Program-made: the position numbers and the translations under genes
Assembly: GCA_951804945.1 (NCBI GenBank)
Contig: OX638163.1
Coordinates: 36,208,001 to 36,272,000 of the forward strand
DNA from: Podarcis cretensis
Lineage: Eukaryota
DNA: 64,000 bases
Reading direction: 5' to 3'
The notes under the pieces: model-generated
What the model saw: the letters and a program-made list of their open reading frames with translations, nothing else
Databases searched by the model: none
Told to the model about the DNA's origin: nothing
Shown here: piece by piece, positions 1 through 64,000 of the stretch
How positions within the stretch are numbered: the first letter of the stretch is position 1
Layout of the letters: every line of letters begins with the position of its first letter

Positions 1-1
1 C

Positions 2-2484
2 AGCACACCTGCAGCCACCCTGTCAGACCTGCTGGAGGTGGTGGCAGGCTGGGCCTTGGAGTTCCCAAGCCTACTGGTTTTGGGAGACTTCAACGTCCAT
101 GCCGATGCCGCTCCCTCCTCACAGGCTCTGGACCTAGTGACTTCCATGGCAACACTAGGGCTCTCTCAGGTTGTTTTGGGCCCCACTCATCAAGCAGGCC
201 ACACGCTGGATCTGATCTTTGGGGCTGGCATAGATGTGATCATGCTCCCTGCTGTGGAAGTGCCATGGTCTGATCACTACGCTCTGAAAGCCAAGATTGA
301 CTTCCCGCTCCTCCCCGGCTCGGGTGGCGAACCTATTTGGGCTCGTCCGCAAAAACTGATGGATCCTGATAGATTCCAACGAGCCTTGTGGAACCCTGCT
401 CCTCCTGGCGACTCATTAGATGACCTTGTTGAGGACTGGAATAACCGGCTCTTGGCAGCCATTGATGAGATCGCGCCTAAGCGCCCTCTGCGACCCCGTC
501 GAAACCAGGCCCCTTGGTTTACTGTGGAGCTCCGGAAAATGAAGTGGGATCTCAGACGGCTAGAGCCAGTATGGCGACGGACTTGTGACGGAGCCTCAAG
601 AACATCTTATAGGACGCTTATGAAAGCCTATGAGATGGCTATGAAAGCTGCTAAGAACTCTTACTTTGCAGTTTCCATTGCATCCACTAGCTCTCGCCCG
701 GCACAACTTTTTAGAATAATTAGGTCAATAACGTCCTTAGGAGGACAACCAAATTTAAGCATAAATTCGACCCACAGCTGTGAGGCATTTGCGAGTTTTT
801 TTGCGGAGAAAGTCCTATTGCTCCGCCGTGACCTCCCTGCCAATTTAGATACAGTGACTGAACTGAAGGCCCCTCGACTGACTTCAGGTCCAGTGTTGGA
901 CCATTTCGATCGGATACTCCCTACTGATGTGGATAGATTCTTCCAAGTTGGTAGGCCCACCACCTGCCTCCTTGATCCGTGCCCGTCTTGGCTGATTAGG
1001 GAGTGTCCAGATGTTGCGCGGACCCCCCTGGTTGAAATTATCAATTTGTCCCTTGACACGGGGACATTCCCAGGGGAACTGAAGGAAGCAGTGGTGTGTC
1101 CACTCTTAAAAAAAAACTTCATTAGATCCCTTAGACCTATCCAATTACCGCCCAGTTTCAAATCTTCCATACCTGGGTAAGGTAATTGAGAGAGCGGTTG
1201 CTGAACAGCTTGGTAGGTTTCTGGAGGAAACATCGGCATTAGATCCATTTCAGTCCGGTTTCCGTCCTGGTTTTGGGACGGAGACGGCTCTGGTTGCCCT
1301 AACAGATGATCTCCGTAGACAACTGGATCAAGGTGGGTCAGGACTGCTGATCCTTTTAGATTTGTCAGCAGCCTTTGACATGGTTGATCATGATCTTCTG
1401 AACCACCGCCTCACAGACGTGGGGATACAGGGCATAGCCCGTAACTGGTTGTGCTCTTTTATCTCTGGTCGGGGACAGAGGGTGGCACTAGGGAGGGAAA
1501 TGTCGTCGCGCCACTCCTTGGTGTGTGGAGTGCCGCAGGGCGCAATTCTCTCCCTGATGCTTTTTAACATCTTTATGCGCCCCCTTGCCCAGATTATCTG
1601 GAGCTTTGGGCTGGGCTGTCACCAATATGCTGATGACACTCAGCTCTATCTGCTGATGGATGGCCACACCGACTCGACCCCGAACACACTGACCAGATGC
1701 TTGGAAGCTGTGGCTGGATGGTTTTGTGGGAGCCGATTGAAACTAAATCCTTCGAAGACAGAGGTCCTATGGCTAGGTCGGGATGGCATGGGGATGAGGG
1801 ACCAACTCCCTTCTCTTGCGGGGGGCCCAATTAGTGCCATTGCCTTCCGTTAAGAGTTTGGGTGTAATCCTTGACACCTCCCTTTCCATGGAGGCACAGG
1901 TTACAGCAACAGCCAAGGCGACATTTTTCTATCTTCGCCGCATCAAGCAGTTGGTCCCTTACCTTTCCCGCCCTGACTTGAACACAGTGATCCATGCGAC
2001 GGTCATCTCCAGGCTTGACTACTGTAGTTCGCTCTACGTGGGGCTGCCCTTGAAGCTGTCCCAGAAACTCCAGCGGGTACAGAATGCTGCAGCAAGGCTC
2101 CTCACGGGGTCTCTGCCATGGGAGCATATTCACCCAGTGCTTTTCAAGCTGCACTGGCTCCCGGTGGAGTACAGGGTCAGATTTAAGGTGCTGCTTTTGA
2201 CCTTTAAAGCCCTTCACGGCCTAGGACCCTCGTACCTACAGGACCGCCTCTCCTGGTATGCCCCATGGAGAGCCTCAAGGTCCATAAATAACAACACCCT
2301 AGTGGTCTCAGGCCCTAAGGAAGTTAGATTGGCTTCAACCAGAGCCAGGGCCTTTTCAACTCTGGCTCCGGCCTGGTGGAACGCTCTGCCTCATGAGACC
2401 AGGGCCCTGCAGGATCTGATTTCTTTCCGCAGGGCCTGTAAGACAGAGTTGTTCTGCCTGGCCTTTGGCTTGGAGCTAATTTGA
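2..2484 (+). pseudogene. L2 ORF2 (endonuclease-reverse transcriptase) broken only by two +1 homopolymer frameshifts
   Basis: ORFs 38..1180, 1362..1853 and 1816..2484 join into one frame if one A is removed from A9 (1108-1116) and one G from G6 (1820-1825); no in-frame stops seen. Confidence 0.9.
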
Positions 2485-2696
2485 TTCCCTCCCTCCCTCT
2501 CTCTCTCTCTCTCTCTTTTTTTCTTTTCCTTCTCCTCCTGCGATGAGGCTACATTTTAATATTTTAATGTTCCATTATTTTAATGTTGTATTTTATTTTT
2601 GTTTTTAAGTTTGTAATCATTCATCTTGTTTTTATTATTGCTTGTAAGCTGCTCTGAGCCCGGCCTTGGTTGGGGAGGGCGGAGTATAAATAAAAA

Positions 2697-2697
<1 letters not shown>

Positions 2698-2749
<52 letters not shown>
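2698..2749 (+). repeat. (TTA)n microsatellite, tail of the L2 LINE
   Basis: About 17 TTA units directly after the L2 3' end. Confidence 0.95.
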
Positions 2750-2751
<2 letters not shown>

Positions 2752-3020
2752 GCAGGACCACTTCTACCTTTAGATAGGCATGGGGCTGCTCTTGCTTAGC
2801 AGCCTAATCCCCACCACCACCCTACTTCCCAAGAGTATCTTTGCTTTGAGAATATGGCCTGGCAGGGAAAGTTAGGGAACAAGCTCCTGATTTGGTTCTG
2901 GATCTAAGACTAGGCTAGAACCAGTGCACAGCCCTGATGTAATTCAGGCTGAATTTTATTTATTTTTTACAAGAAAAGAGTATGAGGCCATGAGCAGATA
3001 GAGAAGTTCAGAACTCACTA

Positions 3021-3249
3021 CACTGGTACCTCGGGTTAAGAACTTCATTCATTCTGGAGGTCTGTTCTTAACCTGAAACTGTTCTTAACCTGAGGTACTG
3101 CTTTAGCTAATGGGGCCTCCCACTGCCGCTGTGCCGCCACCACTGCACAATTTCTGTTCTCATCCTCAAGCAAAGTTCTTAACCCGAGGTACTATTTCTG
3201 GGTTAGCGGAGTCTGTAACCTGAAGTGTATGTAACCCAAGCTACCACTG
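3021..3249. mobile_element. Tc1/mariner-pogo(Tigger)-type MITE, family with CAGTGGTACCTC TIRs
   Basis: Degenerate TIRs CA(c)TGGTACCTCGGGTTA ... TAACCCAAGCTACCACTG, TA on both sides; same body as 13940, 33724 and 44065 copies. Confidence 0.85.
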
Positions 3250-4295
3250 TATCAGTTCTGGCAAAGCTGAGGAGCAGGAAGCGATCCAGCAACACCAGGG
3301 ATGAAATAAGGTAGGAACAAGATGAAATGCTTAATCTATGAACTTCACATAGAAGGTGCTTTCTTGTATGCTGGCAAACAAGGGAGTTGAATACTGGAGA
3401 AGGGCTGTGGCCAATCAAATAGGAAAGGCATGGAGTTAGGCAGGTGTCTGGTGAAGCTGTTTGGGATGTCAGAGGGCTGTGATTTTCAAGAGCAAGCAAT
3501 AGCTCTAACTTATCCCTGGAAGTGTTTCAGTATGAACATCCTGTGGCTGGTGATCTTGACACAGATAATTGGCACAAGACTCACTGTCTCCACCACACTG
3601 CATTTAGGTAATATCTGTTGCATCCTTTACAATGCAATTCCTAAGCAACTAAAATACTTTAAGGACTTCTCAAGAGAGCATTGGCTAGGTTTTACTCATC
3701 TGATTTTCTAAAATGAACTCCAGTAAAGCAGTTTCAAGCAGGTAACAGAAGGTGCTTTCTAAATGAAAACACAAAAGAAAGCAAGTAATTACAATGTAAA
3801 ACTTCAATGTTCCCAAGGTAAGGATGAATAGCTATACATATTCAATTGGTGACTAAGTGCGCAGTGACAGAAATTGCCCAGTAGGTGCCAGCCTAAGCTA
3901 ATTGAGCTGTGCAGAAATTTTTATCAAACCCATTGAAGTCCAGTGGGTGTGGGTGTGTGGCGGGGAAAATGAATCAAAGAATAAAGAAAAGGTGTAGATG
4001 GCATTTAACTGAAGTATTAATAGCACCTGCTTCTCCAGATTTCTTTACAAGAGAAGCGTAGAGATCTAAAAGGCAAGAAACAAAAGGAGAATTGATAGCA
4101 CAGCTGCTATTTAGCACTGTTGGAAATGAAATTTAAAGGCTAATTCGGAGAATCTTGCTTGTGCAAAACATTTGAGTAATTCAGATAAAAGCAGAAGAGA
4201 GAAAAATGCAAACACATTTTTCTCAGGATGTCAAGGTGAAAGTTCCTGAATGGGACTTAGAGGAAATCACCAATGTTATTTAGCAGGACAAATGG

Positions 4296-4778
4296 TGTTG
4301 TGAGTGGCAGTGGTGGGGTAGGCTGTGTGCCTGAGTCTCTTTTTAATTCCTGGATCCAGCAAGGATTCAATTGCTGGAAAAGTCAGGGCAGCTTCTTCGT
4401 AACAGCCTTAGTTCCAGAGGGCAAATAGGTGGCTGGGAGTAAGAAGGACAAAAAGCTAGGAGTGAGAAAGACAAAAGCCAGAGTTGTATGTGAGAGCTGG
4501 AAGTTGACAGGCTGTAGGGTGAGCAGCTGAAAGACAGAGCCACGCCTGATTTCTGCTGGGATCCAAGGCTGCGGCTACTGGAGAAGCTAGACCTTACTGG
4601 GGTGCTAATGCTGTTAGTCCCGCCATCGTAGGATCAGGTTGCATATGTGTAAATAAACCATATAACCTAAAGACACCATAATCTCCATTGTCTTTCATTT
4701 TGAGGAAACTGGACCCTGGGTAAACAGCTGGAGCCCCTGAAATTTCGCACCATTCAGAGATTGGGGTGGTGTGCAACA
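4296..4778 (+). mobile_element. Probable solo LTR
   Basis: TGTTG...CAACA inverted termini, ~480 bp, AATAAA at ~4651; TSD poorly preserved (ATGG/ATAT). Confidence 0.5.
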
Positions 4779-4984
4779 ATATTGAACATATGCAGGACTC
4801 CCCTTTGATAGCATGTACTCCAAAGATGTACTTGTGCCAAACTATTGGTGCAGGCATCTTATAGTTACTACCCTGGTCTTACATTATAGAATCAGAGCTG
4901 AAAAGGATCCTAAGAATCATTTAGTTACATCTAGCATCTTCATAAATATCTCTTTTCCCAGTTCAGTCCCACTACTTAAAGAAA

Positions 4985-5180
4985 GGACTTTAGCTCAGCA
5001 AGAAAGCATATTCTTGCATGCAGGTCTCAGCCTCAATAGCATCTCTAGTTTTTGATCAGGCAGCAGGGTGTGCCAAGCACCTCTGCGTGCAACCTGGGAG
5101 ACCGAATACCAGTCACAGTAGGCCCCCCTTGGCTAGATGGACATGCAGTCTAACCTAATCTAAGTTACCTTCTTGTGTTT
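4985..5180 (+). mobile_element. Degenerate tRNA-derived squamate SINE (same family as the host of the BovB at 41760)
   Basis: TAGCTCAG head, GCATGCAG, and GCTAGATGGAC...GTCTAAC tail resemble the reverse complement of 41708-41759/43205-43345. Confidence 0.5.
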
Positions 5181-6379
5181 GAAATTCAAGTTACTTGCAT
5201 TTTTAGTATCTTAATGTCAACTGTGTAACTCTGCGTGGAATAAATTATGCACAATACAACTACATTCCTGTTTATTGCACAGATGGTGATTCCCCCCCCC
5301 CCCCCGGTCTATCAAAGAAATATAAAAAATACCTCCTTCTGTCATGCTGTGCTTTAAAATCGAACGTCCTGCTAAATGTCTGTGTGGACTCTCTGTTGGG
5401 GAAGGATATCAGAGTCCAAGACATGCGAACCTAGCACTGGTTTCTGTTCTGCGATTATTTAGTAAAGCATTCAAATGTAACACACTGAGGTTGAGCCTGT
5501 TGGTGGCAGCAATAACTTACCTTTAATTTCTCATCAGCGGCATTTGGAAACACACACACACACAAAAACCAGTTGTCATGCCATCCACTGATGACTTGCT
5601 TTGATGCAAAAGCCCTTTCGTGAGCTACATGTTTGAATACTGTGCACTGATTCCTTCTCCAATACATCTCAGAATTCAAATTTAAAAATAACACCCTTGC
5701 TCTGAGCAAATAAGTGTGCCAAGGCTTTGTATCGGACTGAACAATAATTGCTTATTGATAGCTGTGAAAAATAGATATGAAAGCAACTTATCTGCAGCAA
5801 TTGCAGCAATGGCTCTTCAGTGTTATTCAGAGGCAATGCTGCCTCATCCAGTGGACAAAGGGAGAATTCGATTTGGACAGTGGAAGGCTGCATATATTAC
5901 ATGGAGTGACTAGTCGCTTGTATGTTCCTTTGGAGTCCTGTCTTCATAAAGCATCAGGAATGTTTTCTATTGTACCAGTTAAGGTGGGAGTCATTTGACC
6001 GAAATTATCATTTCTATGCTCCCATCATTTTGCCATCAGTCTCAGGCCTTCTTATCAACACCAGTTGATTGTGGGAAATTAAAACGGCAGTACCTACCCT
6101 CAATGTCATGATGGGGCATTATATGGAATTGCAATGGCCAAGCACTGACAGGAGCACTGCCTGCCACTATAACTGCCTCTAGGTCAGAGATGGGAAATAT
6201 TTTCCATTCTGAGGGTTACATCCTATTCTGGGGAACCTTTGGAGAGCCACACGATTCCCAAGAGGCAGAAAAAAGAGGCCAGGATGGCTGTATTTGTCCA
6301 CCCTGGCATGCAGCTCCCCAGCCCTGCTTTAGATAAAGGGCTGTATCCAAAGTACAGCTTAGTTAAAGTCAGTTAACAG

Positions 6380-6432
6380 TCTTCTTCTTCTTCTTCTTCT
6401 TCTTCTTCTTCTTCTTCTTCTTCTTCTTCTTC
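6380..6432. repeat. (CTT)n microsatellite
   Basis: About 17 CTT units; source of the poly-Lys in ORF 6369..6593. Confidence 0.95.
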
Positions 6433-6603
6433 TCAAATGGTTTGCACTGGTGGAACATTGTTGCACAAGAGAGTGCATAAGCAAATTGCTGGTAAGTATG
6501 TTTCACAATATGTTTCACAATATGTTGCACAATAAGTTTCTGCTGGTGCAGGAGTTGCACTGAATTTCTCTTTTCCACAACACAAAGCGTCATTAGTCAA
6601 CTA

Positions 6604-6854
6604 CAGTCATATCTTGGTTCTCGAACAGAATCCAATCCGGAAGTCCGTTTGACTTCCGAAAACGGTCAAAAACCAAGGTGCGGCTTCTAATTGACTGCAG
6701 GAGTTTCCTGTGCTCAATTGGAAGTCATGGCAGCCATGTCAGACATTCGGCTTCCCAAAAAAGTTCGCAAAATAGAACACTCACTTCTGGGTTTGTGGCA
6801 TTCAAGAACCAAAACGTTCGAGAACTAAGCTGTTCAAAAACCAAGGCATGACTG
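6604..6854. mobile_element. Tc1/pogo-type MITE (CAGTCAT...ATGACTG)
   Basis: TIRs CAGTCATATCTTGGTT / AACCAAGGCATGACTG with TA TSD. Confidence 0.85.
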
Positions 6855-7072
6855 TACTACAAAAGCTCTTGCGCTAGCAGGCAGTGAACACTGGATATAG
6901 CACAAAACATTGCTTAAAAGCACATTTTATATGTATATGATTAAATACATATTTTAAATACACATCCAAATAACATCTTTGTACATTTTTTAAAATAAAA
7001 TAATTCACTGATGCAAAAATGGGATTGAATATACTTTTGAACACATGTGAAATAGACTGATCTAGCCATACT

Positions 7073-7293
7073 AAGTGCAAGTAGATAAATAGGTACCGCT
7101 TTATAACGGGAAGGTAAACGGCGTTTCCGTGTGCTGCACTGGTGCTGGCTTGCCAGAGCAGCTTTGTCACGCTGGTCACGTGACCCGGAAGTGTCTCCGG
7201 ACAGCGCTGGCCCCCGGCCTCTTAAGTGAGATGGGCGCACAACCCTAGAGTCGGACACGACTGGCCCGTACGGGCAGGGGTACCTTTACCTTT
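7073..7293 (+). mobile_element. Sauria SINE, 5'-truncated
   Basis: AAGTGCAAGTAGATAAATAGGTACC core, BovB-like GAGTCGGACACGACT, (ACCTTT)n tail; 10-bp TSD TAGCCATACT (7063-7072, 7294-7303). Confidence 0.93.
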
Positions 7294-8896
7294 TAGCCAT
7301 ACTTATGTGCGGCAGTTGCAGTATCTGAATGCTTCTTTATGTTGGGGGTGAGGAGGGCACTTAACCTCTGTGCATGCATAAAACCACAGCACACAAGGAA
7401 GAATGTCTGCATCTCAACATGATCTCTGCTATACTTGTTTTGTGCTTGCAAAGAATTTGGTACACAAGTGAAGGACATTCAAAAGACATTATTCTTCTGC
7501 CTATACTTTGAAGTGCTACAATTCATTCAACTGCTTCCCTCCCCTTCCCTTTTCATTTCCCTGAATGAGTAGGCCAGTCCTAAGAGTCAGGCTATGGAGT
7601 GAATGAAGTTGGAGGGAAGAGTGGGAGGGAGAAGAAGCTAGTGTTGTTTAACCTTATTCTCATTTGACCTTCACAACAAATATTGTTCCTCCTAAGTTGT
7701 CCTACTTTCCACATCCAGCTGCCTTACATTTTTGACTTGAGGAAATTATTGCTTAATATGAACCACCAATTCATTGGCAACTAAATGTGTGTGTATGTGT
7801 GTGTAGTGTGGAGATTAGTGCTGCAATTTCAGAGGGCAATTTCGGGTGTCCTCTAATGCCTGACACAAGAAAATCCTGCTGTCATCCGGACATTTCAACA
7901 GCTTTTGCAATTTGCTCTTATGTCGTCTGATAGCCTATCTTTCTCCAAAGACACTCTTATACATTTGCAGAGTCTGAAAGGCAGAGAAACAGTCTGAAAG
8001 GCAGAGAAATATTCTATACTCTGAAATTAAGTTGCTGTCTTAGTCCTAGACCATAACATAACATAGCATAGAAAAGAGATAAGTGACAGATCATGTGATG
8101 CTATGGTTTATTGATATACTGCTTTGGGCCAAAAGGGGCCACATAAATACAAAAGAGAGATACAATATAAAAATGCAACAAAATAATCAATGCAATATAA
8201 CATTGCAAAACCACCAACTACACACCTATCATACTGGATATACATCTTGTTCTGCAAAGCAATTGCCCAGTAGGTATGCCCTTCCAAAACCTCTTTAATG
8301 GCAGTCTCCAAATATACAGGCTTCCCTTCTGGAAACCAACTAAATTTTTGGCACTGAGAATTGTTGAAAAATAAAGCTTCACCATAACCAGAAAAGATCG
8401 TGAAAATATAGGCTGGGGGGATATGTAACCAATAATATATATAATGTGTTTACAGAAACAATAGGGTATTTTGCTGGGTGGGGGGTTCTCCCATTTCTCA
8501 GTCAAACAAGTCTCACCTGTCTGAAAGCTATAGAATGTTGGGGTTCTCCATGATCATGAAGAACCTTACCATAAAAGAAAAGAAAAAAAATCAATCTCTG
8601 CACAAATGTGTTTATCTTTCTCAGAGCAGAAATATATCTTCTGGGTAGACTTAAATTAAAAAGCAATCTCTTTTTAATTCATGTACAGAGTCTCATCTCA
8701 CACTCCAATGTGATAGAAGAGCTTCTGAGGATAATTACAAGCTGGATAAATTCCTATTTTGACCCAGGCAAATATGAGCTTTGGAAACATTGATATTTTC
8801 CCCTGCCCCTTGTCACAATCTAGCCCACATCTCCAGAGAGGTACAGTTTGATTGGAGATGGCAGTAAGATTTGGAATCCGGAATTCTAAACATTTA

Positions 8897-9252
8897 AAGG
8901 GAAAGGGAAAGGGACCCCTGACCATTAGGTCCAGTCGTGACCAACTCTGGGGTTGCGGCGCTCATCTCGCTTTATTGGCCGAGGGAGCCAGCGTACAGCT
9001 TCCGGGTCATGTGACCGGCATGACTAAGCTGCTTCTAGCAAATCAGAACAGCACACGGAAATGCCGTTTACCTTCCTGCCGGAGCGGTACATATTTATCT
9101 ACTTGCACTTTGATGTGTTTTCAAACTGCTAGGTTGGCAGAAGCAGGAACCGAGCAATGGGAGCTCACCCCGTTTGTGAGGATTCGAACCGCCGACCTTC
9201 TGATCGGCAAGACCTAGGCTCTGTGGGTTAACCCACAGCGCCACCCATGTTC
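8897..9252 (-). mobile_element. Sauria SINE, full length
   Basis: Pol III A box (TGGCGCTGTGG) and B box (GGTTCGAATCC) on minus strand; 11-bp TSD CTAAACATTTA (8886-8896, 9253-9263). Confidence 0.95.
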
Positions 9253-9314
9253 CTAAACATTTACTGGGGAGTAAATCCTTTCAACAACAATGGGACATCC
9301 TTCAAGCACGGCTG

Positions 9315-9700
9315 AATAGAAATGTCAATTTCAATTTCTCTCAGTTTCTCGGTTTTTTCAAGTTTGTCCTATTTCTGTATTAACTATTTATTTGTTCGTT
9401 TGTCACATGGATTGTCATGCTTATTCATCCTACTCTGCACATTTTATATGCAATTCCCTCAAATATGTGCAATTTGAAACTGATTTTCCCTAAATAGTTT
9501 TTGCACACTATAGTGACTCATATACAGATTTGTGAGTGCAATCTCTCTCAGTGTATCAAGTTATAGGTATGCTATTTGATTTTTGGTCAGAGAACCGCAT
9601 CCTGAAATTCAGAGATGTGTGAATTTCTGCCTTTGGGATTCACAGGGTGGTTTGGCAGTGAGAATTTGATAGGCTTGTATTAAAATGAGAACCAAATAAA
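9315..9700. repeat. Old AT-rich dispersed repeat, unclassified and probably MITE-derived; related copies near 18160-18560, 20860-21400, 56500-56620, 60480-60700
   Basis: Shared TCAATTTCAATTTCTCT..AGTTTCTC segment (9326, 20865; reverse at ~18495) and repeated ATGCATTTT motifs; boundaries approximate. Confidence 0.5.
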
Positions 9701-10958
9701 TCTCTTTCCTTAGAATAATTACAGATAGGATTGCACAATGGGTATTTTCACAAAGTCAAGGATGTTGTGCAATGATAAAAGGAGATGATCATGAAGAGTG
9801 CTGAGTCCTAATTATTCTCTCATTTATTGTGATGGCTGTCTGTCTATTGCACAACTTAAAAAACTAACCTTGGGAGAACTTTATTGCAAACATTTCCATG
9901 AAGCTGCAATTGATATGCATTTCAATATGGGAGCTTCAAAGTGAGGTCTGATGTTTTAATTCTGTGTGACATTTGAGAAATAGTGCAGTCGGAAAGTGAT
10001 TTCCCCCCTCTCAACAAATATAGGGAGTGTAATATTAAAGATTATATTCTTTTGGTGGAAGCTAATAGTACTGTTACCATGGTGCACTTATTCCTTTAAT
10101 TTCATGTAAATTTAAATTTTATGATGTTTGCTTCTCCGAGATTATATAATCCCTTTTTTATTGAAAAGAATCACAATTATGCAAATGATGATATCCAAGG
10201 AGACAAGTCGCAATTAACTGTGAAAGACAGGCTGTTACCGTAAGACATTTATTCACACTGAACAAAACAGGGCTTGCTTTAAAATAAACCTTCCTCTAAA
10301 AGAAAGAAATCAATTTGGCATAGTCTTTTAAGGGAGACATTTCTCTCAGACAAAAGTTTGCAGTCTTGGTGTATTAATGTCATTAGTTTTTAATACCTTG
10401 TGCTCCAATGCATCAGTCTTTCCCTTTGTTCAGTTAAAATAATATAAAACAAAACTCCAATGATGGTAATTGTGGCTCTGATAATCTGGTTTACACTTAA
10501 CAATGACAAGCTGGTGTATACACCTAACAGTGGATATGTGTCCACATTGTCACATAGGTGAAGACTGACCTTCATGAAAACATTTTTCTTCCCTTAAAAT
10601 TCTCAAGATTGCCAAATTTGCCCCATGATTTCACATTTGGATAGAATTTGAAGGTTCTCTTTTAGGTACTAGTGTCCCAAGCCATTTAGGGATTTATATA
10701 CTAGTATGAACACATTGAACTGGTCCTGGTAATTTACTGGCAGCCAGGGCAGTTCGTTCAGACCCAGTGATGCATGGACCCATCAGGCTACCACTTTTAC
10801 CAACCCAGCAGCTGCAATCTGCACTAGGTGCAGCTCATGGGCCATCTTTAAGTGCAGCATCATTGCCAAAGGGCAACACATTACAGTACCCTAAGCAGGA
10901 GTATGGTTAACTGAGGCCAGGCTATCCTAAGCATAAGTACTCCTAGCCACTCCAGTGA

Positions 10959-11897
10959 CAATGACCGCTCCCCACTTAAAACGGGGGGCGCCTTTTGCGT
11001 GGACACGTGCAGCCCTGGATCTGGAGTGGCCCCATCAGCATAGGCTTTGCCTTCCCTCAGGTGGGATACCTGGAGGTCCCCGCCTACCCCAGTGAGTTGT
11101 CCAATCCCACCTGGGGGAAGTGTTGCCAGGGAAACCAGGCCAGGTAAGGGGAGGGATTACCTGCCCACACAATAGAGTGAGTTGTCCAATCCCACCTGGG
11201 GGAAGTGTTGCCAGGGAAACCAGGCCAGGTAAGGGGAGGGATTACCTGCCCACACAATAGAGGGTGGATCTTACTTGTTAATCCTCACTTGGCTCCAGAG
11301 CTTCTCCCACCCTACCCACCCTCAGTTAATGTCTTCTTTTGCAGGTTAACTTTTCTTCATAGGTTTTGCAGGTTAACCTCTCCACAGGTATGCGGGCGCT
11401 GCTACGATAAGGTCGCTGTTAAAGGGCCGGAAAGGAATTTCCCTGCATTGGCAGGTTTCGCCTTTCCCGTAGCAAAACGTCACAACTTTGGCGGTATCAG
11501 GCCTTGGGCGGAATCCTTTAGTCCATCTTCCTCTTTGCGGCGGCGATACCAGGGTTCCCCGTTAAAGGGGTTTTTGAAGGGAGGCTTTGGCCGTACGCCG
11601 AAAGGTCGTCATTGCTCTCCCCTGCGGCGGCGTAACGGGGGCGGCTATCTCTGCTTGAACATATGTTCTCCAGAGCCGGCCCATCCCCTCCACACACACT
11701 GGATAACCCTGATGCTCCCTAGGTCCCCGGCTGGGGACTAGGGAGGGAGAACGCCCAATGCCTGAGCCAAGGTCTACCCACATTTGAAATTTAATAAAGT
11801 TGTGGCCAATTTAATCCCATAGCACGTTGTCTAGAGTCGTTATTCCACATGACGGGGGGGACCACTCGGGATCTGGGGACTCCGCCTGTCCACGCAA
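10959..11897 (+). mobile_element. Solo A-B terminal-repeat unit of an Ngaro-type tyrosine-recombinase retrotransposon
   Basis: GGTCGCTG..GGAATTT..TTCGCCT..CGTAGCAAAACGTCACAACTT..GCGGTAT matches the reverse complement of A2 (35892-36000); AATAAAGTTGTGGCC and terminal CCACGCAA match B; inserted into L2 at a CAA core without TSD. Confidence 0.8.
11091..11260. repeat. Perfect 2 x 85-bp tandem duplication inside the Ngaro A repeat
   Basis: 11091-11175 is identical to 11176-11260. Confidence 0.95.
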
Positions 11898-12183
11898 GAT
11901 GGAATCCAGGAGTATTTCTAGACTACATACCTGTTCTTTCAAAGGGAGTGCAACCCTACCCAGAACAGGCATTACACAGGAACCACTCACCAACATCACT
12001 TCTGTCTCGTTGGCTTTTCCCCACACCCCCATCACTGCCTTAGGACTCTGCCTAGCACTTTAATAGCCTGCCCTTTATGCAATGCAATGTAGTAACAGAG
12101 CTGTGTGTCACTGGCATACTGCTGACACCATTTCCCAGATCCCAAGATGTCTGCTCCCAATGGTTTATTATAGATGTTAAATA

Positions 12184-12643
12184 GCATAGGAAGTAGAATG
12201 GATCCTTCTAGGAACCCAGATGCCAAAACCCATGGAGCTGAACAACATTGTACTTCTACTTTCTGGTAGCAACCCCAGAAGTATAACTAGAACCACTGTA
12301 ATACAGTACCTCCAATGATCATCTCTTTCAGTTGCTCCAGAAGAATGCCAATTGCTCAATGACCTCAGGAGCCACTGAAATTTCAAGGAGAACCAACTGT
12401 AGTACATAAAGGGCACACATTAGGCATAGGGCATAGGAAATAGAATGGATCCTTCTAGGAACCCAGAGGCCAAAAACCATGGCGCTGAACAACGTTGGAC
12501 CTCTACTTTCTGGTAGCAACCCTAGAAGTACGACTAGAACTACTGTAACACAGTACCTCCAATGATCATCTTTTTCAGTTGCTACAGAAGAATGCCAATG
12601 GTCAATGACCTCAAAAGCCAATGAAAATTCAAGGAGAACCAAC
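12184..12643. repeat. Diverged tandem duplication of ~213 bp of L2 RT sequence (period ~247)
   Basis: GCATAGGAA(G/A)TAGAATGGATCCTTCTAGGAACCCAG...CAAGGAGAACCAAC at 12184-12397 and 12431-12643. Confidence 0.9.
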
Positions 12644-13939
12644 ACTGCCAGTATAGGACATGGTATTGTGGAGAAAAGGTTATACAAGTATCTCACAAGT
12701 TGTGAATTGTATGCATTTGGCTTTATGAGCTTGGAAAATGTTTAGTTTTTAGAAGGGGGCAGAAACGGGGCACACATCCAGAGATGGAATTTGGGTTCAA
12801 TGGCAGGTGGGATTACCAAAGTGTTTTGACTATATTTTATTTTGGCTTTACATGCTATCCCTGAAATCTAACCCCTACGTTAAAGTGAGAGTCACCTGTA
12901 TTTAGTAACTATAAATACAAATACAAGTGTTCCACCAAAGGAGGAATCCTTAAATTCACTTCATTTGTTATTCTGGGCAAGATATCTATGCATTTTTTGT
13001 TTTTGTTTGCAAAACTTTATTTTTAGCTTTCCTGAGAGCTTAATTCAGATTTCCTGATCCCCCTAAGTCATTATACACATTCAGCTGCTAAATGGATCAA
13101 CGCTTTATCAGATGAACTGAGCAAGCAGAGTTGCCTACCTAAGAGGAAGGTGATGCATCCAATCAATGGAAATTCAGGGAGTGCTGTTAAACTAACTGCT
13201 GCTGTCTCTTTTTATGGCACTGAAATAACTAGGCATGGGATGGGTCAGAAGCCACATTATTTACCGCAAGTCTTTATAGTACTATAAATGACATTTTAAA
13301 CATGTGCATTGTTTGTTACTCAACCAATATGAGAAAATGATAGAGTGGAAAAGCCTGGTTTATCAGTGGAGATAAGATATTATGATTATAGCACTGAGGA
13401 TTGTTGAGAGAGAGTTTATTGTTTTGTGAAAACTCTATAACGCTTCCCAGCAGTGTCGTTAACTTACTTGCTGACCCTTGTGCTACAAAAATCCTGCCAC
13501 ACATTATATTAATACTAAGCTCTTATCAGACAGCTCCATTCACATAAATGGGCTGCTCTGCCTTCAATCTTCTGGTTTATAATGACAAAAAGTCTTACAC
13601 ACACACACACACACACACGCACACTGCATGATCCCAATGGTTCACTCTGCTCCCAGTGGTTCAGAATCTGAGATGCCTTTGAAATGTATGGATTTAAGAT
13701 CCCCCACCCACCCAATGTTGAAGTCCAATAATTTGCCCTGTGCAGATGTTAAGAGAGAGAGAGAGGCTTTCCTTCCCTCTCTAATAAGGGTTATTATTTG
13801 AAAACTGCCTGGGAAGAGGTTCAGGACAGACCAAATGAGGTCTGACCTGGGTAGGGAATATATTGCGGGTCCAGGTACTGTGGAGCCACAGGCAGGGAGG
13901 TGACTACACATAACTACAGTAAGACACAGGATAGCAATA

Positions 13940-14181
13940 CAGTGGTACCTCAGGTTACATACACTTCAGGTTACATACACTTCAGGTTACAGACTCCGTT
14001 AACCCAGAAATAGTGCTTCAGGTTAAGAACTTTGCTTCAGGATAAGAACAGAAATCGTGCTCCGGCAGCGCAGCAGCATCAGGAGGCCCCATTAGCTAAA
14101 GTGGTGTTTCAGGTTAAGAACAGTTTCAGGTTAAAAACAGACCTCTGGAAAGAATTAAGTTCTTAACCCGAGGTACCACTG
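13940..14181. mobile_element. Tc1/pogo-type MITE (CAGTGGTACCTC TIR)
   Basis: CAGTGGTACCTCAGGTTA ... TAACCCGAGGTACCACTG, TA TSD. Confidence 0.92.
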
Positions 14182-14399
14182 TACTGGGATTTAAACTAGA
14201 CACAACCTTATTGATTACAGTTGTCAGCAGGTTTGAATGCTGCATGTGTATCTTGAAATCAACCAGCCCAACTGCTGGTTGACGACTGGCAACCAAGCTT
14301 AAGAGTCACCCTACAACATGTATCATTTAGGGTTCTATGGCCCATCAGCCCTCAAGTTGGGCATCTGGACAAGAAGCACTTCCCCATGGCTCCCACTGA

Positions 14400-15500
14400 G
14401 GTATGAGTGCAGGTCATGTAGTGTGGCCTATTCAATGCCAGTCTTTGCAGCCCTGAAAGTAGTTGAATGTGTGAATGAAGGTAGCAGTGAAACCCTCTCC
14501 AGAAGGCTTCTGTATCAGGACATATCATTGACTCCAGAGCTTTCAATTTGCATTCGCTTCTCAAAAAAAGATCAGTTAAGTAAAGGCTCCATAATAAAGT
14601 TAGCAGCAATAAATGAAAAGAGCCCCTGTCCAGCAAAAGACTCCAGACCTTTGGCCACTTAGGCCTGGTTCACTGCTCATCCACAAGGATAGCTCTCACC
14701 TAGCCAGGCATGGGTGTTGTGCAAAACAATAGTGGCATGTGGCATGCAACCCTCAGACTTGTCAGTTCACTCTTTCAGAATAGGTGCCACCACAACTGCC
14801 ACCTCCTGGGGCTTTCCTGCCGAGAGAATTAAAGCCATGGGCCAGTGGAGATCCACAGCATACAAGAGATATTTGTGCCAGAATACCCTGGACATCACAT
14901 CTTCCTGTTGCCTCTTCTATTGCAGGTATGCTGGGCAAGAAGATATGGATTTGTGGTTAAGCATCATCCACTCGACCTGAGGCAAATGGAAGAGGAAACA
15001 ACCTGGCCTTTCCCTCAGGCATCCAGATCTCCTGACTAGAAAGGAGAGGCATGAGAAGACAAGAGTTCATGACCATGGCAGCAGTCAAAATTTGAGGCAG
15101 GTGGTCCCCCAGACATCATCATTATACAATTTGGGAGAAATGGTTTAGGTCTCCAGAAGGACACTGACCTCACATGGGCCATAATTGAAGACTTACAATC
15201 ACCCCTGGCCCAAACCCAGGCATATTTGTCAGGTGCTCAGTTACTAGAAAGGTGGCAGTGACGCAGGAGCCCTAACCTTGAGAGCTTGAACTAGGCCAGA
15301 AAGAAGGCCAATTGCACAGTTGGGTGTAAGATGGTTCTTTGGAAAGGTTGGGTGAGTCTGCACCCCAGGATCACATTTGACCAAGAGGTGGAGTTCACCT
15401 CCCTGATTGCACAAATTACATCTGGTTGAGTGATGTGGTGGAAGGATTAAAGGGTTGGCTGCAGGTGCAAAGGTTGATTTTGATCAACTGACTGGCAGTG
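14400..15500 (+). pseudogene. Decayed Ngaro-type tyrosine recombinase followed by SGNH hydrolase remnant
   Basis: IRFSKKDQLSKG..CPAKD, HSFRIGATTTA..ERIKAMGQWRSTAYKRY (14714 ORF), then frameshifted KKIWICG-SIIH, PPDIIIIQ, IWLSDVVEGLKGWLQV; collinear with 36678-37644. Confidence 0.85.
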
Positions 15501-16799
15501 CCTGCATACTCCTTTTTGCTGCTATCAACTTCATCTGCCCCACACCTGGGGCCATTTGTGATGTCAGATATAGGGCACTTGGCCTTCCCTTAGCCAACAT
15601 GGTCTGGCAAGCCTAATTTCTGATTAGCAATTAGTGGTCTGAAGCCTTCCCACCCCTGGAATAAGCCTTATTTAATGCAGTAGGTTGCATAACTGAATAA
15701 ACCGAATAAACATATCAAGCCACTGGGTGACCTTGGATTGGTCTCTCTCTCCCAACCCTACAGTTTGTTTGTTGTGAGAATAGACAGCAGGGGCATCTAT
15801 GTTGCCATGACCTCCTTAGAAGGATGATGGGATACAAGCTGAATTAATGGAAGGAGAGAGAAAGATAAGAAATGCTCCCATTGACTTAAATGAATTGTTC
15901 TTTATGTCTTTGATTTTTGTTCAGTGCCAATCTAATCTCTTCAGGAAGGAAAAAAACTTGCTGATAGTTGCTTGCAAAATCGCTCAACAGGTCGGAAAGC
16001 CATGACCCAAAAATAAAATAGGAAACAATCCCCCTACCCACCCACCCCCTGCCCATCTTCTAGCTAACATTTTTTTTTTTATTGTAAAGCTGTAGCTAGC
16101 TTAGTAAAGGCTGACGTTTCCATGGCTCATTGAAGCAGATACAATAATTCTGTCCCCATGATTGAAGATATTTCAATCAGAAAGGAGCAATCGTTAAATA
16201 TAGGGTGTACAAACATATCAGGCTGGACACAGAGGCTTAGTCTGTCCAGTGGGCTATGATGGTAAAAATACATAGCTTGAAATGAAGACCAGCTGAGCCT
16301 CAGTAGCACAGAAATGGTTTATTCATGAATGTTATTCATGAGATTTGCAACACACATACACACCTTCCTCCTCCTCTGTCACTGAATATTATTTTCCTTG
16401 TGTTATTATTCTCCTCAGTTGAATTTTCACACTGCTTGTCTATGTTAAAGAAGTAAAGTTGTTCACTTTAAACAAACTTATATTTAAAGATTGTGTGTAA
16501 ATCAAAAATTATCAAAGTATTTTTAAAACCAGACAGTCCCTGAAGTCTCCAGTTCAATGGGAAATAAATACTATAAACCTTAGACATCCAATCCCCCCTC
16601 CCCAATTCAATTGGGGAGAATTAAAGGGCCTAAATTTGGCTGGACTGTGTAACATGTAGGTATGGGGCAAAAATCTGAACTGGGAAATCACTAGCATGGA
16701 GTACAATTTTAATCTGCAGAGCCAGTCAAGCATTTGTACGTAGGTGTTGAGTCACAGCTCTGGGACAGGTTGCATCTAGGATCCAGCTTGGGTGCTGTG

Positions 16800-17030
16800 A
16801 TCAGAAATGCAAAAGGGAACCAGACAGCAGGCTTTCTTGGTAGTTGCACCTCTCCTGTGGAATGCCCTTCCATCAGGAAACAAACAACTATCTGACTTTT
16901 AGAAGACTTCTGAAGGCAGCCCTGTATAAGGAAGTTTTTAATATTCAACACCTTACTGTGTTTGTTGGAAATTTCCCAGAGTGACTGGGGCAACCGAAAC
17001 TATTTATTATTGCTGTTGTTACTGTAATTG
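16800..17030 (+). mobile_element. L2 3' end fragment
   Basis: TGGAATGCCCTTCC..AACAACTATCTGACTTTTAGAAGACTTCTGAAGGCAGCCCTGT matches the 60885-61230 copy. Confidence 0.8.
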
Positions 17031-20000
17031 TTATTATTTGCTATGGTGGCTGGTGCTGACTGGAGCCCAACAACACCCTGAGGGACTCACTGCTGCATCT
17101 GGGAAAACTGGCTTCTGATTTTGCACTAATTCTTAGTTCCAGCTTTTCTAGAAATTGTCTCCACTGCTTTTGCTGGTTTCCAAGTACAGATGCTGTCAGC
17201 ATTCCAGGGTAACTGTCATCCCAGGGCTTAAAGTGAAAAGTATTGAGTGCATGAGCATTTACCAGTGAGAATAAAATGGGCTTATTTATCAAAGTCCACA
17301 TCCTTGGTGAAGGGCTTACTTCCTGCATCTCTCATAAACACACTTGCTGTGCGTGTAGGATGATAAATATGCATCTAGTATGTCTCTTTCTTTCCCCCTA
17401 TTTAATAGCCTGGCACATGGCTCTGTATAATCCCCCCCCCCAAAGTGTGCAAAATGTTTATTGTAATAGCACATAATGGAAGACATGATATCTCTGCACA
17501 CAAAAATGATGCACTACTTGATCATTGTAAGCTGACTTCCCCGCTAGGCAGGTGTAACTATATCTTTCTTGAATTATATTATACAGTAGGAATAGAAAAT
17601 TTCTCTAGATGGTAGGGGGAGAGAAAAAAAAAGTAACTAATCTTTCAAAACCAAGATGTGCTAAGTTAATGCCAAAACTCTGCTCTTGGCTGAGTCTGTG
17701 CGAAGAGGAAGGTTATCGAAAACCAGGTAGCTCAATACAGGGAAACTTTTCTCATGCTTAGTATTATTTCTGAGCCTCACTGGGGCTTCTTGATGGCATT
17801 CTTGTAACACCTCAATCTTAGCTTTGGCTTTGTGAAAACAAAACAAAACCCAAACCCTAGATATTATGGTGGGTGTAATACCTTGGAAACACACATTGGT
17901 AACCCCCAGAGAGTTGATTAGTACCATGCACTTTACATGGGGCTGCTGCATGGTTGCTCTCTGAGGCAACCTTTCAACAATTTGTGATACCTTTACCAAC
18001 TTTCTTTACTTTTCTTACCAACCTTACCAAACTTGATTCCCTCCAAGTGTTGCTGTTTCTTTAAACCATTATTATTCAGCATCAAAACTCATTAACATCT
18101 GAGTCAAAATAGTAGGAAAAGTACCAGGAAAGCTCCATGGTAAGGAAACCCCCATTTCCCCTAATATAATGCATTTTTACTTGCTGTTGGTTCACATATT
18201 GTTTTGGGAGGTGCATATTAGATAGATTCACCTTTAAATGTGAATTGAATTAAACTGAAACATATATGCAAGAATGCATATAGTAGAATAAAGTGTGCAT
18301 AAAAATGTGAACAGCAGTGAAAACAACATGGGGAAAATGCATCATACTTAAGAAAATTGCATATAAAAATGTGTATATTGGAGGGGGATGCACTAAAATG
18401 CTGATGAATTTCCATGAGGATTTTTAAAATAAAAAATAGTAAAAATGGCCAACTGCTGGGGAAATGTGAGGAAATGAACATAACATGGAAGAAATGAGAA
18501 ACTGAAATTGATAGGTTTGCACCTTTCTGTTGAAAATGCAACATCAGGATCAGGAGAACACACCCCATTTTTGGGTGCCTTGTTTACCCTCCTCTGCTTC
18601 CGTCTCTGATTTTTCTCCTTTTCAGTCTGATTTGGGGTGATATGTGGTGTCAGTGAGGGCAGAAGCAGCACAGAAAACACAGCAGCGACATCAAAAAAGA
18701 GGGAGGGAGGGATCCAGTTCTCTTTATTTATTACCTGACATCTTCTTTTCCTCTGTCATACTGCATTTGTACTCTAATAAAGCAAGTGATTCAGATGAAA
18801 CAACAGCAAGTCCTTCATCATGTTAGGAAACAAAAGTGATTGCTATTGTTCATCCTTCAAAGAGGGTTGAAAAAATAGCATTGAGGGAGGAATGCAATCA
18901 CCCACTTTCAATGAAAGCACAATTTTTTTTTAATGTGTTATTGTTGTAATGACAAACATCCATTTATTCTTCCTGCCTCAGCTCGCTCTCAGGTCCCATC
19001 CTTGGCTCTCTAAGACTTTTGACATCCTGTCCAATTACCTTGCATTTGCTTCTACAGGAGCCTTGCTTTTTCCTCATAAAGACAGTTGAGAAGTTTGGAT
19101 AAAGTGTTATCCTTCTCAGCGCCCTCAGGAATATCCATCCTGTTTGGATGGCTTTGTGAGAGACAGCCACACTGAATCGCAAAAACCTCTCATGTTTGAC
19201 AGGAATACATCCGCTGACCTTCAATTAGGCTGCAGGTTAAGACAATACTGGAAAATCAATTGCTCATTTTCTCCCTTTTGCTCTCTGATTTTGATGTTTG
19301 CCAAGATAAAGGATGACAGTCTTGAAGGCGGGACTCTCCAAAGTACATCCATTTGATGTTACCAGAAGCTCAAGGGGTCGTGCCTTGGCGTAATCGTCAC
19401 AAAGCTCCTTGCCTCTGTTCTGTCAATAAACATCAATCCCACCTCTGGACAAATGTTGCTGTTTCTCTTTGGGGCCTCAGATATTTCTTTATCTGTCTTC
19501 ATCCTCCATATTCTCTCCCTTCCTGAATACTTTTTCACCTTTTCCAGGGGAGAAATAATAGTATACGACAACGGAGCATGTCATTTAATTTTATCATGGC
19601 TTGGCAGGAGAGTCAACTGACGTTGCTTCTCAATTACAGAAAAGGAAGGAATTTTTTTACCTCTGTCTAAAGTGTGGAAGGGAGATGGAGGGGTGTTGTG
19701 GTTTTGGGGTGGGTTTTTTTAGCAATAAAGTTTTGAGGATGAAAGATAATTAGGAAATGTCTATCAGTATTTTAATCTTGGAGGGATGGGAATCAGTGCT
19801 AAGCACACAAAAGGCTTTGCTCTTATCGTGGTAAGTACATCCCCCTATTTAGTTCAGTAAATATCTTTCATTTAAAAGAGGAGACAACCTCCATCCCAAA
19901 TTACATTACAGTCTCACAGCTCAGTCATATTAAACCTACATGGTTCCAGCCATAGACACCATCTCATGGGAGGTGAGCTCCCTTTGCCTGCCCCTGTCCC

Positions 20001-20217
20001 AAATAAAATGCCAAATTCTGTGGGTCTGCTCTGTTTGGACATAGAGATAATGTTTCAGCATCTATTTGCGATTTTTCTCAGTGGTATTGTCAAACCTGCT
20101 TGAAGGTTTGGGACTCAGCCAAGAAAATGCAAATTAATTTCTCTGTCCCAGTTCACTTCTATTTTCTATTGCATGGTGTAAAACCATGGATTAGGGTGGG
20201 TGAATCACCATCTTTTT

Positions 20218-20583
20218 TCTTTTTTTTAAAAAATAATATTTATTCAAATTTTAAAGGTTACAAAGAGAAACAAATAAAAAAGAAAAATAGAAAAAATACA
20301 AACAACTGAAGAAAGAACAAATCAACCCTTTACATCACTTGCTTTCATTCACTTACTTCCTTGACCTCCTCACACCTCCCATTTTTGTATTCTAATTCAA
20401 TTAGATATTTCAGCAAATCCTTTCCAACTTTGTTTTTATCTTAATAGTTTATCTTAATATTTTATCTTAATATATTGTAATTTTACATTCCCTTCTTTCA
20501 CCAAATTATTTTTACTTAGTCCTTTATATCTTTTCTGCTAAAACCACATAATTCTATTCCAACATCTTTCTAACATTCCTTAA
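20218..20583 (-). mobile_element. 5'-truncated poly(A) retroposon (L1-like 3' UTR)
   Basis: AATAAA plus A-rich tail on minus strand; 16-bp TSD GAATCACCATCTTTTT (20202-20217, 20584-20599). Confidence 0.8.
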
Positions 20584-22336
20584 GAATCACCATCTTTTTC
20601 TGATCTATGTTACTTTTGCATGTGGGCACCCATAAACTCGTTCTGACTCATTTCCTCAATCTGCAAATTCATTTTCAATGGATTTACACAAAAAATTAAA
20701 CATGCATTCTAGATTTATCTTCCATTTAAAATATGCATTTTAAGACAAGTTTTCATGTTGTTTAGCTAGTGAAAGTGTCAAAACTTTCAGGAAGTGTGAA
20801 AGCCAGTGGATAACCTAAGCTATGATCAACACTTTAGTAAAGGAGATTTGGATGGATACATCCATCAATTTCAATTTCTCTTTAGTTTCTCATAATTCCA
20901 CTCTCGAATTCACACTGGATTGCGTTTTTTTAAAAGCACCTTTTAGTCTACTGCTGTTTTTAATTACTTGTTCTAAACTGCATAGTGGTGGCTTTAATAT
21001 TCCTGATAAGCCACTTAGGGGTTTTGTTAAAATCAAGCAGTATGTAGATTGTGTAAAATAGATAAACAAAACCATAAAGTCCTGTGAAAATCCATCAGCA
21101 TTTTTGTCCACATTTCTCCTAATATACACTTTTTTTTGTATGCAGTTCTGCTTATGTTTATGTGAGCATGCTCCTTTAATGCAATGCAATTATTTATGTT
21201 ATTTTCACTAACATGCATTTTTTAATGCACATTGTTTTTACACTTTTTTGTTGTTGCTAAGAACTGTTTGTTTTGCAAAATTCTGAGAACTGCACAGTCT
21301 GAATGAGATTGGTGTTTTGATTCAGATTTCAGGATCTGCACATTAGGTGATTTTGCATTAAACTGCAAAGCAAACAGAATTTTGCAAACCAATATGAGTT
21401 TCTTCTCTACCCCAGCATGTATTAGGTCATGTTTACATCCTGCAGTGCTTCAGGAATACTTTTAATACCACTTTACTCAGGGACAGTCTGGAAAACCTAA
21501 GTGGCCCTAGGAGGAGCTACGATCAACTACAGCAGTGCTCTGGAGCAATGCTACGGTATGTTGTAAGTGTTCTGAAATGTAGGAAACTAGGTTGATCACA
21601 ATGTATGTTAAAATTATTCATTAATACATTTTATGTATGTCCATACTTTTATTTCTTCAGCAAATTTTATTATTTATTTGGAAGTATGTAAACACTGTTA
21701 AAGAAAAGCATTTGGAAGAGTCGGTATATCTGATTTTTTAAATAAAAAAAAATAGAAATAGCTGATATATCACTATCCTTAAACAAGAAATAAAGATCTT
21801 AAAGTGTTCCCAATAAAACATGTAAATTGGAATCTTCTTGCATCTTGCTGTACCAGTGCATGACAAGGAGTTGAGAAAAGCAATTCAAACCTCCCTTGTG
21901 CTGACCTGAGGACAGTGTCCAGCTCTTTCAGCTAAGCTAGTCTCCTGCCAGCTGCTGAACATGTGAGTGGGTGGGAATAATGCTGGAGTTATATTCACCA
22001 GTTGTAGCCAAGAAAAAGGCCCTGGAATTGGGGCAAGGAATGGGCAGGGCTGAGCTGGTCCAGGATCCATCAGATCCTAAGCCAGTTTCTCTGCCATTGT
22101 AGAAGGGCATTGGGCCTGTTCCAGGCCTGAACACTGCACCACCTCCACATCTTTCTGCCGCCCTTCCACCCCAGCTATGATGTACAGCTGAGCCCTGTTG
22201 GTGAAGGTGGTGGTAAATTGTACCCTTCACCTTTAGCTGCTTACCATAAAGGTGCCAACAGAACAGTCACTTGCTTACAATATGATTTCTATTTGCATCT
22301 GAATTCTGTTGGGTGGCTGTCACTGATCTTTGCTGT

Positions 22337-22652
22337 TGTTGTTGTTGTTTAGTTGTTTAGTTGTATCCGACTCTTCGTTACCCCCTGGACCAGAACATGC
22401 CAGGCACTCCTGTCTTCCATTGCCTCCCGCAGTTTGGTCAAACTCATGCTGGTAGCTTAGAGAACACTGCCCAACCATCTCGTCCTCTGTTGTCCCCTTC
22501 TCCTTGTGCCCTCCATCTTTCCCAACATCAAGGTCTTTTTCTAGGGAGTCTTCTCTTCTCATGAGGTGGCCAAAGTATTGGAGCCTCAGCTTCATGATCT
22601 GTCCTTCCAGTGAACACTCAGGGCTGATTTCCTTAAGAATGGAGAGGTTTGA
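22337..22652 (-). mobile_element. BovB (RTE) LINE 3' fragment
   Basis: SNLSILKEISPECSLEGQIMKLRLQYFGHLMRREDSLEK, (CAA)n tail, 12-bp TSD GATCTTTGCTGT (22325-22336, 22653-22664). Confidence 0.93.
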
Positions 22653-23461
22653 GATCTTTGCTGTAGAATGGCACAATCTAAAAAAGGACCCTTTTGTTTT
22701 TAAAAATATATTTATCTATCATCTATCTATCGCTGCAGAGCACCTTTAAAGTGACACTTGCAAGCAAGGGCAGAGATATAGGATATAGATAAACTTTAAT
22801 TACATCAGTGGTTAAATGGGTGTTTAATTTTAATGAACTGGTAGTCTAGGGGCTCATGTCAATATTGGGAATGAGGGCTACCTTTGCCGAAGAGACGATC
22901 TTGTTTCATTCTAAGTGAGAGACAAATGGAGCTGTTCAGAGCTAATGGAGATAAAAGACATCTCTGGTGTTTTGTTCACCTAAGGAAGAAAATGCAGCCA
23001 TCAATAGATTTTTAACCATTTAGGCTTTGATTTGAACTGTCTGTGACAGCCCCAGAGAGGCCAAAGCATGTAGCCATGTTAATGGTGGGGCTAACCTCAA
23101 GCAATGTGATCAACTATTGTCTAAATGAGAAACAACAGAGTCCTATGGTGCATTTAAAAAACCCCAACAACTAAAACTAATGCAGTTATTGTGCCATTGG
23201 TTTGGGTAGAGTATAGTCTGGTTCATCATATCCAGAAAGTCTCCAGGAAGATTACCAACAAGTGACTATCTTGCACAGATATAGTATCAGAAATTCGGGT
23301 ATTTACAGAATTAGGAGTGGAGCACTGGGAAGTTTGGATGGAGGGGTAGGGAACGTATTTATTCAAGATGTCAGATTAATCAAATGAAAAAATACTCCTA
23401 ATAGATTACATCAAGGATGAGAAATTATTTTCAGCCTGAGAGCCACATTCCCATATGAGCT

Positions 23462-23709
23462 AGAAGAAGAGTTTGGATTTGATATCCCGCTTTACCACTC
23501 CCCTTAAGTAGTCTCAAAGTGGCTAACATTCTTCTTTCCCTTCCTCCCCCACAACAAACACTCTGTGAGGTGAGTAGGGCTGAGAGACTTCAGAGAAGTG
23601 TGACTAGCCCAAGGTCACCCAGCAGCTGCGTGTAGAGGAGCGGAGACGCGAACCCGGTTCACCAGACTACGAGTCTACTGCTCTTAACCACTACACTACA
23701 CTGGCTCTC
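23462..23709 (-). mobile_element. tRNA-derived CORE/MIR-like SINE with (TTC)n tail
   Basis: A/B boxes on minus strand (TAGTGGTTAAGAGC, GGGTTCGCGTC), CORE-like GTGACTAGCCCAAGGTCAC; second copy at 49493. Confidence 0.85.
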
Positions 23710-26011
23710 CCCTTCTGGGGGCCACATGCAAGTGGTTGGCAGCCAGAGAGCAATGAATGCAAATGCTTCCTTTGTTCAGCAGGGTTACTGTATGTTCCCT
23801 CTGTATCCTCCATCCATCTAAGAGGCAAAAACACTCAAGGAGAGTATGAAGCAGATCTCACCTGCAGATAGTGGGGATGAGATCTCAGCTTTTTAAAAAA
23901 TGATTGTAATTAGAAGATTTTCTGGGTCCCAAAGTATGTGCATTGTCCTTTTTTTCAGGACAATCATTTTGGATAGAATCATTTCTACTAATCAGTTACA
24001 GTCATTGTGAGACATTAATTTTGTATACAGTATAAGTTTGGGGGAGGAGAGAAGGGGGAAAAGTGGGGAAGACAGGTATTGTTGATGGTAAAGTATGTAA
24101 ACTTTTGAAAACTAAACATTTTTTTTTAAAAAAAATAAAGTTTGAATTTTCTCTCCCTCCTTCTCTTACAATCAAACCCTAAGCGATCACCTAAAATAAT
24201 TTCCTCTTATATTATTTGGACTTTCTGACTATTCTCCAGCATTGCCCTTGGGTTTGTGAGCACTATTGGGACTTAACTTTGACTATGCTGGGGTTCAGGA
24301 CAGGTGCCCACTTCCTGGAAGTCCCACGGTGTCCTTGACTGGGCTTCACTGTGGAGGTGAGGAGGCTAGAAAGGATGCTTTTTCAGAGCCTGACCACTGT
24401 TCATTGTTTTTAAGTGACTTCTTTATATTTGCTTTTATTGTTATAAGAAGGTAAGAAAACCTACAGTGATAAGAGAGGTCAAAAGGATATGGGGAAAAAA
24501 ACCCTGCTCCTGAAACAGTTTTGAGGTTGAACTGTGGCTCCTGAAGTGCAATTCAAATTGGAAATTGAAGCTGAGGAAAGGCAGAGTTGAAGTTCAGATA
24601 TGGAATATGCAGCCATAGCCATTCTCCTCCATTGAGCTCCCCAAGTCCCATCATAGCAAGGCTCCTAGCAAACATAATTCTTCCTTAGATGTGTTCATTA
24701 GGAATATGTCATAGTTTTTATGATGGATAAATCTGTGTCAGCAGAAAGAAAAAGGATTCAGAATGTTAATATTTACCCTGTACCTGGCCCCTAGACCATA
24801 CCTAATGTTCAGATCTCTGTCCCACATGTCCAATCAGGGACCAAGGTTATGTTTTTAATGACATGCCAGAATATAATTTGGCAATTAGCCTGTCGGATCC
24901 CTCCAGAGTTTTCACTAAATGAAGCTCTTTGAACGCTTCAAAATTACAACTTAGCATGGTGATGGAGTGCATAAGAATTGCAAGAAGAAACCCTTGGTTT
25001 ATTGAAGATAGAAGAATGAGACATTTATTGCTCTCCGCATAGAAAATGATGTCCTTTTTAGAGTCTTGGGCTAACTAACTTCATTTTTTTGTTTTTTTAC
25101 CTTTATATGATTTAAACAATGTATTCCATTCTCATTAATGTCTAATCACTGCATGTATTTCACACATGGAATAAATTTGGCTAGAAAGAGTGGAAGGTAC
25201 TAAGCAGTGCCAAAAATATTAAACACAAACATTTGTGGGACTGTATTCTAAATCATTATTGCAAGAGTTGTTTTGTAATTGTTATATTTTACCACCATCC
25301 ACATCAGCTTTATCCAACCTGGGCTTCATTCAGACATGGGGTTTATTATGCTAATTTTACTAGTTGCAATTCAGGCTTCTCCTGCTGCATTATGGAATTG
25401 TGGCTTTCTGATCAATATACCACAATGTAGTGTGAAAAAACTGCATGCTAGGATACTGCCCCAAATTTCATCAATGATGATGTGATTAGGAAAAGAACAT
25501 GGAAACTACAACACAAAGCTCCTGTGATTTTTCAAGTTAACAGGGTGGCAAATGCATTTTTTCTGGAACCCATTAACATAGAAATGAGCACTAAACTTCC
25601 GCTAGATTTCCAGAAGAGGTGTTTACATCATGTGAAAGAGTCACAGCTTCACCATCCCTGATTTGTGAAATCTCAATAAAGCAAAGACATCTTGCTATTC
25701 ACAACTCGTTGCTGTTCTGAGATGTTTTATTATTTTCATATTTATGGTCACTTCACAATACCTTGTTGGTGACGTAGAACGTTGGTGACGTAGAGTGTTA
25801 ATAGAAAACTTTTAAACATAACAATGGGTGATAGATAACAACTGAGTGATGAGACCCATTGAAATCAATACTGGATATCACACAATGCAATAGAAACAAA
25901 CAAACAAACAAACCCTCAAAAATAAAACAGTGCCAAACACAATGTCTTTTACAAAATAAAATAAAACCACCTTGAAGAGTTAAAACAGCAGATACTATAG
26001 CAAAGAAGTAT

Positions 26012-26246
26012 AAAGGTAAAGGTAAGGGACCCCTGGATGGTTAATTGCAGTCAAAGGCGGCTATGGGGTTGCGGCGCTCATCTCGCTTCAGGTCTAGCAA
26101 GCCAGCGTTTGTCCACAGACAGCTTTCTGAGTCATGTGGCCAGCAGGACTAAATCGTTTCTGGCACAACAGGACACTGTAACGAGTGCCAGAGCACACTG
26201 AAATGCTGTTTACCTTCCTGCTTCAGCGGTACCTGTTTATCTACTT
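26012..26246 (-). mobile_element. Sauria SINE, 5'-truncated, variant subfamily
   Basis: AAAGGTAAAGG tail, GGGGTTGCGGCGCTCATCTCGCTT, CGGTACCTGTTTATCTACTT. Confidence 0.88.
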
Positions 26247-26635
26247 CAATGCCTTGTTGGTGATATCACTACCAGGGGCTGCCTGGTTGACAGTGATCTT
26301 TGACAGGGCCTTTTCAGTGGTGGTTCCTGGCAACCCTGAGATCACTGCATGAAATAATATTTTTAACTAACTGCTTTTTGAATGTTTTCAGCTGTAACTG
26401 TAATACAGAGAGAATCCAAAATCGACAGCTTGTCCTTCTCTACCTGCTGCATGGGACGGATTAAAAACTGGCGTCCTGAAAACTAATGAGCATGAGGATT
26501 GGTGCCCATGAGGAACTCATCACATTTCAGGAGCTAGCACATGTGGACTTTGCTGTTTTGTGTGAGCAGTTTCTCACCCTAATTAATGGTGATCAGAATA
26601 GGCTTTCTAAAGCCCTTTAGACCAATGCTAGCTTT

Positions 26636-26701
26636 GTTGTTGTTTAGCCGTGTCTGACTTTTCGTGACCCCATGGACCAGAGCACACCAGGCAGTAGGCA
26701 T
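26636..26701 (-). mobile_element. Very short BovB 3' tail insertion
   Basis: AWCALVHGVTKSQTRLNN with (CAA)n tail; 10-bp TSD TGCTAGCTTT (26626-26635, 26702-26711). Confidence 0.88.
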
Positions 26702-28854
26702 TGCTAGCTTTACTGTAGCTAATAATATTAACAACAACAACAACAACAACATCTTAGCTTGGATACACAGCCCAGACAACTACTAGTTTTACTATGGCCA
26801 TGAAAACCTGATTCTGATACACAGTTCTTACAAAGCTCATGGCCTTTATCATCATATAACCTCATGTTATGGACTCACTTCATGGATGTATAAGGATGCT
26901 CTTGTTCCATCTGGGAAATTAGGAGAGCAAGACAAAGGGCTTTCTTTTCAGGGAAGAAGCTGATATGGCACATCCCTCCCAACACCTTTGCTCCAGATTT
27001 TCTTTGTTGTAGGCAGTTTCATAGAAATATACTTGGATCATCAAGTGAGAATTTTCATTGTATACCCTACAAGTGGCAACTATTCCCATACCTTCATGGC
27101 AACAAGGTGACCCATTCTTTTTCAGCTATAAAACTTTTAGTACTTCATTTTATTGAGCCCTAACGAACACACAAAGCAGCCTCTGTGCTTCAAGCCCTGT
27201 GGAGCTGTTAAGTAGCTATCGCTCCCACTAGTCCAGGAAGAAAGCTGAGGAAAGCCGAGGTTCATTAAGGAACCTTGAATCTGAAACATCCTGAACTGGA
27301 AAAGAAACATTAGGACACCCCATAATGAGTTAAAGGCAAATGAGATTATTGGAATTATATTACCTATAAAGAGCTACACAGAGGCTGCCAACATCACAGG
27401 GATGTAACATTTCAAAGCACTGTTATATTTCATAGCTGGTTACCAGATTCCCTGGTGAAAAATATTGATTAATAAAGAGGAATATATGCCACCCTATACA
27501 CCTCATCATGATACTTCATATGCCCTTAATGCATTATTTTTCTCCTGGGAAATTTTTTATTTGGAAGTGAAATGATTTTCAGAAGGCACTGATGAGATAG
27601 TTGGATTCCTCAAACTTAATCCAATATTGCATGTTTTTCTGTATATGTATGTACCTCCCAGTTACAATTATCAAAGTCAAAACAAAGCCCTTTTCCACAC
27701 ATTACAGTGCTACTCCAAAGCTTAGGTTGCACATGGAATACTCCACTGCAGTTTCCCCCAGCCCTTCAGATCATGGAGTTCCATTTTACCTGATAAATTC
27801 ATTGGAACAGGAATGTACAGTAGTGTACACTATACTGAGCAAGATGGACCAATAATCTGACTTGATATAAGGCCGCTTTCGATGTTCATATGACAACAGA
27901 GCAGGAGGAAGTTGGGGAGAATGAAACAGATAATTTTAAAAGGTCATTTTTAAAATATCCCTCTTGGCCAGGTTTATACCTTCCCATTAAACAGGCTTAA
28001 ACCTTCCCATTATTAAACAGTATTTGTGCATGTGTGTTTGTGTGTATTTCAGACATTTGTTAACCATATTGTGGAAGCAGTATGATATTTCTTGTAGCAG
28101 AAAACAGTGGGTGCCAGCAGTGTGGTTACAGTTATAAAGCTATAACATGAAATTTTAGTAGCTCATTTAATATTTCCTAGCCTGGGGCTACTGACAGGCT
28201 AGGAATTGCACCCATGCCTGTAGGAGAAATGTGATTGATTGTGGAATTCAGAAACCATTTCTTTTACTCAAATCAACCCTTCTTTTTCACAACATGTACC
28301 AATTTTAAGCTCATATAGCTCCCTTTTAATAAGCCAGAAATATTGCAAGTGCTTGTCTTCTAGAACAAAGCTCACAGTGGCTTTATAATATATATACCCT
28401 AGTGTTGCAGCAATAGAAAGTTGTGTGTGCTCCATTAAGACACAGCTCTCAGCTGATGGTTGCATATATAGGGTGAGACAGAGACAGAGAGGCAGACAGA
28501 ATTCCCCCCAGGGCCTTTGCTTCAGTTAATAAGTATGTCACAGTAATGTTGAGGAGTCCAGGCCATGAGGAGGCTCTTTCCTAAGGAGCTTCAAGCTATG
28601 TATTAAATATTTATTAGAAGGGGACCAAGATAGAAAACTGCATTCCCTATATAGAGGACTAATAGAGTCTCTAAATACATAATCATGAACAACACTCTTC
28701 AAGTTTAATGCAACTCTCCTCCTGGGTGTGAAGAGAAGAAAGAAATGAAGACGGTACTTATGAGACAGGAATGATTCCTGCAGTTGTCGCAAGAAGGGTT
28801 AAAAATGAGCTCCAGTTCCTGTAAACTCAATATTTTCCTTGAATGGTGTTTGGA

Positions 28855-29750
28855 TTGAGGTGTAGGCTTGCTAATAGCTAGAAAATGTCCCTTAATAGCC
28901 ACTAACCATCTGAAAGATCATGAAGAAATTTTCCTTTTTTTAAAGGACACCTTGGCTCAGACAGGCTTATGACAGGATCATTTTATGCACCCGGCTCTAG
29001 ATTTCTGCATTTCTGCATTCTATGCATAGACCACTTTGCAACTGTCAGGATGGTGGTGTAATCCTGGGAGGTGATCTAAATGCATGTTTATATCGTACCC
29101 TAGACAAAAACAGTAAAAGACATTCTACAACCACTACTGGCAAGCAACTTTCTGAACTTCCAAAATCTGAGAGTCTGTGTGACTCCTGGAGAATTCTGTA
29201 TCCAATAATGAGATCATATACATTCCATTATAATCATTTCAGGACAAGATCTTACAATAGTTATTTGTTCATGTCATTGGATATTTGGGCACAAGGTAGT
29301 TGATAATGATATGGCTTAATAACTATCTAATCATGCCCCCATCTCCGTGCCGCTTAAGCTGGGCTCTTGCAAACCCAGAGAGTTTTAATGGTATTTTGAT
29401 GCATGTTTGTTATCTGATACTTTGTATCAAGATCACCTTTCTCAGACCTTAAAATATAATTTTGAAGAAAATGCTCAACCAAGTATCAGTGACCCCTTGA
29501 TGTGGAACACAATTAAATTGGTAGCCAGGAGACATTGTATAAGCGAGAGCTCTAGATGTACAAAAATGGATAAGGTGAATATTGGGAGGAAAGCCTCTTA
29601 GCTGAATTAAAGACCCTAACACAAGACTTTAATAAATCTGGATCTAAAATATCATTTTGATGTAGGAAAACAAACGAAAAAGCTGAATTACAAATGTTAT
29701 AAACAGAGTGTATTTAATGAGCACTATCCTATTTAAGACGTTCTTATTAT
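28855..29750 (+). mobile_element. Decayed L1/Tx1-clade ORF2 endonuclease region
   Basis: GVGLLIARK, FYAP, ILGGDLN, DSWRILYP..RSYTF; many stops and frameshifts. Confidence 0.75.
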
Positions 29751-30604
29751 GACTTCCAGTTAAGGCAGCATGGTGGATGCCACGGAAACAGGCAGCTCCT
29801 GAAGCCAGTCAGAACCTATAAAGCTACCTGGCTGGCTCCTGGAACTGCCGCTGCCAGTGCCTTTGGTGCTGATACCAGCACCGACAATGGAGAGGAATGG
29901 GGGGGGGGCACCCAGAGCAAACCGCAACCCCCCCATGACCTTGATCGAGCCGGGATCAAGGGCACCCAGCCATCTGGAGCTCCACGGTCAGGAGAACCTC
30001 GGAGCCAGGGCAGAAGCAGGAGGGGAAGGAGGTACCTAGGGGTACAAATAACCAGAAACCTCAGTAAACTGTACCTCTACAACTACAAGCCCCTGTGGCA
30101 ACAAATAAAGACCTAAAGAGATGGAACAACAATAATTCCACTCTCTGAGACAAAATAGTCATGATCAATACTCCACAGATGGCAGAGAAATCTACACTCC
30201 TTTATCTTCTCACACAAAAAACCAAGAATAAGCCCCAAATACCTGCACCTCCCCACCTCAGAAGGATGATGGGGAATCCCCAACATAGAAGCATATTACA
30301 GTGCCAACCAAATACACCATATAATTCCATATATACTAGAAGATGAGACAAAACGATGGATACACCTAGAGAGGGACACTGTTGAAAATACCTGCACCCT
30401 CTCCTCCCAAACAAACTAATAAAAATTCCCACAACACTTAACAGGTATACATAGACCATGCTCAAAGCATGGAAAACAGTAATAGGCAAACTATCCCCAA
30501 CCCTATCCCCACTAATCCCCCTGGCGTACCACACATTATTCCACCACGCAGCACAAAACCTCCAGATTAAAACCTGGCAAACCAAAGGCTTATATCGCCT
30601 AATA

Positions 30605-30856
30605 CAGTGGTACCTTGGGATGCGAACAGGATCTATTCCGGAGCCCCGTTTGCATCCTGAACAGAACGTAAGATGTGACTGCGCGTGCACGGGTCGTGTA
30701 TCGCCACTTCCGCACATGCACGTGATGTCATTTTGACCGTCTGCACATGTGCGAGTGGTGAAACCCGGAAGTAACATGTTCCGTTACTTCCGGGTCGCTG
30801 CGGAGCACAACCCGAAAGAGCTCAACCTGAAACGTATTTATCCCGAGGTATGACTG
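30605..30856. mobile_element. Tc1/pogo-type MITE inserted in L1
   Basis: CAGTGGTACCTTGGGAT ... ATCCCGAGGTATGACTG, TA TSD; related to 57533-57929. Confidence 0.88.
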
Positions 30857-30858
30857 TA

Positions 30859-31226
30859 AAGGTAAAGGTACCCCTGCCCGTACGGGCCAGTCGTGTCCGA
30901 CTCTGGGGTTGCGTGCTCATCTCGCTTAAGAGGCCGGGAGCCAGCGCTGTCCGCAGACACTTCTGGGTCACGTGGCCAGTGTGACGAAGCTGCTCTGGCG
31001 AGCCAGCACCAGCACCAGCGCAGCGCACGGAAACGCCGTTACCTTCCCACTAGGTAAGCGGTACCTATTTATCTACTTGCACTTAGGGGTGCTTTCGAAC
31101 TGCTAGGTGGGCAGGAGCTGGGACCAAACGATGGGAGCTCACCCCGCCGCGGGGATTCGAACTGCCGACCATACGATTGGGAAGTCCTAGGCACTGAGGT
31201 TTTACCCACAGCGCCACCCGCGTCCC
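30859..31226 (-). mobile_element. Sauria SINE, full length, inserted at the MITE terminus
   Basis: A/B boxes and tail present; 8-bp TSD TGACTGTA (30851-30858, 31227-31234). Confidence 0.95.
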
Positions 31227-32600
31227 TGACTGTAGACTTCTATAAAAATAACAAACCTTTGTCAACACAAGAAATACAAGACAAACTAGAAGACACCCAA
31301 ATTCCCTGGTTAGCACAACACCAATTACATGCCCTCTTAAACAATCCAGCAGTAAAATCAGCAGCAACTAGGCCCCTGACAACCTTTAAAAACCATCTCC
31401 TAACAACAAAGGGACCCAGTAAAGGGATGGTATCCGCAGTATACAAAATACTACTCCAAAATCCCACAAACCCCCTAGATGCAATCAAAATACAATGGGA
31501 GGATGACACAGGCTATGAGATTAACCCCACTCAATGGACCAGAATGTGGTCTAACCCCCCCCCCTTTAAATCCATATCAACAAAAGGAAAAGAACTCACT
31601 CTGAAACTCACCTACAGGTGGTACCTAACACCAAGAAAACTAGTTCTAATATGACCAGGAACCTCACCAAAATGCTGGAGAGGGTGCACCTCCACAGGCA
31701 CATACCTCCACATGTTGTGGGAATGCCCCAAAATCCAACTATTCTGGACAACAACCATATGAGAAATATGTAAAATAACCAAGCAAGTATTAGAAATCAC
31801 TGCAGAATTGGCCTTACTCAATAACTTCCCAGACAATAATGTCCACTTGCACCACAAATAACTCATAATCCACCTACTTTCAGCACCCAGAAGCATCATA
31901 ACCAGACACTGGAGAGACCTGTCAGGAGTAAGCATGGACCAATGGTACCAAATAGTATGGGAAACAGCCTTACTAGAAAAATTAACCAATAAACTGAAAC
32001 TGACACGGGAACAATTAGAGGAAGACACCTTCACCCCTGTATGGCTCCCCTTTATCACATACACAGCCCAACAAGACAATGACAAAAATCCACCAACAGC
32101 ATACAAATCAATATGGCTAACCTGAAATTAATAAGATTTTGGAACGCATAAATAAAGTAATCAAACTGTCAAATCTAGCATATTTATCTATATCAATTTG
32201 TGCACTCCCACTTCCACATGTCTCCAGAGTAACAATTAAAAAACTAGAAAACTCAATCTCAAGGGTTTCAATTCTAGAAACTATGTGAAGCACAGCTGGC
32301 ACCCAGAGTATTCCCTCATACACCTATTTTAGACCACCCAAAGCTCCACTATACAGACAAGTACAGGCAATATAAACAATGGGAAAGAGCAGGAATATTC
32401 AGGATAAAGATCATTCTCCCAATTGCTGAGAAAAATGTTAATTGAAATATTCCTAATTTGTTTCTTAATTTGATCCAAATATGCCATATTTGTTTGTTTG
32501 CTCATTCACTTATTTGCAAAAATGAAGGCATTCAACCCCTAATGATGTTTGAAGTTTGGAAATTAGATCTCCTTGCAAAACCCTAATTAAACATTTAAAA

Positions 32601-32737
32601 CGGAGTGTGGCCTTGCTAATAGCTAGAAAATGTCCCTTAATAGTCACTGACCATCTGAAAGATCACGAAGGAACTTTCCTATTTATTAAATGACAACTTG
32701 GCTCAGACAAGCTTATGACAGCATCCTTTTATGCCCT
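32601..32737 (+). mobile_element. 137-bp internal L1 endonuclease fragment flanked by a 14-bp direct repeat
   Basis: Homologous to ~28858-28992; TTAAACATTTAAAA at 32587-32600 and 32738-32751. Confidence 0.85.
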
Positions 32738-33723
32738 TTAAACATTTAAAATGGCAGCAAAAAAATTAAAGTTAAACATTAGCCCCGTCCTCCCCATTAA
32801 CTCTGGTCCAGATCTGGGCTAGGCTGGGTGATCTCCAAGTTGGCCAAAGCTGAATGAGGGCCAACCCATGGCCCCAAATTAAGGTCCTGGATCAGGTGGT
32901 GGAGGTGGGGTTATGCATAGCCACAGTTTTCCTTACACTTCTATACCCTTCACTGAGTCTTGCATATGAGGCCACAAATGTGTGCAGTACATGCAGCAGT
33001 GATGTTTGGCAGGTTGCACCTAAAAAGCTATGAAGAATGTTCCTTTCTGTCAAATTAATCTTGCATTCAAGTTCCATTACTACAAACCTTTCCATTTAAT
33101 CACTGACTTGACTTGCATAGCTGTCAATATCTTAATTTGATTAAAGGTTTCCTTCAGCGGAATGTTTCTCAAATGAGATCCAGTAAGGTCTAATTTAGGA
33201 GGCATACTAGGCAGCATTAATGGCTGAAATTACCTTTATTATGATTAAGATTAACTCCAGGAAAAATTGTCTTACAGGAATGGCTATACTAAGTATTTAT
33301 CGGAACAAATATAACACTAATAAAGAGTTCATAACAAAGACATGCTGTTCAAGAATAAATGAAACAATTGAAGTTCTTCTGGCTCCTACTGCTTCCTGGT
33401 ATTAGGGAAGGCGCACTGCAAAGGTTTCTGTGCACAATCTCCCACTTAATGTACAGTAGCCGCTGCTACTGAACATTAAGCCACTACAGTCCTGGCTTTC
33501 CTCAAAAAAACTCCTGGGAACTGTAGTTTACTTATAAGTAGTTTTATTTTTATATTAACCTCTTTTTTATTAACTTTCCTATCTTTCCTTTCCTTTTGTG
33601 ACTGTACAAAAAAAGAAGGGGAAGAAACCACATTTTTTATTATTATTAATTTTTGCTACCTGGTTTCTTTGCCCTTCCTAAAGGATAACATGAATTTCTT
33701 TGAATCAATTAAATTGACAAATA

Positions 33724-33921
33724 CAGTGGTACCTTGGGTTACAGATGCTTCAGGTTACAGACTCCGCTAACCCAGAAATAGTACCTGGGGTTAAGAACTT
33801 TGCTTCAGGATGAGAACAAAAATCGTGTGGTGGCAGCGGGAGGCTCCATTAGCTAAAGTGGTGTCTCAGTTTAAGAACGGACCTCCAGAATGAATTAAGT
33901 TCTTAACCCAAGGTACCACTG
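33724..33921. mobile_element. Tc1/pogo-type MITE (CAGTGGTACC TIR)
   Basis: CAGTGGTACCTTGGGTTA / TAACCCAAGGTACCACTG, TA TSD; absent from the duplicate unit. Confidence 0.92.
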
Positions 33922-34204
33922 TACACCATCCATATAGACTGCATAATGACTCATTTGTCCAGTATGGAAATTTCAGAATGTCCCTCAACTTCATTCAGCT
34001 TTCTATGCAAATTGAAATTAGTTTCAAACACACCCCTCTGCCTGCTGAACTTTCCTCCTCATCTTCTGTTTTTGAGGCACTATCTTCAAAAAAACATTGG
34101 GGGGTGGACTCTGCTGAAAAGCATGTAAGGGAAGCATTCTACACCTGCAGTGCGAATTTTACACTCTTTGAAAGATGCAAGAAGTTAAGGCGAATCCTTT
34201 AATA

Positions 34205-34340
34205 CAGGCATCCCCAACCTGCGGCCCTCCAGATGTTTTGGACTACAATTCCCATCATCCCTAACCACTGGTCCTGTTAGCTAGGGATCATGGGAGTTGT
34301 AGGCCAAAACTTCTGAAGGGCCGCAGGTTGGGGATGCCAG
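34205..34340. mobile_element. Palindromic hAT MITE
   Basis: CAGGCATCCCCAACCTGCGGCCCT ... AGGGCCGCAGGTTGGGGATGCCAG; 8-bp TSD CTTTAATA/CTTTAAAA. Confidence 0.9.
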
Positions 34341-34944
34341 CTTTAAAATGTTTTCCAAGTATTCAGGGAAGGAGAAAGAAACCACCCCCCAGCCCCTGTC
34401 TACATTCAATGTTCAAAGTAGTAGCATACTATTTTAATTAGTCATGGTTTTCCTCAAAAAGTCCTGAGAACTGTAGTGTGTTAATCATAAGGTAGCAGTA
34501 TGCTTATATAATTTCCCTCTCTATTAACTTCCCTGTCTCTTGCTTTCCTTTTGTGACTACAAAACAAACACACACACACACACAAATAAACCACAACCCA
34601 CCATTTTTGTGGATTATTTTTTACTTCCTGGCTTCTTTGCCCTTTCTAAAGGATAACATGGACGTCTCTGAATTAATTCAGTTGACAAATAACCCATCCA
34701 TATAGACCTGTGACAGAGCGAAAGTCCTGCATGGGGACTCATTTGTCCTGTATGGAAACCTCAGTGTCCCTCAACTTCATTCAGCTTTCCATGCAAACAG
34801 AAACTGTGTGAATTTTACCCTCTTTGAAAGATGCAATAAGTTGAGACTAATTCTTAAAAATGTTTGCCAAGTATTCAGGGAAGGAGACATATTTAGAGAA
34901 AGCAACCAACACCCAGCTCCCATCAGCATTCTGTGTTGAAAACA

Positions 34945-35245
34945 TAGCATACCACCTTAAATAATCATGGCTTCCCTCAATGAATGCTGGGAATTGTAGT
35001 TTGTTAAGACTTCTGAATTCTGTTAGAAAAAGTCCTGTTTTCTCTACAAAGCTATAATTTTCAGAGTGGCTTACTACTTGGTCCCTCTCCCCAGGGAACT
35101 CTTGGAATTGTATCTCTGGAAAACAGTAATTTGGAAAACAGTAAACTGTAGTTAATAAACTACAATTCCTATAATTCATTGGAGGAAACCATGACTTGTT
35201 AAAGGAGTGTGATACTCCTTTATATGCATAATACAGATGGGGCCA
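34945..35245. mobile_element. Degenerate palindromic MITE
   Basis: TCATGGCTTCCCTCAATGAATGCTGGGAATTGTAGTTT is inverted as AAACTACAATTCCTATAATTCATTGGAGGAAACCATGA; boundaries approximate. Confidence 0.7.
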
Positions 35246-35509
35246 GTGAAAAAGTGATATTTCCACACACCCATCCCTTGTCAAATGCAGGGTGAATCTT
35301 TGAAGCTCAGCATAGTCATTGTGGTCATATAGAAAAGTTTTCTGGGCTTTACATAATCCCTGCAACCTTTGCCTACAAGGGGTTGAAAGATCAATTTATT
35401 TCCTGAGTATTTCACTGTTGCATATTCTCAGTCATAAATTAATCTCTTCCCATTCTCTGCCACTGTGCAAGCTTACACACACAGGGGGTTGTGGCGCTCA
35501 TCTCGTTTT

Positions 35510-35891
35510 GCGTGGCAAGTACCCTCCCCCATGAGAAATGAAGACACTGGACACATTATTTAAGGTTAATGGGCATAAAAAGCCATAACTTTATTGATTA
35601 CAGAATTGAAAGGTATTGGCCTTAGGCATTGGCTCCTACCGTCTACCCGGCATGGTGACCGGGATGGGTTGTCCACAAGCCATGGGAGACCTGTTGAAGT
35701 ACGCCAACTAGGATCCCACGGGTGTCACCGCTCGGGGGCGTGCCGGAGGCCCTTACCTCCCTAGGTTTCGGACAAGGCCACGCCCCCCGGAGTCCTTTAC
35801 CAGACTACCCTTTCCATTGGGGAAGGTGATGGCGCTTCCTTCCCCCCATTCATTTGCATAACAATAAACCCCTGCCAATGCCTAACCGCCA
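35510..35891 (-). repeat. Ngaro repeat B2 (3' terminal)
   Basis: Direct repeat of 36268-36650 (about 9 mismatches by eye); carries AATAAA on minus strand. Confidence 0.95.
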
Positions 35892-36267
35892 ATACCGCGG
35901 AAGTTGTGACGTTTGCTACGAGGTAGGCGAAAAAACCAAAAGGCTTGAAGTGTGCCAACTTGGAAAAATTCCTACCAGGCCCCTTGCGGCGACCAACCGA
36001 AGTCCATAGCAAGGTCATACCTAGCTAAACCTAAAGGGTGGGTGGAATGGGAAAACCGCTCAGCTGGGAAAGGGAAAAGAGGGCGGTCCCGGGGCATGCC
36101 TGGCCTTAAATGGGCTAGGCCCCGCCTCCCCGGTCCACCAATTGGCGGATGGGGTGGAAGGCACGCCCGGGGATTCCCTGACCACGCAGGGGTAAGACTC
36201 CGCCCCCGCGTGTGTGGGTGGAGGGTTTTGCCCGCAACCCCCTCTCCTCTCAGGCAGAAATGGCTTT
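35892..36267 (-). repeat. Ngaro repeat A2 (complete copy of A)
   Basis: Its segment ~36113-36267 repeats 37645-37799. Confidence 0.92.
36100..36150 (-). promoter_or_regulatory. Putative Pol II promoter in Ngaro A repeat: CCAAT box, GC box, TATA-like CATTTAAGG
   Basis: Minus strand GCCAATTGG..GGGAGGCGGGG..CATTTAAGG; same order in the 50-kb copy (GCCAATTGG..GGGGCGGG..CACTTAAGG). Confidence 0.55.
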
Positions 36268-36650
36268 GCGTGGCAAGTAACCTCCCCCATGAGAAATGAA
36301 GACACTGGACACATTATTTAAGGTTAATGGGCATAAAAAGGCCACAACTTTATTGATTACAGAATTGAAAGGTATTGGCCTTAGGCATTGGCTCCTACCG
36401 TCTACCCGGCATGGTGACCGGGATGGGTTGTCCACAAGCCGTGGGAGACCTGTTGAAGTACGCCAACTAGGATCCCACGGGTGTCACCGCTCGGGGGCGT
36501 GCTGGAGGCCCTTACCTCCCTAGGTTTCGGACAAGGCCATGCCCCCCGGAGTCCTTTACTGGACTACCCTTTCCATTGGGGAAGGTGATGGCGCTTCCTT
36601 CCTCCCATTCATTTGCATAACAATAAACCCCTGCCAATGCCTAACCGCCA
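36268..36650 (-). repeat. Ngaro repeat B1
   Basis: Direct repeat of 35510-35891. Confidence 0.95.
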
Positions 36651-36677
36651 CTCGAGCAAAGCTCGCCGCCAGTACCT

Positions 36678-37241
36678 TCAAACCTGTAACCAATCCCTAA
36701 TTCCTGCTATGATGTCCCCCAGCCAAATATCATTTCCAGCATCTGACAGATGCACGCCATCCCATCTGTAGAGGGCCTCGTTGCTGTACTGGATGCTCGG
36801 GTGGCCAATGATGCACCCACCCAGAGCCGCCACTCTACGTTCCACAGCCCGCTGCAAGACCTTTCTTGCTTTATTGATTCCAACCGGGCTCAAACAATCC
36901 CTCCATGTCCTTCTCTCGAGCAACGAGGACCATAGTATAGTAATGTTTGGGTAAACTGCCGTCAGATCAGCCAGGTCGTCAAAGATGTTCCATCTCAAGT
37001 CAATAGCTTTACGGTATGCAAGATCATTTTCTCCCAACTGGATAAGCAAGGCATCCGGGGGGCCCTCGCGGGCGGCCCTTGCCAACACAGCTGGCTTGAA
37101 TTCGCTCCAGCGCATCCCTCTTCGTGCTATCCACACCAGCTCGACATTGGCAGGTAAATTCAAATTCTGCCCCAACCCGGTCGTCATTGCACAATTCTTG
37201 GCCCAATGCACAATGCTGTGGCCCACCAACCAAATGCGCAC
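36678..37241 (-). CDS. SGNH/GDSL-family hydrolase (esterase/lipase-like) of the Ngaro element, intact frame
   Basis: Block I WLVGHSIV (Ser), block II ARRG (Gly), block III IQLGENDL (Asn), block V DGVH (Asp/His); 187 codons; starts at GTG, so the true start is uncertain. Confidence 0.88.
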   Translation of the reverse strand: MRIWLVGHSIVHWAKNCAMTTGLGQNLNLPANVELVWIARRGMRWSEFKPAVLARAAREGPPDALLIQLGENDLAYRKAIDLRWNIFDDLADLTAVYPNITILWSSLLERRTWRDCLSPVGINKARKVLQRAVERRVAALGGCIIGHPSIQYSNEALYRWDGVHLSDAGNDIWLGDIIAGIRDWLQV

Positions 37242-37299
37242 CCTCTTGCACTCCGAAAAGCAAATAGACAGAAAAAACCGGGTAAGGGTACCACACCAG

Positions 37300-37644
37300 T
37301 CATAAATTCTTTCTCACGTAAGCCCTGTAGGCATTAGATTTCCACCGCCCCAGGTCCTTTATCCTCTCTGCGGAGAGCCCCAGGTGGACAGCTGTGGTGG
37401 CGGCCCCAATCCGAAAGGAGTGAGCCGCAAATTCAGCCGCGGGCAGACTGCAGGCTGTCAAAGCCAGGCGCATCACCCTTGTAAACTGGTGTCTAGCCAA
37501 CAGTGATCTATCCGCGTGATTAAAAAGGGTGCCTGGGCTACAGGGCCTTAAGTATAGGAAACGCCTTGTATCCCTCACCGGGCAGGGCCCACTACCTTGT
37601 GCAGCTGGTAACCGTATGAGAGCCCCCTTACCCCGTTGGTCCAT
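37300..37644 (-). pseudogene. Tyrosine recombinase C-terminal half, 5'-truncated by the internal deletion
   Basis: DQRGKG, CPV, HSFRIGAAT (H-x-x-R), LGRWKSNAYRAY (Trp and catalytic Tyr); N-terminal catalytic Arg/Lys missing. Confidence 0.92.
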
Positions 37645-37799
37645 GGCTAGGCCCTGCCTCCGTGGTCCGCCGATTGGTGGACGGGGTGGAAGGCATGCCC
37701 GGGGATTCCCTGACCACGCGGGGGCAAGACCCCGCCCCCGCGTGTGTGGGTGGAGGGTTTTGCCCGCAACCCCCTCTCCTCTCAGGCGGAAATGGCTTT
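37645..37799 (-). repeat. Ngaro repeat A1 (5' terminal, truncated)
   Basis: About 12 mismatches by eye to the corresponding part of A2, many at CpG. Confidence 0.92.
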
Positions 37800-38077
37800 A
37801 CCGGCCAAGGGAGCTGGTGTACAGCTTCTGGGTCATGTGGCCAGCATGACTAAGCCGCTTCTGGCGAACCAGAGCAGTGCAAGGAAATGCCGTTTACCTT
37901 CCTGCCAGAGCGGTACCAGTTTATCTATTCGCACTTGACAAGCTTCCGAACTGCTACGTTGGCAGGAGCAGGGACCGAGCAATGGGAGCTCACCCCGTCG
38001 TGGGGATTTGAACCGCCGACCTTCTGATCGGCAAGCCCTGGTCTCTGTGATTTAACCCACATTGCCACCCGCGTCCC
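37800..38077 (-). mobile_element. Sauria SINE 5' part; its continuation lies at 35485-35509 across the Ngaro insertion
   Basis: GGGGTTGTGGCGCTCATCTCGTTTT + ACCGGCCAAGGGAGC rebuilds the sequence seen intact at ~8949-8990. Confidence 0.93.
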
Positions 38078-40149
38078 TTTTTTGTACATATTCCCACCTA
38101 AAATTTGTGTTCACATTGCATGCATTTATTCTAAAAGGTTAAGAACAAAGGATAACTGCATTCTGACCTGGAAATACAAAGCAAGCCATTTTGCTTTTAA
38201 AAATATGGCCAAAGTAAAGTCATCCAGGATTCTTAGAATTAGCTGGTATCTTTCATTTCCACCTCTACCATTCCTTCACCTGTAACCTAGATGCTCTTTG
38301 TTGTTGTTGTTCTGTTTTGTTCTGGCTCTTGTTTCATTCCTATCCCCTTTAAGAACATCTTTGCTTCTCAGCTGGAGAAGTTTATTTATGACTTGTTTAA
38401 TGGCTTCTATGAAGGGCACGCCATGCACTCGCCCACCACAAAATGCATTTATTCAGTTCCATAGATTCACCATTTGCTTTTAAATAGCTTAATGAACACA
38501 CCTGAAATATTCATAATGAAATGCAGGATCCTGGAGCTATAACAACTTTTGGTTCCTGAAGAGTGTGTAGCTTTTCTATTAAAATGTATTAAGTTACTGT
38601 TAATGCATTTATGGGGGCATTATGCTGGGTGGCAATGATTATAGTCATAATTCTGGGAGGCTGACAAAGAACCCCAGACTAAGTCATTACTAGAAAGTTT
38701 TTATAAGATCACTGAATATAGCAGACCTTAGAAATGATGTGAAACTTCACTGTAGGCTAGACTGTATGTGTAGACAAGGCTTCAGAACTCAGGTCAATCC
38801 ATATTTTGTTTGTTTAAAATAATTTGGTTTTACAATTTGATAGTGTTTTGCAATGTGCCTTACACGTTACTCAAAAACAGTTTTATCTTAAAGTAACTGG
38901 GTAACCAAGACTTCCCATTAAACAAATCTTAGTTGATTAATGGGGATCAATTAATAGATTAAGGTTGCAATCATATACACCTTTTTTTTCAGCCCCAGGG
39001 CCATATTCCATTCAGGCACATGCAAGTGGTGGGCATAGCTAGAGGCAAGAGTGAGTGGTACAATTAATACAAATTTTACCTCTGTGAATAGACTAGTTTA
39101 TATCCACATTCACATACAGCCCTTAGTCCTCCACCTAGGCAAACAAGAGGCAATTCAAGGATACACTCCAGCTAACAAAACCAATTCAGGTGTGAAGCAG
39201 GGCCAATGAAGTGTGTTGCCTGGACGTATGTGGCATGGTCTAGGGGAGAGAACTAGTGGTCCACATTTGGCCCTAGAGCCTGTGGCTTTCTATTCCTGCC
39301 ATACACAACTATTTGGGAATATATCCAGTTGATCTCAATGGGGCTTACATCTGGATAGACATGGAGAATATGGTTCTGTAAATCAGATTAGTGAATTAAA
39401 ACCCTTTTTGTAGGGCTGCACTGCAACTCTGCAGGAAAGGGTGTAATCCTAACGTAATGTGAAATGATTTTGTTACTTGATGCAATTTTTGTATATGCCT
39501 TCAATTTTAAAAATGATGTTACTTCATATACTGGCATCAAAGGCATAAGTTTAGATACAATGTATTATATTGTCTTTCTCATGTTCACCCATGGTTCTCC
39601 AGATTTGTTGCTTCATTAACAAAATTACTAATCCCCACAAACTGATGCCAATGTTTAGTGCTAGTTTAGTGCCGTTTTGTGCTGCCCCCCCCCCCAACTG
39701 AGTAATTGAAACTCTAACTTGGGTCATAATTAAATGTCCAGAAACCCAACCTGATCCAATTGACTCCAAATGAGTGTCAAAATGGTGTGCTGGTTTTGTG
39801 TCATTTTGTGATGCAAACCACACTTTCTGAGCAGCCCCTAAAACTGAGTAATTGAAGTCAAACCAGGGGCAATAGGTACACCCCAAAACCAAACCTTGTC
39901 ACACGCAAACCTGGGTCACAAGTAAATGGCCTAAACCCCCAAATGGGGATTGCGGCACAAAGCAACACCAAACCAGCACAATACTTTGGCACTGAACTGC
40001 AGTTAATCAGACAAGGTTTTGGGGGTTTTTTTTGCTCAGAGATCTCAACATCTCTCTCTCAATGTCTCAGAGATCAATTAAAAGTGGTGAAGAGATCAGA
40101 ACTCCACCTCCTGCCCTTTCTGGGAACAGAAACAATTTGGAGTATTGCT

Positions 40150-40193
<44 letters not shown>
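40150..40193. repeat. Compound (GTCT)n(CT)n microsatellite
   Basis: Seen directly. Confidence 0.9.
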
Positions 40194-40194
<1 letters not shown>

Positions 40195-40349
40195 GGGGTG
40201 TACATATGCCCCCTGGTTTGAGGGTCAAATACTGAGTTTGGAGGATGGCACAGAAAGTGCGGTTGGCAACACAAAATGGTACCAAACCAGCATACCACTT
40301 TGGCATCTGTTTCTTGTCAAAATAGAACAAAACAATCACTAGTTTAGGG

Positions 40350-40593
40350 CATGGGTAGGCAAACTAAGGCCCGGGGGCCGAATCCGGCCCAATCACCTTC
40401 TAAATCTGGCCCACGGATGGTCCGGGAATCAGCCAGTTTTTACATGAGTAGAATCTCTCCTTTTATTTAAAATGCATCTCTGGGTGGGGCATAGGAATTC
40501 GTTCTTTTTTTCTCCCCAAAATATAGTCCGGTCCCCCATAAGGTCTGAGGGACAGTGGACTGGCCCCCTGCTGAAAAAGGTTGTTGATCCCTG
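40350..40593. mobile_element. hAT (Charlie-like) MITE
   Basis: CATGGGTAGGCAAACT ... AGGTTGTTGATCCCTG; perfect 8-bp TSD GTTTAGGG (40342-40349, 40594-40601). Confidence 0.9.
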
Positions 40594-41707
40594 GTTTAGG
40601 GGGATCTGGAAGTTTGGGGTGACACATTAATGATGCTCAGGTAAGTTGGTCTTCAGATTCCATCAGCTCTATTTAGCATAGCCAATGGTCAGGGTTGGTG
40701 GGAATTATAGGTCAGCAATACCTGTTCTCCATTCCTAGAACAACAGAATATTAAGGAGAAGAAAATATCACCTTGTGTTAGAGACATCGTGAAAAGCTCT
40801 TCTTGTACATCATGTGACACAAGGTTCGCATTCATTCTTCAGAAAATAGGCTCGTGTGCATATATTTAGTTTTGCTCCTCTCTTTATTGCAGGTATAAGA
40901 TACTTTCATCAAATGTCTGAGTGACATTTGTTCTGCAAAGGAACAAAGACAGAGAGTTGTTTCCCTAGCAACCACCCTTTAAAAGTTGTTCAGATACCAC
41001 CTTGGGCCTACTCCAGCTACTCCTGCCCTTTGCTTGTTTGTACATAGATTCTCTTGGTAAATTAGACAGGTCCCAGATGCCAGACTTACTGGAAGGTTGG
41101 AAATGGAGAGAAGATTCTCTGCTTATAGTATGACTTTCCCAAAGAGTTGCCTGCAGAGTTTCAGAGGCCTTGTTCAGATGTAATGAGAAACCATGGTTTC
41201 CTATTATTTGAGCAAACTATGGAAAGCACTAGGTTTGCAAAGTCACCAACTACTATTCTTCTTTTTCATGTTCACAAATAGAAGGTTAGAATATATATTT
41301 TTGTAATTTAAAAGAATGGGTAGGGAACTTGTGACCTTCCAGATGTTCTAGTGCTACAACTCTCATCATCTTAACCTTTTCAATTTTGCTTGGAGAGCAA
41401 CCTTCTCCAGGATTTCTCTTTCGCACACAGTTCCTGTTTTTGGAAAGGGGAATGAGGACTGTTTTCCAGGTTTTCCTGCCTCCCCTTGCATATTAGCATC
41501 CCTCCGGTGCTCAGCAGGTCAAGATCCACCCACACTGCTATGAAAGACAGGAAGGACACTTTAGACTCCAGAGCTGCAAGGAGAGGCTGTGGTTGGAGGA
41601 AGCCCCCGCAAGCTGGGAACCTCAGTGGCACCCCTCTAGAAGCTTGACCCAGAGCTGAGACATTGGCTAGCCTCCAGTTAACTATGGCCCTGAGCATGTT
41701 CACTAAC

Positions 41708-43345
41708 AGGAACACAGGAAGCTGCCTTATTCTGAGTCAGACTATTGGTCCATCTAGCTAGGAAGTGATATTCCAGCTGAACTATTTAAAATTTTAAAAG
41801 ATGATGCTGTTAAGGTGCTACACTCAATAGGCCAGCAAGTTTGGAAAACTCAGCTGTGGCCAGAGGATTGGAGAAAACAGTCTACATCCCAATCCCAAAG
41901 AAGGGAAGTGCCAAAGAATGCTCCAACTACCGCACACTTGTGCTCATTTCACATGCTAGGAAGGTTATGCTTAAAATTCTGCAAGGCAGGCTTAAGCAGT
42001 ATGTGGACCGAGAACTCCCAGAAGTGCAAGCTGGATTTCAAAGGGGCAGAGGAACTAGAGACCAAATTGCAAACATGCTCTGGATTGTGGATAAAGCTAG
42101 AGAGTTCCAGAAAAACATCTACTTCTGCTTCATTGACTACGCAAAAGCATTTGACTGTGTTGACCACAGCAAACTATGGCAAGTTCTTAAAGAAATGGGA
42201 GTGCCTGATCACCTCATCTGTCTCCTGAGAAATCTCTATGTGGGACAAGAAGCTACAGTTAGAACTGGATATGGAACAACTGATTGGTTCAAAATTGGGA
42301 AAGGCTGTATATTGTCTCCCTGCTTATTTAACTTATATGCAGAATTCATCATGCAAAAGGCTGGACTGGGTGAATCCCAAGCCGGAATTAAGATTGCCAG
42401 GAGAAATATCAACAACCTCAGATATGCAGATGAACAATCTTAATGGCAGAAAGTGAGGAGGAATTAAAGAACCTTTTAATGAGGGTAAAAGAGGAGAGTG
42501 CAAAATATGGTCTAAAACTCAACATCAAAAAAACTAAGATCATGGCCACTGATCCCATCACCTCCTAGCAAATAGAATGGGAAGAAATGGAGGCAGTGAG
42601 AGATTTTACTTTCTTGGGTTCCATGATCACTGCAGATGGTGACAGCAGTCATGAAATTAAAAGATGCCTGCTTCTTGGGAGAAAAGCAATGACAAACCTA
42701 GACAGCATCTTTAAAAGCAGAGACATCACCTTGCCGACAAAGGTCCGTATAGTTAAAGCTATGTTTTTCCCAGTAGTGATGTATGGAAGTGAGAGCTGGA
42801 CCATAAAGAAGGCTGATCGCCGAAGAATTGATGCTTTTGAATTATGGTGCTGGAAGAGACTCTTGAGAGTCCTGTGGATTGCGAGAAGATCAAACCTCTC
42901 CATTCTGAAGGAAATCAGCCCTGAGTGCTCATTGGAAGGACAGATCCTGAAGCTGAGGCTCCAATACTTTGGCCACCTCATGAGAAGAGAAGACTCCCTG
43001 GGAAAGACCCTGATGCTGGGAAAGATTGAGGGCACAAGGAGAAGCGGTCGAAAGAGGATGAGATGTTTGGATAGTGTTTTCGAGGTTACCAGCATGAGTC
43101 TGACCAAGCTGCGGGGGGCAGTGGAGGACAGGAGTGCCTGGCGTGCTCTGGTCCATGGGGTCACAAAGAGTCAGACACGACTAAACAACTAAGCAACTAC
43201 AACAAGCTTAGTAGTGTCTAAGCTGACTTTCCACGATTTTCAGACAGGGGATACTTTCCCAGGCCTCCCAGGAAATGTAAGAATTGAAACTGGACCCTGC
43301 TACATGCAAAGCAGCTTCTACCCCTTCACAATGGCCCATCCCCTA
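41708..43345 (-). mobile_element. Older tRNA-derived SINE split by the BovB insertion (pieces 41708-41759 and 43205-43345)
   Basis: AGGAAGCTGCCTTATTCTGAGTCAGACTATTGGTCCATCTAGCT resumes as AGCTTAGTAGTGTCTA; tail also seen at ~27820-27890. Confidence 0.65.
41760..43204 (+). mobile_element. BovB (RTE) LINE, 5'-truncated, with RT pseudogene
   Basis: IPIPKKGSAKECSNYRT, QAGFQRGRGTRDQI, FIDYAKAFD, LSPCLFNLY, NLRYAD, YGSESWT, ALVHGVTKSQTRLN, (CAA)-like tail. Confidence 0.96.
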
Positions 43346-44064
43346 TTAGAGTGGTTAAAAACAACAACAGAACATTGCTTTGCACCTTAGGAGATTGGAT
43401 ATTGTTTGCATCATTGCTGGTTGCTGTCATCATTCAAAGACCTCAGTCAACTGTTACTATGATAGGCAATTTTAGCTGTTGCGATTGCTTTTGGGGTTGG
43501 AGCTACAGCTAATGAGAACAATGGACAGTAGCATTATTAGGGTCAACTATTAGCCAGAGAACATCTTACTGTAGTACATGAACAAGTTTGATATCCTATT
43601 CCTTCCTTGCCCTACCAAATAGGTAATCCTCTTCCACATTTTGACTTGAGTGAAATGCAAGGAGATTTGAGTTTTCATCTTCATCCTCAGGGAAGACATT
43701 TTCTGTTCCATTTTCCTTCTCTGATCTAAGAAGTTGAGTAGGAGGGAGGGAAAGGGGGATTTGAAAGGTCAAGCATAAAATAGATGTACTCAATCCTCTT
43801 GTGGAATGTTCCAAAATTAGCCATGTGATTGGCTTGGCATCTGAAATCAACCCACAAATTTAAAATAAGAAGAGCCAGCAGTCCGTCTCTGTTTCTGCAT
43901 TGCATTTACAAAAGTGGCCAGGCAGGTCTATCCTAGAAACTCAGATGCAGAGTATGAAGGCAGTCAAGTCTGCAAACACTGTTTGGTTACCTTCAGCTCA
44001 TGGTAATAAGAGTACAGGTGGGGAAACAGTCCAAAACAATTGAAAAGGGTGGGAGAAATATTTA

Positions 44065-44306
44065 CAGTGGTACCTCAGGTTACATAGGCTTCCGGTTACA
44101 TACGTTTCAGGTTACAGACTCCGCTAACCCAGAAATAGTGCTTCAAGTTAAGAACTTTGCTTCAGGATAAGAACAGAAATTGTGCTCTGGCAGCACGGCA
44201 GCAGCAGGAGGCCTCATTAGCTAAAGTGGTGCTTCAGATTAAGAACAGTTTCAGGTTAAGAATGGACCTCCGGAAAGGATTAAGTACGTAACCAGGGGTA
44301 CCACTG
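44065..44306. mobile_element. Tc1/pogo-type MITE (CAGTGGTACC TIR)
   Basis: TIRs with TA TSD; same family as 13940-14181. Confidence 0.92.
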
Positions 44307-47204
44307 TATATCTAAACCAACCCAAAAAGTTCAGGGAAAATATATCTCACTCATTCCCAGATATTTCCCCTAAGAGTTGTGCATGCCCCCAATCCGATTT
44401 AGGATCCAATCTGCTGCTTTGGATCCAACCTGGTATAATTCAGGACTGCCCCTCCACAGATCCAGGCCCTGAACTAATTTGAGCATCTTGAAGAATCAGG
44501 AGGGGATGGAGAAGGAGATGTGCTTCTTCTTCCTTCCCTTCTGACTATGTTTAATCAGGGTTTTAAACCTTAGTTATGCATGCATTTTCCTGCAGTCAGA
44601 CCAACCCTGCTTTAACAGTCCTGGATTGCTCCACGTGGCTCCTACAACCTGATCAAGCTGAATCCTAGGTAGACTAAAATCAGCCCAGCTGGGTTTGTTA
44701 TCTGGTGTTTAGATAGACCCAGTGTGCATTCCTACTTTCCCTGCCAGTCTCCTACAGGGCCCACTGAAATTCTTGTTACTACTTCTTGGGGAAGTATGGT
44801 AAAAAGTGTATGGGTATGCCCTACTGTGCAGCTATTCCCTTCCATCAGGATTTCGCAGGTTATAACTTGTGGTGTTCAAGCAATAAGCTAAAGGATATCC
44901 ATTATCAAAAGATGAGGCAAATATTTGCATTTTCTTTTCTTGAAGGAGGATATGTCCAGGATATGCTTGCTGAGTATGTGCATCTGCCTCCACATGGTAA
45001 ATACATGGCCTGTGGCCATGTACAGTATAGTGCAAATGATCATCTGGCCCATCATGATGCCACTGCTGTATCTCACTTCTACCCTGTATTTTCTACCTTT
45101 ACTAGGTGCAACTCTCCAGGGTCATTCTTTTCTATCAGTTGCTACCTGCCCATTTAACCAGTGATGTTCAAAATTGAACTTGGGGACCTTTTACATGGAA
45201 ACCTTATACTCTGGTCTATGACTGTCATCTTCATCAGAACTCTGCATTTGATTTTTCCAAGATGAGGCTCCCTTTCCCTTGGGGTTGAGGAAAGGAGCAG
45301 CAATGTGGACACTGCCCCATAAGAACAAATGGGACTCTGCCCCACTGGCCACAGTCTGGCCTTAGTCAGCTCCCACTTACCTACCTTCTTGCTTACAATT
45401 ATCCAGTTGTTTGCACTGTCTGATAGCTTCCTCCACCTTAGTCTCGGTGTTTCCTTCATGGGACAAAATAAGGAGGAGGATGGGAGGAAACTAGAATTAG
45501 TTGGTTCTGTCTCCCTTGGCATTGGCTTAAATCTGCTCCCCACCTTTGGCTCCAAATAATATAAAGCAGATCAGGGAATTTGACTTCTCATTCATTCATT
45601 CAGCATTTATTGGCATAATGACTAGACATGTATTACAGTTATCATGGTGCAACCAGTTCAGTTTAGGATAGTTCCAGAATATGCACATAGCATCCCATAC
45701 ATTAATTTCAAAAGAGAGAACTCATACCCCTCAACTGTCCCAATTAAATTGGGACATCCTGTTTTTGGGCTCTGTGCTCTCACGTGAGAGCACAATACCC
45801 AAAATGCATGAGATTGTAGCACCCAAAAAATGTGTTTTGGGGGGCTCTATATTCTTGCATTGGTCATGTGACTCACCAAGAAGACATGTGTCTCTTTTTT
45901 TCCTGCAGCAGGTTGGAGGGTATGAGAACTCATACATGCAAACAAATTCATAGATTTATTCTGATTCTTTGTTGCTCTTTTTAATTAAGTATGACTTCTA
46001 TAATTTTATTTGCACAATATATACATGGTTCTTAAATATCCTGTTTATTTTTGCAGTATCTAAAGGCAATGTCTAAAGGCAAAAATGGCTACTTTTCTGG
46101 TAATAGGTCAAGGAAAGAACCCAGCACATACTGCAAGGACCTTTCAAGACCTGCATTCTCTTGATTTCACAGCAACTGTTGAGATGCTAATTTATTAACT
46201 TGCACAAATTGACCTTTGATTTTTTTTCCTAAATGAGCTTAGCCCATAAAAAACTGTGATTTGCTATAATTGTTGGTGTTTATTTTCCCTGAACTAGGCT
46301 TAATTACCACATAAATATTCCAGTTAACAGAAAACAGTGACCGTTTAATACTTTATTTGCTATGTCCAATTAACATTTGTGACTGTGGGGCTATGGTTAA
46401 GTGAGAATTTTATCCCAGAAGGATTGTTCCCTCTAGTCAAGCCAAAGTCTCGTGCCATTTCATACCTCCCGCAAACAAACACAGAATAACTCTCATTAAG
46501 CTACAACAAGAGATCATTATGAATGTTGAACAATGAGTTGCCAGGAGCTTGATGGTTATATTCTGAAATACTTGGTTGATGGGAAGGGGAATTATGTAAA
46601 TTTCTAGTAATTATGAATATATTATATAGCCTTGGGGGAGGGGTGTCCATATAAATGTAAAGCATTTAAAGCAAAATAAAGCAGTGTCTAATATCTCTTA
46701 GTTCCAAGGATTGGGCCTTCCTATCTGCTGCCTGCTCAGTCATGAGTTCACTTCTTCAGATCGTGATAGACTTTATTTGATGGTATATTGGTCTCCCCAT
46801 TTTGGATTCTCAACAATCAACTCAACAATCAGTTTTCATCTCTCAGGGTTATTCAATGTTCTCATTAAATGTTCATTATAGGCAACAGATTGAATTCCAC
46901 ACTCACATTAACCAAAGACTCACTTGAAAGAATTCTACCATTTTGTAAAACAGGAGTGGGTAATCTTTATTAATCCAAAGGGCCACATTCCCTTCTAGGT
47001 AACCATCTAGGAGCCAGTAGGGCCAAGGCTAAAGGCAGAATTGGGCAGAAGAATGAATGTGATTTTTACCTTCAGACAATAGGCTGGTTTATATCTACAA
47101 CCATGCACCCCTGTCTCCTATCCACCCACCATCCAAGCAAGCAAGAAGCATCATGATATTTCAACATACTCCAGCATGGAAGAAATATGAAAGGACTACA
47201 CTGA

Positions 47205-47470
47205 CTATTGCATGAGGAGAAAACAAGCTTGCACCATCTTCCATGTGACCACACTTCAGATATTTGAAGATGCCTATCCTATTTCCTCCCAGTCTCCTCT
47301 TATCCAGGCTAAGCATACACAGCTTCTTCAACCATATCTTGTAAGGCTTTGTTTCCAGACCCTTTATCATCTTGGTAGCCCACTTCTGCATACATTCCAG
47401 CTTGTCTAACCAAGGCAGAATAGAGGAGAATTATTACTTCCCTTGATCTGGACACTGTACTTCTATTGAT
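47205..47470 (-). mobile_element. CR1 LINE ORF2 C-terminal fragment
   Basis: QKWATKMIKGLETKPY..LKKLCMLSLDKRRLGG..IFKYLK resembles the CR1 motif VQRRATKMIxGLE..LFSLEKRRLRG. Confidence 0.85.
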
Positions 47471-47638
47471 GTACATTTTGGTTGAATGCTAGACAGAGGG
47501 GCCTGAGTGATTGTGTCAGGTTGTGTCATAGCCAAGTCTCAGCTAGCAAGGAGAGAGTCATTTTCTGAGCAGTCACAGCCTGATTAGTCCACAGCCCATA
47601 TTTCATTGAGTATTCACAGCCTGCAGCAGCATCACATT

Positions 47639-48365
47639 CAGTGGTACCATGGTTCTCAAACTTTATCAGTTCCAGAAGTCTGTTCCAAAACCAAAGCATT
47701 CCAAAACCAAGGCACACTTTCCCATAGAAAGTAATGCAAAACAGATTAATCCATTCCTGACTTTTAAAAACAACCCCTAAAACAGCAATTTAACATGAAT
47801 TTTACCAGACCATTTCTGGGTTAGGGTTAGGGTTAATTTTTGGACTGGGTTAGAGTAAGGATTTGAATTAGGGTTAGGGTCAGTGTCAGTGTTATTTTAT
47901 GTTTTCTTGTGATTTTTATTCATTTGCGGTTGGTTTGCTTTTTCAGTTTGTTGTTTTGCTGTTTTTTCATGAGTTGCAAGTTTGTTGGCTTTGTGGTTTT
48001 CCAGAAAGTTTCAGTTTTAATTTTGAATGCAGCCCTGCAGCCCTGCAGCCCCAGCTCTGAGCTGATCTCTCAGTTGGGAAGTGGAGGCTTCGCACGCCCC
48101 AGCTGAGCTGCCTGCTCCCGCTCCTACTTGTGAGCAGCAGCGAAGAGACCAGCGCTGGAGGGCAGCCCGTGCCTGCTCGCTTGCCACCCTGCCCACCTTC
48201 CCTCACTCGGAAAATGGAAGTATGGCATTCAAAATGGAAGTTATACTCAGAACACATTCGGCTTCTGAGAAAAGTTCAAAAACCCAAACGCTCATTTGCA
48301 GGTTTGAAGTGTTCAGGTTCCAAGTAGTTTGAGAACCAAGCTGTTCAAAAACTGAGGTACCACTG
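47639..48365. mobile_element. Longer non-autonomous Tc1/pogo-type element containing TTAGGG-like repeats
   Basis: CAGTGGTACC ... GGTACCACTG(TA); ends resemble the 6604-6854 MITE; GGGTTAGGGTTAGGGTTA at ~47818-47836. Confidence 0.75.
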
Positions 48366-49492
48366 TACTCAGGGGTTTGGAGAGGAGCTTCCCTACCAGA
48401 GCTAGCTAGATTATTCATCAGCCCATAGTTCATGAATTCATTTAGTTTGGTTTGCAGTTCCTTTGAGTAGTTATATTAATAAATATAGCCATGATCCCAA
48501 TGCTGTGTTTCACGAGTCTTCTTTGTGCAGGTTCAATATTTTTTATTCTTTACAGGATTGAACTTTCTTTTTGTGTCTTTGTGTTGTATCACCAAAGAAG
48601 ACATTTATAATGCATCTATAATTATTAAAAGAAACATGAGCTGGTGAAATAAATGTGTCTGAAATGACACTGATGTGAAACTGAAGTGTTTAACCCTTCC
48701 AAAGCTGAATTTCTTCATATTTTGAACAGCTCTAAGACAAACTCACCGTGGCTAAATCTTGAGAACCTCAAGTCTGAATAATGTATAGATAAACTATCTG
48801 TTGACCTACTACGGTGGCACAGGCAAATAAACAGTTGTGCTGTGGGTCCCTTTAGAACTGGAACAAAGGTTGTTGAATCTATTAGTTATCAACATAAATG
48901 GGAGCAAATACTGATCACAACTACCTGTTTATATTCATATATGTTTATGTATTTCACAAATAGTGTAATAATGGCATGCTTAATACTCCAAGCAAATTAT
49001 AACAACTCTATTTGGCTCACCATAAAGAGCACTATAACTATATGCATCACCCATAAAACTGGTTAAAGAGCTTGAGAAACCATTTTGCTCAGAAGTACAA
49101 CTGTCCTATAAATAGCCTTATAAGTCATGCTTGAGAAGTATTATGCTGTTTAATCACTTGTGCTCCCAAGGATACATCTTCCAGTCACCTGAGGCACGGA
49201 AAGAGAGACAGAGATAGAAAAAAATCCCATCTACCAAGTTAGTTCCTTGTCTCGAGCATTGTTTATCTAATTGTACATCTAAATTGCAAAGAGAATCTCA
49301 ACCCAAAGGTTACCCAGTTCTCAATTAATAACCTTTGAAGATAAGAAAGAGCTCCCATGTTCCCTTATTTGACGGAACTCATAGCTCAGCCATTAAAATC
49401 TTATTTGAATGTAGATACAGCCAACAATTTCCTCGTTTTCATATATAAAGTGTAAAAGTCTTTCATTTCTGGTAATTATAGAGAAAACAAAT

Positions 49493-49744
49493 AGAAGAAG
49501 AGGAGGAGTTTGGACTTGATATCCTGCCTTTCATTCCCCTTAAGGAGTCTCAAAGTGGCTAACATTCTCCTTTTCCTTCCTCCCCTACAACAAACACTCT
49601 GTGAGGTGAGTGGGGCTGAGAGACTTCAGAGAAGTGTGACTAGCCCAAGGTCACACAGCAGCTGCATGTGGAAGAGTGGGGAAGTGAACCTGGTTCACCA
49701 GATTACGAGTCCACCACTCTTAACCTGTACACCACGCTGGCTCT
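49493..49744 (-). mobile_element. CORE/MIR-like SINE, second copy
   Basis: Collinear with 23462-23709. Confidence 0.85.
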
Positions 49745-50211
49745 TGAGTGTGGACAATGTCCTAGCAACTCACTCAAAAGATCTATTAAAGCCAAACTCT
49801 CATTTATCAAAAGATTTCTTCCGACCCTACATATTCTTTTGAGTATTTTTTCTTTTTTCATGCTGATAATGAAGAGAGAAAAGTGAAAGTCACAATGTGG
49901 GTTTTGCCTTGTAGGAGCACTGCATCCCTGGACAGCTTCTAACACTGACTATGCCTGCCTTAGGACGTCTTTTTCTGGCACTCCAATGAATTATGGGTGG
50001 CTTACAGCTACCCTTTAAATATTCTGCATTACTCCAGAGTATGTCCTGGTCAATCATCACTCTGATACATTGTGAATATCTTCAAGGACAGCACCAAAGC
50101 TGTTCAGTACATATTGGTGTACTCTATTGCTCCTTGCTGTCATCAACACCCACTAAGTCCTGCGGGACTCATGGATTCCCTTGACAAAGGAAGAAGGCAC
50201 TTGAAGGCATT

Positions 50212-50519
50212 GTGTGGCTATTCCCTCCCCCCCACAGGTGGAATAAATGAAGACAACGGACACAGAGTTTTAGGTTAATGGGCGAAAAATGGCCACAACT
50301 GCGTCGTCTCCAGGGAAGAAAGGGGGTGAGCCAGGGGCTGCCCTGACCTTAAGTGGCCATAGGAAGGCCCGCCCCTGCCGCCAGCCAATTGGCTGGCGCC
50401 ACAGGGTATGCTAATTGGGTGAATCCCTGTCTCCTGCGAGGCTGACGCCAGCCTCGCAGAGTGTGGGCGGGGTCGTGATCCCACAACCCCCCCTCCTCCT
50501 GAAGGTCGGAAGGGGCATT
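50212..50519 (-). mobile_element. Ngaro-derived mini-element (5' end of A joined to 3' end of B)
   Basis: GTGTGGC..CCTCCCCC..AAATGAAGACA..GGTTAATGGGC..GGCCACAACT matches the B terminus; CCCACAACCCC..TCCTCCT..GGAA..GGCATT matches the A terminus; GGCATT at both junctions (50206-50211, 50514-50519). Confidence 0.8.
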
Positions 50520-53500
50520 ATGTCAAATCCACAGCTGACCCTGATGACATTTTTTGTGTACCGGTATGTTTCACATTGGATCTCAACTGGTAATCTGCTT
50601 GCCCCCAAATCCCACCTTGGATGTGCTAGGAAATATGATGGTGGTTGGAACTGCATAGCCCTTTGAACCTCTACTGATACTTGACATGAAGCCATTTTAT
50701 CTAAGCAGGCTGTTTCTGCACAGTTGTGACAGCCCCCCCCCCATCCTATCATGTAAAACTCAGAGGTAATTTGGACATTACAAGAGGCATTGTACATGAC
50801 ATTTTAAAAGTCCCATGCTTCTGATGCAATATTAGAACCTATTATTGGCTCTGTGCTCAAAGCCTAACAAAATGCATTAAAACTCATTAAGGTGTCGATG
50901 GGGGAGTTTACTTACTTACTAGCTTACCTTCTGCGTGTGTGTATAATCTTTCTGAGAACTTTTTTGAATTGATGTGGTAGTGGTGGAGTTTGGAGGGGGG
51001 AGCAGTTAAACCCCAATTTGGCAAAAATGAGTACTTGTTATAAAACTGATCCGCCTCGTATGAATGAGCTGCCATTTATAATACTTGGTTGAGTTTAAGG
51101 AGTAGGAAAACAAATAATTGCCAATTGCTAATTTAACTTGAAAGATAGCAATGCTAGACAGTATCGCCAAAGGCATGACATATTTCTTCACCATCCATCA
51201 GTTATGGCAGATATTGTCTTGAACAAATCTGTCATTGATCAGATTTCTGGGTTTTTCATTAGGATTGCCTTATCTATATAAACATGCCCTGTTCCACCTT
51301 CTCAGACTCCCCTGGAGGTTTATAATAGTTTCCAGTAATCATGTATTACTTTTTTTTTTAATCACCTATCTTTGATCTTGATTTAAGCTGGTTCTTCTGT
51401 AGTTAGCTGGTGGGTGTTTTCCTTTCTCGCTCCCACAGACAAAATGTCATAATGTAGCCAGTTTATATGGCACTGCCAGCATTAGGACAAGAGAAGGGTG
51501 AAAGGAGTAGGAATTGCTGTTCTTTTATAGCTTAGAGGAGACAAAAGAAAAGCTGGAAACAGTATGATTGTTCCCCTAACTTTCAGAAAAGAAAAAGTGC
51601 AGGAAGAATAATCTTTGAAGAATGTTTAGCTTTGAAATTAATTGGACCCTCAGCAGGACTCAGTGGCCAGTGAATTAACTAAAGATCTGTTGATCGGTAG
51701 CTTTTAGACTTTCTGCCTTCAGAATATCCTTTCCTCATAAGCACTCAAGAAACCTGAACATTTCCTAGAAACCATAATGCTGGGCTAAAATGTTCATCTC
51801 AATTCATGCCTCAGTTTGCAGTGGAGTGCCTGTTTCAGTTATTTGTGGGGAGGGCATGAAGTATGAATGAAATTCCCTCATGTATTTCTCAGCATCTTTC
51901 AGTTGGCAGGATGCATAACTTAGCATATTCCAGGACTTTCTGGTGAAAAATGCCAGTAGTCAGCTGAGAAGAACCAGAAGTAGTATTTGTGAGTTCCAAC
52001 ACCACCAGAACTACCCATTGACCTGCACCCTTGAAAAAGAGGCGGTTTCATCCCTCAAATTCCCAAGTTAGCCTGAAAATTCTCATTGGGAAACATCCTG
52101 CCCAACCCAATTGAGTAGGACAATATGTAAAACTCCTTATCATGTGGGATTTATACGGAGTGTAGGGACATATACCCCTCATCACTAATAACACATAGAA
52201 TGCTTTTCTTCAGAGTGGGTGCATTTAGACTTTGGGAATGTTGCAAGTCTTCCTGACTGTAATGCTAGTGCTTCTGTCCCATTTTCTAATATTCCTTTCA
52301 TACTCCAGTACCTGTTGCATTATGGAGCTGTGCCTTTTTGGCCAACATACCAGCATGTCACGCTAGATTTCATTCACCCCATTGGGGATGTTGTAGCACA
52401 ACAATGAATGTCACCAGAGAACATCACTACTTGCCTACCCTATCCTCACATGCATGCTAGTGTTACTCCATGATTCAGAACTGTATACCAGTGAAACCTC
52501 CAGAGGAAACTGTCACAGGGCTCTAACATCTAAAGGAAATCAAACTATTTAGTGCAATCCCTGAGACTTCTCTGAGCTCAGGGAAGTGGGAAGAATGTAG
52601 CAATACTGATCAGAATATACATAATGCAGCACCTATTGAAGCAAGCAAATCTTCATCTGCTCAGTACCTGGATTGGAGACAACCTGAAAATCTTTCTGCG
52701 CTCCATTGAGTTGTATGATCCAATAATGTATTAAATACAAAATATACAAACATACAGATAACCAAAGGCACACGAGATGAGATATGGATCACCATTGCTT
52801 ATAGTTTCATTCATTGGTTGACTGTTAGGACTTCGTAGTTTGATTCAGCTTCCAAAGATTTGATTTTCGGGAAGTCCTTTGGGAAAACATCCTAACTCAA
52901 ATCATGCTGTCACAAATCTTTTTTTCCTTTCTCTTGGAGATCAAATGTTGCCCTCCACAACTACAGCTAACACTATAAAATATGGCCTTAAGGTTTTCAT
53001 CTATCTTCAGCGGTGGTGTGTGACCCTGTTGCAGGGCAGGGCAATTCAAATTTGAATGCAGTTAATCATTCTTTCATTTGTCATGTGCTACCCATGCTGG
53101 TATTGATTCACACATTATTCTCATTGTGCCAGGCAGAATAATGATGGCCAGTGTGGAATCATCAAGGAATGCTGTGCTGCTTTGGAAAATTGGTTTGTTG
53201 AACTGGATGACTGGAGTTTGGTATCCAGTGTGATTGGGTCTACTGGATATGTGAGGATTCAGTATTAGGTTGACTTCATTGTAGTGCGTTGCTGAAAACC
53301 CTGCCTCAGCCACTGTAATCAGGACAGGAATGCTTTATCCAGACTTCTTGGTATTCCATCTTTTTATATGTAGACTACATTATTTTAAAATACCTGAGTA
53401 TGGGAGAGGATGACCCAGTTGCATTTTCATCTAAGCTTAGATTAATTCTTTTTTATGCCTCAATTTAATAATTTCTTATTAAAAGACGGGCAATTGTCCT

Positions 53501-54472
53501 CTGGTATTTTCTCCCTCACCTCAATTTTTGTTGGGTAGAATCCTCTGCTAAATATCTTATAATCCCCCCCCTTTTTTGGGTTCTCCAGCAGATTGCTTTA
53601 TCACATACAGTTAAATATGCTGAAGATAATTTATTCTCAAAGGAGTAAAATGAAGCTTTTCAAGCTTGTATCACAAGAAAACTCTTCTAGAGTCTAATCT
53701 TAGAAGTATCTATGGAAACTAATTGCTGGATACCTGTGCATTCACCATCTAATTCTACAATCTCATAACTTCAAATAGACCAAGTGTGTGTGTGCTTGTG
53801 TGTTGGAAGGGACTGTCAGGAGTGACCAGCATAGGGAGGGCAGTGTCACAGAACCAGTCTTCTGACCCCAGCATCACTTCCACTTACCTGGACAGGACAG
53901 TCAAGGCAGAAGTGAGGCTGGGGCTACATTGGCAGAGATACAGTGTTACTACTGGTATGACCACAAATCCATGGTCTTGCCATGATCTCACACCACCCAG
54001 GTAAGTGGCCACAGCACCACTGTTAGAATGCAGTCACCACACTGGTCACTCATGGGGCATTTAGGCAAGGAAGATGTGCACATCTAAGTGTTGGACATAA
54101 ACCGTAGATGGAGAGTAAGGCTACCCCTCAGATCTGATCCATATTATGGATGGAAGTCAGCAGGCTTGGGAAAACACCAAGGTTTGAAGTTGCAGGGGGG
54201 GGGGCATGCAGGAGGTGAACCCAGCTTGGAATAGAATGGCTGGAAAATTGATTTAGAGCACTCGACAGTGCAACAACAGGTTACAGGGGCCACTTGTTTT
54301 AGCTGAATATTTGCTACCTTAAAAAGTACCTAAATAAGTTGCACATGCAAGGAATTGATCTTTCAGTGTGACAGCATCAACACTCTGGAATTTCCTTCCC
54401 CATTAACATTAGGCAGGTGCCTTCACTGTGCTGTTTTTGGTACCTGCTAAAAACTTCTTTATTTAGTACAGT

Positions 54473-54835
54473 CTGTGGATTAAACCACAGAACCTAGGGC
54501 TTGCCGATTAGAAGGTCGGCGGTTCAAATCCCCACGACGGGGTGAGCTCCCGTTGCTTGGTCCCAGCTCCTGCCTACCTAGCAGTTCAAAAGCACGTCAA
54601 GTGCAAGTAGATAAATAGGTACTGCTCTGGTGGGAAGGTAAACAGCGTTTCCGTGTGCTGCTCTGGTTTGCCAGAAGTGGCTTAGTCATGGTGGCCACAT
54701 GACCCGGAAGCGGTCTGCAGACAAACGCCAGCTCCCTCAGCCTATAGAGCGAGATGAGCGTGCAACCCCAGAGTCATTTGTGACTGGACCTAATGGTCAG
54801 GGGTCCGTTTACCTTTACTTTGACCTTTACCTTTA
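54473..54835 (+). mobile_element. Sauria SINE, near full length, adjoining an L2 3' remnant (~54355-54466)
   Basis: B box GGTTCAAATCC, core, (ACCTTT)n tail. Confidence 0.93.
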
Positions 54836-55094
54836 AGGAGAGAAAGAGTCAGAATATATTTGACTCCTGTTATTATTTCATTTATTTCTTCTTTTTTTGG
54901 TTTACTTGTTTTTATTTAACCCCTCCCCCCATAAAATGTATAAAATGCTTGTTTGTAAAAAATAAAATAAAAGATCAAACAGTTTACAAAAAGACAAAAC
55001 AATAAAATCAGGGGAAAGTCACAATAGTGCTTTAAAACATACAAAAGTTTTTTGTTTTTTTTAAAAAAACAGATTAAAGTTACCTCAACTTTCT

Positions 55095-55345
55095 AAGCAC
55101 CTGCGTAGGCTTGTCTAAACAGGAATATTCTTATCAGGCACAAAAAAGAATATAATGAAGGTACCCGCCTGATTTCAATAGGCAGGGAGTTCCAAAGTCC
55201 AGGGGCTGCTACATTAAGTAATTGAGTTATTACAAATGTGGAATGGCTATTATGTGGCAACTGTAGTACTACCAATTCTGTCAACCGAAGCAGTTGAGTG
55301 GGCACGTGGGGTAAACAATCTCAGGCAAACTGGTCCCAAGTTGCT
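55095..55345 (-). mobile_element. L2 3' fragment
   Basis: NVAAPGLWNSLPIEIRRVPSLYSF..FLFRQAY. Confidence 0.75.
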
Positions 55346-57532
55346 TTTGACATCTGCCCTTCTAATTATGATTTTATGAAAACCACTCAGAGAGTTTACC
55401 TATTTCTAACTATTAAGTGGTCTACAAATTCTGCTGGGTAAATATATATTACCATGGACAAAATTCCAAGTGATTTGAAATGGATCTTGTCACTGAGTAA
55501 ATTTAAACAATGTAGGCTCTGCCTCTTTTCATGATCAAAGTCATCTGTGAATTTGTTGATGCAGGCCTCAAGAACCTGCAAATTTCCATTTGATGAGGAA
55601 TTCTGTTCTACTCAAAAATGTACATAACCATTCTACAACACAAAGTAATCCCAATAAAGGAAACTGTATAATGTACAGCTCAACATGTTACACTTCTGAC
55701 AAGTTCTTTCTCTTTCTATTTCAGATGAGCACTGAGCTGAGACCAAACAGCAACCCTAACAATGAATTCCCCTCTTTCAGTTCTTTAATTAATGCATTTT
55801 TTTTTACCATTGCTGTTCTTTCCAGTGAAGCAATTTTGTCCAAATTCCCACTTCTTTGTGATGGTGGCAAGGGATAGAATGCACCCATTTTCTACATGTC
55901 TGCATCAATGGACACTCTAATGAATGGTTGTGGCAGTTGTTTTAGAAAAAAAGGTTATATTATCCATTTGCTGGGCAAATTCCAAGTTTCCAAGCTGCTA
56001 GGCAAGCTTCAGAGAACACCCTGAGTTTAATTAACTGACTCTAAATATTTCCCAAATGAGAACTACCCAAAATATACATCAAATGTGTCAAACCCCATTT
56101 GGAATCTGACATTTGTAAGGGTATTCAGCTAACCCGTGACTAGAGAAAGTAGCAAACGTTACTAAATGAGATGTAGAAAATCTTTTAATTCTTAAAAAAA
56201 AGTGCCTCTTTGAATACTACATAGCATTTAGACAGTCGATGTAAGTGCTTAATATATTGCCAATGTGAAATAGCCCCTTTTTAGTCCTTTAATTCATACA
56301 CCGCTGATCAAATCATTCCTTTATGTCAGCTGAAAATATCAAAGGCTCACTGATCAAAAAGTAGTTGGTTAATAATAAAACAGGAGACAAAAGCCACTGA
56401 AAATCTGAACATGGTGAATATGTTCTGTGGTAAAGTATAACACTCTTTCTAAAAAGAAGTCAAATGTTCGATTTTTAATTTTTTTAAAAAAAACTTTACT
56501 CTTCCATTCCTGCCATGAAATACATATTCTGGGATAAAAGGTACACATAAGCATACACATGCAAAAATGCATTTCACTGGGGAAAATTGCTTTGCAAAAA
56601 AAGTATAACAGGCAAAATTCACACTAAAATCCTGCCAGCATTACATGGAAATTGAAGGCATGAATACCCCTTCCTAGGATATGAAGCCTGCTAAATTTCA
56701 TAAGGGTAGGTTCAGCTATCCTCCTGCAATGACATATTTTTACATTTTTGGAGGGCAAAATAGAAACCATGTCCCCTTCCCCACCCCTTTTTTGTGGACA
56801 ATGAGTTTGAAAACTGGACACATGACGGAACTGTCCCTGGGTAAGCAACCTTCCACAGTTCAGACAAACAAGTCCAGAGTTTAATGTGCTAGACAATTTC
56901 AGCTATGATATATAACTTGAAAGGATAGTCCCCCTCCCTGCTCTTGCCATTCTGGATCATAAGCCAGATCGCCTTGATTTGCCTCATCCAGGGTATACAC
57001 AGACCACCAGATGTACACCCCTAACATATATCCTTTATGGAAACCAAAAACATAAACTATGTGGTGTATTCAGGTGGATCAAAAATTAACTGGTATTAAG
57101 ATCTGAGGAACATATTCCAAGCAAATTTGACTGTTCACTTTGAGCATACTTGGCCCTGATTTGGGCCTTGTTGTCTTTAGAGATTAGTTGGCTGACAAAC
57201 TGTGACTGTTGTTTTCCCAAACCTGCTGCTTCCATCCCAAGATATTACCCTCTCTCTGAACAGTAGTCCACTTGATGCTTAATATTCTGTCTTCCCAGCT
57301 TCAGATGGAGATTATTTTCTTTTCCAAAACTTCTGTCTAACTGGTTTATTTTTCTATTAGTTTTTATATGACCCAGGTAGTTTGATTTGTTTATTTGACA
57401 CTATAAAACTCAAACTTAGGAAAGAATTTTGCCTGTTCCATTCCTGAAATTACTTCTATTTCATCTTGGCCTCCCCAATTTTTAAGCTATAATTTTTTAA
57501 CAGAAAGCTTTTGTTTCAACAAGTCTGAAGTA

Positions 57533-57929
57533 CAGTCATACCTCTGGTTGCGAACATGATCCGTGCAGGAGGCACGTTCACAACCCACAGCGTATGCAGC
57601 CTGAAGCGCCGCGTCTGCGCATGCTTGTGATGCGATTCAGCGCTTCTGCACATGCACGAGCGCCGAAACCCAGAAGTAACCTGTTCTGGTACTTCTGGGT
57701 TCGGCGCAATCCAGTGGCATAGCGTGGGGGGTGCAGGGGGGCCCGGCCGCACCGGGCGCAACATCTGGGGGTTAGTGTTAGGGGTAGGGTTAGGGGGCGC
57801 AAATCCACGGGTTAGGGGGTGCAAATTACTTGCCTTGCCCCGGGTGCTGACAACCCACGCTACGCCACTGGCGCAATCCGCAACCCAAAAGCACACAACC
57901 TGCAGCATTCGTAACCCAAGGTATGAATG
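57533..57929. mobile_element. Tc1/pogo-type MITE hosting a nested hAT MITE
   Basis: CAGTCATACCT ... AGGTATGAATG, TA TSD; body resembles 30605-30856. Confidence 0.85.
57712..57870. mobile_element. hAT MITE with internal telomere-like repeats
   Basis: 17-bp TIR CAGTGGCATAGCGTGGG / CCCACGCTACGCCACTG (1 mismatch); perfect 8-bp TSD GCGCAATC (57704-57711, 57871-57878). Confidence 0.92.
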
Positions 57930-58259
57930 TAGCGAGAGTAAATGTACTGAGCGACTTGGCCACCGAATTCATCACTAGCTAAAGTTTCCAAACCGTCTTC
58001 AGAGGCAGCCCTATGTATAATGTGTTGCAGTAATATAACCTACAGGGAACCTGAGCATACAGATGACAAGTTATGCTATCCCCGTCCAGATAGGACTACA
58101 GCTGAACCACATGCCAACACTGATGGAAAACACTCTGGACCACTGAAGCCACCTGAGCCCCAAGCAACAGCAAAGTTTTCAAAAGTACTCCCAAGCTGTG
58201 TACCCACTCTTTCAGAGAGAGTGTAACCCCATCAAGAGCAAGCAACTTCCCAGCTGCCT

Positions 58260-58815
58260 GGTCTAGGAATCTACTAACAGTGCCTCACTCTTATCTGGTT
58301 TGAGCTCCATTTGTTGGTTCTCATTCAGTCCGTTACAGAGGCAAGGCAACAGTCCTGCATATTCACTGCCACACCTGCAGATGTAAAGGAGAAGAGCTGA
58401 ATGTCATTAGCATATTGCTGACAATATACTCCAAACCTCTGGATAACCCCACTCAGAGGTTTCATGTAGGTGTTAAACAGCACAGGGGATAGAATCAAAT
58501 CCCAAGGAACCCCACATTGAAGGCTTCACGGGGCTGAAAAACACTCCCCAAACAACACCCTCTGGAAATGTCTATCCAAGTAGGAGTGGAACCACCGCAA
58601 AGCAGTGCCACCCATCCCTAACTCGGTTAGCCATTCTAGAAGGATACAATCATCAATGGTATTAAAGTGGCTGAGAGGCCGAGAACTTACAGGGACTGAT
58701 TTCCTCAGTCTCTCCTGCAACAGAGGTCATGATACAGGCAACCAAAGCAATTTCTTTGGCAAAACTGGGTTTAAACCCTGACTGAAATCAATCTAGAAAA
58801 TCAGTTGCTCTGACA
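58260..58815 (-). mobile_element. Decayed L2 RT fragment
   Basis: FNTIDDCILLEWLTELGMGGTALRWFHSYL..FQRV and an FQSGF-like start; boundaries approximate. Confidence 0.8.
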
Positions 58816-58923
58816 TACCTGCAAACCACACAAACAAACAATACACTCAGTACATGTAAGCACATAATAACCCTTAGATTTGTCGTTTCTCTTATCCTTG
58901 TGTAGATTTCAGTCTGCACAGTA

Positions 58924-59292
58924 AAAGGTAAAGGTAAAGGTACCCCTGCCCGTACGGGCCAGTCTTGACAGACTCTGGGGTTGTGCGCCCATCTCAATTA
59001 AGAGGCCAGGGGCCAGCGCTGTCTGGAGACACTTCCGGGTCACGTGGCCAGTGTGACAAAGCTGCATCTGGCGAGCCAGAGCTGCACACGGAAACGCCGT
59101 TTACCTTCCCGCTGGTAAGCGGTCCCTATTTATCTACTTGCACCCGGAGGTGCTTTCGAACTGCTAGGTTGGCAGGCGCTGGGACCGAGCAGCGGGAGCG
59201 CACCCCGCCGCAGGGATTCGAACCGCCGACCTTTCAATCGGCAAGTCCTAGGTGCTGAGGCTTTAACCCACAGCGCCACCTGCGTCCCCTGC
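58924..59292 (-). mobile_element. Sauria SINE, full length
   Basis: A/B boxes and tail; 12-bp TSD GTCTGCACAGTA (58912-58923, 59293-59304). Confidence 0.95.
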
Positions 59293-60884
59293 GTCTGCAC
59301 AGTATATCCCTCCAAATAAAGAACATGTGACTGAAATCCACAATGCTTTTTTAAAATAAGTATGTAGTTTAAAGTAAAACTTTTGAAAGTATTTTAGAAC
59401 CTGATATCAGCCAGTAGAAAATTGTTTTTAATCTTCACCTAGAGTAAAATTGGTGTGCATTGATCTCTGTGATATTTTTTTTTAATCAGACATGTCTTAA
59501 ATGGTCCTGTCCAGGTTTATGCCTTTTAAATCAGAGGAGAGACTTAATAAAATCAAAGTCTCTAAATCTTCTGGAAACTAATGTTCTAAGGGTTGCAAGA
59601 TTACAAACATGCACACACACAGAGTAGTGTAACTGGATAACTTTATAGTACCATTTACTGGTATCATAAAGTACAAGATGTCTGACTTCAAGAATACATT
59701 TGCAAAGCAGAGTGTAAACCAGTTTACGCATCTATAGACACTTTGTATTTGGGCATTCATTTCCTACAAAATTTGAACTGGAATCAAGGCACTGTTTTGC
59801 CCCAATTTGTGGGTAGGTAGGTATGTGAGAGAATTTCAATGAAAAGGGGAGCAGAATTTGCCAGAAATTGTTTATTCTTGCCATGTCTGGAACAGAAGTC
59901 AATCCAGCAAATATGTTTGGGATTCACTGTTGTTAGTTTTAGTCCACAAACAATATGTAATTGACTAACCCCCTACCCCGCTTGAATTATATTTCCTTTG
60001 CATTGAAATGAATTGGGTGAAATAACATAATGACAACAAATTGGGTGGAAGAGCATAATGACAACATAATTTACATAATTAGGAAAATTGGGTAAAATTT
60101 GTGACAATTTGAGTCTTTAGTAGAAGGCAAACTACATTTAAATGGAAGCAGTGCTGCATGTGATGAATAAAGGGTGGGGCAGGTAAATGAAGCTTTCTCA
60201 CATCCCTATTTGGGAACCAGGATTTTGCCCTATGACATGATTTTGGGATGGCTGGGAACCAAAGTTGCTCATCTAATTTCAGGGTAGAGATGATCCAATG
60301 ATTTACCATAGAAGTCACTGGTTCTTGAATTATTATAAAAATAACAAAAACAAAAAACAAAACAACTGACTTGCTATAACAACAGCTGTTTTCCCCCATT
60401 ATGTGTTTCTTTCAAAAGTGGGCAATCATAGAGTCCTTCTATTTTCTTTTCTTTTCTTTCTTTTTTTTTGCATACAGAAGGATTGAAAAAATCATTTTAA
60501 ATTGTACACATTTTCCCTGCATTATAGGTGCCCATTCCCCCTAAAATAGGCATTTTGTATGTCTTTCAGTGTGTTTCCCCTTAAAAGGTTAATTTCTGTG
60601 CACATTTGTTTTCTCCAAAATGCACAAAAATGCTTGATCTGACTGAAAGCAGCCTTCTGATCTGCAGATAAGTCCAGGAGCGGTGAATTGGGTTCGTTTC
60701 TTTAAAACGCAGGGCAAAAGTACTTCTGCATTCAAATCTGCAGCCTCTGAAGGTGGTGCAAACTGGAACTCTAGAGCACAGCTCTGTCTGTTAATTTTAC
60801 ACTCAGGGTCCCCTGGAGCTAGTGGTGTAAAAGTGGCATAATTCCAAGGGAAATCTAGAAGGGAACTGTGGTTGTGAGTTGAGG

Positions 60885-61230
60885 TGGTTTTAAAATGCCT
60901 AAACGGCCTCGGTCCAGTATACCTGAAGGAGCATCTCCACCCCCATCATTCTGCCTGGACACTGAGGTCCAGTGCCGAGGGCCTTCCAGTGGTTCCCTCA
61001 CTGCGAGAAGCCAAGTTACAGGGAACCAGGCAGGGGGCCTTCTCGGTAGTGGCACCCGCCCTGTGGAACGCCCTCCCACCAGATGTCAAAGAGAAAAACA
61101 ACTACCTGACTTTTAGAAGACATCTGAAGGCAGCCCTGTTTAGGGAAGCTTTAAATGTTTAATAGATTATTGTATTTTATGCCCCAGATGGGTGGGGTAT
61201 AAATAATAAATTATTATTATTATATTATTA
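60885..61230 (+). mobile_element. L2 3' end fragment
   Basis: KCLNGLGPVYLKEHL..AFSVVAPALWNALP..FRRHLKAALF, then GGGGTATAAATAATAAA(TTA)n. Confidence 0.9.
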
Positions 61231-62477
61231 AAATAGTAAGAAAGTGGTGGAGGGTTGTGGGTAACACCCCAACAGGTAGCATATATTAATGGTAAAAGAA
61301 GAAAGAAGTGGCTGCCACCACAATGATAAGTTATCTCTCCCTAAAACAGGGATGGGTAACTGGATCCAGAAGGTGGGCTTCTGGACACCCAGTGTCATAA
61401 TTGGGGGCTTACGAAACACTGCAGGAAGCTTTGCTGGGCTGCCAGTCAGCTGACTGGTGGTGCCTCCAACCTCTCTTTTAGCCTTGCCACATCTTTGTGC
61501 ATCCCACATCTGACATCAAACTCACCATAAGTTGTAGGGCAGGTGCGCATAGGTTGTCTGAAATGGATTCATGGGCCAAATAGGGAGAGTTGGCAGGCCC
61601 AAAGCTATGCATTCACTGAAATGACCTATCCCGGTTTGACACATACAGGTGAAGTGATGAATCTGGGGGAGCAGTTTGGCTTAGACTTAGACTTCAACAT
61701 TGTGAGCTACCCTCAAATGCAATAAAGCAGGCTTTTGGAAAAATGCTGCCTTTTAATTTTATTCTTTCTTAACACAACTTGCAGGAAAGCAATAGGTTAT
61801 GCTTCTGAAGGTTTTGTAGTAGAAGTAGCATCCATATCATTATACAGAGCTGAGCTAGGGGGTACAGACCCACAAGTACAAAGGTGGTGAAAACATTGTT
61901 TCGTTGAAAAGCTCTTATCCTTGAAAATGTCTACCCCGGGCTCTGTGATCTGTTCAGAGATGAGATTATTGAATGTTTCCAGCCAAGCACAATTGAGAAG
62001 CATTAACTACTAGTAAAAATTCAAACGTGGCTGCACTTTTCAATTTCTCTTTACTTGATTACTTGGTATTGTGGACAATAAGAGCTTTAAGCATGAGTAA
62101 GAGATTGACAGTGCAATTGACACCTCAGGAATGAACTGCTTCCTGTGTAGAACACCTCTGGCCTCTCCCACAGCAAAATGGTAGCTCTGCATGATGCCAA
62201 ACCTTCTATATGTCAGAGAGTAAAATGCTAGCTGTGGAACAAAATGTGTAGATTGTACAATATTGGTAGAGGTTGTGTAGATTTAAACAGAGGGTTTCTC
62301 TGGCTTCAAAGCTGTTTTTGTTCACATCCTCATTATGAATATTTTCTTTCTTACATCAATTTGTGGTTGTGCACACATTTAAAGCACACTTAAAGATCAT
62401 TACCTTCAAAGGATCTAAAAAAAATCAGTTAACCCTCACAGAGCTACAATTCCCAGGACCTTTAACTAACTACAGTT

Positions 62478-63810
62478 AGGCCAAAACCAGGCCTAAACCC
62501 TGATTGAAATGGATCCAGAAAATCAGTTTCTTCCAAAAGCGCCTGGATCTGGTTTGCAACCACTTGCTCCAGAACCTTGCCCAGGAAAGAGAGATTAGCA
62601 ACTGGCTGGTAGTTTGTTACGTTTTCTGAATCCAGGGAAGGTTTCTTAAGGGGTGGTTTTACCACTGCTTCCTTCAAACAGGCAGGGACCACCCCTTCTT
62701 GTAAAGAGGTATTGATCACCTCCCTGGTCCAGCCAGCTGTTCCCTCCCTGCTGGTTTTTATCAACCAAGATGGGGAAGGGTCTAGAAGAAGAAGAAGAGA
62801 AGAGTTTGGATTTAATATCCCGCTTTATCACTACCCTAAGGAGTCTCAAGAGTCTAGAGCACAAGTGGTCGCCCTGACTGAACCGAGCACCTTGTCCACA
62901 TCCTCGAGCCTTACCAACTGAAAATCATTCAACACAACAGGACTAGACTGTGCTCTGGACACCCCGTGAGATTCATCTGCTATAACAGCAGAGTCAAGGT
63001 CTTGGTGGATGCAAGCAATTTTATCCTCAAAATGCTTTGCAAACAGGTCAAAGCAAGTTATCATTGGTTCTATCACCTCCTTTGGGCCAGCCTGTAAAAG
63101 GCCCCATACAACCCAGAAAAGCTCTGCCGGACAGCATAATGAGGATACAATGGAGGCAGCAAAGTGTGCCTTCTTTGGTGCCTTCACTGCCACTGGGTAG
63201 GCTCAGTGATGAGCCCTTACCAGTGTTCGGTTGTATTCATTCTGATCTTTCCTCCCACCTTGTTTCTTCACCCTAAGCTATTGGGGAAGGGCACTCAGGG
63301 GTGATCGTGTCAATAGCCTGAGCCATTCGGGTGTTCCAGAGTTCAGCCAGGGCTTTGACAGGAGCACCAGTCATATCAGCTGGGAGGGGACCCCAGAGCC
63401 ATTTGGAATCCCACTGGATTCATCAGCTTTCGAGGGCAGACCTTGCTAATAGGTCCCCCACCTCTGCGGAGAGGAAAAGGTGCTGACATCCTAAATCTCA
63501 GCAGGAAGTGATCTGACCATGACAAGGGACTGATGTCAATATTCCCCACCTTCAAATCACCCTCTTCCTGCCCAGTTGAGAAAACAAGGTCCAGAGTGTG
63601 GTCTGTCATGTGTATTGGGCCAGTGACATGTTGGGACAGCTCCATGGTTGACATGGTGGCCATGAAGTCCTGAGCCGCCCCAGAGCCAGCTGCTTCGTCA
63701 TGGATGTTGAAGTCTCCCAGAACCAGCCATCTCAGAGTCCTCAACAATGCCTCCAAGACCAGCTCTGTCAGCTCAGGCAGGGAGACTGATGGGCAGTGAA
63801 GTGGGCAGTG
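62478..63810 (-). mobile_element. L2 ORF2 fragment (endonuclease to start of RT)
   Basis: LVLGDFNIH, HTLDLVF, WSDHF, TTCALD, KEAVVKP..NYQPVANLSFLGKVLE, DPFQSGFRPG; paralogous to 38-1280. Confidence 0.92.
62787..62851 (-). mobile_element. 65-bp 3' tail of the CORE-type SINE (or its partner LINE) inserted in L2
   Basis: AGAAGAAG..GAGTTTGGATTTAATATCCCGCTTT matches 23462-23520; 7-bp TSD GTCTAGA (62780-62786, 62852-62858). Confidence 0.85.
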
Positions 63811-64000
63811 AATAGGGATGGTTTCCTGGTTTCCTACCCCATCACATGTGTTGCCTAGCTGTGGTGTTATATGTATGATGGCTTATTCAGACATTGCCTG
63901 GTGGGCACATATGTGTCAACAAGTTTGCAAGGGAATTTTCTTTCTTTTTTTAAACTTTGGGTATGAAGCTGCTTCCTCCAGTAGGGTTTAACCTGAGAAT

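Follow-up and report, generated by a model that had tools for sequence, protein, structure and literature searches.

A short, single-copy Ngaro element in a lizard genome that was probably truncated during reverse transcription

Ngaro retrotransposons have been described in Xenopus, where DIRS-53_XT and DIRS-54_XT read A1-gag-RT/RH-YR-SGNH-B1-A2-B2, with A repeats of ~220–236 bp, a hydrolase (SGNH) without proven function, and some copies that have lost repeats (PMC9210276; statements on published elements here and below rest on excerpts of the papers cited). In Cafeteria, 5′-deleted variants and solo A-B units lie beside full-length Ngaro copies, and one such variant, type 2b, which lacks ~2 kb over ORF1, recurs as a type (PMC8547959). 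Other derivatives of split-repeat tyrosine-recombinase (YR) elements form amplified families, namely SIRE of VIPER, which consists of A2-spacer-B2 (PMC6681497), and TOC1 of Chlamydomonas (PMC9940879). The model for end restoration in YR retrotransposons is an old one that few experiments have backed; in the case of DIRS-1, the primer is described as not known, and attempts to amplify circle junctions failed (PMC7192593).

Here we analyzed a compact Ngaro element in a 64,000-nucleotide stretch of the Podarcis cretensis genome (contig OX638163.1, positions 36,208,001–36,272,000), which we call the window and to which coordinates without a locus name refer. The element occupies 35507–37799 (~2.3 kb) on the minus strand, in the order A1, YR C terminus, SGNH, B1, A2, spacer, B2. 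An earlier note made from the sequence alone had given this anatomy as A1-YR-SGNH-B1-A2-B2, with B repeats ~97–98% identical; the order and the identity (97.7% over 386 columns) held up, but A1 is in fact cut short, and a ~160-bp spacer between A2 and B2 had been omitted. Self-alignment of full-length relatives gives an A repeat of ~220–230 bp, with a unique ~155-bp spacer after the A2 copy, and the A1 of the 2.3-kb copy (37645–37799, minus, placed by A1/A2 alignment and by self-alignment of relatives) is therefore truncated, comprising the first 155 of ~217 bp.

The remaining features also lie on the minus strand unless stated. Downstream of A1 come a YR C-terminal frame of 114 codons that begins at the junction ATG (37303–37644, recognized by identity to the relatives' full YR frames), the branch point, pyrimidine tract, and splice-acceptor position of the SGNH exon (37253–37290, by comparison with relatives), and the SGNH exon itself (36678–37252, from the ORF and aligned frames), which is open and contains GHS, G, GEND, and DGVH motifs. 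Self-alignment placed the 385-bp B1 (36266–36650, AATAAA at 36354–36349), the full A2 repeat (36052–36267), and B2 (35507–35891, AATAAA at 35595–35590 and an AAA core at its end); the unique spacer U, ~160 bp (35892–36051), was delimited by self-alignment of full-length relatives. An AAA at the internal B1/A2 junction (36265–36267) is the predicted crossover core of the recombinase, the same core being found at both element ends. A motif scan of the plus strand found a G-tract motif (36036–36051) that starts at the A2 end and is predicted to form a G-quadruplex on the antisense (cDNA) strand; in this copy one of its tracts is short of one G. The A1-to-YR junction reads CCTAGCC-ATGG, as reported earlier, and falls one base upstream of the TATA-like CATTTAAGG, which A2 retains (36112–36104); A1 thus lacks the TATA-like box, as had also been noticed, together with the predicted start site and an R-like 3′ part.

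The truncated A1 matches A2 at 92.3% identity over 155 columns, 9 of the 12 substitutions being at CpG. This divergence exceeded that of the B pair (12/155 versus 8/385, p = 0.004), but with CpG sites excluded the difference disappeared (3/155 versus 3/385, p = 0.36). The surplus A1/A2 divergence is CpG decay, and both repeat pairs were therefore probably identical at insertion. An origin of A1 and A2 from different templates was rejected on the same test.

Full-length relatives are ~8.1 kb long and carry A1, a long 5′ UTR, ORF1, RT/RH, YR, SGNH, B1, A2, U, and B2, a layout and A length like those of the Xenopus elements, and several have 100% identical repeats. They are 82–89% identical to the 2.3-kb copy; among the best 40 copies scored, no full-length copy was closer than ~89%, and the parent was not seen. 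The closest interiors belong to L050 (99%) and L032 (96%), which are short copies themselves. An RT search listed at least 150 matches of 1248 candidates. The Ngaro identity proposed earlier was borne out by the split repeats A1...B1-A2-B2, in which A1 is whole in relatives, and by the relatives' co-oriented gag-like ORF, RT/RH, and YR (RVT_1 at E 9e-14; integrase SAM-like domain weak), followed by an SGNH of the amphibian type whose Pfam GDSL matches are weak and below cut-off. Absence of a methyltransferase after RH separates Ngaro from DIRS1 and PAT; Pfam found none there, and the RT frames of two relatives end just past RH. In each of the eight copies checked, AATAAA stands ~90 nt upstream of the B end, Rfam returned 0 matches, and no permuted insertions (A-B-A-ORFs-B) were seen among the loci mapped. 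The 5′ UTR, 1.7–2.6 kb with tandem repeats, is nearly all different between subfamilies (L035:1620–3630 and relatives), whereas A, B, and the ORFs remain alignable. One young full-length copy lies within a tandem array of ~178-bp units (L040:1–1186 and 9440–9901).

The 2.3-kb copy has lost gag and RT, as first noted, and retains only the YR C terminus and SGNH. The YR piece, which Pfam did not match, is assigned by its 78–89% identity to the relatives' full YR frames; it keeps the HSFR, W, and Tyr motifs and has lost the GALR arginine (the first catalytic arginine) and the SKTD lysine. The SGNH frame (37313–36678, 211 aa stop to stop) had a weak Pfam GDSL match (E 4e-4, below cut-off), and a PDB sequence search found one chance match and no solved-structure relative, but its catalytic motifs are conserved in 8/9 aligned frames. 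The description of the hydrolase as intact is thus right as regards reading frame and catalytic motifs; against it, the first ATG (37187–37185) lies downstream of the GHS serine (37217–37215), and the acceptor reads CGG where relatives read CAG, a change found only in this copy among those shown (L055 and L056 have a local deletion there).

The acceptor belongs to a conserved set of splice signals. Upstream of the SGNH coding part, 11/11 long copies of the close set have a branch point, a pyrimidine tract, and CAG, and the same signals occur in 87/91 scorable loci of other families; the YR frame of relatives opens with a similar acceptor (11/11 in the close set, 40/42 in other families). A CAG/GTA donor in ORF1 was in the same phase in all 45 copies in which the site was located (in 10 it was not). 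Moreover, L103 and L145, which are 80–82% alike and on different contigs, represent two subfamilies and are each missing an exact GT-AG segment with its donor in mid-YR and its end at the SGNH acceptor (L103 segment 7655–7745, L145 segment 7645–7735, oriented), and in L124 and L167 a deletion begins at the ORF1 donor and runs to other AG sites. These four loci are likely to be integrated spliced RNAs, and the signals as a whole point to a spliced Gag-SGNH product and to the integration of spliced RNAs. Judged by these signals, the SGNH of the 2.3-kb copy is an orphaned exon, with donor, acceptor, and promoter gone. Splicing as the source of its A1-to-YR junction was rejected: no GT...AG segment has been deleted there, the A repeat continuing with CATTT rather than a GT donor and AG standing only at the 3′ side.

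The insertion site allowed us to examine the ends of the element. The 2.3-kb copy interrupts a high-copy SINE, which we take to be of the Sauria SINE type, its upstream half at 37800–38075 (flank matches; contig depth in the millions) and its downstream half at 35475–35506 (flank matches), both on the minus strand. Among SINE copies whose match reaches the end of the left flank, 48/49 run on into the right flank, and the AAA core is common to both element ends and the internal B1/A2 junction; AA closes all 47 copies displayed, and AAAGCC opens most of them. The contiguous SINE flanks and the shared core therefore indicate that the element entered as a single unit with exact ends, by integration at a short core that the circle junction also contains and without target duplication, as is typical of Ngaro.

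We then asked how often the junction occurs. The only match in the genome to a junction 21-mer, allowing up to 2 mismatches, was the 2.3-kb locus, and among the best 40 of 131 candidates scored with 201 bp around the junction, no other locus spanned the join. The 2.3-kb form is single-copy, and the assembly contains no amplified subfamily of it, contrary to the suggestion of a mobilised non-autonomous subfamily, for which the junction search had been put forward as the check. An ATG in a Kozak context is indeed present at the junction, as the earlier note had pointed out, but is probably there by chance, because the position reads AC(G/A) in most relatives (three of the four closest interiors) and no promoter lies upstream. 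In contigs, position 37643 was G at a depth of 6.6 of 15.2 in run X1 and 8.8 of 8.8 in run X7, near single-copy flank depths of 14 and 7.9, respectively. This depth table suggests that the same junction, with ACG, is present in runs of two organism labels. Contigs of runs X5 and X6 do not reach across the junction, from which nothing can be concluded, and no contig gave a sign of a longer allele, which contigs would show poorly. Among the runs listed as holding the locus, none was an RNA run.

Although its junction is unique, the 2.3-kb copy has many counterparts. In at least 24 independent copies, the 3′ part of A1 is fused directly to an internal point, which differs from copy to copy. In the close set, 7 of the 10 A1-retaining, 5′-deleted events were such A-joins (the window copy, L032, L043, L050, the L055 cluster, L064, and L065), and the other three break in the UTR. 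An independent set comprised 100 of the at least 150 SGNH loci listed (2012 candidates), from other families with ~48–69% protein identity. Its 62 A1-bearing copies included 36 long copies, 15 direct joins, and 11 other deletions, the joins falling at A positions ~185–231 (binomial p = 6e-11 under a generous null with the whole of A as target and a 3-kb range). These 62 were retained from 65 A1 calls, L152 and L198 being false calls and L182 too degraded, and 35 loci without A1 within 7.7 kb were excluded from the A-join counts. L112 was kept among the long copies though possibly another A-end join, and L134 and L169, which lack a clean deletion, were conservatively counted as other deletions; because searches scored the best candidates only, all A-join counts are lower bounds. 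Matches that ended early led us to two extreme forms, L203 (432–1850, minus) and L204 (415–1795), non-coding A1-B1-A2-U-B2 mini-elements of 1.4 kb whose interiors span only 22 and 54 bp and which are 99.6–99.7% identical to a full-length copy.

The A-joins share several properties. The 3′ breakpoint differs in all 24 events, spacer U is on the left side in none, and 10 of the 12 fully resolved joins have 1–4 nt of microhomology. Each of two other A-joins searched genome-wide was single-copy. Among copies with B1/B2 identity of at least 99.7%, 4/16 were A-joins, compared to 11/46 of the others (p = 1.0); A-joins are thus no rarer in the youngest copies, which favours an origin at birth, and they look to have been made during reverse transcription. 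Other deletions had a breakpoint in the 5′ UTR or in an ORF. The multi-copy deleted forms that we checked share kilobases of flank and are therefore recent segmental duplicates. Near-identical short-copy clusters lie on C5 (96.04–96.22 Mb, 4 matches) and C8 (13.8–14.4 Mb, 5 matches), the pairs checked sharing 9.7–9.9 kb of ~99% identical flank; the C5 copies checked, with 9.7 kb at 99%, are duplicates. In L133 (oriented 4856–4890), an A-to-ORF1 join contains ~32 nt of filler that includes a long A run.

The position at which A stops coincides with a conserved motif. Four C3 tracts with 1–2-nt loops lie directly past A2 in all families examined; the motif was present in 21/22 copies with both A repeats and 25/28 solo A-U-B units, began at most 3 nt from the A repeat end in 19/22 copies, and was the element's sole such motif on either strand in 20/21 (the 22 copies are related and the counts not independent, although families differ by 30–40% in SGNH protein). 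It arose in 0–2 of 300 shuffles (7 copies), and the antisense strand was predicted to fold as a quadruplex in 4/4 cases. In 19 measured copies the joins lay from −2 to 39 nt before the tract (an overestimate in diverged copies), compared to 61 nt in the 2.3-kb copy; under an exponential tail with a mean of 15, the chance of one 61-nt case in 22 is ~0.3. The predicted quadruplex is likely to set where the left-end repeat A stops.

We think it fairly probable that the 2.3-kb copy, a single and likely dead element, was born short in reverse transcription and that a full-length relative then supplied the recombinase that pasted it whole into the SINE. In this scheme, the RNA would start ~30 nt past the TATA-like box in A1 and end after the AATAAA in B2, and minus-strand cDNA would be synthesized from the 3′ end. 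A plus strand primed in B1 would copy the B1/A2 junction and halt at the cDNA G-quadruplex just past A2, fixing the length of A; a halt after the last base of A would explain why A ends where it does. In the normal course, this strong-stop, consisting of the B end and A, would pair with the copy of the RNA's 5′ end, such that both ends are restored and the circle is closed. If the minus strand had ended early (here inside YR), the trimmed strong-stop end would instead be joined to it with 0–4 nt of microhomology, and the product, A(trimmed)-interior-B1-A2-U-B2, would be a circle with an intact B/A junction, able to integrate. The start site, RNA ends, quadruplex, and strong-stop are predictions from sequence. 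With the TATA box, start site, and R-like region gone, the 2.3-kb copy would no longer give rise to transcripts or new copies.

Birth as a short copy is supported by the unique junction, the AAA-core ends, the contiguous SINE flanks, and the recurrence of A-joins across families, and the GT-AG losses in L103, L145, L124, and L167 independently suggest that non-full-length RNA copies integrate. Against it, the join lies 61 nt before the tract and upstream of the TATA-like box, without clear microhomology. A one-off deletion after insertion, in which end joining removed ~5.8 kb, between a point in A1 and a point in YR, from a full-length copy, would suit a breakpoint outside the cluster of other joins and the lack of clear microhomology, and deletions elsewhere in the elements do occur. 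The earlier note had taken a junction unique to this locus as the mark of such a simple deletion. The junction is indeed unique, but given the recurrent A1-to-internal joins this is not its best reading: a random 5′ breakpoint would have only a ~3% chance of landing within the initial 155 bp of ~6 kb, compared to A-joins in 15/62 of A1-bearing copies, and the contigs suggest the same junction under two organism labels and show no longer allele, although contigs reveal such alleles poorly. We therefore regard a deletion after insertion as fairly unlikely. An ordinary A-join near the A end, followed by a small second deletion back past the TATA box, would account for both class membership and the outlying position, but requires two events, of which no intermediate was seen, and seems to us improbable. 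A mobilised non-autonomous subfamily spreading the hydrolase is very improbable: both ends and all 3′ repeats are retained, such split-repeat elements exist (TOC1, PMC9940879; SIRE, PMC6681497), and DIRS-1 RT acts in trans (PMC7192593), but the structure was found at one locus rather than several unlinked ones, the cis-acting signals by which the element would be transcribed and its ends restored (the TATA-like box, the predicted start, and the R-like part of A1, whose roles are inferred) are gone, the splice donor is deleted and the acceptor changed, and the multi-copy deleted forms checked are segmental duplicates.

Returning to birth as a short copy, we can extend it to a model, on which our confidence is evenly balanced, in which the YR split-repeat lineage uses a conserved cDNA G-quadruplex as a programmed plus-strand stop that would define A, replace the retroviral tRNA stop, and rescue incomplete cDNAs. 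Truncation at birth would then affect about a quarter of new coding insertions and perhaps also many of the solo A-U-B units, and the 2.3-kb copy would be a fossil of that step. The proposed step resembles the second strand transfer of retroviral plus-strand strong-stop, the stop being a DNA quadruplex here and a tRNA primer in retroviruses. LINEs are 5′ truncated with variable 5′ loss and microhomology and are dead on arrival, features that the A-joined copies share; unlike in LINEs and retroviruses, however, the ends would be restored from the internal B/A junction and integrated by a tyrosine recombinase. The short copies would be a genomic footprint of strand transfer in split-repeat elements, with the G-tract offering a single, cheap test target, and shortness in a Ngaro copy should not be interpreted as a sign of age-related decay or of a non-autonomous family. 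The 2.3-kb locus itself is ordinary debris, its value being that of a member of a class that exposes a testable replication step.

Some differences from published elements also emerged. The lizard B repeat (~385 bp) and the G-tract spacer between A2 and B2 set the family apart from the Xenopus elements, and the excerpts of PMC9210276 make no mention of splicing, A-joined short copies, or a quadruplex. As in Cafeteria, 5′-deleted variants and solo A-B units accompany full-length copies, but unlike type 2b (PMC8547959), the lizard short copies all differ from one another in their 3′ breakpoint, and their 5′ breakpoints cluster at the A end. SIRE (PMC6681497) has the structure of the lizard solos, and it and TOC1 (PMC9940879) are amplified, whereas the 2.3-kb copy is single. 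Our literature search turned up no publication that deals with the structure of Ngaro elements in squamates, with short copies formed by A-joins, or with a quadruplex where A2 ends, parts of which the founding Ngaro papers may cover.

Solo A-U-B units are very common. An A2–B2 query (best 40 of 3995 candidates scored) fetched 30 loci, of which 28 were solos (among L073–L101), ~760 bp long and 90–97% identical; they could have arisen by recombination between A1 and A2 or represent the shortest outcomes of the rescue proposed above. Many coding copies (among L032–L201) stop at one B and lack A2-U-B2, likely through B1/B2 recombination. Elsewhere in the window, 33488–34887 is an old local duplication, with pieces 83–94% alike at a spacing of 512–968 bp, one copy of which is split by a ~200-bp element whose ends are perfect inverted repeats of 20 bp (33722–33923), and 39748–40320 holds MITE-like nested inverted repeats, 72–89% complementary, with a simple repeat within.

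What the first reader, a model, noticed from the sequence alone, without database searches (positions are those of the whole stretch)
36228..36276. Structurally conserved hairpin formed only across the Ngaro end-to-start (circle) junction
Seen, sense strand, 3' end joined to 5' start. (a) Here, at the native B1|A2 join: TTGCCACGCAA-AGCCATTTCT-G-CCT-gag-AGG-AGAGGGGG-TTGCGGGCAA. (b) Solo unit, 11887-11897 joined to 10962-11005: TGTCCACGCAA-TGAC-CGCTCCCC-acttaaaac-GGGGGGCG-CCTT-TTGCGTGGACA, with an 11-bp perfect outer stem. (c) Mini-element: CCACACAA-TG-CCCCTTCC-GA-CCT-tc-AGG-A-GGAGGGGGGG-TTGTGGG. The sequences differ but pairing is kept, G-T wobbles favour the sense strand, and the crossover AA lies in the left arm. 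Known: integron attC and CTXphi attP are folded single-strand substrates of tyrosine recombinases. Inference: Ngaro may recombine a folded ssDNA junction, or use the stem to prime or delimit reverse transcription. Integration splits the hairpin, which could make the reaction one-way. I do not know of a prior description but cannot search.
Basis: partly seen in the sequence, partly recalled or inferred. Interest (0 to 1): 0.8.

Follow-up and report, generated by a model that had tools for sequence, protein, structure and literature searches.

The report
Conserved hairpin at Ngaro circle junction
Where the end of a Ngaro jumping gene meets its start, the DNA can fold into the same two-storey hairpin in lizard elements and in very distant invertebrate-type elements, and the joining point always sits at the same spot of the fold, so this is very likely the site its recombinase works on.

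Summary
All three Ngaro units in the window fold across the B|A join. These are the deleted element at 35508-37797, the solo unit at 10962-11897 and the mini unit at 50210-50517 (z -2.3 to -6.6).

Thirteen distant Ngaro families from metagenome contigs show the same layout. Their recombinase C-termini are 36-48% identical to the lizard fragment. In each, the outer stem ends exactly at the crossover. Then come about 4 unpaired bases, an inner hairpin, 3-4 unpaired bases, and a right arm starting at about +27 to +34. The palindrome centre lies +12 to +16 from the crossover in 12 of 13 families.

Compensatory changes support both stems: covariation score 0.339 against 0.160 in shuffles (0 of 500 reach it). 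The sense strand folds slightly better, which is suggestive only.

My best reading (0.45) is that this is the recombinase's attachment site, recognised as a fold. Its geometry resembles integron attC, and the 27-33-base offset matches the "extension" of DIRS1-like ends. Rivals are plain duplex half-sites and a role in reverse transcription.

I found no prior description, but the primary Ngaro papers were not held. Earlier notes of this scan describe related features elsewhere in this genome.

The parts
36215..36289 (-). Full two-tier hairpin across the native B1|A2 join of element (a). The crossover lies within AAA at 36265-36267.
   Evidence: Folds. 75 nt, RNA sense -37.0 kcal/mol. The outer stem ends at the join.
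36266..36650 (-). B1 repeat. Its last 24 nt form the left arm.
   Evidence: 97.7% identical to B2.
35892..36265 (-). A2 repeat. The first ~27 nt form the inner hairpin and the right arm follows.
   Evidence: Its first 155 nt are 92% identical to A1.
35508..35891 (-). B2 repeat. Its end is the element's 3' terminus and carries the left arm only.
   Evidence: The empty-site joint in run X7 confirms the limit.
37645..37797 (-). A1 repeat, cut off by an internal deletion. It is the 5' terminus and carries the inner hairpin and right arm.
   Evidence: The rebuilt B2-end + A1-start join folds with z -3.2 to -3.7.
37300..37644 (-). C-terminal fragment of the tyrosine recombinase (HSFRIGAATTA ... GRWKSNAY).
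   Evidence: 73 homologues, and the catalytic-region motifs are invariant in the alignment.
36678..37241 (-). Intact SGNH/GDSL-type hydrolase ORF (187 aa), the last ORF before B1.
   Evidence: Pfam hit below the curated cut-off (E 3e-4). 22 homologues in lizards and amphibians, some named SGNH hydrolase-type esterase.
10962..11019 (+). Start of solo A-B unit (b): inner hairpin and right arm.
11872..11897 (+). End of solo unit (b): left arm. Its last 11 nt pair perfectly with 10995-11005.
   Evidence: (z -6.6 RNA, -5.5 DNA).
50462..50517 (-). Start of mini unit (c): inner hairpin and right arm.
50210..50236 (-). End of mini unit (c): left arm. AATGCC is shared with the 5' flank.

Best explanation
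The imperfect palindrome across the B|A join is the cis-acting recombination (attachment) site of Ngaro elements, and the element's tyrosine recombinase recognises it as an intrastrand fold.

Shown:
- The outer stem (end of B paired with A from about +28) ends exactly where the element is joined to host DNA.
- It is followed by about 4 unpaired bases, a 6-9-bp inner stem with a variable loop, and 3-4 unpaired bases.
- Both stems covary.
- This geometry is kept from lizard elements to elements that are probably from a marine invertebrate.

Inferred:
- One recombinase subunit binds the outer stem and one binds the inner stem, across the unpaired spacer.
- The outer subunit cuts the strand that runs 5'->3' from the stem into the spacer. 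On the sense strand that cut falls exactly after the terminal AA of B.
- Exchange of that single strand with a loosely matching target would explain three observations: there is no target duplication, both ends show the crossover at the same position, and only 1-6 bases are shared with the target.

Whether the fold forms in single-stranded DNA or as a cruciform in a double-stranded circle is open.
For: The same two-tier fold, with the crossover at the boundary between outer stem and unpaired bases, occurs in 16 families. The palindrome centre lies +12 to +16 from the crossover in 12 of 13 families, whereas centres in background windows scatter. For 64-nt windows the mean z is -3.6.

Covariation on 15 distant joins:
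- 80% of cells are paired, against 68.8% in shuffles (0 of 500 reach it).
- 47 cells change on both sides, against 20 in shuffles (0 of 500).
- The score is 0.339, against 0.160 in shuffles and 0.02-0.11 in the slid controls.
- The pair next to the invariant TTAA shows five pair types.

Cognate arms pair better than arms from other families (-10.9 against -6.5 kcal/mol).

A covariance model built from 9 joins hits only the recombinase-sense strand. It hits every B1|A2 join and correctly predicts the A2 start in L008, L048 and L070.

The distance between the outer arms varies (right arm starts at +27 to +34), while the two unpaired stretches stay at 3-4 nt. That is expected for a hairpin and not for phased duplex sites.

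There is no target duplication and the crossover is at a single position.

Precedents from the literature: attC geometry (PMC5027507), and DIRS-1 single-stranded cDNA that is competent for integration (PMC7192593).
Against: - There is no biochemical evidence for any Ngaro recombinase.
- The sense-strand advantage is small: the z-score difference has p 0.025 with RNA parameters and 0.16 with DNA parameters, and G.T against A.C is 17:8 to 31:17.
- The first cDNA strand is antisense, and on that strand canonical cleavage geometry would not hit the B|A join.
- In the distant families a normal duplex core (TTAA-N7-TTAA) can also be read at the join.
- L024 and eight loci whose repeat ends are unverified show no such fold.
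- All distant families come from a few metagenome assemblies, so few hosts are sampled.
- A circle holding the whole element would carry two identical joins, and this model does not say how one of them is chosen.
Confidence: 0.45

Rival explanations
1. The site is an ordinary duplex recombination site. The arms are inverted recombinase-binding sites on double-stranded circular DNA and no folding is needed. The palindrome merely reflects repeated half-sites read by the same protein.
For: In the distant families all four arms carry an invariant TTAA. The join reads TTAA-N7-TTAA, a canonical core with a 7-bp overlap and cleavage at its left edge. Several target flanks resemble the B end. The standard DIRS model uses a double-stranded circle (PMC7192593).
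Against: The lizard families have no inverted partner 6-8 bp from the crossover. Positions outside TTAA change freely but stay complementary, with up to five pair types at one pair. The distance between the outer arms varies by 7 bp or more. No 6-8-bp overlap is shared with targets, and both ends cross at one position.
Confidence: 0.2
2. The fold acts in reverse transcription or cDNA processing. It would act in the RNA at B1|A2 or in single-stranded cDNA. It could set where DNA synthesis starts and stops, so that the ends fall exactly at the join. Or it could hold the two ends of a linear single strand together as a self-splint for circle closure, doing the job of the DIRS-1 internal complementary region.
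For: The complete fold is present once in every transcript, at B1|A2. The sense strand, which is the RNA strand, folds slightly better. For DIRS-1 the primer is unknown, a 3' hairpin has been proposed as a self-primer, the circle-junction template is essential, and the cDNA is single-stranded (PMC7192593). The 27-33-nt offset equals the 24-34-nt extension of vertebrate and Dictyostelium DIRS1-like ends (PMC3266345).
Against: There is no primer-binding complementarity to tRNA ends and none is conserved among families (reading). The element is integrated by a recombinase, so its ends are set by the crossover and not by cDNA ends. I could derive no simple priming scheme that yields the full A1..B1-A2-B2 order.
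Confidence: 0.25
3. The fold is an RNA regulatory signal, for example one that silences a poly(A) site in B1 but not in B2, or a packaging signal. Alternatively it has no function and is a chance palindrome.
For: Only B1 is followed by the right arm, so a fold would distinguish B1 from B2. Lizard units (a) and (b) carry AATAAA 85-100 nt before the end of B.
Against: The distant families have no consistent poly(A) signal near the fold. Neither idea explains why the outer stem ends exactly at the crossover in 16 families. Chance is excluded by the position test and the covariation.
Confidence: 0.1

Closest known systems
Integron attC site (folded bottom-strand hairpin recombined by the IntI tyrosine recombinase)
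   Same: An imperfect hairpin whose structure is conserved while its sequence varies. A basal paired box, an unpaired central spacer, a second paired box and a variable terminal loop. The crossover lies in the 5' arm of the basal box, next to the spacer and after AA. Very little homology with the partner site is needed (PMC5027507).
   Different: The host element is a eukaryotic retrotransposon and its recombinase is of the DIRS/Ngaro type, not IntI. The spacer is 3-4 nt per arm rather than 5-6. No clear extrahelical bases are seen. There is no evidence that the substrate is single-stranded. The favoured strand is the coding-sense strand.
DIRS1-like termini: inverted terminal repeats plus a right or left extension, with an internal complementary region as the circle-junction template
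   Same: The circle junction is a palindrome whose centre is offset from the crossover by half an extension. Extensions are 24-34 nt in vertebrate and Dictyostelium elements (PMC3266345 Table 3), against 27-33 nt here. A short shared core is present and there is no target duplication.
   Different: The arms here are 6-28 nt, not 66-316 bp. The extension lies at the 5' end rather than usually the 3' end. The internal copy of the junction is in direct orientation (B1|A2), not complementary. Ngaro elements are described in the papers I could read as having split direct repeats only.
CTX phage attP(+) forked hairpin used by XerC/XerD
   Same: A single strand folds to present two recombinase-binding arms around an unpaired centre, one strand is exchanged, and replication finishes the reaction. 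This is from my own knowledge and was not checked here.
   Different: It is a bacterial phage that uses host recombinases. No sequence or protein relation exists.
Hairpin at the 3' end of DIRS-1 mRNA, proposed to self-prime reverse transcription
   Same: A short fold in a tyrosine-recombinase retrotransposon near its terminal repeats, with a proposed role in cDNA synthesis (cited in PMC7192593).
   Different: That hairpin is 14 nt and lies at the RNA 3' end, not across the circle junction. Conservation across families has not been reported for it.
Canonical duplex core sites (loxP, FRT, lambda core)
   Same: In the distant families the join reads TTAA-N7-TTAA, with the crossover at the left edge of the 7 bp.
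   Different: The lizard joins have no such partner. No 6-8-bp overlap is shared with targets. A second, mirror-image pair of arms lies 12-16 nt further on.

Membership tests
Ngaro (DIRS-order tyrosine-recombinase retrotransposon) | Split direct repeats in the order A1 ... B1-A2-B2 | tested here: met
   Window element: B1/B2 97.7% identical and A1/A2 92%. The same order is seen in 12 or more metagenome loci.
Ngaro (DIRS-order tyrosine-recombinase retrotransposon) | Tyrosine recombinase ORF in place of a DDE integrase | tested here: met
   A C-terminal fragment with HSFRIGAATTA and GRWKSNAY. The N-terminal part is deleted in the window copy. Full ORFs are present in L036 and L016.
Ngaro (DIRS-order tyrosine-recombinase retrotransposon) | gag-like ORF and RT/RNase H upstream of the recombinase | tested here: not met
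   They are absent from the window copy: A1 runs straight into the recombinase fragment, an internal deletion. They are present in L036 and L016: a zinc-finger ORF and RVT_1 at E 4e-16 and 1e-14. The window copy is therefore a non-autonomous derivative.
Ngaro (DIRS-order tyrosine-recombinase retrotransposon) | Integration without target-site duplication, with a short core shared by the join and the target | tested here: met
   Shared cores are AAA in (a), CAA in (b) and AATGCC in (c). An empty site is present in run X7.
attC-type folded recombination site | Imperfect hairpin: basal box, unpaired spacer, second box, variable loop | tested here: met
   The predicted folds of 16 families have this layout. 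This is computational evidence only.
attC-type folded recombination site | Structure conserved while sequence varies | tested here: met
   Covariation. Lizard and distant joins are not alignable by sequence: there is no model hit in the window, and BLAST finds no match between lizard units at the join.
attC-type folded recombination site | Crossover in the 5' arm of the basal box, next to the spacer | tested here: met
   On the sense strand, B ends at the last paired base before the 4 unpaired bases in 16 families.
attC-type folded recombination site | Recombined as a single strand, with strand selectivity, and resolved by replication | not testable with these tools
   This needs biochemistry or genetics. 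The only evidence here is a weak sense-strand bias.
attC-type folded recombination site | Part of an integron with an IntI integrase | tested here: not met
   The context is a eukaryotic retrotransposon in a lizard genome, with RT and a DIRS-type recombinase. It may work like attC but is not a member of that family.
DIRS1-like termini | [quoted passage not shown] | tested here: not met
   The arms are 6-28 nt, and the internal junction copy is direct, not complementary.
DIRS1-like termini | An extension of some tens of bases between the inverted repeat and the crossover | tested here: met
   27-33 nt here, against 24-34 nt in Table 3 of PMC3266345. No DIRS1-like sequence was examined here.
Canonical duplex core site | Inverted binding elements flanking a 6-8-bp overlap that is shared with the partner site | tested here: inconclusive
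   TTAA-N7-TTAA is present in the distant families and absent in the lizard units. Overlap with targets is only 1-6 nt.

The most novel reading that the evidence does not exclude
Ngaro recombinases act on a folded single strand of element DNA, with sense polarity, in the manner of integron attC. Two subunits bind the outer and inner stems, one strand is exchanged with a loosely matching double-stranded target, and replication completes the insertion. This would be the first structure-specific, single-strand tyrosine-recombinase reaction in eukaryotes. It would also explain how DIRS-order elements integrate almost anywhere without target duplication. The 24-34-nt extension of DIRS1-like ends would be the same device.
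Probability: 0.27. Interest if true: 0.9.

Novelty: new variant of a known kind. Interest (0 to 1): 0.72.

Why it matters
How DIRS-order retrotransposons recognise their own circle junction and integrate has been open since 1985. No recombinase of this group has a defined DNA site.

This feature gives a concrete, testable candidate site. It is a conserved, covarying fold with the crossover at a fixed position, and it is shared by elements whose recombinases are only about 40% identical. It also links Ngaro split direct repeats to the "ITR plus extension" ends of DIRS1-like elements. It points to a structure-read site, of the kind exploited in integron-based recombination tools.

In practice the fold gives annotators a way to place Ngaro termini to the base. 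The covariance model did this for three loci.

Tried and rejected
I could not fetch the Podarcis, Phrynocephalus, Rhineura and Bombina loci of the hydrolase homologues, so the test across vertebrate families was not done.
- The viral-contig scan found no relative.
- Read laying listed no variants inside the hairpin. It showed only that depth is lowest at the start of A2, and it revealed an empty site. All runs were contigs, so RNA ends and expression could not be read.
- Rfam gave no match in the element or in three distant loci, apart from one unrelated tRNA.
- I rejected the poly(A)-suppression idea as a general explanation, because signal positions are not conserved.
- I rejected a tRNA primer-binding site at the start of A, because nothing is shared among families.
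- L037 was dropped: it belongs to the L061 family and its B2 is truncated.
- L024 and eight loci where a repeat end was used as a stand-in for the join show no spanning fold. Their joins are unverified, so I count them neither for nor against, apart from noting them.
- The palindrome score alone is unremarkable for the weaker families (P 0.03-0.56 against background). The evidence lies in the position and the covariation.
- One literature search was wasted on terms that were too broad.
- Goodwin and Poulter 2004 and Poulter and Butler 2015 are not held.
- The assembly accessions of the contigs appear in no held paper.

Full report
**What is at the coordinates.** It lies in a minus-strand Ngaro-type element. 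The parts are:
- a partial A1 (37645-37797);
- the C-terminal 114 residues of a tyrosine recombinase (37300-37644), which A1 runs straight into;
- an intact 187-aa SGNH/GDSL-like ORF (36678-37241);
- B1 (36266-36650), A2 (35892-36265) and B2 (35508-35891).

B1 and B2 are 97.7% identical and A1 and A2 are 92% identical. The three joins share AAA. Contigs of a related lizard (run X7) join 35509 to 37803 with two other letters between. This is an empty site, and it confirms the element's limits and the lack of a target duplication. The solo unit (10962-11897, plus strand) and the mini unit (50517->50210, minus strand) are the only other Ngaro pieces in the window.

**Is the fold real in the window?** Yes. 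With 14+46 nt around the join, the RNA sense z-scores against dinucleotide shuffles are -1.6 for (a), -2.1 for (a) rebuilt from B2 end plus A1 start, -6.6 for (b) and -4.7 for (c). With 30+70 nt they are -2.3, -3.7, -6.2 and -2.7. The longer windows show that the stem goes on outward, so that 22-28 nt of the end of B pair with A from about +28. Among the three lizard units the outer stem keeps pairing through double changes at three positions (G-C to A-T at -4; G-C to T-A at -9; T-A to G-C at -10). The inner stems share no sequence yet pair in each unit.

**Bringing in other families.** I therefore aligned 26 recombinase C-termini and scanned metagenome contigs. Of the 80 loci returned, many carry the full A1 ... 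B1-A2-B2 order. L036 and L016 have a zinc-finger ORF, an RT ORF and the recombinase in that order. Their recombinase C-termini are 36-48% identical to the lizard fragment and mostly 45-65% identical to each other. The nearest RT clusters are commonest in Mollusca (a weak pointer to the host).

**The same architecture in distant families.** In 13 such families the end of B (ending in TTAA) is the left arm. The first 4 bases of A are unpaired. A 6-9-bp inner stem with a 3-5-nt loop follows, then 3-4 unpaired bases, and then a right arm complementary to the end of B. Examples are a 10-11-bp perfect outer stem in L016 (z -5.3) and an 8-bp one in L070.

A strand-neutral palindrome alignment puts the centre of symmetry +12 to +16 from the crossover in 12 of 13 families, the three lizard units included, while background centres scatter. 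The raw palindrome score alone is not exceptional for the weaker families. For 64-nt windows the mean z is -3.6.

**Covariation and specificity.** On 15 distant joins (alignment A4), 80% of cells pair against 68.8% after shuffling (0 of 500 shuffles reach it). 47 cells carry changes on both sides against 20 (0 of 500). The covariation score is 0.339 against 0.160, and 0.02-0.11 when the partners are slid by 1-3 columns. 13 of 20 pairs show compensatory change. The sequences are related, so these are not probabilities, but the slid controls keep relatedness.

Left arms pair better with their own right arms than with those of other families (-10.9 against -6.5 kcal/mol). A covariance model built from nine joins hit only the recombinase-sense strand. 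It hit every B1|A2 join. In L008, L048 and L070 it placed the join at the position where BLAST had independently put the start of A2. Weaker hits at A1 starts are expected, since A1 keeps the inner hairpin and the right arm.

**Which strand?** With fixed windows the sense strand has the lower energy in 16 of 16 families (RNA parameters) and 15 of 16 (DNA parameters). The sense strand is G-rich, though, and the shuffle-corrected difference is small: z -3.6 against -2.8, with p 0.025 for RNA and 0.16 for DNA. Counts of G.T against A.C oppositions are 31:17 in strand-neutral alignments (p 0.06). Inside the defined helices they are 10:3 in the distant families and 7:5 in the lizard units. Composition alone predicts 1.24:1. 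I call this suggestive only.

**Exceptions and limits.**
- L024 has a different fold and its join is doubtful.
- Eight loci where I used the end of a degenerate repeat as a stand-in for the join show nothing.
- L078 has a simple 11-bp stem that ends at the repeat end, with a 10-nt loop and no inner hairpin.
- The verified distant families come from a few assemblies, so few hosts are sampled.
- Read laying used contigs only. It showed that the end of B1 is shared by very many copies, while the first 80 nt of A2 have the lowest depth of the element. That agrees with a fast-changing sequence at the start of A.

**What it most likely is.** The recombinase must recognise something within a few tens of bases of the crossover, and this fold is the only feature conserved there. 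Five observations point to intrastrand pairing that is read by the recombinase:
- the exact and invariant placement of the crossover at the stem/spacer boundary;
- the fixed 3-4-nt unpaired stretches, next to a terminal loop of variable length and a variable distance between the outer arms (right arm starts at +27 to +34);
- free sequence change with retained pairing outside TTAA;
- the single crossover position at both ends of inserted copies;
- the very short homology with targets.

The layout matches published attC geometry: R box, unpaired central spacer, L box, variable terminal structure, and a crossover after AA in the 5' arm beside the spacer, followed by replicative resolution (PMC5027507). 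DIRS-1 makes single-stranded cDNA that can integrate, needs its circle-junction template, and has no known primer (PMC7192593).

The 27-33-nt segment between crossover and right arm equals the 24-34-nt "extension" listed for vertebrate and Dictyostelium DIRS1-like ends (PMC3266345 Table 3). Ngaro elements may therefore carry a short, so far unremarked version of the ITR-plus-extension design.

**Rivals.**
- A plain duplex site is possible for the distant families, where the join reads TTAA-N7-TTAA. It fits the lizard joins, the covariation and the variable arm spacing poorly.
- A role in reverse transcription or in closing a linear single strand into a circle also predicts a fold tied to the termini, and it fits the slight sense-strand bias. 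I could not derive a priming scheme that yields the full repeat order.
- A poly(A)-control role lacks conserved signals.
- The folded-site model has its own difficulty. Canonical cleavage geometry fits the sense strand only, while the first cDNA strand is antisense.

**Novelty.** Searches for Ngaro together with hairpin, split direct repeats, termini or circular found no description of such a fold. The primary Ngaro papers and the 2015 review are not held, so prior mention cannot be excluded. Rfam has nothing. Earlier notes of this scan on other pieces of the same genome mention inverted termini with a terminal hairpin in a possible solo unit, a GCAATGA core at three junctions, and a folded 3' tail. 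These are leads, not support. The join of solo unit (b) does read GCAATGA.

**Handling of sequences.** The joined ends of units (b) and (c) were made only inside scripts, from the window file, for folding.

Noticed in passing
window 35509 / 37803 (run X7): Contigs of a related lizard join the two flanks of element (a) with two other letters between. This is an empty site, so the insertion is absent or polymorphic in that species.
   Followed up: partly
window 36191-36269 versus 36270-36348: In contigs of three related lizards, summed depth is lowest over the first 80 nt of A2 (150-246) and highest just next to it over the end of B1 (47,000-68,000). The B end is shared by very many copies, while the start of A differs among them.
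   Followed up: no
window 11091-11262: An exact 87-bp tandem duplication inside the A part of solo unit (b).
   Followed up: no
window 37820-38078, 8969-9254, 30960-31227, 54474-54714, 59032-59288: Five copies (77-87% alike) of a repeat with a tRNA-like start, probably a SINE. Element (a) is inserted at the edge of one copy.
   Followed up: no
window 38-2484 (+) and 41841-42443 (+): ORFs with a reverse-transcriptase domain (RVT_1, E 7e-18 and 4e-23). The ORFs at 38-2484 lack recombinase or split repeats and look like a LINE, not a Ngaro. The second ORF was not examined further.
   Followed up: partly
L033:148-203 and L033:5143: A complete B|A join lies upstream of A1, and the B after the recombinase is followed by unrelated DNA. 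This is a permuted B-A-internal-B order or tandem copies. It is what integration through the other of two identical joins of a circle would give.
   Followed up: partly
L023:1214-1309 and L023:8049-8144: The 96 bp before A1 repeat after B2 (98% identical). This is either an unusually long duplication around the element or an insertion into a tandem repeat.
   Followed up: no
L044:1040-1097: The target supplied GTTAA just before A1, so the whole fold is kept at the 5' end of the inserted copy (model score 54.9 bits).
   Followed up: no
L044:6659-6666 and L064:6878-6885: Two elements of different families are both followed by CCTTGGAA right after B2. This could be a shared target preference or a shared host repeat.
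   Followed up: no
L078:7120-7150: A variant: an 11-bp stem ending at the repeat end, a 10-nt loop, and no inner hairpin (z -3.1).
   Followed up: partly
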